From IMG/VR virus record IMGVR_UViG_2609460218_000002: 15,862 nt of DNA. One strand, given 5' to 3'. The translations under genes and the position numbers were made by a program. Origin of the DNA: a virus (taxonomy: Duplodnaviria > Heunggongvirae > Uroviricota > Caudoviricetes). Positions within the stretch are counted from its first letter, which is position 1. Each line of letters begins with the position of its first letter. The notes beneath the pieces are model-generated. The model was not told where the DNA came from and did not search any database. It worked only from the letters and a program-made list of their open reading frames with translations. Shown here one piece after another: positions 1 through 15,862 of this stretch.

Positions 1-1
1 A

Positions 2-247
2 GCGTTACGGGACAAAGAACGCTTTGACGGTGAAATTTTTGACCTGGACATCTCGCTGGACCATGTTGAAGGTGCCGCGCTGGAGTTTTATGAGGCAGCA
101 GCCAGAAGGAGCATCAGACAGGTCTTCCTGGATGTTGCTGCCGGGTTATGTGAAGGGGACGAGCTGTTGCCAGAAACGCGACCCTGTTCAGAGGCTCGGT
201 ATACCATAAAAATTAACAGTTCAGATAACTCGATTACGGGTTGTTAG
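2..247 (+). CDS. Hypothetical soluble acidic protein, 5' end outside window (possibly YdfR/DUF1327-like)
   Basis: Frame 2 is open from the window edge to TAG at 245-247 (82 codons) and reads as protein-like (ALRDKERFDGEIFDLDISLDHVEGAALEFYEAAARRSIRQVF...). The track ORF 24..209 is in another frame and looks off-frame (W/C-rich). It sits just upstream of the endolysin, where Qin carries ydfR; the family assignment is from memory. Confidence 0.4.
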   Translation, partial: ALRDKERFDGEIFDLDISLDHVEGAALEFYEAAARRSIRQVFLDVAAGLCEGDELLPETRPCSEARYTIKINSSDNSITGC

Positions 248-302
248 CTTTTTGCAGTTGGCTTTCCAGTATCTTTCATTGGTAGCATCCTGATAAATAT
301 CC

Positions 303-1330
<1,028 letters not shown>

Positions 1331-1512
1331 GGTAATATTAAATCGGAACATTTACATCGCGGAATGTAAAATTTAAATAAAAAGGACTCTTCCATGAGCC
1401 AAAATTCCTGAAATCTTAAGGGTAAGATAAAAGGTCTTAATCAGAATGACACGTTTTATTAATAAATAAAGCTATTCTTTCATTGCTGTGTTTTTCTTTA
1501 CAAAAGTAATCC

Positions 1513-1541
1513 TTGCTATGGGTGGTTAATCATGCGTTAAT
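1513..1541 (+). promoter_or_regulatory. Putative sigma70 promoter of the cold-shock gene (-35 TTGCTA, 17-bp spacer, -10 GTTAAT)
   Basis: TTGCTA at 1513-1518 and GTTAAT at 1536-1541, with an AT-rich UP-like tract upstream (about 1440-1512). The predicted start near 1548 leaves a leader of about 145 nt, as expected for CspA-family cold-shock genes. A TATAAT at 1585-1590 is an alternative. Confidence 0.4.
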
Positions 1542-1692
1542 GGTGTTCTGGTTTGTTACAAATTTATCTGAAGCAGTCATTGTTATAATTTTATTATTTG
1601 TACCTCTTGAGATTTCCTTGTTGGTTTTTCTCTCTGATANTTTTTTTCGGACCATTCTGCCCAAGGNCTAATTTCTTCAAAAGGTAATAATT

Positions 1693-1905
1693 ATGTCTAA
1701 CAAAATGACTGGTTTAGTGAAATGGTTTAACCCTGAAAAAGGTTTTGGTTTCATCACGCCGAAAGATGGCAGCAAAGATGTGTTTGTCCATTTCTCAGCA
1801 ATTCAGAGCAACGATTTCAAAACATTAACTGAGAATCAGGAAGTTGAATTTGGTATTGAGAACGGACCTAAAGGTCCTGCCGCTGTTCATGTAGTGGCGC
1901 TTTGA
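1693..1905 (+). CDS. cspI: Cold-shock protein, CspA family (CspI-like)
   Basis: 70 aa. RNP1 (KGFGFI) and RNP2 (VFVHF) cold-shock-domain motifs. SD AAGG 8 nt upstream of ATG. Long AT-rich upstream leader. Gene order Rz - csp - small ORFs - gnsB - ydfO matches Qin, hence cspI rather than another csp paralog. Confidence 0.9.
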
Positions 1906-1993
1906 GGTAGACAATATTACAAACCATATTCACTTTAGATGCCCGTGTTGTCATGGTTCCCAGTATAGAACATCATCTTTTGATGTTTCTGAC

Positions 1994-2104
1994 ATGAATC
2001 CTTTCGGGGCAAAATGTATCTTTTGTAAATCAATGATGATTACATTTGATAATATTTCACAATACTTAAATGCCAGCCGTCTGTCGTTGGATTTAAAAAA
2101 GTGA
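1994..2104 (+). CDS. Small zinc-ribbon-like ORF (CxxC...CxxC); upstream extension likely
   Basis: The frame is open from 1895 to TGA at 2102-2104 and reads ...HFRCPCCHGSQYRTSSFDVSDMNPFGAKCIFCKSMMITFDNISQYLNASRLSLDLKK. Two CxxC pairs about 20 residues apart. The first in-frame ATG (1994) lies after the first CPCC motif and there is no in-frame ATG/GTG/TTG upstream, so the true start is unclear. The ORF ends 7 nt before an intrinsic terminator. Below the track size cut-off. Confidence 0.3.
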   Translation: MNPFGAKCIFCKSMMITFDNISQYLNASRLSLDLKK

Positions 2105-2110
2105 AAATGA

Positions 2111-2132
2111 AGGCTCCTTCGGGAGCTTTTTT
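2111..2132 (+). terminator. Rho-independent terminator ending the cspI transcription unit
   Basis: Stem GCTCC (2113-2117) / GGAGC (2122-2126) with a UUCG tetraloop, extendable by A-U and G-U pairs, followed by TTTTTT (2127-2132). Confidence 0.6.
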
Positions 2133-2176
2133 GCTTGGTGTCTATTCGATGGATACTCACATACTACGGTAACATC

Positions 2177-2407
2177 ATGAAAAAAATCATAGNTTTTTTT
2201 AACTCTGAACCAGCAGTGGTAGTGCCAGCGATGACTGGAGTTAACACCATCATGCGTGAATATCCAAATGGCGAAAAAACACACCTTACTGTAATGGCCG
2301 CAGGGTTTCCATCTCTGACCGGAGATCATAAAGTCATTTATGTAGCCGCGGATCGACATGTTACTTCAGAAGAAATTCTGGAAGCAGCAATAAGGCTCTT
2401 GAGTTGA
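2177..2407 (+). CDS. Hypothetical 76-aa protein (possibly YnfN/YmcE-like, partner of GnsB)
   Basis: Track ORF 2135..2407 begins with TTG inside the terminator T-run, so the ATG at 2177 (MKKII...) is preferred. Protein-like composition. The minus-strand track ORF 2093..2359 is W/C/H-rich and judged spurious. Contains one N (2193). Confidence 0.5.
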   Translation: MKKIIXFFNSEPAVVVPAMTGVNTIMREYPNGEKTHLTVMAAGFPSLTGDHKVIYVAADRHVTSEEILEAAIRLLS

Positions 2408-2501
2408 TTTGATGCTATTGCATTGATAATTCAGGAAAATTCTCTTTGTCTGTTTGTGTAAAATTTAGACTATCGTATGTTGATTATTGCGATGTTTCAT
2501 C

Positions 2502-2530
2502 TTATCTTTTACACGTTTGCACCATATAAT
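2502..2530 (+). promoter_or_regulatory. Putative promoter upstream of the gnsB-like gene (-10 TATAAT at 2525-2530)
   Basis: Perfect TATAAT at 2525-2530. Candidate -35 elements are weak (TTATCT at 2502-2507 with 17-bp spacing; TTTACA at 2508-2513 with too-short spacing). Confidence 0.3.
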
Positions 2531-2578
2531 CGACTTACTGTGTAACTGGAAAGTCATAACAGACTAAAAGAGGAAATG

Positions 2579-2752
2579 ATGAATATTGAAAACTTAAAAA
2601 CAAAAGCAGAAGCAGATATTTCTGAATATATAACAAAAAAAATTATTGAACTTAAGAAAAAGACCGGGAAAGAAGTTACCAGTATTCAGTTTACCGCACG
2701 GGAAAAAATGACGGGTCTTGAAAGCTATGATGTCAAGATTAATTTAATCTGA
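2579..2752 (+). CDS. gnsB: GnsA/GnsB-family small protein
   Basis: 57 aa: MNIENLKTKAEADISEYITKKIIELKKKTGKEVTSIQFTAREKMTGLESYDVKINLI. Tandem ATGs at 2576 and 2579, with AGAGGA SD best spaced for 2579. I recognise the GnsA/GnsB family by its conserved C-terminal REKMTGLESYDVKI motif. Not in the ORF track (below size cut-off). Confidence 0.8.
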   Translation: MNIENLKTKAEADISEYITKKIIELKKKTGKEVTSIQFTAREKMTGLESYDVKINLI

Positions 2753-2781
2753 TGTATTCAATAATAAAATTTATCCATAAA

Positions 2782-2805
2782 CCTCGTTTTTACGGGGTTT
2801 TGTTA
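2782..2805 (+). terminator. Putative rho-independent terminator after the gnsB-like gene
   Basis: Stem CCTCGT (2782-2787) / ACGGGG (2792-2797) with one G-U pair, loop TTTT, then a T-rich tract. Confidence 0.5.
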
Positions 2806-2866
2806 TATTTGAATGGTTCCGAATATCTAAATCACAATTGTTGATGGTTTTTATTAAACCAATGCA

Positions 2867-2895
2867 GTCCGGCTCAGGAGTGAGAGAAGCCGGAC
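2867..2895 (-). terminator. Hairpin directly after the ydfO-like stop (candidate terminator for the minus-strand unit)
   Basis: 8-bp perfect inverted repeat GTCCGGCT (2867-2874) / AGCCGGAC (2888-2895) with a 13-nt loop, 8 nt beyond the minus-strand stop codon. The downstream U-tract on the minus strand is weak. Confidence 0.4.
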
Positions 2896-2903
2896 GTTAT
2901 GGT

Positions 2904-3314
2904 TTAGCGTGGTAAGATCTGTGTAGTTTTCTGGATGCTTTCAGTAAATAGTAATGAATTATCAAAGGTATAGTAATATCTTTTTTGTTCGTGGATATTT
3001 GTAACCCACCGAAAAACTCCTGCTTTAGCAAGGTTTCTTCTGTATTCCTGAAATGTGATCTCTCTGGATTTCAGCTTATTAGAGGTCGTTTCTATAAGAT
3101 GCCTATCCTTTGAAAATTTGACAGACACAATGTTTTTTAGGCCCTTTAATAACACTGTATTATCATTTTTTAATACAATATGAACATTCTCTGTGGCTAA
3201 ATAGTAAATGTAATGTGAGACATTGTGACGTTTTAGCTCAGAATAAAACCATTGATAGTTTAAATCGTTTCGAACTTTATCAAATATTTGTTTAAAAATG
3301 ACTACCTGATCCAT
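2904..3314 (-). CDS. ydfO: YdfO-like protein (DUF1398 family), function unknown
   Basis: Track ORF 2904..3329 (141 aa). A GGAAGG SD sits 7 nt upstream of the second ATG (3314), so a 136-aa product is preferred. The sequence ([40 protein letters not shown]...) matches my recollection of E. coli YdfO from Qin. Confidence 0.8.
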
Positions 3315-3371
3315 AGATAAACCTTCCATGTGATATGAGGGGGCGTAGTCTGCACGATTATCTAAATTTCT

Positions 3372-3605
3372 TCAATCTGGTCTGACCTGTTTTCTGAGCA
3401 ATTCAGTAATGTCACTCTTTTCTTTGTTTGCTTCAGAAGAAACTCTTTTTTCTGAGCACAGTCTCCGGCGGCAGGCTTCAATGACCCAGGCTGAGAAATT
3501 CCCGGACCCTTTTTGCTCAAGAGCGATGTTAATTTGTTCAATCATTTGGTTAGGAAAGCGGATGTTGCGGGTTGTTGTTCTGCGGGTTCTGTTCTTCGTT
3601 GACAT
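3372..3605 (-). CDS. DUF3950-family small DNA-binding protein with predicted ribbon-helix-helix fold (YlcI/YnfO-like)
   Basis: 77 aa. Basic N-terminus (MSTKNRTRRTTTRNIRF) followed by a strand-helix-helix pattern (NIRFPNQ / MIEQINIALEQ / NFSAWVIEACRRRL), consistent with an Arc/CopG-like RHH fold. Co-oriented with and 57 bp upstream of the ydfO-like gene. Matches my recollection of YlcI/YnfO proteins found next to nohD/nohQ in K-12 prophages. Confidence 0.8.
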   Translation of the reverse strand: MSTKNRTRRTTTRNIRFPNQMIEQINIALEQKGSGNFSAWVIEACRRRLCSEKRVSSEANKEKSDITELLRKQVRPD

Positions 3606-3699
3606 GAGGTTGTCCCGTATTCAGTGTCGCTGATTTGTATTGTCTGAAGTTGTTTTTACGTTAAGTTGATGCAGATCAATTAATACGATATCTGCGTCA

Positions 3700-3990
3700 T
3701 AATTGATTATTTGACGTGGTTTGATTGCGTAGATGCACGTTGTGACATGCAGATGATAATTATTATCATTTTGCGGGTCCTTTCCGGCGATCCGACAGGT
3801 TACGGGGCGGCGCCTCGCGGGTTTTCGCTATTTATGAAAATTTTCCGGTTTAAGGCATTTCCGTTCTTCTTCGTCGTAACTTAATGTTTTTATTTAAAAT
3901 ACCCCCTGAAAAGAAAGGAAACGACAGGTGCTGAAAACGAGCTTTTGGGCCTCTGTCGTTTCCTTTCTCTGTTTTTGGCCGTGGAATGAA
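3700..3990 (+). other. cos site of lambda type (cosQ, cosN, cosB with Nu1-binding R elements)
   Basis: 3640-3803 matches the lambda right end (...GGGTCCTTTCCGGCGATCCGACAGGTTACG). cosN at about 3805-3815 reads GGGCGGCG-CCT against the lambda cohesive end GGGCGGCGACCT. Downstream, AAAGGAAACGACAG (3914-3927) and its inverted copy CTGTCGTTTCCTTT (3953-3966) correspond to the Nu1-binding R3/R2 elements. A 17-bp palindrome ATGATAATTATTATCAT lies at 3752-3768. The internal cos shows prophage or concatemer topology. Confidence 0.85.
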
Positions 3991-3992
3991 CA

Positions 3993-4512
3993 ATGGAAGT
4001 CAACAAAAAGCAGCTGGCTGACATTTTCGGTGCGAGTATCCGTACCATTCAGAACTGGCAGGAACAGGGAATGCCCGTTCTGCGAGGCGGTGGCAAGGGT
4101 AATGAGGTGCTTTATGACTCTGCCGCCGTTATAAGATGGTATGCCGAAAGGGATGCTGAAATTGAGAACGAAAAGCTGCGCCGGGAAGTTGAAGAACTGC
4201 GGCAGGCCAGCGAGACAGATCTCCAGCCAGGGACTATTGAGTACGAACGCCATCGACTTACGCGTGCGCAGGCCGACGCACAGGAGCTGAAAAATGCCAG
4301 AGACTCCGCTGAAGTGGTGGAAACCGCATTCTGTACTTTCGTGCTGTCGCGGATCGCAGGTGAAATTGCCAGTATTCTCGACGGGATCCCCCTGTCGGTG
4401 CAGCGGCGTTTTCCGGAACTGGAAAACCGACATGTTGATTTCCTGAAACGGGATATCATCAAAGCCATGAACAAAGCAGCCGCGCTGGATGAACTGATAC
4501 CGGGGTTGCTGA

Positions 4513-4538
<26 letters not shown>
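3993..4538 (+). CDS. nu1: Terminase small subunit Nu1
   Basis: 181 aa, near-identical to lambda gpNu1 as I recall it (MEVNKKQLADIFGASIRTIQNWQEQGMPVLRGGGKGNEV...; N-terminal HTH DNA-binding domain), with only a few substitutions. Directly downstream of cosB. Confidence 0.97.
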
Positions 4539-8219
<3,681 letters not shown>

Positions 8220-8239
<20 letters not shown>

Positions 8240-9539
8240 TCTCCCGCATATTGCCAGCATGGCTTTTAATGAGCCGCTGATGCTTGAACCCGCCTATGCG
8301 CGGGTTTTCTTTTGTGCGCTTGCAGGCCAGCTTGGGATCAGCCGCCTGACGGATGCGGTGTCCGGCGACAGCCTGACTGCCCAGGAGGCACTCGCGACGC
8401 TGGCATTATCCGGTGATGATGACGGACCACGACAGGCCCGCAGTTATCAGGTCATGAACGGCATCGCCGTGCTGCCGGTGTCCGGCACGCTGGTCAGCCG
8501 GACGCGGGCGCTGCAGCCGTACTCGGGGATGACCGGTTACAACGGCATTATCGCCCGTCTGCAACAGGCTGCCAGCGATCCGATGGTGGACGGCATTCTG
8601 CTCGATATGGACACGCCCGGCGGGATGGTGGCGGGGGCATTTGACTGCGCTGACATCATCGCCCGTGTGCGTGACATAAAGCCGGTATGGGCGCTGGCCA
8701 ATGACATGAACTGCAGCGCAGGTCAGCTGCTTGCCAGTGCCGCCTCCCGGCGTCTGGTCACGCAGACCGCCCGAACAGGCTCCATCGGCGTCATGATGGC
8801 TCACAGTAATTACGGCGCTGCACTGGAGAAACAGGGCGTGGAAATCACGCTGATTTACAGCGGCAGCCATAAGGTGGATGGCAACCCCTACAGCCATCTA
8901 CCGGATGATGTCCGGGAAACATTGCAGTCCCGGATGGATGCAACCCGCCGGATGTTTGCACAGAAGGTGTCGGCATATACCGGCCTGTCCGTGCAGGCTG
9001 TGCTGGATACCGAGGCTGCAGTGTACAGCGGTCAGGAGGCCATTGATGCCGGACTGGCTGATGAACTTGTCAACAGCACCGATGCGATCACCGTTATGCG
9101 TGATGCACTGGATGCACGTAAATCCCGTCTCTCAGGAGGGCGAATGACCAAAGAGACTCAATCAACAACTGTTTCAGCCACTGCTTCGCAGGCTGACGTT
9201 ACTGACGTGGTGCCAGCGACGGAGGGCGAAAACGCCAGCGCGGCGCAGCCGGACGTGAACGCGCAGATCACCGCTGCGGTTGCGGCAGAAAACAGCCGCA
9301 TTATGGGGATCCTCAACTGTGAGGAGGCTCACGGACGCGAAGAACAGGCCCGCGTGCTGGCAGAAACCCCCGGTATGACCGTGGAAACGGCCCGCCGCAT
9401 TCTGGCAGCTGCACCACAGAGTGCACAGGCGCGCAGTGACACTGCGCTGGATCGTCTGATGCAGGGGGCACCGGCACCGCTGGCTGCAGGTAACCCGGCA
9501 TCTGATGCCGTTAACGATTTGCTGAACACACCAGTGTAA
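8220..9539 (+). CDS. C: Head maturation protease C (S49/ClpP-like capsid assembly protease)
   Basis: GTG start at 8220 (MTAELRNLPHIASMAFNEPL...), 439 aa, matching lambda gpC. Overlaps the B stop. The track ORF 8085..9539 over-extends the start upstream. Confidence 0.95.
9144..9539 (+). CDS. nu3: Scaffolding protein Nu3, in-frame internal initiation within C
   Basis: Strong internal SD AGGAGG (9134-9139) 4 nt before ATG 9144 (MTKETQSTTVSATASQ...), same frame and same stop as C. An alternative internal in-frame ATG is at 8934; I am not certain which is the annotated lambda nu3 start. Confidence 0.6.
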   Translation: MTKETQSTTVSATASQADVTDVVPATEGENASAAQPDVNAQITAAVAAENSRIMGILNCEEAHGREEQARVLAETPGMTVETARRILAAAPQSAQARSDTALDRLMQGAPAPLAAGNPASDAVNDLLNTPV

Positions 9540-9548
9540 GGGATGTTT

Positions 9549-9881
9549 ATGACGAGCAAAGAAACCTTTACCCATTACCAGCCGCTGGGCAATAGTGACC
9601 CGGCTCATACCGCAACCGCGCCCGGCGGATTGAGTGCGAAAGCGCCTGCAATGACCCCGCTGATGCTGGACACATCCACCCGTAAGCTGGTTGCGTGGGA
9701 TGGCACCACCGACGGTGCTGCCGTTGGCATTCTTGCGGTTGCTGCTGACCAGACCAGCACCACACTGACGTTCTACAAGTCCGGCACGTTCCGTTATGAG
9801 GATGTGCTCTGGCCGGAGGCTGCCAGCGACGAGACGAAAAAACGGACCGCGTTTGCCGGAACGGCAATCAGCATCGTTTAA
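9549..9881 (+). CDS. D: Head decoration protein D
   Basis: 110 aa ([52 protein letters not shown]...), matching lambda gpD. SD AGGGA 6 nt upstream. The track ORF starts two codons early. Confidence 0.95.
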
Positions 9882-9901
9882 CTTTACCCTTCATCACTAA
9901 A

Positions 9902-9924
9902 GGCCGCCTGTGCGGNCTTTTTTT
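9902..9924 (+). terminator. GC-rich hairpin plus T-run between D and E (terminator-like)
   Basis: GGCCGC (9902-9907) / GCGGNC (9912-9917) with loop CTGT, followed by TTTTTTT. One stem base is N (9916), and another N lies at 9931. Confidence 0.45.
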
Positions 9925-9938
9925 ACGGGANTTTTTTT

Positions 9939-10964
9939 ATGTCGATGTACACAACCGCCCAGCTGCTGGCGGCAAATGAGCAGAAATTTAAGTTTGATCC
10001 GCTGTTTCTGCGTCTCTTTTTCCGTGAGAGCTATCCCTTCACTACGGAGAAAGTCTATCTCTCACAAATTCCGGGACTGGTAAACATGGCGCTGTACGTT
10101 TCGCCGATTGTTTCCAGTGAGGTTATCCGTTCCCGTGGCGGCTCCACCTCTGAATTTACGCCGGGATATGTCAAACCCAAGCATGAGTTGAATCCGCAGA
10201 TGACCCTGCGTCGCCTGCCGGATGAAGATCCGCAGAATCTGGCGGACCCGGCTTACCGCCGCCGTCGCATCATCATGCAGAACATGCGTGACGAAGAGCT
10301 GGCCATTGCTCAGGTCGAAGAGATGCAGGCAGTTTCTGCCGTGCTCAAGGGCAAATACACCATGACCGGTGAAGCCTTCGATCCGGTTGAGGTGGATATG
10401 GGCCGCAGTGCGGCGAACAACATCACACAGTCCGGCGTCACGGAGTGGAGCAAGCGTGACAAGTCCACGTATGACCCGACCGACGATATCGAAGCCTACG
10501 CGCTGAACGCCAGCGGTGTGGTGAATATCATCGTGTTTGACCCGAAAGGCTGGGCGCTGTTCCGTTCCTTCAAAGCCGTCAAGGAGAAGCTGGATACCCG
10601 TCGCGGCTCTCATTCCGAGCTGGAGACAGCGGTGAAAGACCTGGGCAAAGCGGTGTCCTATAAGGGAATGTATGGCGATGTGGCCATCGTCGTGTATTCC
10701 GGACAGTACGTGGAAAACGGCGTCAAAAAGAACTTCCTGCCGGACAACACGATGGTGCTGGGGAACACTCAGGCTCGCGGTCTGCGCACCTATGGCTGCA
10801 TTCAGGATGCGGACGCACAGCGCGAAGGCATTAACGCCTCTGCCCGTTACCCGAAAAACTGGGTGACCACCGGCGATCCGGCGCGTGAGTTCACCATGAT
10901 TCAGTCAGCACCGCTGATGCTGCTGGCTGACCCTGATGAGTTCGTGTCCGTTCAACTGGCGTAA
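9939..10964 (+). CDS. E: Major capsid protein E
   Basis: 341 aa (MSMYTTAQLLAANEQKFKFDPLFLRLFFRESYPFTTEKVYLSQIPGLVNMALYV...), matching lambda gpE. Confidence 0.97.
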   Translation: MSMYTTAQLLAANEQKFKFDPLFLRLFFRESYPFTTEKVYLSQIPGLVNMALYVSPIVSSEVIRSRGGSTSEFTPGYVKPKHELNPQMTLRRLPDEDPQNLADPAYRRRRIIMQNMRDEELAIAQVEEMQAVSAVLKGKYTMTGEAFDPVEVDMGRSAANNITQSGVTEWSKRDKSTYDPTDDIEAYALNASGVVNIIVFDPKGWALFRSFKAVKEKLDTRRGSHSELETAVKDLGKAVSYKGMYGDVAIVVYSGQYVENGVKKNFLPDNTMVLGNTQARGLRTYGCIQDADAQREGINASARYPKNWVTTGDPAREFTMIQSAPLMLLADPDEFVSVQLA

Positions 10965-11005
10965 TCATGGCCCTTCGGGGCCATTTTCTCTCTGTGGAGG
11001 AGTTC

Positions 11006-11404
11006 ATGACGAAAGATGAACTGATTGCCCGTCTTCAGGAGCTGGGTGAGCAACTGAACCGCGATGTCAGTTTGACGGGAACGAAAGAAGAACTGGCGCT
11101 TCGTGTGGCAGAGCTGGAAGAAGAGCTTGATGACACGGATGAAACTGCCGGTCAGGACACCCCTCTCAGCCGGGAAAATGTGCTGACCGGGCATGAAAAT
11201 GAGGTGGTATCAGCGCAGCCGGATACCGTGATTCAGGATACGGCTGAACTGGTCACGGTCGTGGCACTGGTGACGCTGCATACTGATGCACTTCACGCCA
11301 CGCGGGATAAACCTGTGGCATTTGTGCTGCCGGGAACGGCGTTTCGTGTCTCTGCCGGTGTGGCAGCCGAAATGACAGAGCGCGGCCTGGCCAGAATGCA
11401 ATAA
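11006..11404 (+). CDS. FI: DNA packaging protein FI
   Basis: Start at ATG 11006 (MTKDELIARLQELGEQLNRDVSLTGTKEELALRVAELEEELDD...) with GGAGG SD 5 nt upstream; 132 aa as in lambda gpFI. The track ORF 10967..11404 begins at an upstream in-frame ATG without an SD. Confidence 0.93.
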   Translation: MTKDELIARLQELGEQLNRDVSLTGTKEELALRVAELEEELDDTDETAGQDTPLSRENVLTGHENEVVSAQPDTVIQDTAELVTVVALVTLHTDALHATRDKPVAFVLPGTAFRVSAGVAAEMTERGLARMQ

Positions 11405-11415
11405 CGGGAGGCGCT

Positions 11416-11769
11416 GTGGCTGATTTCGATAACCTGTTCGATGCTGCCATTGCCCGCGCCGATGAAACGATACGCGGGTACATGGGAACGTCAGCCACCA
11501 TTACATCCGGTGAGCAGTCAGGTGCGGTGATACGTGGTGTTTTTGATGACCCTGAAAATATCAGCTATGCCGGACAGGGCGTGCGCGTTGAAGGCTCCAG
11601 CCCGTCCCTGTTTGTCCGGACTGATGATGCGCGGCAGCTGCGGCGTGGAGACACGCTGACCATCGGTGAGGAAAATTTCTGGGTAGATCGGGTTTCGCCG
11701 GATGATGGCGGAAGTTGTCATCTCTGGCTTGGACGGGGCGTACCGCCTGCCGTTAACCGTCGCCGCTGA
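11416..11769 (+). CDS. FII: Head-tail connector (head completion) protein FII
   Basis: 117 aa, GTG start, matching lambda gpFII (MADFDNLFDAAIARADETIRGYMGTSATITSGEQSG...). Confidence 0.95.
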   Translation: MADFDNLFDAAIARADETIRGYMGTSATITSGEQSGAVIRGVFDDPENISYAGQGVRVEGSSPSLFVRTDDARQLRRGDTLTIGEENFWVDRVSPDDGGSCHLWLGRGVPPAVNRRR

Positions 11770-11780
11770 AAGGGGGATGT

Positions 11781-12358
11781 ATGGTCATAAAAGGTCTTGA
11801 GCAGGCCGTTGAAAACCTCAGCCGTATCAGCAAAACGGCGGTGCCTGGTGCCGCCGCAATGGCCATTAACCGCGTTGCTTCATCCGCGATATCGCAGTCG
11901 GCGTCACAGGTTGCCCGTGAGACAAAGGTACGCCGGAAACTGGTAAAGGAAAGGGCCAGGCTGAAAAGGGCCACGGTCAAAAATCCGCAGGCCAGAATCA
12001 GGTTAACCGGGGGGATTTGCCCGTAATAAAGCTGGGTAACGCGCGGATTGTCCTGTCCCGACGCAGGCATCGTAAAAAGGGGCAGCGTTCANGCCTGAAA
12101 GGTGGCGGCAGCGTGCTTGTGGTGGGAAACCGTCGTATTCCCGGCGCGTTTATTCAGCAACTGAAAAATGGCCGCTGGCATGTCATGCAGCGTGTGGCCG
12201 GGAAAAACCGTTACCCCATTGATGTGGTGAAAATCCCGATGGCGGTGCCGCTGACCACGGCGTTTAAACAGAATATTGAACGGATACGGCGTGAACGTCT
12301 TCCGAAAGAGCTGGGCTATGCGCTGCAGCATCAACTGAGAATGGTAATAAAGCGATGA
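11781..12358 (+). pseudogene. Z: Tail completion protein Z, interrupted by an apparent 1-nt frameshift at about 12000
   Basis: Track ORF 11781..12026 matches the gpZ N-terminus up to ...NPQARI, then terminates. The remainder (...VNRGDLPVIKLGNARIVLSRRR...LRMVIKR) continues in the +2 frame through 12358. One N at 12092. May be a sequence error. Confidence 0.8.
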
Positions 12359-12750
12359 AACATACTGAACTCCGTGCAGCCGTACTGGATGCACTGGAGA
12401 AGCATGACACCGGGGCGACGCTTTTTGATGGTCGCCCCGCTGTTTTTGATGAGGCGGATTTTCCGGCAATTGCCGTTTATCTCACCGGCGCTGAATACAC
12501 GGGCGAAGAGCTGGACAGCGATACCTGGCAGGCGGAGCTGCATATTGAAGTTTTCCTGCCTGCTCAGGTGCCGGATTCAGAGCTGGATTCGTGGATGGAG
12601 TCCCGGATTTATCCGGTGATGAGCGATATCCCGGCACTGTCAGATTTGATCACCAGTATGGTGGCCAGCGGCTATGACTACCGGCGCGACGATGATGCGG
12701 GCCTGTGGAGTTCAGCCGATCTGACTTATGTCATTACCTATGAAATGTGA
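12355..12750 (+). CDS. U: Tail terminator (tail tube terminator) protein U
   Basis: 131 aa (MKHTELRAAVLDALEKHDTGATLFDGRPAVFDEADFPAIAVYLTGAEYTGEELDSD...), matching lambda gpU. ATGA overlap with the end of Z. Confidence 0.95.
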   Translation: MKHTELRAAVLDALEKHDTGATLFDGRPAVFDEADFPAIAVYLTGAEYTGEELDSDTWQAELHIEVFLPAQVPDSELDSWMESRIYPVMSDIPALSDLITSMVASGYDYRRDDDAGLWSSADLTYVITYEM

Positions 12751-12757
12751 GGACGCT

Positions 12758-13498
12758 ATGCCTGTACCAAATCCAGTAATGCCGGTGAAAGGGGCCGGGA
12801 CCACACTGTNGGTTTATAAGGGGAACGGTGANCCTTATGCGAACCCGCTTTCAGACGTTGACTGGTCGCGTCTGGCTAAAGTTAAAGACCTGACGCCCGG
12901 CGAACTGACCGCTGAGTCCTATGACGACAGCTATCTCGATGATGAAGATGCGGACTGGACTGCGACCGGGCAGGGGCAGAAATCTGCCGGAGATACCAGC
13001 TTCACGCTGGCGTGGATGCCCGGAGAGCAGGGGCAGCAGGCGCTGCTGGCGTGGTTTAATGAAGGGGATACCCGAGCCTATAAAATCCGCTTCCCGAATG
13101 GCACGGTCGATGTGTTCCGCGGCTGGGTCAGCAGTATCGGTAAGGCGGTGACGGCGAAGGAAGTGATCACCCGCACGGTGAAGGTCACCAATGTGGGCCG
13201 TCCGTCGATGGCAGAAGATCACAGCACGGTCACAGCGGCAACCGGCATGACCGTGACGCCTGCCAGCACCTCGGTGGTGAAAGGGCAGAGCACCACGCTG
13301 ACCGTGGCATTCCAGCCGGAAGGCGCAACCGACAAGAGCTTCCGTGCGGTGTCAGCGGATAAAACAAAAGCCACCGTGTCGGTCAGTGGTATGACCATCA
13401 CCGTGAAAGGTGTTGCTGCAGGCAAGGTCAACATTCCGGTCGTATCCGGTAATGGTGAACTTGCTGCGGTTGCAGAAATCAACGTCACCGCCAGTTAA
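12758..13498 (+). CDS. V: Major tail tube protein V (with C-terminal Ig-like domain)
   Basis: Start at ATG 12758 ([17 protein letters not shown]...), 246 aa as in lambda gpV. C-terminal part is Thr/Val-rich, Ig-like. Two N at 12810 and 12832. The track ORF begins at an upstream in-frame ATG. Confidence 0.95.
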
Positions 13499-13513
13499 TC
13501 CGGAGAGTCAGCG

Positions 13514-13936
13514 ATGTTCCTGAAAACCGAATCATTTGAACATAACGGTGTGACCGTCACGCTTTCTGAACTGTCAGCCCTGCAGCGTATTGAGCATCTC
13601 GNCCTGATGAAACGGCAGGCAGAACAGGCGGAGTCAGACAGCAACCGGAAGTTTACTGTGGAAGACGCCATCAGAACCGGTGCTTGTGTGGTGGCGATGT
13701 CCCTGTGGCATAACCATCCGCAGAAGACGCAGATGCCTTCCATGAATGAAGCCGTTAAACAGATTGAGCAGGAAGTGCTTACCACCTGGCCTACAGAGGC
13801 AATTTCTCATGCTGAAAACGTGGTGTACCGGCTGTCCGGTATGTATGAGTTTGTGGTGAATGATGCCCCTGAACAGGCAGAGGACGCCGGGCCTGCAGAG
13901 CCTGTTTCTGCGGGAAAGTGTTCGACGGTGAGCTGA
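13514..13936 (+). CDS. G: Tail assembly chaperone G
   Basis: 140 aa (MFLKTESFEHNGVTVTLSELSALQRIEHL...), matching lambda gpG. One N at 13602. Confidence 0.95.
   Translation: MFLKTESFEHNGVTVTLSELSALQRIEHLXLMKRQAEQAESDSNRKFTVEDAIRTGACVVAMSLWHNHPQKTQMPSMNEAVKQIEQEVLTTWPTEAISHAENVVYRLSGMYEFVVNDAPEQAEDAGPAEPVSAGKCSTVS
13912..13918 (+). promoter_or_regulatory. Programmed -1 ribosomal frameshift slippery heptamer GGGAAAG (G to G-T fusion)
   Basis: GGGAAAG at 13912-13918 near the 3' end of G, where the -1 frame (T) is open. This is the conserved tail-chaperone frameshift of lambda-like phages. Confidence 0.85.
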
Positions 13937-14352
13937 GTTTTGCCCTGAAACTGGCGCGCGAGATGGGGCGACCCGACTGGCGTGCCATGCTTGCCGGGAT
14001 GTCATCCACGGAGTATGCCGACTGGCACCGCTTTTACAGTACCCATTATTTTCATGATGTTCTGCTGGATATGCACTTTTCCGGGCTGACGTACACCGTG
14101 CTCAGCCTGTTTTTCAGCGATCCGGATATGCATCCGCTGGATTTCAGTCTGCTGAACCGGCGCGAGGCTGACGAAGAGACTGAAGATGATGTGCTGATGC
14201 AGAAAGCGGCAGGGCTTGCCGGAGGCGTTCGTTTTGGCCCGGACGGGAATGAAGTTATCCCCGCTTCCCCGGATGTGGCGGACATGACGGAGGATGACGT
14301 AATGCTGATGACAGTATCAGAAGGGATCGCAGGAGGAGTCCGGTATGGCTGA
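13918..14352 (+). CDS. T: T segment of the G-T tail assembly chaperone fusion (expressed by -1 frameshift from G)
   Basis: Open -1 frame 13918..14352 matching lambda gpT (…LSFALKLAREMGRPDWRAMLAGMSSTEYADWHRFYSTHYF...). No independent initiation expected. Confidence 0.9.
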   Translation: MFDGELSFALKLAREMGRPDWRAMLAGMSSTEYADWHRFYSTHYFHDVLLDMHFSGLTYTVLSLFFSDPDMHPLDFSLLNRREADEETEDDVLMQKAAGLAGGVRFGPDGNEVIPASPDVADMTEDDVMLMTVSEGIAGGVRYG

Positions 14353-15655
14353 ACCGGTAGGCGATCTGGTCGTTGATTTAAGTCTGGATGCGGCCAGATT
14401 TGACGAGCAGATGGCCAGAGTCAGGCGTCATTTTTCCGGTACGGAAACTGATGCGAAAAAAACAGCGGCAGTCGTTGAACAGTCGCTGAGCCGACAGGCG
14501 CTGGCTGCACAGAAAGCGGGGATTTCCGTCGGGCAGTATAAAGCCGCCATGCGTATGCTGCCTGCACAGTTCACCGACGTGGCCACGCAGCTTGCAGGCG
14601 GGCAAAGTCCGTGGCTGATCCTGCTGCAACAGGGTGGTCAGGTTAAGGACTCCTTCGGCGGGATGATCCCCATGTTCAGGGGGCTTGCCGGTGCGATCAC
14701 CCTGCCGATGGTGGGGGCCACCTCGCTGGCGGTGGCGACCGGTGCGCTGGCGTATGCCTGGTATCAGGCAACTCAACCCTGTCCGATTTCAACAAAACGC
14801 TGGTCCTTTCCGGCAATCAGGCGGGACTGACGGCAGATCGTATTCTGGCCCTGTCCAGAGCCGGGCAGGCGGCAGGGCTGACGTTTAACCAGACCAGCGA
14901 GTCACTGACGGCGCTGGTGAATGCCGGTGTGCGTGGTGGTGAGCAGTTTGAGGCGATCAGCCAGAGTGTGGCGCGTTTCTCCTCTGCATCCGGCGTGGAG
15001 GTGGACAAGGTCGCTGAAGCCTTCGGGAAGCTGACCACAGACCCGACGTCGGGACTGACAGCGATGGCACGTCAGTTCCATAACGTGACGGCGGAGCAGA
15101 TTGCGTATGTTGCTCAGTTGCAGCGTTCCGGAGATGAAGCCGGGGCATTGCAGGCGGCGAACGAGGCCGCAACGAAAGGGTTTGATGACCAGACCCGCCG
15201 CCTGAAAGAGAACATGGGCACGCTGGAGACCTGGGCAGACAGGACAGCACGGGCATTCAAATCCATGTGGGATTCGGTGCTGGATATTGGTCGCCCGGAC
15301 ACTGCCCAGGGAATGCTGGAGAAAGCAGAAAAGGCTTTTGATGAGGCGGACAAAAAATGGCAGTGGTATCAGAGCCGAAGCCACCGGCGCGGTAAAACCT
15401 CAGCATTTCTTGCCAATCTCCGGGGAGCATGGGAGGACAGAGCGAATGCGCAACTTNGGCTTTCAGCCGCCACGTTGCAGGCCGATCTTGAAAAGGCCAG
15501 AGAGATGGCAGCAAAGGACTGGGCCGAGTCTGAGGCATCACGGCTGAAATATACCGAAGAGGCGCAGAAGGCTTACGAACGCCTGCAGACGCCGCTGGAG
15601 AAATATACCGCCCGTCAGGAAGAACTGAACAAGGCACTGAAAGACGGGAAAATCC
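14345..15655 (+). pseudogene. H: Tail tape measure protein H, disrupted by an apparent 1-nt frameshift (about 14767) and truncated by IS1 insertion at 15656
   Basis: Track ORF 14345..14830 matches the lambda gpH N-terminus to ...AYAWYQ. The gpH sequence (GNSTLSDFNKTLVLSGNQAGLTADR...) then continues in the -1 frame, which the track picks up as ORF 14917..15660. That frame ends at a TAG (15658-15660) created by the IS1 terminal repeat, about 437 codons into a gene that is about 853 codons in lambda. One N at 15457. Confidence 0.85.
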
Positions 15656-15862
15656 GGTAGTGACTCCAACTTACTGATAGTGTTTTATGTTCAGATAATG
15701 CCCGATGACCTTGTCATGCAGCTCCACCGATTTTGAGAACGACAGCGACTTCCGTCCCAGCCTTGCCAGATGTTGTCTCAGATTCAGATTATGTCGCTCA
15801 ATGCGCTGAGTGTAACGCTTGCTGATAACGTGCAGCTTTCCCTTCAGGCGTGATTCATACAG
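15656..15862 (-). mobile_element. IS1 insertion sequence, partial (right end, inverted; continues beyond window)
   Basis: From 15656 the sequence GGTAGTGACTCCAACTTACTGATAGTGTTTTATGTTCAGATAATGCCCGATGAC... is the reverse complement of the IS1 right terminus, including the terminal inverted repeat and the insB 3' end, with a few substitutions relative to canonical IS1. Lambda-like H sequence stops exactly at this point. Confidence 0.9.
15671..15862 (-). CDS. insB: IS1 transposase InsB, C-terminal portion (5' end outside window)
   Basis: Minus-strand translation ends ...[15 protein letters not shown] with stop (TAA, reverse complement of 15671-15673), as I recall for the IS1 InsB C-terminus. No start in window, so not in the ORF track. 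Confidence 0.8.

Follow-up and report, generated by a model that had tools for sequence, protein, structure and literature searches.

The interval between the lysis genes and cos in this lambdoid prophage raises the question of whether it holds cargo and a recombination joint of its own, or a set of genes that is already familiar. Within the window (the whole stretch of 15,862 nucleotides that was analyzed), positions 1331-3640 are the annotated accessory cluster of the Escherichia coli cryptic prophage Qin, and nothing in them is unusual. Specifically, window positions 293-4521 are collinear with Qin of K-12 MG1655 (b1548-b1554 region) from rrrQ to nohA at 98.7% identity (a single blastn alignment of 4,230 columns), and all seven cargo genes are present with the K-12 order and orientation kept, as judged from ORFs and translations against the K-12 and RefSeq annotation. 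CspI, YnfQ, YnfR, YnfN, GnsB, YdfO, and YnfO are each 100% identical to the K-12 protein over the aligned length. The description of this region as “Qin-like cargo” in the initial annotation was thus apt in content, order, and protein sequence, and the six ORFs named there (csp, zinc ribbon, 76-aa ORF, gnsB, ydfO, and a DUF3950 gene) all exist. We are therefore confident that this is the accessory (“moron”) island standard to lambdoid prophages of the Qin type, in two parts: a plus-strand cold cassette and a minus-strand ynfO-ydfO pair. As a textbook Qin accessory cluster, the stretch is already known and reveals no new gene, system, or recombination event; its value lies mainly in correct annotation, with little importance beyond that.

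The island is bounded by rrrQ-rzpQ/rzoQ on one side and by cos and nohA (the Nu1 homologue) on the other, forming one collinear unit with Qin. The left flank is the Qin lysis cassette, essQ-ydfR-rrrQ-rzpQ/rzoQ, of which the window first shows the 3' portion of a YdfR-family gene (2-247, plus strand), annotated as “YdfR family protein” in E. coli matches. Bases 139-292, at the 3' end of ydfR, are an allele of another type that differs from both K-12 Qin and the phage PhiR42_1, whose blastn matches cover 1-138 (88%) and then only 293 onward; positions 1-400 are 100% identical among the E. coli matches listed, e.g., in strain S1, with 49 records at 99% identity or above. Next comes an rrrQ-type lysozyme gene (303-836, plus strand; PF00959, E=1.2e-24), whose product matches K-12 RrrQ at 168 of 177 residues and has an N-terminal hydrophobic stretch consistent with a putative SAR endolysin. 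It is followed by the Rz-type (DUF2514) gene rzpQ (833-1330, plus strand; PF10721, E=5.5e-39; 164 of 165 residues identical to K-12 RzpQ), inside which the Rz1-type lipoprotein gene rzoQ lies in another frame (1026-1280, coordinates mapped from the K-12 annotation); the ORF at 1008-1280 in the rzoQ frame has a lipobox-like LTSC. That the lysis genes belong to a lineage other than that of lambda, as first proposed, agrees with this PF00959 lysozyme and DUF2514 Rz-type protein. Further, lambda S, R, Rz, and Bor had no match in the window by blastn, nor by tblastn at E<=0.01, and bor is hence absent between Rz and cos.

On the right, the high-identity lambda block starts with the cos region and nohA/Nu1 (3443-4538, plus strand, by blastn; the gene itself at 3993-4538, PF07471, E=2.4e-101). 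The window is indeed lambda-like from cos onward, with 3443-15329 being 97.5% identical to lambda and Nu1 98% identical at the protein level. The prophage copy in the window is defective and decayed: alignment of cosN (3805-3815) places one missing A after 3812, single-base deletions occur in genes Z and H, and the tape-measure gene H is cut by an IS1 end. Relative to K-12 Qin, then, the window lacks one base of cosN and carries the other ydfR allele. K-12 Qin has a deletion that begins within nohA and joins it to stfQ, but in the window the lambda-type head and tail genes are retained as far as H.

How much of the interval is foreign to lambda depends on where lambda-like sequence resumes. 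This had been placed around 3640, but homology returns at 2885 (84.2%) and again at 3443 (97.5%), so that the earlier position was off by ~750 bp and ~200 bp, respectively. The first lambda-homology block (2885-3388, 84.2% by blastn) carries the DUF1398 gene, and a 54-bp gap after 3388 precedes the 97.5% block, which begins inside ynfO. The left breakpoint coincides with a hairpin 3' of ydfO (2858-2893; -17.9 kcal/mol, z=-4.8), with phage matches beginning at 2866 or 2885. What is gained is a revised map of the lambda/Qin mosaic boundaries (2885 and 3388/3443, with module edges at 2866 and ~3747 in other phages). Of the six genes said to replace bor, two have lambda homologues at the same place, and only 1331-2884 (cspI, ynfQ, ynfR, ynfN, and gnsB) is non-lambda; this block fills the place that bor takes in lambda and DLP12.

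The two shared genes lie on the minus strand. ydfO (2904-3329; DUF1398, PF07166, E=1.7e-46) is a homologue of lambda/DLP12 ybcV, and its product is identical to the K-12 protein at 136 of 136 residues and 76% identical to the lambda YbcV-like protein, with a match to the PDB entry 2HH8, “ydfO” (E=2e-90). ynfO (3372-3605; DUF3950, YlcI/YnfO family; PF13132, E=2.7e-21; NF041551) encodes a protein identical to that of K-12 at 77 of 77 residues. The N-terminal 57 codons of the gene have a counterpart in lambda orf64 (93% protein identity over 57 aa), and its C-terminal part is Qin specific. Given that the genes are 42 nt apart with no hairpin between them, the pair (2885-3605) probably forms one operon. 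The pair is also present in lambda and is no replacement.

Could the island, or at least ynfO-ydfO, serve the phage, with the DUF3950 protein as a DNA-binding regulator, the DUF1398 protein in a late or packaging role, and the cold-shock protein aiding late expression or antitermination in the cold? The Rz-to-cos region is not known to be required for lambda growth. In lambda, Qin, PhiR34_1, and Kati, the packaging genes are immediately preceded by a DUF3950 gene in antisense orientation, a position kept even in Stx phage 2851 with its unrelated HNH/TerS/TerL module, and its 5' half is 97% conserved between the lambda and Qin types amid variable flanks. However, phiSTEC1575-Stx2k has the same cos/Nu1 and no DUF3950 gene, and AlphaFold2 modeled YnfO with low confidence (pLDDT 56.7), making a DNA-binding fold a guess. 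Similarly, PHROG 413 labels DUF1398 as “head protein”, but the label belongs to the family as a whole and no evidence accompanies it, and phage 2H10 does without ydfO. As for the cold-shock gene, Csp proteins are described as antiterminators and nucleic-acid chaperones (PMC11228462). Overall, we consider a role in serving the phage unlikely. The narrower proposal that the DUF3950 gene (ynfO/ylcI/lambda orf64), with or without DUF1398, is a conserved small regulator rather than cargo, set antisense directly ahead of the packaging module across lambdoid phages whose terminases are unrelated, appears distinctly unlikely as well, and is kept in play by the unusual conservation of the gene's position and 5' half. 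If true, it might control how late transcription enters the cos/terminase region, or expression there in the prophage state.

Returning to the island as a standard Qin-type accessory cluster, its plus-strand part (1331-2884) looks like a cold-adaptation cassette, cspI-ynfQ-ynfR-ynfN and then gnsB. The first gene, cspI (1693-1905, plus strand; PF00313, E=1.6e-31), encodes a CspA-family cold-shock protein identical to K-12 CspI at 70 of 70 residues and scoring slightly under the equivalog cut-offs of the NCBIfam CspG and CspA models (E=1e-40 and 1.8e-37). It is preceded by a cspA-type thermoregulator 5' leader (1547-1692, plus strand; Rfam RF01766). The RF01766 match spans 1547-1932 and the full model (1-428), scores 107.9 bits (gathering score, 78; E=9e-28), and implies a putative transcription start near 1547. 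Just upstream, reading by eye suggests a cspA-like candidate promoter, TTGCTA-17 nt-TGcGTTAAT (1513-1541), which was missed by a sigma-70 consensus scan that showed no enrichment (4 sites vs 8.4 expected by chance). Hence, the claim that the cargo has its own promoters and terminators stands in part, through the cspA-leader covariance match and the hairpins at 2111-2132 and 2779-2800, and finds no support in the promoter scan, whether for gnsB or for ynfO-ydfO. We propose that cspI is transcribed, probably from the cspA-like promoter, through a long thermosensing leader, because of which its mRNA would be stabilized and translated after a temperature downshift.

The three small genes that follow appear tied to cspI. 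ynfQ (1916-2104, plus strand) encodes a YmcF-like zinc-ribbon small protein (PF23641, E=6.9e-32; 62 of 62 residues identical to K-12 YnfQ) and starts with ATT, 10 nt past the cspI stop. ynfR (2107-2172, plus strand), a seventh annotated gene beyond the six first named, encodes a 21-aa small protein whose translation, MKAPSGAFLLGVYSMDTHILR, is the published YnfR sequence (PMC6001520), and it overlaps a terminator-like hairpin with a U-run after ynfQ (2111-2132; -13 kcal/mol). ynfN (2177-2407, plus strand; phrog_3425, E=4.4e-53) has 76 aa as annotated in most genomes, the K-12 annotation covering the last 51 (51 of 51 residues identical); Pfam and PDB searches with its product gave no match. Given the 10 nt between cspI and ynfQ, and spacings of 2-4 nt around ynfR and ynfN, the four genes are probably co-transcribed, with read-through of the weak hairpin. 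In the literature, tagged YnfR-SPA rises strongly after cold shock (PMC6001520), ynfQ is given as “cold shock induced”, and cspI, ynfQ, and ynfN are induced to nearly the same degree (6.5-, 5.9-, and 5.8-fold) and depend on SspA to similar extents (38-, 42-, and 51-fold) (PMC11228462). DNA damage caused by AZT likewise induces these three genes (PMC11228462), so cold is not the sole signal.

The last gene of this part, gnsB (2576-2752, plus strand; PF08178, E=3.3e-35, profile positions 1-54 of 54), is followed by an intrinsic-terminator-like hairpin at 2779-2800. Its product is identical to K-12 GnsB at 57 of 57 residues and matches the GnsA structures 4XO1/4XO2 (E ~1e-19). Overexpression of gnsA and gnsB raises unsaturated fatty acids (Sugai et al. 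2001, as cited in bioRxiv 10.1101/2024.03.27.586906), an effect on lipids that was observed at overexpression rather than native levels. Plasmids carrying gnsA and gnsB rescue a low-temperature growth defect tied to low unsaturated fatty acids (bioRxiv 10.1101/2024.03.27.586906). The Pfam and RefSeq label “addiction module toxin” reflects a reading of GnsB other than as a lipid regulator. The PF08178 entry bears the name “GnsA/GnsB toxin of bacterial toxin-antitoxin system”, and GnsB appears in RefSeq as a “GnsA/GnsB family addiction module toxin”, in line with gnsB, possibly with a neighboring small gene, being a toxin-antitoxin module that stabilizes the prophage rather than a cold-adaptation factor. 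We judge this very unlikely: the plasmids bring growth rescue, not killing; the proposed partner of GnsA is YmcE, to which YnfN, in that position, is non-homologous (14 identical residues in an 87-column alignment); and no antitoxin candidate was found beside gnsB.

The cold-adaptation reading also draws on a paralogous cluster of like order on the K-12 chromosome, cspG-ymcF-ymcE-gnsA (csp, zinc-ribbon small protein, small ORF, and gns). Protein identity between the two is 79% for CspI/CspG, 66% for YnfQ/YmcF, and 64% for GnsB/GnsA, and both ynfQ and ymcF start at an Ile codon 10 nt past the csp stop. The clusters differ in that YnfN and YmcE are unrelated, no chromosomal counterpart of ynfR is annotated, and the chromosomal genes, unlike the island, have no phage lysis or packaging genes alongside. 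The cassette would give the lysogen an RNA chaperone and a membrane-fluidity function in the cold, presumably to its benefit and with no need for prophage induction. In the lytic cycle, Q-antiterminated late transcription would pass through the cassette towards cos, if it behaves like the lambda pR' transcript.

Morons are genes placed between two neighbors that, in related phages, adjoin each other or enclose other content, and they have a distinct base composition and their own promoter and terminator; the sense used for lambdoid phages is reportedly that of Juhala and Hendrix. The island occupies a position differently filled in related phages and is unlike the neighboring phage genes in base composition, with GC at 29-44% across 1201-3750, the head genes being at 53-57% and the lysis genes at 45-52%. 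It is also common. At least 80% of 1331-3640 is covered in 1,494 of the 5,426 complete E. coli genomes (more than one-quarter), with 1,065 records at 99% identity or above; these genomes annotate it as cspI, ymcF/ynfQ, ynfR, ynfN, gnsB, ydfO, ynfO, and nohA, and relatives of Qin occur at the same chromosomal site beside ydfJ, e.g., in strain S1. The lambda/DLP12 Rz-to-cos interval is about as common (939 of 5,426 genomes at 80% coverage or more).

The same arrangement is found in a phage. PhiR42_1 (PV340562.1), a complete Escherichia phage record of 48,668 bp with E. coli ECOR13 given as host, resembles the window in its Qin-type lysis genes, island, and lambda-type structural genes, and differs in its intact cosN and H, its lack of IS1, and its K-12-type ydfR 3' end. 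Whole-window alignment found 293-15329 collinear with this one known phage at 97.7% identity (99.7% over 1331-3992), rather than a mosaic breakpoint particular to the window, which is the result that the initial annotation had set as refuting its proposal. Against lambda, the window is mosaic as had been stated, unmatched before 2885, then 84%, then 97.5%, but the joint is not specific to it.

The position itself is variously filled. The lambda/DLP12 interval (bor, ybcV, ybcW, and ylcI/orf64) likewise runs from the spanin genes to cos and has in common with the window the DUF1398 gene, the DUF3950 gene, and the cos/Nu1 region (97-98%); lambda carries bor in place of cspI-ynfQ-ynfR-ynfN-gnsB, and a ybcW stretch totaling 613 bp at the site of the window's 54 bp. 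From Rz to cos, lambda holds bor-ybcV-ybcW-orf64, PhiR34_1 bor-orf64 only, Kati small ORFs-ydfO-ynfO, 2H10 cspI-ynfN-gnsB with no ydfO, and phiSTEC1575-Stx2k unrelated small ORFs. For all this variety, it is highly improbable that the window holds a distinctive joint where a Qin-like island recently replaced the lambda bor region, at a hotspot of novel accessory functions: the joint recurs base for base in K-12 Qin (98.7%), PhiR42_1, and ~1,500 complete genomes of E. coli, which makes it an old and widespread feature rather than the window's own event; the breakpoint at 3640 was wrong; lambda shares two of the six “replacing” genes; and the cargo genes are all named already. No novel accessory functions emerged, as every gene is named in RefSeq, and structures of YdfO and of GnsA, the GnsB paralogue, are solved; PADLOC on the cargo proteins matched only the generic cold-shock-domain model CSD_V, on CspI, and none of the other five. 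Finally, among phages that share this cos, 2H10 and PhiR42_1 carry the cspI-gnsB block, whereas lambda, PhiR34_1, and Kati lack it. This small survey shows an interval in which bor, the csp-gns block, DUF1398, ybcW, and DUF3950 assort independently as sub-modules.

The island at 1331-3640, which lies between the spanin gene (833-1330) on its left and the lambda-type module (cosN at about 3805-3815 and Nu1 at 3993-4538) on its right, is already known and ordinary. Qin, the cryptic prophage of E. coli K-12 MG1655, aligns with 293-4521 as a single blastn block at 98.7% identity, and its annotated order is rrrQ, rzpQ/rzoQ, cspI, ynfQ, ynfR, ynfN, gnsB, ydfO, ynfO and the Nu1 homologue nohA. On the plus strand, the island encodes the cold-shock protein CspI (70 aa, 1693-1905), the zinc-ribbon protein YnfQ (62 aa, 1916-2104, translated from an ATT codon), YnfR (21 aa, 2107-2172), YnfN (76 aa, 2177-2407) and GnsB (58 aa, 2576-2752); the minus strand holds the DUF1398 protein YdfO (141 aa, 2904-3329) and the DUF3950 protein YnfO (77 aa, 3372-3605). 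Each of the seven is 100% identical to its K-12 counterpart over the aligned length. GC content is 29-44% across 1201-3750, compared with 53-57% in the head genes, and PADLOC found no defence system among the island proteins. A small ORF on the minus strand (1530-1664), which the complete phage genome PhiR42_1 (PV340562.1) has as an annotated gene, overlaps the cspI leader and is considered spurious.

Of 5,426 complete E. coli genomes, 1,494 cover the 2,310-bp island by 80% or more, and 1,065 records match it at 99% identity or higher. RefSeq annotation of matching genomes lists these seven genes, with nohA and intact lambda-type head genes after them, and in strain S1 such a prophage adjoins ydfJ, the K-12 Qin site. 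An assembly chimera was ruled out, since about 1,500 complete genomes show this arrangement without a break. Among phage records, PhiR42_1 is collinear with 293-15329 at 97.7% identity and with 1331-3992 at 99.7%; thus, the collinearity with a single known phage that the initial annotation had named as evidence against its mosaic joint was indeed found. A literature search on the PhiR phage series returned nothing usable. Taken as a whole, the observation of a cargo island was partly confirmed and its interpretation partly supported.

The boundaries relative to lambda differ from those first proposed. No lambda nucleotide match occurs before 2885, and lambda S, R, Rz, Bor and YbcW gave no tblastn match to the window. 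From 2885 to 3388, the window is 84.2% identical to lambda across ydfO, whose product is 76% identical to the lambda YbcV-like protein; at 3389-3442, 54 bp stand where lambda has 613 bp including ybcW; and from 3443, within the DUF3950 gene, to 15329, identity is 97.5%, with lambda orf64 93% identical to the first 57 codons of that gene. Since blastn restarts at 2885 and 3443, the lambda-like sequence does not resume around 3640, as had been stated. The accompanying proposal that the island replaces lambda bor holds for the cspI-to-gnsB block, which stands in the place of bor, but not for ydfO or the DUF3950 gene. Within the lysis cassette, 139-292, comprising the 3' end of a ydfR-family gene and the stretch between it and rrrQ, differs from both K-12 Qin and PhiR42_1 and is a second small mosaic patch: whereas ydfR overlaps rrrQ in K-12 Qin, the ydfR-family gene here stops at 247 and is followed by a 55-nt gap. 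This segment occurs in 49 E. coli records (at least 99% match).

Between Rz and cos, lambda carries bor, ybcV, ybcW and orf64, while PhiR34_1 carries bor and orf64, and Kati small ORFs, ydfO and a ynfO-like gene. Phage 2H10, with Qin-type lysis genes, has cspI, ynfN and gnsB without ydfO; phiSTEC1575-Stx2k has unrelated small ORFs, its homology to the window beginning only at about 3754; and Stx phage 2851 has a KilA-N gene, a hypothetical gene and a DUF3950 gene ahead of HNH/TerS/TerL. At a coverage of 80% or more, 939 of the 5,426 E. coli genomes carry the lambda/DLP12-type interval; with 1,494 for the Qin type, the two are thus common alternative fillings. The starts of phage matches group at 2866/2885, 3443 and about 3747, and these are module edges; the first falls on a strong hairpin (-17.9 kcal/mol, z=-4.8) that lies downstream of ydfO. 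For DLP12, experiments have shown that lambda recombines with cos-proximal homology in the cryptic prophage (PMC545071).

A 42-nt gap free of structure separates ynfO from ydfO, and the two, therefore, probably form one transcript. The structure of YdfO has been solved (2HH8), and a literature search on what ydfO/DUF1398 does returned nothing of use. The protein bears a bare "head protein" label in PHROG 413 and in several phage records, RefSeq lambda among them, whereas older records call it a "putative envelope protein". For YnfO, no second Pfam family was found at E<=10; YnfN matched nothing in Pfam at the same threshold, and neither protein had a match in a PDB sequence search. The single-sequence AlphaFold2 model of YnfO (pLDDT 56.7, pTM 0.30) was too poor for a fold search, and so a ribbon-helix-helix fold, prompted by an RNIRFP-helix-helix pattern, stays a guess. 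The DUF3950 gene lies antisense and directly upstream of the packaging genes in the window (3372-3605), in lambda (Nu1/A) and in the phage 2851 locus (3414-3641; HNH/TerS/TerL). The same place is kept in front of unrelated terminases. This constant, antisense, terminase-proximal position hints at a role of the DUF3950/DUF1398 pair in phage function, an unlikely alternative; against it, 2H10 dispenses with ydfO, and phiSTEC1575-Stx2k with the DUF3950 gene.

The remainder of the island, 1331-2884, is most likely a cold-adaptation cassette, in which an RNA chaperone and a membrane-fluidity factor are expressed from the prophage, a reading drawn from its leader, gene spacing, published induction, GnsB lipid data and paralogy. 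The Rfam cspA thermoregulator model matches 1547-1932 over its full length (107.9 bits against a gathering score of 78), which places the transcription start near 1547. Just upstream, TTGCTA, 17 nt and TGc GTTAAT may constitute a cspA-like promoter; it is kept as a candidate because a generic promoter consensus scan gave sites not above the chance number. The ynfQ start follows the cspI stop by 10 nt, ynfR and ynfN come next at gaps of 2-4 nt, and a hairpin with a U-run (2111-2132) falls within ynfR. In the simplest model, one cspI-ynfQ transcript would partly read through this hairpin into ynfR-ynfN. Published data agree with such read-through: YnfR protein rises strongly upon cold shock (PMC6001520), and cspI, ynfQ and ynfN responded near-identically in a transcriptome study, with 6.5-, 5.9- and 5.8-fold induction and SspA dependence of 38-, 42- and 51-fold, respectively (PMC11228462).

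For gnsB, a perfect TATAAT can be read at 2525-2530 and a terminator-like hairpin lies at 2779-2800. Supplied on plasmids, gnsA and gnsB correct a growth defect that appears at low temperature and is tied to low unsaturated fatty acids (bioRxiv 10.1101/2024.03.27.586906); according to Sugai et al. 2001, as cited in that preprint, gnsA/gnsB overexpression raises unsaturated fatty acids. Membership of gnsB in a toxin-antitoxin module, for which family names are the sole basis, is very improbable, given that no partner gene accompanies it. The cspG-ymcF-ymcE-gnsA cold-shock cluster of the chromosome is paralogous to the island block, with protein identities of 79% (Csp), 66% (YnfQ/YmcF) and 64% (Gns), although its YmcE is not related to YnfN. 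An Ile start codon 10 nt past the csp stop is annotated for both ynfQ (ATT, 1916-1918) and ymcF (2185-2187 of the chromosomal locus, L009), and this non-canonical way of starting seems to be conserved. If it behaves like the late transcript of lambda, antiterminated late transcription would run through the cassette to cos during lytic growth.

Whether through decay of the prophage or through lower sequence quality, the copy as written is not an active phage. At cosN (3805-3815), the 12-nt cohesive-end sequence GGGCGGCGACCT is without its A and reads GGGCGGCG-CCT, the missing base falling after 3812; the base is present in lambda, K-12 Qin, PhiR42_1 and E. coli strain ECNB21, and across complete E. 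coli genomes, 3770-3850 has no match of 99% or above among 8,311 cos places. The deletion is a sequencing error or else an inactivating mutation private to this copy. As written, two further single-base deletions relative to lambda cause frameshifts: one at 11999 in tail gene Z, whose ORF begins again at 12017, and one at 14766 in the tape-measure gene H, where a stop follows at 14830. Twelve N (1059, 1640, 1667, 2193, 6357, 9916, 9931, 12092, 12810, 12832, 13602 and 15457), of which those at 9916 and 9931 are extra bases relative to lambda, suggest a sequence of limited quality. Gene H is also cut by an IS1 end (15657-15862), lambda H homology stopping at 15655; the IS1 segment has a median of 10 hits per E. 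coli genome and also matches many plasmids. Within gene H, about 200 bp (15330-15529) align to neither lambda nor PhiR42_1, though both flanks do, and recur in other E. coli prophages at 99.9%; this part of the tape-measure gene is apparently variable. An Rfam mir-578 match at 3909-3971 was rejected as chance (24 bits against a gathering score of 98, E=0.44). The same interval, just upstream of Nu1, is an inverted repeat conserved in lambda, which we take to be the cosB R-site repeat.

Follow-up and report, generated by a model that had tools for sequence, protein, structure and literature searches.

[quoted passage not shown] In reporters, AUU, AUC, and AUA initiate translation at approximately 1-2% of the AUG level, and a 2016 preprint gives only infC and pcnB as confirmed AUU starts (10.1101/063800). 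In vitro, AUU-started mRNA is a poor competitor, especially in the cold (PMC5499595). The infC gene is a second cistron that follows the thrS stop codon by 3 nt; its AUU start is conserved across genera and serves as the sensor for IF3 autoregulation. At the thrS-infC junction, UAA GGU AUU, the upstream stop codon adjoins a GG-containing Shine-Dalgarno sequence, and reporters assign about half of the second-cistron initiation at junctions of this type to reinitiation (PMC3592434). A further small protein, YnfU, was described from ribosome profiling as having 'a pair of zinc knuckles' (bioRxiv 10.1101/511675).

We analyzed a 15,862-nt stretch of viral DNA (IMG/VR record IMGVR_UViG_2609460218_000002, Caudoviricetes), hereafter termed the window, which overall represents an intact lambdoid prophage of the Qin-like type, with genes for terminase, portal, capsid, and tail, unlike the defective Qin prophage of K-12. 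An earlier examination of its letters alone (the sequence-only reading) had pointed to a small open frame behind cspI that encodes a zinc-ribbon-like Cys motif and has no canonical start codon upstream of its first CxxC. It had offered three explanations for the latter, namely a non-canonical start, a 36-aa half-ribbon, or a base missing upstream. The frame is ynfQ, a known annotated gene and the prophage paralog of the chromosomal ymcF. The explanation developed below, which combines this identity with a start at AUU 1916, the position in the operon, a putative csp-coupled initiation, and a Cys-knuckle product, is in our judgment highly probable as a whole.

Identity and annotation of the open frame behind cspI

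The frame is open for 69 codons (1895-2101), bounded on its 5' side by a TAG codon at 1892-1894 and ended by TGA at 2102-2104, in agreement with the sequence-only reading. That reading also stated correctly that ATG 1994 is the sole canonical in-frame start and lies after the first CxxC; the ORF list holds it alone, with a 36-aa ORF, and no in-frame ATG, GTG, or TTG is found 5' of the first Cys. The description of the frame as unannotated does not hold. The RefSeq ynfQ CDS (WP_071524604.1) in the DH5alpha record occupies positions 2767-2955, which correspond to 1916-2104 of the window, with base 2767 opening the ATT codon, and its product is named "cold shock small protein YmcF". The 62-aa product (an initiator Met followed by TNHIHF...) is an exact match to UniProt YNFQ_ECOLI, 'Protein YnfQ', present in at least 1000 contigs, and the frame matches Pfam PF23641 (YmcF-like) from end to end, its 62 residues covering all 62 profile positions (111.8 bits; cut-off, 27; E = 1.7e-32). 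A search among 5.8 billion proteins returned 132 homologs, all with PF23641, nearly all from Enterobacteriaceae, and most exactly 62 aa long. No dedicated HMM match was obtained in NCBIfam, where the best hit, ECs_2282_CxxC, was below threshold (E = 0.0029, 17.5 bits vs. a cut-off of 37); the RefSeq name was presumably assigned by a type of rule other than an NCBIfam HMM.

Megablast with positions 1650-2450 matched 2148 records from 2147 of the 5426 complete E. coli genomes, and the feature in the matched records is 'ynfQ / ymcF: cold shock small protein YmcF', located between cspI and ynfR plus ynfN. These data bear on the proposal that a start codon has been lost or a base is missing upstream, which would make the frame a pseudogene or a sequencing artifact. 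The window contains 12 N characters, and its base quality is to that extent open to doubt. However, none of them falls within 1895-2104, 1522 of the complete-genome records carry the stretch with an identity of no less than 99%, and the ATT/ATC architecture described below recurs in dozens of species, from Escherichia to Dickeya. A pseudogene or artifact is thus extremely unlikely.

YnfQ and YmcF are 65% identical over the same length, share both Cys motifs and the ATT start 10 nt behind a CspA-family stop codon, and stand in parallel operons (cspI-ynfQ-ynfR-ynfN-gnsB and cspG-ymcF-ymcE-gnsA). In contrast to YmcF, YnfQ is carried by Qin-like lambdoid prophages and free phages, contains Met27, and has a divergent C-terminal tail. 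The gene occurs in the free phages Tritos, PhiR42_1, 2H10, and mEp460, and is often unannotated in those records.

Two naming issues require attention. The name 'ynfQ' in VanOrsdel et al. 2018 denotes a different protein of 37 aa, encoded between ydfJ and ydfK at coordinates that are now filed under ynfT. The sequence-only reading had mentioned ynfU as a possible identity of the frame, and this candidate was rejected. YnfU (MSERKNSKSRRNYLVKCSCPNCTQESEHSFSRVQKGALLICPHCNKVFQTNLKAVA) resembles YnfQ in being small (56 aa), prophage-encoded, and equipped with a pair of CxxC knuckles at a distance of about 20 residues. Its gene, however, begins with ATG and is found beyond the window, upstream of essD on the opposite strand. 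It also belongs to a different family, NF038384/PF23499, matching NF038384 at 1.1e-22, and comparison of the YmcF alignment with YnfU by hhalign gave a probability of 1.4%. YnfU homologs divergently adjoin YmcF homologs in Shimwellia, Enterobacter ludwigii, and Atlantibacter.

Operon context and cold induction

The thermoregulator RNA at the head of the locus (Table 1) matched Rfam RF01766 over the full model (positions 1-428; 107.9 bits, gathering score 78, E = 2.5e-28), and is the start of the cold-inducible transcript that carries cspI and ynfQ. The cspI product matched NCBIfam CspG/CspA models with E = 1e-40. A pattern scan found no terminator between cspI and ynfQ. In published transcriptomics, where ynfQ is described as 'Qin prophage, cold shock induced', the induction of cspI (6.5-fold), ynfQ (5.9-fold), and ynfN (5.8-fold) is closely similar and their SspA dependence matches (PMC11228462). 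The proposed co-transcription with cspI is thus upheld by the uninterrupted junction, the upstream cspA element, and the matching induction, and ynfQ is the second cistron of a cold-inducible cspI-ynfQ-ynfR-ynfN transcript.

A terminator had also been placed directly after the frame. A GC-rich hairpin with a UUCG loop, followed by a T-run, is indeed found there, with a folding energy of -14.9 kcal/mol and z = -2.7. The terminator pattern scan reported the 2112-2132 stem on the minus strand rather than the plus strand, and the plus-strand hairpin was confirmed by folding. YnfR-SPA shows strong cold-shock induction (PMC6001520), and since ynfR spans the hairpin, some transcripts must read through into ynfR and ynfN. 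YnfN homologs also come after YmcF homologs in Raoultella, Shimwellia, and Enterobacter ludwigii.

Table 1. Features of the cspI-ynfQ locus, with coordinates in the window.
Feature	Position	Strand	Basis and remarks
cspA-type thermoregulator RNA (cspI 5' UTR and mRNA body)	1547..1932	+	Rfam RF01766
cspI CDS, 70 aa, CspA-family cold-shock protein	1693..1905	+	ORF list, RefSeq; stop TGA 1903-1905
Shine-Dalgarno GAGGT of ynfQ	1904..1908	+	read from sequence; overlaps cspI stop, 7 nt 5' of ATT
ynfQ CDS, 62 aa, YmcF-like	1916..2104	+	RefSeq WP_071524604.1; ATT start 1916-1918, TGA stop 2102-2104
First predicted metal knuckle, C9-P-C11-C12-H13	1940..1954	+	conservation, within CPCCHGSQYR
Internal ATG (Met27), no conserved start	1994..1996	+	homolog alignment; no Shine-Dalgarno 5' of codon
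Second predicted metal knuckle, C34-I-F-C37	2015..2026	+	conservation, within GAKCIFCK
ynfR small ORF, 21 aa, next cistron	2107..2172	+	RefSeq
Terminator-like hairpin GGCUCC-UUCG-GGAGCU and U-run	2112..2132 (core 2112-2127)	+	folding; within ynfR
ynfN, 76 aa, downstream operon member	2177..2407	+	RefSeq

Selection on the frame and location of the start codon

For the comparative analysis we used 80 loci, one genome per species, out of about 140 species-level loci, and rebuilt the frame in each, which gave 64 unique proteins. Over 2828 pairs, pS ranged from 0.68 to 0.97, near saturation, vs. 0.10 to 0.19 for pN, with a median pN/pS of 0.17. The ynfQ frame is under strong purifying selection, which together with the 132 homologs and the full-length Pfam match places it far beyond chance. 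Among the 64 proteins, CPCCHGSQYR (residues 9-18) and NPxGAKCIFCK are invariant or nearly so, GAKCIFCK being residues 31-38 in YnfQ. The four-Cys motifs that had been written as CPCC...(x20)...CIFC are present, but the gap from C12 to C34 is 21 residues, and the first knuckle consists of three Cys and one His. The sequence-only reading had named a lack of conservation of the frame or Cys positions at homologous loci as evidence against a gene; both were conserved across the 80 loci.

The same alignment argues against a product that starts at ATG 1994. Initiation at this sole canonical in-frame start would yield a 36-aa peptide, a half-ribbon with CIFC only. Met27 is, however, confined to the Qin-type copy, and homologs have K, E, R, Q, S, G, A, or N at this position, so that the 36-aa product is not a conserved gene. 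The codons before Met27 are conserved, with codons 2-26, including those for CPCCHGSQYR, under strong purifying selection; no Shine-Dalgarno sequence precedes the ATG, and the curated annotation starts at 1916. We consider the short product very improbable.

The option of a non-canonical start has fared best: on the curated annotation and the comparative data, the predicted translation start of ynfQ is ATT 1916. At the position aligned to 1916, 54 of the 80 loci have ATT, 22 have ATG, and 4 have ATC, with no other codon represented, and every one of these codons follows an AGG, AAGG, GAGG, or GGAG located 6-9 nt upstream. Klebsiella, Raoultella, Enterobacter, Leclercia, and Silvania have ATG at precisely this position, which strongly supports 1916 as the initiation codon on comparative grounds. 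In the window, the in-frame TAG lies seven codons upstream of 1916, with no ATG, GTG, or TTG between; this stop and the ATG of the other genera together indicate that ATT and ATC act as near-cognate starts elsewhere. The absence of a canonical start, a Shine-Dalgarno sequence at 7 nt, and interchange with ATG in orthologs, by which AUU/AUC starts are recognized, were all found for ynfQ. In the literature searched, we found no report of direct mapping of the AUU start of ynfQ or ymcF by start-site ribosome profiling, N-terminal sequencing, or mutagenesis, nor of an IF3 sensitivity of this start, and neither gene is mentioned in the Weaver preprint (bioRxiv 10.1101/511675), a tetracycline ribosome-profiling paper, or the EcoGene 3.0 paper. 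The poor competition of AUU-started mRNA in the cold is an odd property for a cold-shock gene.

The start codon and the upstream csp gene

An intact CspA-family gene on the same strand, with its stop codon 9-10 nt upstream, precedes the frame in 48 of the 80 loci, and the start codon in these is ATT (44) or ATC (4), never ATG. The csp stop codon in the 48 coupled loci is TAA or TGA, and its last two bases together with GG make the Shine-Dalgarno sequence; the resulting motif (TAAGG or TGAGG) is kept at the same distance in the aligned coupled loci. The remaining 32 loci have no intact csp directly upstream, and in these ATG occupies codon 1 or 2 in 25 and ATT stands alone in 7. The ATT/ATC architecture was found in Escherichia, Citrobacter, Salmonella, Kosakonia, Scandinavium, Yokenella, Trabulsiella, Siccibacter, and Dickeya, the last represented outside the Enterobacteriaceae by Dickeya lacustris, in which csp-TAA-AGGA...ATT has an 11-nt gap. 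The pairing of a cold-shock gene with a zinc ribbon, which had been regarded as unusual, is the norm of this family. Judged from cspG-ymcF, the 48 coupled loci, and Dickeya, a csp gene followed by a small Cys protein is the ancestral, conserved arrangement.

An ATG start was observed in five genus-level groups, four of them among the loci with absent or decayed csp and the fifth, Kluyvera, from extra look-ups. In Klebsiella and Raoultella, the region upstream can still be aligned to csp as a decayed remnant. The second group comprises Enterobacter, Leclercia, and Silvania, and in Atlantibacter the frame opens with ATT-ATG. In Citrobacter sedlakii, csp is degenerate, lacks the conserved aromatics of VKWFN and VFVHF, and forms an in-frame fusion with the gene that follows; Kluyvera has no csp on the same strand. 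Since the species are related, these data amount to approximately five independent switches from ATT to ATG rather than 80 observations; the direction of the switch is consistent across the five or so events. Exceptions are found in a clade of Pseudescherichia MAGs and in one Citrobacter freundii genome, which retain ATT despite having no intact csp. The cases of Shimwellia and Enterobacter ludwigii are ambiguous, with an in-frame ATG seven codons upstream, yet the ancestral AAGGT-N7-ATT/ATC is still visible. This comparison is suggestive of a link between the AUU/AUC start and an intact upstream csp, which is the new element of the present analysis.

The closest mechanistic parallel is infC, which like ynfQ is a second cistron with an AUU start a few nucleotides after an upstream stop codon that overlaps or adjoins a GG-containing Shine-Dalgarno sequence, and whose non-AUG start is likewise conserved across genera. 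The two junctions, UAA GGU AUU and UGA GGU AGA CAA U AUU, differ in the gap, which is 3 nt for infC and 10 nt for ynfQ. They also differ in regulation, as the AUU of infC senses IF3 and no such feedback is evident for ynfQ.

In the model that we propose, the AUU at 1916 would be read as fMet to give MTNHIHFRCPCCHG... (62 aa), from a geometry in which GAGGU overlaps the UGA stop codon and is separated from AUU by a 7-nt spacer. From the low efficiency of AUU and the poor competition of AUU-started mRNA, we infer that most initiations at this codon would come from ribosomes that reach the stop codon of csp, a gene with a very high level of translation. The route may be termination-reinitiation or a locally high concentration of ribosomes. 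YnfQ output would then be tied to CspI translation at a low fixed ratio, and after the loss of csp an AUG would be needed.

A mechanism in which csp translation opens a hairpin masking the Shine-Dalgarno sequence or start codon was rejected, as the single-sequence fold (z = -0.87) was no better than that of shuffled sequences. RNAalifold on 18 diverse coupled loci found no conserved RNA structure at the csp-ynfQ junction, and any coupling would therefore operate by proximity and not by unmasking. An unoccluded site also agrees with de novo 30S initiation at AUU via GAGGU, independent of cspI translation, with the rare codon setting a low, IF3-sensitive expression and the adjacency to csp being historical. 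The Shine-Dalgarno sequence is good and stands at 7 nt, and a strong one alone might suffice. The Pseudescherichia clade and the Citrobacter freundii genome noted above have kept ATT with no intact csp, and the reporters of infC-type junctions put about half of the initiation as de novo (PMC3592434). However, the distribution of start codons, in which all 48 loci with an intact csp have ATT or ATC and 25 of the 32 others have ATG, over about five independent switches, is hard to explain if csp translation has no bearing on the use of AUU. De novo, Shine-Dalgarno-driven initiation is a serious rival, quite possible if not probable, and initiation fed mainly by ribosomes leaving csp is the reading that we prefer.

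Predicted fold and metal binding of YnfQ

The AlphaFold2 (AF2) model of YnfQ (pLDDT 74) has two beta-hairpin knuckles and a helix at residues 44-57. Its structural neighbors are all weak and include zinc ribbons, among them the N-terminal domain of MqsA (Foldseek E = 0.36), the TFIIE-alpha zinc finger, and a eukaryotic ribosomal large-subunit protein; in these domains, as in the model of YnfQ, two CxxC knuckles are carried on beta-hairpins. Remote-homology searches against solved structures gave nothing significant, the best hits being a UvrA zinc-finger string and Rieske box II, with E values of 0.04-0.07. The zinc-ribbon signature assigned by the sequence-only reading is a reasonable one in light of the model and its neighbors, and a zinc-ribbon-like fold is plausible. 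YnfQ is most likely a small soluble protein in which CPCCH and CIFC would hold one metal ion, with a zinc-ribbon- or rubredoxin-like fold and a short C-terminal helix.

The metal could instead be iron or an Fe-S cluster, held in a rubredoxin- or Rieske-like manner in place of structural zinc, in which case YnfQ would serve in redox reactions or iron sensing. In a 2026 review, YnfQ was independently modeled with a rubredoxin-like topology and Fe2+ (PMC13348028), His13 is nearly invariant in the alignment, and Rieske box II of cytochrome b6f is matched by the profile (KFKCP-CHGSQYN vs. HFRCPCCHGSQYR, E = 0.07). That match is short and not significant, however, and CIFCK, the second knuckle, lacks a His. 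As regards membership in the Rieske [2Fe-2S] family, only the box II-like CPCCHGSQY is present, and box I (CxH, in full CxHxGC) is absent. We regard iron or Fe-S binding as unlikely.

Implications for the YmcF/YnfQ family

As a discovery, ynfQ carries no weight; RefSeq, UniProt, and Pfam already document the gene together with its family and ATT start. It is of value as a clean natural case that adds to infC and pcnB a further conserved near-cognate (AUU/AUC) start in E. coli. Gene callers limited to ATG, GTG, and TTG miss the YmcF/YnfQ family, and several phage records leave the gene unannotated.

A broader proposal would be that selection keeps AUU or AUC only while the frame stands 9-11 nt behind the stop codon of an intact csp and moves it to AUG once csp decays. 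The synthesis of YmcF and YnfQ would then be obligatorily coupled to Csp translation by an AUU-tolerant 70S/30S reinitiation. In combination with the recurrent linkage of YnfU, another CxxC mini-protein of unrelated sequence, with csp paralogs, small metal-binding proteins would be dedicated partners of the CspA-family chaperones in cold acclimation. Neither the obligatory csp coupling nor the partnership of YmcF/YnfQ as metal proteins with the CspA family was found in the literature searched, and we offer this proposal tentatively, as somewhat unlikely in its full form. Our best guess is that YnfQ acts in a metal-dependent manner as a partner of the RNA or ribosome machinery of cold shock. 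The pattern of AUU with an intact csp and AUG without one makes the role of csp in the translation of this family directly testable.

Sequence quality and annotation of the ynfQ region

Single N characters occur at 12 sites in the window (positions 1059, 1640, 1667, 2193, 6357, 9916, 9931, 12092, 12810, 12832, 13602, and 15457), of which one is located in rzpQ, two in the cspI 5' UTR, and one in ynfN; ynfQ is free of them. Positions 1-15655 are 99.8% identical to intact Qin-like prophages (e.g. that of strain MB22), which bear terminase, portal, capsid, and tape-measure genes. The window is distinct from the truncated Qin element of K-12.

The YnfQ reading frame was also found at 93-98% identity in phage records H32-H35 and H37 (PhiR42_1, PhiR63_1, 2H10, mEp460_ev081), none of which has an annotated feature under this frame. 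This fits gene prediction in which ATT starts are disallowed. The name itself has been used twice. In VanOrsdel et al. (2018), "ynfQ" denotes a membrane-like protein of 37 aa encoded between ydfJ and ydfK (PMC6001520, Table 1). The gene for that protein is currently listed as ynfT (PMC11551758, Table 2) and is distinct from the one adjacent to cspI. Enterobacterial csp-ymcF/ynfQ sequences were additionally retrieved from contigs labeled as a Veillonella parvula MAG, a Mucilaginibacter MAG, and Chryseobacterium sp. (L003, L055, and L080, respectively). These are the same or almost the same as Escherichia or Scandinavium loci, and they look like contamination or mis-binning in public assemblies.

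Gene neighborhoods of YmcF-like genes

Six related loci (L017, L019, L020, L023, L025, and L027), five of them in MAGs of Pseudescherichia and the sixth in an unclassified Enterobacteriaceae MAG, retain the ATT start without csp. All six contain an out-of-frame 8-codon mini-ORF, ATGAAAAAAGGATACTATTATTACTAA, which has the Shine-Dalgarno sequence inside it, ends just beyond the ATT, and might stand in for csp as the coupling partner. In Citrobacter sedlakii NBRC 105722 (L008), the csp gene is degenerate (VKEFN for VKWFN, VFVPSS for VFVHFS), a 3' deletion has removed its stop, and it is fused in frame to the YmcF homolog, the start of which is ATG. The csp gene here is decaying or, alternatively, the assembly is in error.

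In three loci, a gene of the YnfU family (PF23499) precedes the YmcF-like gene by ~130-490 nt in divergent orientation, with csp genes close by in Shimwellia blattae and Enterobacter ludwigii. Thus, two unrelated families of CxxC mini-proteins recur beside csp paralogs and beside each other.

Coordinates of features in the window and in related loci
Feature	Sequence	Position	Orientation	Remark
YnfU-family and YmcF-like genes	Shimwellia blattae, L084	1204-1371 and 1501-1698	divergent	
YnfU-family and YmcF-like genes	Enterobacter ludwigii, L088	1205-1375 and 1501-1695	divergent	
YnfU-family and YmcF-like genes	Atlantibacter, L062	836-1006 and 1495-1680	divergent	
Mini-ORF	L017, L019, L020, L023, L025, L027	about 1482-1508		out of frame
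csp-ymcF fusion	Citrobacter sedlakii, L008	1297-1689		
RCPCCHGSQY	window	1937-1966		YnfQ residues 8-17
ynfR, annotated 21-aa ORF	window	2107-2172	+	begins 3 nt past ynfQ stop codon
Terminator-like hairpin	window	2112-2132	+	strong; UUCG loop and U-run

Potential metal ligand of YnfQ

In YnfQ, RCPCCHGSQY is very similar to the Rieske box II found in cytochrome b6f, which reads KCP-CHGSQY. Given this likeness and the near invariance of His13, it is possible that the protein binds Fe or an Fe-S center rather than Zn.

Read-through of the hairpin downstream of ynfQ

The ynfR reading frame passes straight through the terminator-like hairpin, and YnfR-SPA is induced by cold (PMC6001520). The hairpin, if regarded as a terminator, must therefore be leaky or else antiterminated. 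Read-through into ynfN raises the question of control by Csp antitermination or by translation of ynfR.

Follow-up and report, generated by a model that had tools for sequence, protein, structure and literature searches.

An E. coli-type cold-shock gene followed by two small open reading frames (ORFs) on a Caudoviricetes sequence (IMG/VR record IMGVR_UViG_2609460218_000002) raises the question of whether the two form a toxin-antitoxin (TA) pair. An earlier note on this DNA had proposed such a module, modeled on ymcE-gnsA of E. coli K-12. In the following, "the window" means the whole stretch of 15,862 nucleotides that was analyzed. Our analysis points to a different answer: the two ORFs, ynfN and gnsB, are probably separately regulated, known genes of a cold-adaptation block and not a TA module.

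The ORFs at 2177-2407 and 2579-2752 are ynfN and gnsB, two already catalogued genes. They belong to a Qin-type lambdoid E. coli prophage, whose late region makes up the window. For positions 1600-2900, counterparts at ≥99% identity exist in more than 1,500 complete E. coli genomes (99.8% for the cspI-to-gnsB block), in which the same coordinates are already annotated as cspI, ynfQ, ynfR, ynfN and gnsB; ynfN and gnsB are annotated in more than 2,000 such genomes. Gene names were taken from the RefSeq annotation of one matching record (NZ_CP026085.1, locus L001), which was mapped onto the window:

303-836, rrrQ (RefSeq annotation mapped from L001)
833-1330, rzpQ (RefSeq annotation mapped from L001)
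1547-1932, plus strand, cspI leader and coding region, cspA thermoregulator RNA family (Rfam RF01766; 107.9 bits against a gathering score of 78, E 1e-27)
1693-1905, plus strand, cspI, cold-shock protein of 70 aa (PF00313, E 2e-31; RefSeq)
1916-2104, plus strand, ynfQ, YmcF-like small CxxC protein of 62 aa with a non-ATG start (PF23641, E 7e-32; RefSeq)
2107-2172, plus strand, ynfR, ORF of 21 aa (RefSeq annotation)
2177-2407, plus strand, ynfN, 76 aa (RefSeq annotation, WP_000720962.1)
2579-2752, plus strand, gnsB, 57 aa, GnsA/GnsB family (PF08178, E 3e-35; RefSeq)
other strand, ydfO and ynfO (RefSeq annotation mapped from L001)
from 3993, nohA and the large terminase gene (RefSeq annotation mapped from L001)

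The earlier description of a 76-aa ORF and a 57-aa GnsA/GnsB gene beside a cold-shock gene was exact to the nucleotide, its limits coinciding with the ynfN start and the gnsB stop. Both genes lie downstream of cspI, and the 171-bp gap between them with its TATAAT (2525-2530) was likewise found as described. We conclude that cspI-ynfQ-ynfR-ynfN followed by gnsB is an accessory ("moron") block of Qin-type prophages, located between the lysis and terminase genes. The K-12 Qin cryptic prophage has the identical gene set and order (b1552, b4724, b4749, b1551 and b1550) at 99.8% DNA identity, and phages 2H10, Tritos, mEp460 and others also share gene set and order with the window. The window prophage retains terminase and head genes, whereas MG1655 Qin has lost them. 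Scattered N bases occur in the window (1641, 1668, 2193 and others, among them one in ynfN codon 6 [2193] and one in rzpQ); they do not affect the conclusions.

The reading frame of ynfN was analyzed at the level of single bases. The ORF starts with ATG and comprises 76 codons plus stop, and the N in codon 6 belongs to the following feature:

2193-2200, plus strand, T-run of eight positions in ynfN codons 6 to 8, first base N (alignment with MG1655)

MG1655 has seven T residues where the other copies have eight, corresponding to a one-base deletion. The deletion shifts the frame of the N-terminal part and thereby leads to the 51-aa annotation (1637954-1638109 in MG1655; T-run at about 3660 in locus L003), which starts at the ATG corresponding to 2252. 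In other genomes, PGAP gives the gene 76 aa. A tblastn search with YnfN against MG1655 covered residues 7-76 only. Since the window has N plus seven T, it carries the intact T8 allele encoding 76 aa, in contrast to the T7 allele of K-12 Qin. The record NZ_CP026085.1 (4.83 Mb), although labelled DH5alpha, harbors an intact-looking Qin-type prophage (terminase, portal) and the T8 allele of ynfN, unlike K-12 MG1655, and therefore its strain label looks doubtful.

Comparison of the window with four Citrobacter copies of ynfN revealed dN/dS values of 0.06-0.16 in the three computable cases, in which synonymous sites were close to saturation; in the fourth, they were saturated. The dN values were similarly low in codons 1-25 (0.12-0.19; dN/dS 0.08 where computable) and in codons 26-76 (0.13-0.15). 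Furthermore, the relatives found at 52-76% identity all have 75-76 aa and keep the N-terminal motif MKKVIVFFN, while the internal Met26, which is the MG1655 start, is not conserved among them. The gene is under purifying selection over all 76 codons. YnfN in full length therefore comprises 76 aa, and what the K-12 reference lists as b1551 (51 aa) is the remnant of a frameshifted gene, a by-product of this work that may be of use to annotators and to those studying small proteins or cold shock. The full-length match to annotated YnfN also settles the identity of the 76-aa ORF, for which YnfN had been named as a candidate and homologs had been called for; such relatives exist, down to 52% identity.

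The profile search suggested for both proteins assigned the 57-aa product to PF08178 over the full length of the profile (E 3.1e-35, residues 1-54 of 54) and the 76-aa product to no Pfam family. GnsB of the window is 100% identical to RefSeq GnsB and identical to K-12 GnsB (ydfY), matches the solved GnsA structures 4XO1/4XO2 (E 5e-20) and shares 65-67% identity with GnsA; judged by this similarity, it is a paralogue of GnsA. An alternative start at ATG 2576 would give 58 aa. The dN/dS values for gnsB between the window and the four Citrobacter copies were 0.04-0.07 in all four cases, and neither ynfN nor gnsB is a chance ORF. At 90% identity, the Gns family falls into 188 clusters; those with a name come almost entirely from Escherichia or Citrobacter.

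As cited in later papers, Sugai 2001 and 2004 found a higher content of unsaturated fatty acids upon overexpression of gnsA or gnsB, together with suppression of fabA6(Ts) and of the cold-sensitive secG null mutation; published work adds suppression of a ppGpp-deficient fadR mutant and of lapC190. Based on these published phenotypes, GnsB would modulate the lipid composition of the membrane and would be a contribution of the prophage to its host. GnsA is also reported as a toxin paired with YmcE, as the earlier note had stated: this is found in the literature, where ymcE-gnsA is cited after Wei et al. 2015 as a type II TA pair with GnsA as the toxin, and in the Pfam and RefSeq names. The literature on toxicity is mixed, with GnsA described as toxic (Wei 2015, as cited) and yet gnsA and gnsB plasmids rescuing growth.

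How the two genes are transcribed bears directly on the question. The following elements were detected:

2110-2132, plus strand, terminator-like hairpin GGCTCC-TTCG-GGAGC with T-run, after ynfQ and inside ynfR (-13 kcal/mol, z -2.3)
2480-2530, plus strand, gnsB promoter-like block consisting of TTGATTATTG (2480-2489), TATCTT (2503-2508) and TATAAT (2525-2530)
2568-2573, plus strand, gnsB Shine-Dalgarno sequence AAGAGG, 5 nt before the ATG at 2579 (from the sequence)
2779-2810, plus strand, gnsB intrinsic terminator with a 9-bp stem and a T-rich tail (-14.1 kcal/mol, z -3.0)

A hairpin equivalent to that at 2110-2132 is also present 3' of ymcF in the aligned K-12 and Citrobacter copies. Between this hairpin and ynfN, no convincing promoter was found, and the ynfR stop codon (2170-2172) is located 4 nt before the ynfN ATG. 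Because of these two features, ynfN is most likely on the cspI transcript; it would be the distal cistron of this cold-inducible RNA, the start of which is marked by the cspA thermoregulator match, and would be reached by read-through of the hairpin. The spacing suggests that ynfR and ynfN could be translationally coupled in E. coli. The ynfR ORF is absent from the Citrobacter copy that was aligned. In a previous study, SPA-tagged YnfR protein was detected and showed strong induction in the cold (PMC6001520). Translation of YnfR runs through the ynfQ terminator hairpin, and residues 10-20 of YmcE are the translation of the equivalent hairpin in K-12.

Upstream of gnsB, the window contains TTGATT (2480-2485) and TATCTT (2503-2508). 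Most of the gnsA, gnsB and Citrobacter gns copies examined have the motif TTGAT(T/A)ATTG 99-117 nt before the start codon, with a TATA-like hexamer about 17 nt downstream of the motif, whatever lies further upstream. The motif is degenerate or absent in four Citrobacter loci (L022, L025, L027 and L028) and absent upstream of the distant Gns gene of a chromosomal stress island (L112/L115). A consensus promoter scanner did not call the block at 2480-2530, in which only 8 of 12 positions match. The TATAAT at 2525-2530 was considered as the key promoter element and rejected: it is present but specific to the E. coli copy and not conserved in Citrobacter, and the conserved element is located upstream, at 2480-2508. 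The AGAGG of the Shine-Dalgarno sequence is conserved in all gns copies. Together, these elements are consistent with a gnsB gene that would be expressed mainly from its own promoter (2480-2530), with a strong Shine-Dalgarno sequence and a terminator of its own.

No terminator is visible between ynfN and gnsB, and therefore read-through into gnsB is possible. An Rfam scan of positions 1-5000 by E-value detected the cspA thermoregulator at cspI only and no known RNA element in the 171-bp spacer. If transcribed from upstream, the spacer is predicted to fold with -38.4 kcal/mol (z -2.6), and in this fold CUCUUUGUCUG (2442-2452) pairs with the gnsB Shine-Dalgarno region (2560-2573). Since transcripts from the gnsB promoter would lack the pairing segment, it is the read-through RNA that, according to this model, could possibly be kept from making GnsB.

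Published expression data were compared using two K-12 RNA-seq tables, in a strain whose ynfN is frameshifted. After AZT, cspI, ynfQ and ynfN were upregulated 6.5-, 5.9- and 5.8-fold, respectively, and their SspA dependence was given as 38, 42 and 51 (PMC11228462). In long-term stationary phase, the log2 values in four comparisons were 2.61/5.82/3.76/2.01 for cspI and 2.01/5.59/3.92/2.16 for ynfN; for gnsB they were 1.40/not significant/-1.67/-1.40 (PMC7406224). The sign for gnsB was thus opposite to that for cspI and ynfN in two of the four comparisons of this table. We conclude that in published RNA-seq data, ynfN expression tracks cspI and not gnsB. Separate transcription, which the earlier note had considered on account of the gap and the TATAAT, is better supported by the conserved gns upstream block and the divergent RNA-seq profiles.

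If ynfN and gnsB formed a TA pair, their families should be found together, and the earlier note had proposed co-occurrence across prophages as a check. Of 5,426 complete E. coli genomes, 5,418 contained gnsA-like DNA and 2,119 contained the ynfN-gnsB unit. None of 40 evenly spaced matches listed covered only one of the two genes; the copies are all at least 92% identical and therefore count as a single lineage. Both genes are present in seven sequenced phages, and phage PHB10 has a YnfN relative only. A Citrobacter prophage lineage keeps csp-ymcF-ynfN-gns with a ynfN-gns spacer of 203-208 bp. Within E. coli and this one Citrobacter prophage lineage, ynfN and gns are always adjacent. The other contexts of YnfN relatives were the following:

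beside csp and a CxxC mini-protein gene, no gns: phage PHB10; L123-125
two YnfN paralogues flanking csp, no adjacent Gns gene: L014, L015, L121
beside a YnaE-family cold-shock gene, no adjacent Gns gene: L120
in the phage lysis-terminase slot, csp and gns both absent: L116-119
following an HSP20 gene, Gns gene at 2.6 kb from the YnfN relative: L112-115

YnfN thus occurs without an adjacent Gns gene in six of the other distinct contexts. Conversely, the Gns loci that have no YnfN include all those of gnsA, Citrobacter L025 and L027, and L131-134, the last being chromosomal with the order csp-ymcF-214 bp-gns. In C. murliniae (L028), ynfN has an in-frame stop and gns is intact. Co-occurrence across independent lineages was not borne out, the YnfN and Gns families being apart in most lineages sampled. 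The loci L112-L115 (Logan metagenome contigs) contain, in this order, genes for a TehB-like protein, DUF1869, PmrD and HSP20, the YnfN relative, two ORFs, a Mn catalase gene and the Gns-family gene; this chromosomal stress island is the only non-prophage context in which the YnfN and Gns families share a neighborhood.

As a genuine protein of 76 aa under selection, YnfN represents a small family found in enterobacteria and phages. It belongs to phrog_3425 (E 4e-53, 76 of 76 positions), which PHROGs labels "unknown function." We found 60 clusters related to YnfN; an exhaustive HMM search of 1.84 billion representatives yielded a family of only 45 clusters at 50% identity, and a scan of IMG/VR with the YnfN alignment recovered 80 identical copies and no added diversity. 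No profile match that would indicate a function was obtained in Pfam, NCBIfam, PADLOC or PDB sequences. The AlphaFold2 model (pLDDT 87) is mostly beta-strand with a C-terminal helix, and a soluble protein is predicted.

The Gns-less YnfN loci, except L116-119, have cold-shock neighbors (a CSD gene, a YnaE-family gene or a CxxC mini-protein gene). Because the recurring neighbors are csp, ynaE and small CxxC proteins rather than gns, we read YnfN as a putative further member of a cold/stress-response set. Small CxxC...CxxC zinc-ribbon proteins (YmcF, YnfU-like and an unnamed 54-aa ORF) recur beside csp and YnfN relatives (for example at L004 2188-2430, minus strand; L123 3431-3595; window 1916-2104), which suggests a csp/zinc-ribbon/YnfN trio. 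YnfQ in the window is 65% identical to YmcF. With no matching solved fold and its recurrence beside cold-shock genes, the YnfN family is a candidate member of the cold-shock response.

The two genes may still belong to one cold-adaptation pathway, separately transcribed and adjacent for a functional reason other than TA; YnfN might, for example, tune lipid remodeling by GnsB or act with CspI. The order csp-ymcF-ynfN-gns has been kept in E. coli and Citrobacter prophages despite saturated synonymous sites, YnfN and Gns relatives share the unrelated chromosomal island with HSP20 and Mn catalase, and both families are tied to cold or stress genes. Against this, Gns is missing from most of the distinct YnfN contexts, as is YnfN from most Gns loci, the expression profiles differ, and a common accessory slot in prophages can reflect inheritance rather than function. 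We therefore regard a shared pathway as unlikely, and favor two separately regulated neighbors.

A TA-like pair in which GnsB is the toxin and YnfN a nonhomologous antitoxin replacing YmcE in the prophage is improbable. It draws on the naming of the family as a TA toxin in Pfam and RefSeq, on the order ynfN-gnsB in every Qin-type copy and in many copies from Citrobacter prophages, and on the fact that nonhomologous replacement of antitoxins is known in TA biology. Papers citing Wei et al. 2015 list ymcE-gnsA as type II TA, a survey found the GnsAB_toxin partner always upstream, and in one preprint overexpression of gnsA or gnsB increased persister counts and decreased ATP. The arrangement of the genes argues otherwise. 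Instead of a tight operon, there is a 171-bp spacer with a promoter-like block that is conserved in most gns copies, and expression is divergent; adjacency is restricted to the Qin-type and one Citrobacter prophage lineage; and gns is intact where the putative antitoxin gene is interrupted, by the in-frame stop in C. murliniae L028 and by the T7 deletion in MG1655. The latter natural-knockout argument is weakened, since the 51-aa remnant in K-12 could retain activity. In view of the loose spacing, the separation of the families, the loss of ynfN beside intact gns and the differing expression, the proposal of a TA-like module was not upheld.

The YmcE side of this proposal was analyzed in the K-12 chromosome, where the order is cspG, ymcF, ymcE, gnsA and ymcE overlaps both neighbors. 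The ymcE ORF (L002 2348-2578) spans the ymcF terminator, the gnsA promoter-like block and the leader. Among 60 genomes evenly drawn from 5,415 matches, ymcE was intact in 59 E. coli genomes at ≥98% DNA identity, and the sixtieth match was partial. In contrast to these, the ORF is disrupted in three of three sister-lineage loci (Escherichia sp. E1V33, E. whittamii and a divergent "E. coli" lineage; L029, L030 and L031, at about 2780-3010), in which the DNA is still alignable:

L029 ymcE, no ATG and a frameshift
L030 ymcE, no ATG and a stop
L031 ymcE, a frameshift

In the Citrobacter chromosomal csp-ymcF-gns copies, no ymcE ORF was found. From these alignments, the reported antitoxin YmcE may not be a conserved protein. 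Its disruption in sister lineages and absence in Citrobacter weaken the basis for the name "addiction module toxin," which for GnsA/GnsB rests on ymcE, an ORF unconserved outside E. coli proper and coinciding with regulatory DNA. Automated TA surveys that count the GnsA/GnsB family probably overcount.

A further reading gives YnfN the role of a lineage-specific neutralizer or modulator of GnsB that entered csp-ymcF-gns in prophages, and treats the GnsA-YmcE pairing as an annotation artifact, since the ymcE ORF coincides with the terminator of ymcF and with the promoter and leader of gnsA, and is not intact in sister Escherichia species. We give this combination little credence; if true, the "addiction module toxin" label would need revising and YnfN would be the family's only real partner candidate. 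Finally, the view that the 76-aa ORF is not real, or that only its 51-aa C-terminal part is, for which the short MG1655 annotation, the lack of a Pfam or NCBIfam family and the absence of an evident Shine-Dalgarno sequence before ATG 2177 could be cited, is refuted in practice by the homolog alignment and dN/dS: the relatives have the full length with a conserved N-terminus and no conserved internal Met, dN is as low in codons 1-25 as in codons 26-76, the MG1655 annotation is explained by a one-base deletion, and in the confident AlphaFold2 model, residues 2-4 and 16-18 form strands. The preferred reading, two separately regulated known genes of a cold-adaptation block, changes little for either gene, since both were catalogued and the GnsB-family phenotype was published.

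Among known systems, cspG-ymcF-ymcE-gnsA of the K-12 chromosome resembles the window in part. Both loci have paralogous csp, YmcF-like and gns genes, a terminator hairpin after the YmcF-like gene and a TTGATTATTG block upstream of gns. In blastn, window 1689-2052 was 74% identical to cspG-ymcF and window 2561-2753 was 73% identical to gnsA; between these paralogous flanks nothing aligned. The middle segment consists of ynfR and ynfN (508 bp) in the window and of 227 bp in K-12, where ymcE overlies the terminator and the gnsA promoter-like block, whereas ynfN is separate and lies 171 bp from gnsB. YnfN and YmcE gave no BLASTP alignment with E ≤ 100 and an hhalign probability of 1.6%, and the DNA is unrelated. 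Homology of the 76-aa ORF to YmcE is rejected by these comparisons, which removes the suggested YmcE-type partner, and the common length of 76 aa is a coincidence. The resemblance to cspG-ymcE-gnsA thus holds for the flanks, which by alignment are paralogous to cspG-ymcF and gnsA, and fails for the middle, where ynfN (with ynfR) appears as a different filling.

The csp-ymcF-gns loci of Citrobacter and relatives (L025, L027, L131-134) share with the window the csp, YmcF-like and Gns trio, and also have the terminator, the promoter-like block and the leader. Unlike the window with its ynfN, they contain neither YnfN nor an intact YmcE-like ORF between ymcF and gns. Judged from gene content, csp-ymcF-gns without YnfN or YmcE looks like the minimal form of the module. 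Like the type II TA pairs relBE and mazEF, the window pair consists of two small, adjacent genes on the same strand of a mobile element. It differs from them by the long spacer with a promoter-like block, perhaps by the lack of a recognizable DNA-binding antitoxin fold, by the separate occurrence of the YnfN and Gns families, and by the loss of the upstream gene in loci that have kept the downstream one.

Follow-up and report, generated by a model that had tools for sequence, protein, structure and literature searches.

ynfO and ydfO beside cos of a Qin-type lambdoid prophage: probably separate accessory genes that share a slot

Do two small genes that lie in tandem next to cos, on the strand opposite the late operon of a prophage, constitute a functional unit, or are they neighbours that occupy the same place? 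This question is raised by a stretch of 15,862 nucleotides of caudoviricete DNA (IMG/VR virus record IMGVR_UViG_2609460218_000002), the whole of which is called the window below. An earlier note, made from the letters of the sequence, had described a small predicted ribbon-helix-helix (RHH) protein followed by a protein of a second family, and had proposed that the two could represent an undescribed toxin-antitoxin, exclusion or defence module. As a fallback, it offered the description of a regulator plus an unrelated cargo gene.

Identity and layout of the locus

Profile scores above the respective cut-offs bear out the family assignments that were originally made for both proteins. The first protein matches DUF3950 (PF13132; E 2.7e-21, 75.6 bits against a cut-off of 25) as well as the NCBIfam model YlcI_YnfO_N (NF041551; 36.6 bits against a cut-off of 30), and the second matches DUF1398 (PF07166; E 1.7e-46, above the cut-off). 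Open reading frame and Pfam checks also confirm the two-gene antisense layout, with a 77-aa DUF3950 protein, a 57-nt spacer and a 136-aa DUF1398 protein. The size of the spacer depends on the start codon of the second gene. We consider the ATG at position 3314 to be its likely start, given that a GGAAGG Shine-Dalgarno sequence is located 7 nt upstream, that homologues begin there, and that the RefSeq gene is 411 nt in length. The order of features is gnsB, ydfO, ynfO and cos, with ynfO upstream of ydfO (Table 1).

Table 1. Positions in the window of the two antisense genes, their neighbours and nearby sequence elements.
Feature	Position	Strand	Remarks
gnsB	2576-2752	+	Neighbour on one side of ynfO-ydfO
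Stable RNA hairpin	2855-2906	-	Directly after and overlapping the ydfO stop; core stem 2867-2895
ydfO (DUF1398, 136 aa)	2904-3314	-	Alternative upstream ATG at 3329 (open reading frame 2904-3329) would give 141 aa
Upstream block travelling with ydfO/ybcV	3315-3391	-	GATAAT -10-like hexamer and Shine-Dalgarno sequence; overlaps the last ynfO codons
ynfO (DUF3950, YlcI/YnfO family, 77 aa)	3372-3605	-	Pfam and NCBIfam matches, RefSeq naming
PdhR-box-like palindrome AACAGGTCAGACCAGAT	3375-3391	-	61-77 nt upstream of the ydfO ATG
Nested imperfect inverted repeats	3667-3707		62-102 nt upstream of the ynfO ATG; candidate operators
Nu1/nohA	3993-4538	+	Other side of ynfO-ydfO, with cos; terminase A also on this side

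Within the window, no other genes run antisense to the late operon. Between the lysis and head genes of a 99.9% identical E. coli genome, RefSeq likewise annotates no minus-strand genes but these two, in agreement with the earlier statement that no other transcription unit points against this operon.

Many E. coli chromosomes match a 1.7-kb region around the locus at 99.9% identity and carry there genes named gnsB, ydfO, ynfO and nohA; the temperate phage PhiR42_1 matches this region at 99.6%. Judged by this degree of identity, the two antisense genes beside cos can be named ynfO and ydfO, which belong to lambdoid prophages of the Qin type, and the K-12 Qin genes of these names form essentially the same locus. 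Thus, the locus is already known, both as named K-12 genes and through a protein structure solved in 2006: the YdfO sequence encoded here is identical at 140 of 141 positions to PDB entry 2HH8, an NMR structure of E. coli YdfO released in that year. Intact terminase, portal and head genes are located downstream of ynfO-ydfO in this prophage; K-12 Qin, by contrast, is truncated after nohA.

A 246-nt probe spanning the ynfO-ydfO junction, which is 99.6% identical in K-12, was used to count adjacent genes at a coverage of at least 80%. Adjacency was found in 2172 of 5426 complete E. coli genomes (approximately 40%), K-12 included. Up to 8-12 ynfO-like copies are present in O157 genomes, versus one or two ydfO-like copies. 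Both genes are listed as uncharacterised Qin-prophage genes in the 2024 review of the E. coli y-ome (PMC11551758), which accords with the earlier remark that neither family has an established function, and our literature search for a function of DUF1398 or DUF3950 found no paper assigning one.

Occurrence of the two families together and apart

The diversity of the two families was judged by tblastn searches of phage records and by a scan of representative genomes (one genome per species). Among annotated phage records, YnfO-like proteins were identified in 155, approximately 70 of which are Stx-converting phages, and YdfO-like proteins in 43, all of them lambda-like E. coli phages; E. coli predominates in both our samples, of phages and of genomes, and these co-occurrence counts carry no correction for phylogeny. 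A search of viral contigs for related loci returned near-identical copies only.

DUF3950 genes occur without a DUF1398 partner. In an Stx2a phage, the DUF3950 gene lies alone and antisense, directly upstream of the HNH-TerS-TerL genes, and two records of phage satellites carry DUF3950 genes above the Pfam cut-off, again without DUF1398. The converse also applies. In the representative-genome scan, each of the 34 DUF1398 loci at 49% identity or less is without a DUF3950 gene within 4 kb. These divergent loci are of the ycgX type (Escherichia, Shigella and Citrobacter) or derive from Kluyvera, Pseudocitrobacter and Salmonella diarizonae. The paralogue ycgX itself is a solitary gene downstream of bluR for which nearly every one of the 5426 E. 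coli genomes gave a match, and other DUF1398 copies are plain chromosomal genes without DUF3950. A very divergent DUF1398 gene (P0394) resides alone and antisense between the Rz and terminase genes of another lambdoid type. The boundary between lysis and packaging genes in three lambdoid types thus carries DUF3950 only, DUF1398 only, or both.

Close relatives of ydfO present a different picture, in that DUF1398 genes at 75% identity or more (one genome per species) are preceded on the same strand by a DUF3950 gene in every case in which the sequence extended that far, and Nu1 is adjacent wherever the locus extended past cos. In lambda-type phages, homologues of the two genes keep their synteny and common strand in every case. 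In lambda and DLP12, a ylcI-ybcW-ybcV block occupies the same position, between the lysis genes and cos, with ylcI and ybcV on the same strand as ynfO and ydfO. Their YbcV protein (lambdap78 in lambda) is 79% identical to YdfO, and the N-terminal 54 residues of the YlcI-type protein are 98% identical to those of YnfO. However, the lambda-type DUF3950 protein has 64 aa and a different tail, compared with 77 aa for YnfO, and the two genes lie approximately 540 bp apart with the opposite-strand gene ybcW (lambdap79) between them, rather than 57 nt apart as in the Qin type. The DUF3950 gene of lambda is unannotated in NC_001416.

The gene-neighbourhood check proposed in the earlier note therefore finds no conservation as a pair, as judged by the unequal phage-record counts and the 34 solitary DUF1398 loci. 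Linkage of ynfO and ydfO is limited to one syntenic block of lambda-type phages. Given the phage-record counts, the divergent solitary loci and the separation of the two genes by ybcW in lambda and DLP12, this linkage is better explained by common descent than by mutual dependence.

Two sets of matches were set aside. Proteins of 233 aa that seemed to fuse both domains (P0002 and P0242) result from reading the TGA stop codon of ynfO as tryptophan, and in related loci the two genes are not consistently in frame. Matches in contigs of approximately 3.5 kb labelled as non-enterobacterial (Pseudomonas, Bacillus, Flavobacterium and others) share 79% identity, which is the level of lambda, and are probably contamination with lambda control DNA.

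Features of the YnfO and YdfO proteins

Both ynfO and ydfO are judged to be real coding genes, because both bear the substitution pattern of purifying selection. Codons 1-50 of ynfO compared with the homologue from an Stx phage yield a dN/dS ratio of 0.11 at a dS of 0.74, and ydfO compared with its lambda homologue gives 0.18 at a dS of 0.54. The ratio rises to 0.54 in the ynfO tail, and thus the conserved unit of YnfO is its N-terminal 50 residues. This basic domain is followed by a variable C-terminal tail that is unrelated between Qin and lambda.

The AlphaFold2 monomer of YnfO has a basic unstructured arm, after which helices at residues 19-32 and 34-73 are joined by a turn at G33; the pLDDT is 86 over residues 21-50. 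Residues 13-18 (RNIRFP) are unstructured in this monomer, as is expected when the partner strand is missing. The best Foldseek matches are ParD antitoxins of the RHH class, at a non-significant E value of about 1.2. An hhalign comparison with Arc is likewise not significant (E 0.1), and it has the expected register, setting TRNIRFPNQMIEQINIA of YnfO on QFNLRWPREVLDLVRKV of Arc, with NIRFP on the beta-strand NLRWP of the Arc sequence, which we verified. Seven of eight diverse DUF3950 members give a weak match in one region to the HicB-like PHROG 497 (best E value of 1.4e-4, for a homologue), and the match for the YnfO protein of the window is weak (E 0.049). Pfam searches with single proteins and with all family members revealed no link to RHH families at E values up to 10, and sequence searches of the PDB for such a link, with single and profile queries, found nothing.

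Given these observations, we consider RHH to be the most likely fold of YnfO, a plausible but weakly supported assignment that falls short of statistical establishment. The original RHH prediction thus survives as plausible on the basis of the ParD and HicB-like resemblances, whereas the statistically significant match that would secure it did not emerge. YnfO resembles known RHH proteins (Arc, Mnt, ParD and the C-terminal domain of HicB) in its size, its basic N-terminal arm, and its two helices with a glycine-containing turn; it differs from them in that its monomer model lacks the strand and in having no obligate partner gene. On the basis of these modelled features, YnfO is probably a small DNA-binding regulator. 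Candidate operators are present upstream of ynfO in the form of inverted repeats with 13-nt arms that are 85% complementary, together with a second repeat nested with them. This region is nearly identical in lambda-type phages, and its conservation is therefore non-discriminating.

The fold of YdfO is that of 2HH8, an internally duplicated alpha-alpha-beta-beta-beta arrangement that is seen only within DUF1398. A Foldseek search of BFVD with YdfO returned nothing below an E value of 0.01, and no fold match to a known toxin was obtained. Across the family, the only invariant residues are L27, N43, G99 and Y114, a set that, from alignment, does not look catalytic. Models from PADLOC-DB v2 gave no match for YnfO, YdfO, gnsB or ynfN at E values up to 0.1. 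The lack of conserved residues of a catalytic type and of a PADLOC match points to a binding rather than an enzymatic role, and we infer that YdfO may bind a component of the host and be neither a toxin nor an enzyme.

Some descriptions attached to YdfO should be treated with scepticism. Strong induction of ydfO by an ionic liquid in exponential phase has been reported (PMC4077768). The same paper states that YdfO overexpression confers resistance to oxidative stress, citing Wang et al. 2010. That study reports on YfdO of CPS-53 and does not include ydfO, and we reject the claim as a mix-up of gene names. The same YfdO/YdfO slip is present in PMC9181523. Labels on YdfO homologues such as 'head protein' (PHROG 413) and 'putative envelope protein' come with no supporting evidence.

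Control elements and competing readings of the locus

The DNA ahead of ybcV in both lambda and DLP12 can be aligned with the 77 or so base pairs located 5' of the ydfO start codon, while the flanking DNA differs. The homology begins at the GGTCAGACCAGATTGAA box and palindrome AACAGGTCAGACCAGAT, and the block is kept with or without an adjacent ynfO gene. The palindrome is an exact match to a K-12 PdhR site determined by gSELEX, which was reported within 'ynfO > ydfO < gnsB' (PMC7660256). An equivalent site exists upstream of ybcV, whose mRNA is reduced 10-fold in a pdhR mutant (PMC7660256), and lambda and DLP12 share the block including this PdhR box. A separate observation is that the region has two ties to host regulators, to PdhR through the site upstream of ydfO and to Fur through a site on the cos side.

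In the Qin type, the block also encodes the last residues of YnfO, and therefore the Qin YnfO tail looks like the product of a rearrangement that joined ynfO and ydfO. A scan for sigma-70 consensus promoters on the minus strand found none for ynfO or ydfO, and a terminator scan predicted none between the two genes. The hairpin noted earlier after the second stop codon is real as judged by folding (minimum free energy of -21.9 kcal/mol, z score of -6.3 relative to shuffled sequences), but because it is without a clean T-run, it was not called by the terminator scan.

The reading we favour, at a probability of roughly 60%, is that ynfO and ydfO occupy one slot as separate accessory genes of the moron type and do not constitute an interdependent two-part system. 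This is close to the fallback proposal of a regulator plus an unrelated cargo gene. The ynfO-ydfO locus would then be a compact version of the ylcI-(ybcW)-ybcV block of lambda and DLP12. The N-terminal 50 residues of YnfO are predicted to form an RHH DNA-binding dimer, and the protein may serve as a transcription regulator that is made in the lysogen from the strand opposite the late operon. YdfO would be a soluble, non-enzymatic cargo protein that interacts with a component of the host and is expressed under host control through its own upstream region with the PdhR site. Separate control of ydfO is suggested by its own conserved upstream block and by the presence of ybcW between the two genes in lambda and DLP12.

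Comparison with the bor and lom morons is in keeping with this favoured reading, since those genes are likewise small, lie between modules of the late operon either in antisense or under separate control, are not needed for plaque formation and are patchily distributed. Unlike the envelope proteins Bor and Lom, whose phenotypes are known, YdfO is soluble and without a known phenotype. Patchy distribution at a module boundary is evident across the three lambdoid types. The evidence for dispensability in lytic growth comes from the lambda homologue lambdap78, whose knockdown by CRISPRi did not reduce plating (EOP of 1.9) and which is classed as non-essential (PMC10695390). The same data set scores lambdap79 as essential; this score concerns the plus-strand ybcW-like gene and not the YnfO homologue. 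We ascribe it to polarity on the late transcript, a CRISPRi artefact that is documented for the nin region of lambda (PMC10695390).

Other readings of the locus have to be weighed against separate accessory genes. An operon in which an RHH repressor, YnfO, autoregulates the Qin ynfO-ydfO transcript and thereby sets the level of YdfO, with no toxicity involved, would fit the shared strand, the short spacer and the lack of a predicted terminator between the genes. It would also give a role to the inverted repeats upstream of ynfO, and it is consistent with the adjacency kept in the 2172 E. coli genomes and with the regulatory role suggested by satellites, in which the DUF3950 gene is divergent from a small repressor-family gene. 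Nevertheless, we regard this arrangement as unlikely. The upstream block of ydfO with its PdhR site is conserved irrespective of ynfO adjacency, an opposite-strand gene separates the pair in lambda and DLP12, and the DNA-binding domain of YnfO is nearly identical in Stx phages without DUF1398, such that its target cannot be specific to ydfO. The constant synteny in lambda-type phages and, in the Qin type, the 57-nt gap with no predicted terminator count against full independence, so that co-transcription and regulation of ydfO by YnfO are possible; the evidence weighs against obligate coupling. A broader proposal holds that, in lambda-type phages, Stx phages and satellites, DUF3950 proteins are small RHH regulators of an unrecognised class, expressed from the strand opposing the lytic operon, and that Qin YnfO and YdfO form a module expressed in lysogens, acting for example in superinfection exclusion or in host reprogramming tied to pyruvate or iron status; we find this proposal distinctly improbable as a whole, although a role of this kind may apply to either gene by itself.

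We also considered whether YnfO acts at the boundary of late transcription and packaging, where a DNA-binding protein might modulate read-through, the use of cos, or the interplay of helper phage and satellite. DUF3950 is the last gene before, and antisense to, the packaging genes in two unrelated modules (Nu1/A-cos of lambda and HNH-TerS-TerL of Stx phages), it is antisense to the main operon in two satellites, and an 8-mer, CACGTCAA, upstream of the DUF3950 gene is common to three contexts (87 of 3000 shuffles) and is, like the inverted repeats, a candidate binding site of YnfO. This 8-mer is absent from the Stx context, however, and the satellite genes are not adjacent to terminase genes. 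Moreover, the position is a general moron slot of lambdoid phages, so sharing it need not mean a role in packaging, and the lambda region is reported as non-essential (PMC10695390). A boundary function is very unlikely on this evidence. Least probable among the readings considered here is the toxin-antitoxin, abortive-infection or superinfection-exclusion module, in which YdfO would be the effector and YnfO an RHH antitoxin that neutralises it via the C-terminal tail. The layout resembles that of type II loci in which the RHH antitoxin gene comes first, ParD proteins are the best (non-significant) fold matches of YnfO, which also has its weak HicB-like similarity, and the locus is a prophage moron site beside gnsB, which is annotated as a toxin. 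Yet co-occurrence fails in both directions, and Qin and lambda have unrelated YnfO tails as against 79% identity of YdfO and YbcV. The YdfO fold matches no known toxin, no PADLOC model matches, and nearly all E. coli genomes carry ycgX, a paralogue that stands alone. That YdfO could be produced for NMR may argue faintly against strong toxicity as well. A conserved pair, a tightly coupled operon with a single autoregulated promoter, and a second gene of a toxin family or fold are characteristic of type II systems, and ynfO-ydfO exhibits none of them. The suggestion of an undescribed toxin-antitoxin, exclusion or defence module is thus not supported, given the failed co-occurrence, the lack of a PADLOC match and the lack of a fold match to a known toxin.

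For these reasons, ynfO-ydfO does not merit inclusion among candidate new toxin-antitoxin or defence systems. The two are named and very common prophage genes of E. coli that are not mutually dependent. At the same time, both families are functionally blank even though they are represented in phage lambda itself and in approximately 40% of complete E. coli genomes, and YdfO has a fold without structural relatives. A phenotype for either gene would fill an annotation gap in the best-studied phage.

Sites between ynfO and cos

On the cos-facing side of ynfO, the DUF3950 gene, a Fur-box-like sequence (GATAATTATTATCATTTTG) attains a score that was equalled by none of 200 shuffles. Its counterpart in K-12 is a Fur site, located 233 bp ahead of nohA, that has been verified in a gel-shift assay (PMC2189734); the sequence is also kept in lambda. 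It overlaps a predicted sigma-70-like promoter that points rightward, towards cos and Nu1. The coordinates of these and the other features discussed here are collected in the table.

An 8-mer, CACGTCAA, is found in the same orientation upstream of the DUF3950 start codon in three unrelated contexts, namely the window and two phage-satellite records (L160 and L161). It was not found in the upstream region of the DUF3950 gene from Stx phage, which was included in the comparison. Some 8-mer was common to at least three of the four upstream regions in 87 of 3000 shuffles of the sequences. We regard CACGTCAA as a possible operator, to be taken as a lead only.

Features of the window and of related records
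Feature	Record	Position	Strand	Remark
ynfN-like ORF	window	2135-2407	+	PHROG 3425 match; ambiguous base inside
gnsB	window	2576-2752	+	Pfam GnsAB_toxin, E 3.3e-35
Terminator-like hairpin with T-run	window	2779-2800		between gnsB and ydfO
8-mer CACGTCAA	window	~3711-3718		113 nt upstream of start codon
Sigma-70-like promoter (predicted)	window	3742-3769	+	rightward
Fur-box-like GATAATTATTATCATTTTG	window	3755-3773	+	16/19 consensus positions
cosN	window	3805-3815		reads GGGCGGCG-CCT
Ambiguous bases	window	1059, 1640, 1667, 2193, 6357, 9916, 9931, 12092, 12810, 12832, 13602, 15457
8-mer CACGTCAA	L160	~3447-3454		54 nt upstream of start codon
8-mer CACGTCAA	L161	~3435-3442		66 nt upstream of start codon
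DUF3950-containing stretch	L160	3134-4108	-
DUF3950-containing stretch	L161	3083-3757	-
YnfO homologue	lambda NC_001416	48142-48303	-
YnfO homologue	locus L001	3587-3781	-

cosN, neighbouring genes and base calls

The cosN of the window is one base short (the A of GGGCGGCGACCT) relative to lambda, DLP12, E. albertii and E. coli H15, the last being a 99.9% identical relative in which this A is present. The missing base may reflect an error in sequencing; if it does not, the cohesive end would be shortened. Twelve bases of the window are ambiguous and consequently introduce X into several translations, including those of ynfN and terminase A; in the closest E. coli genome, ynfN is annotated as frameshifted. 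On the far side of the pair, gnsB and the DUF1398 gene ydfO are convergent.

Homologues, fusions and gene names

The YnfO homologue of lambda has no annotated gene in the RefSeq record. The name lambdap79 appears to denote a plus-strand ybcW-like ORF, since its product name and position agree with a 207-nt YbcW-like CDS, and published 'lambdap79' results therefore do not concern DUF3950. The genes ydfO (Qin) and yfdO (CPS-53) have been mixed up in print (PMC4077768, PMC9181523); we rejected an oxidative-stress phenotype for YdfO, as this phenotype is that of YfdO.

Assemblies that bear such labels as Pseudomonas, Bacillus, Flavobacterium and Staphylococcus contain copies with 79% identity, the level seen for lambda (genome-scan loci L167-L188 and L197-L199, plus protein hits), mostly on contigs of ~3.5 kb. 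We read these copies as probable contamination of public assemblies by lambda control DNA. Likewise dismissed were two 233-aa fusion proteins (P0002 and P0242) as artefacts of public gene calls in which TGA is read as tryptophan. In the window, ynfO and ydfO share one frame and are separated by a single TGA stop (3372-3374) and 19 codons; the frame is no longer shared in the related loci L164 and L190.

DUF3950 genes in satellites

In both satellite records, the DUF3950 gene is antisense and lies within a long annotated ORF, whose 'transcriptional repressor' PHROG match is restricted to its last ~60 residues. These long ORFs are probably over-extended and, if so, the DUF3950 gene would be divergent from a small repressor gene.

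Follow-up and report, generated by a model that had tools for sequence, protein, structure and literature searches.

The window, by which we mean the whole stretch of 15,862 bp analysed here, corresponds to the late region of a lambda-like prophage of the Qin type from an Escherichia coli lineage, with the gene order ydfR–rrrQ–rzpQ–cspI–gnsB–ydfO–ynfO–cos–nohA/Nu1–A–W–B–C–D–E–FI–FII–Z–U–V–G–T–H. An identical record, found through the major capsid protein, shows that it is the entire draft contig JNOE01000103.1 of assembly GCA_000740545.1. The gene order is that of lambda and the Qin-type lambdoid prophages; whereas Qin of E. coli K-12 ends near nohA, this relative keeps the full head and tail module. 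Position 1 falls inside ydfR of the lysis cassette. YdfR is very widespread in the look-up, and presumably the assembly broke off here as well, on sequence that this genome also has in a second lambdoid prophage. The Qin-type cargo (cspI, ynfQ/R, gnsB, ydfO and ynfO) separates the lysis genes from cos. At 1547–1932 on the plus strand a match to the Rfam cspA thermoregulator (107.9 bits, E = 3e-27) extends over the 5′ leader of cspI, the cold-shock gene of the prophage, and into the beginning of the gene.

The H/IS1 junction

At its right-hand end the window contains the following features.

14345–15655, plus strand: 5′ part of the tape-measure gene H (nt 1–1312 of 2580), from homology and Pfam TMP_2
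15648–15655, no strand: target GAAAATCC, left copy of the 8-bp target-site duplication, which flanks both IS1 ends in the related locus L014
15656–15862, minus strand: right-hand 207 bp of the 768 bp of IS1, with 207/207 identity to E. coli IS1 copies
15656–15678, no strand: right terminal inverted repeat of IS1, GGTAGTGACTCCAACTTACTGAT, identical to the left repeat at 18 of its 23 positions
15671–15862, minus strand: last 63 codons and stop of insB′ (C-terminal part of the InsAB′ DDE transposase), from translation and Pfam DDE_Tnp_IS1
15658–15660, plus strand: TAG stop within the IS1 inverted repeat, ending the truncated H reading frame

Homology to H begins at 14345, at 95–99.3% to the tape-measure genes of lambda-like phages, and all of the phage alignments stop at query base 1311, which is window position 15655. 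The best matches among ∼850 E. coli genomes cover positions 1–15655 at 99.8% and nothing beyond 15655. The remaining bases (15656–15862) are identical at 207 of 207 positions to IS1 in many E. coli genomes, for example ATCC 8739 (E = 2e-103); over these 207 bp the element is an iso-form that is ∼93% identical to IS1A. The C-terminus of InsB is read from the minus strand and corresponds to positions 69–131 of the 131 in the Pfam DDE_Tnp_IS1 profile (PF03400; E = 9e-32, 110.6 bits with a cut-off of 24.1). A sequence-only reading of the window had proposed an IS1 in H with the junction at 15655/15656 and H cut at about codon 437. The exact end of the H alignments and the full identity to IS1 bear out the junction, and the codon proves to be exact: the insertion point lies after nt 1312 of the 2580-nt gene, in codon 438, and the truncated product consists of 437 native residues and an Arg, encoded by the codon across the junction, followed by the TAG stop. 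Intact prophages in complete genomes are 99.8% identical to the window, whereas in the lineage of the window the 859-residue H is broken after residue 437.

The window includes 207 bp of IS1 and no more because the draft contig, of which it is the whole, is broken at a multi-copy repeat. Since position 15862 is a contig end within this repeat, the window alone cannot separate a simple insertion from a rearrangement.

The far side of the insertion in sister assemblies

The far junction was reached by repairing two errors in H in silico and using the resulting 438-aa truncated protein in an exact look-up. This sequence is present on 22 contigs (NCBI accessions EFF9713650.1, HCN0079884.1 and NJX06975.1). 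Contig PXIF01000013.1 (GCA_003057355.1, 98 kb; loci L014, L019 and L026) spans the entire insertion, in the order H nt 1–1312, 768-bp IS1, GAAAATCC, H nt 1313–2580, M, L, K, I, J, lom and stf; the 1007-aa tail-fibre protein of this contig gave no match by exact look-up. The element occupies L014 11313–12080, exactly 768 bp, with GAAAATCC on both sides, as it is also in L026; window positions 15656–15862 are identical to L014 11313–11519, from where IS1 runs on to its full length. Empty sites are found in the close relatives L002, L020 and L021, and in L002 and L021 the site reads GACGGGAAAATCCTGCAGG, with GAAAATCC once only. When IS1 and one copy of the repeat are removed in silico an 859-aa H reading frame results, with three amino-acid differences from the intact H of NZ_CP148578; only after this removal does the lineage give a single H reading frame in the range of about 850–860 aa.

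The left junction also occurs in six further contigs (L015–L018, L023 and L025) and the right junction, reading ...GGCAGCATCACC and then GAAAATCCTGCAGG, in seven (L027–L033, from NCBI, ENA metagenome and Logan assemblies). Both are present in the metagenome samples ERZ27246795 and ERZ27272524, and in all both junctions were found in more than ten independent assemblies. The short-read contigs stop 35–245 bases into IS1, the window at 207. In 5,426 complete E. coli genomes the junction (407 nt) matched no place covering at least 80% of the query, and the species-representative genomes of GTDB contained no exact copy of a 38-nt junction sequence. A look-up with gpT was unspecific (2,965 blocks), with H intact in all among those listed. 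A contig that ends in a repeat can thus be resolved through a junction-specific truncated protein in other assemblies. The sister assemblies show a simple insertion: IS1 has its two ends, the target is duplicated and H continues colinearly beyond; the second end, an 8–9 bp duplication and the resumption of H had all been named in the sequence-only reading as what to look for beyond the window, and the duplication turns out to be 8 bp. As these assemblies are near-identical to the window, we infer that H resumes in the same way in the window's own strain.

The inserted element conforms to the published description of IS1 (PMC12428005), in which a 768-bp element expresses the InsAB′ transposase through a −1 frameshift at A6C and leaves a target duplication of 8 or 9 bp. 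The copy in L014 has an intact insA (91 aa), AAAAAAC (A6C) at position 306 and an insB′ frame that is open to its stop; the record annotates the transposase as a 232-aa product over 698 nt. Its left repeat (IRL) is GGTGATGCTGCCAACTTACTGAT, and the terminal repeats agree at 18 of 23 positions. The ∼768-bp length, ∼23-bp imperfect repeats, A6C frames, DDE domain and 8-bp duplication are thus all present, and the full element shares 99.9% identity with complete IS1 copies of E. coli. The coding capacity of this copy is intact. In comparison with the IS1 family (for example IS1A and IS1E of E. coli K-12) there is no structural difference; the insertion site alone is particular. The insA–insB′ frames are read antisense to H.

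Domains and position place H in the lambda tape-measure family, as a member disrupted by IS1. The repaired 438-aa product matches TMP_2 (E = 2.9e-71) and the 404-aa 3′ reading frame of L014 matches Tape_meas_lam_C (E = 9.6e-22), the two domains of lambda H and its Qin-type counterparts, so that IS1 parts the TMP_2 half from the Tape_meas_lam_C half. In the gene tables of L002, L014 and L019 the gene follows immediately on the G/T chaperone genes and precedes M–L–K–I–J. From Nu1 to the tail-fibre gene of the spanning contig every other called late gene is full length, and IS1 is the sole lesion among them. The H gene of L021 (13801–16380; Logan DRR741588) is one of those with an empty site. This locus matches the window without a difference as far as the insertion site, and the identity continues over 54 nt more of H, through nt 1366; further 3′ its H diverges, strongly beyond ∼nt 2300 (27 amino-acid differences). 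By this comparison the tape-measure gene is mosaic among otherwise near-identical prophages.

Alternative readings and sequencing errors

Taken together, we consider it very probable that a standard 768-bp IS1 transposed into codon 438 of H in a Qin-type E. coli prophage, duplicating the 8 bp GAAAATCC and coming to lie with insA–insB′ antisense to the gene. In this event InsAB′, produced by −1 frameshifting at A6C, would have made staggered cuts 8 bp apart in the target.

The alternative that survives best is that in the source strain the IS1 borders an IS1-mediated deletion or inversion, so that the 3′ half of H and the tail genes beyond it are lost or no longer adjacent. The window ends inside IS1, with the far side out of view, and a look-up of the 404-aa 3′ reading frame returned no contig of GCA_000740545.1. 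There is also a precedent in E. coli 14EC007 (NZ_CP024131.1; L001 6001–6865), whose IS1A has ynfO as one neighbour and H, starting at ∼nt 1216, as the other; cos, every head gene and the 5′ half of H are absent there. The empty look-up is, however, uninformative, because the homopolymer errors in this assembly, about one per kb, would alter the protein sequence, and every left-junction assembly that could be checked either shows the right junction with the 8-bp duplication or pairs with it. We therefore regard a rearrangement in the source strain as unlikely. The 14EC007 element resembles the present one in that it lies in the same gene, 97 nt away and in the same orientation; that case, an instance of the IS-mediated decay of lambdoid prophages, is a deletion, whereas in the lineage of the window IS1 simply inserted, duplicating its target without loss of sequence. 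Judged by these arrangements, the IS1-associated deletion of 14EC007 is independent of the present insertion.

The reading frame of H in the window is also broken upstream of the junction, at 14766, which the sequence-only reading had overlooked. All that separates the 15,862 bases of the window from L019 are 12 N's, four indels in homopolymer runs and a miscall at 12093, adjacent to an N. The N's (1059, 1640, 1667, 2193, 6357, 9916, 9931, 12092, 12810, 12832, 13602 and 15457) all sit at the starts of homopolymer runs. The indels comprise 1-nt undercalls at 3812, 12000 and 14766 and an extra A at 1429, the last seen only against the more distant relative L002. Two of them give apparent frameshifts, in H at 14766 (GGG read as GG), leaving the frames 14345–14830 and 14917–15660, and in Z at 12000; neither is present in any clean assembly of the same lineage. 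By this comparison both frameshifts and the N at 15457 are sequencing errors, probably from a pyrosequencing-type platform. A look-up with the frameshifted 161-aa H fragment gave L003 (Logan SRR1765575) as its sole match, a different strain that is 97.8% identical, has H without IS1, reads GG at the equivalent of 14766 and has further homopolymer indels (including one at the equivalent of 15042). The shared GG suggests a systematic homopolymer miscall in this context and not shared ancestry; a real GG mutation common to the window and L003 was considered and dropped, as the clean sister assemblies read GGG. Apparent frameshifts in drafts with homopolymer errors should not be taken as biology.

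If the frameshift were real, H would already have been a pseudogene and IS1 would have hit a dead gene. The break at 14766 and the same GG in L003 would fit this, but the clean sisters that share the junction have GGG and an uninterrupted 438-aa reading frame, the differences of the window are all N's, homopolymer lengths or a miscall next to an N, and L003 has further homopolymer indels of its own, making this account highly improbable. That the junction itself is an artefact, a wrongly extended contig end or a chimeric join, can practically be dismissed: the contig is of low quality (in 15.9 kb, the 12 N's, four indels and single miscall given above) and its end lies in a multi-copy repeat, but the same junction occurs in at least seven other independent assemblies from different assemblers and samples (NCBI, ENA MEGAHIT metagenomes and Logan) and the complementary right junction carries the matching 8-bp duplication, and with both junctions in many independent assemblies the chimera that the sequence-only reading had allowed for fails.

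Predicted consequences for the prophage

In lambda, H is required for tail building; G/GT assist its addition to the initiator based on J, and polymerisation of V takes place around H (PMC3224144). The 438-aa fragment would be unable to complete the tail initiator, so V would not polymerise, and the output of the prophage would be at most tail-less filled heads, unless H were supplied in trans or IS1 excised precisely. With no full-length H, we would therefore expect no tails and, unaided, no infectious particles; tail assembly is almost certainly lost and the prophage defective, which supports what the sequence-only reading had proposed. A consensus scan of the inserted IS1 found neither an intrinsic terminator in the sense of H nor an outward promoter towards the 3′ part of H, the sole site being the known inward promoter-like site in IRL. 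Any polarity would therefore have to be Rho-dependent, and the downstream tail genes may be subject to such polarity behind the premature stop. Late transcription antiterminated by Q may read through IS1.

The insertion looks recent: none of the other called late genes is shortened, the two copies of the duplication agree perfectly and H, once healed, is only three amino acids away from an intact H. The H::IS1 allele is present on more than 20 public contigs, including gut-type metagenome assemblies, and could be imagined as a selected or reversible state instead of plain decay. As a selected state it would lock in a prophage whose cargo benefits the host (cspI, gnsB and others) while the lysis and head genes are kept; as a reversible state it would act as a rare on-switch, with precise excision between the 8-bp repeats restoring a perfect 859-aa H. 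No pointers to selection on the allele were found in the sequence evidence, and we consider either version very unlikely.

The finding is real but ordinary, a textbook IS1 in a textbook gene. We found no paper on this particular insertion and none for the two assembly accessions, and the truncated H protein is already annotated at NCBI; the result has little significance beyond annotation. For annotation, the two H fragments are best treated as one disrupted gene and the prophage scored as tail-defective, with a late region that seems intact bar one IS1 in H.

The lineage also has a substitution at cosN. At window positions 3805–3815 the 12-nt cohesive-end sequence reads GGGCGGCG-CCT, and in five clean sister assemblies it is GGGCGGCGCCCT (L019 3868–3879), a change of A to C at position 9 of the GGGCGGCGACCT of lambda. 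A 28-nt pattern containing this variant has 0 matches in IMG/VR, compared with at least 120 for the canonical pattern, and the best full-length matches to the variant listed for the 5,426 complete E. coli genomes each differ from it at one position; on these counts the substitution of the lineage appears to be rare. It is found alike in contigs with an intact H (L021) and in those with H::IS1, and could be a second, older defect of the prophage.
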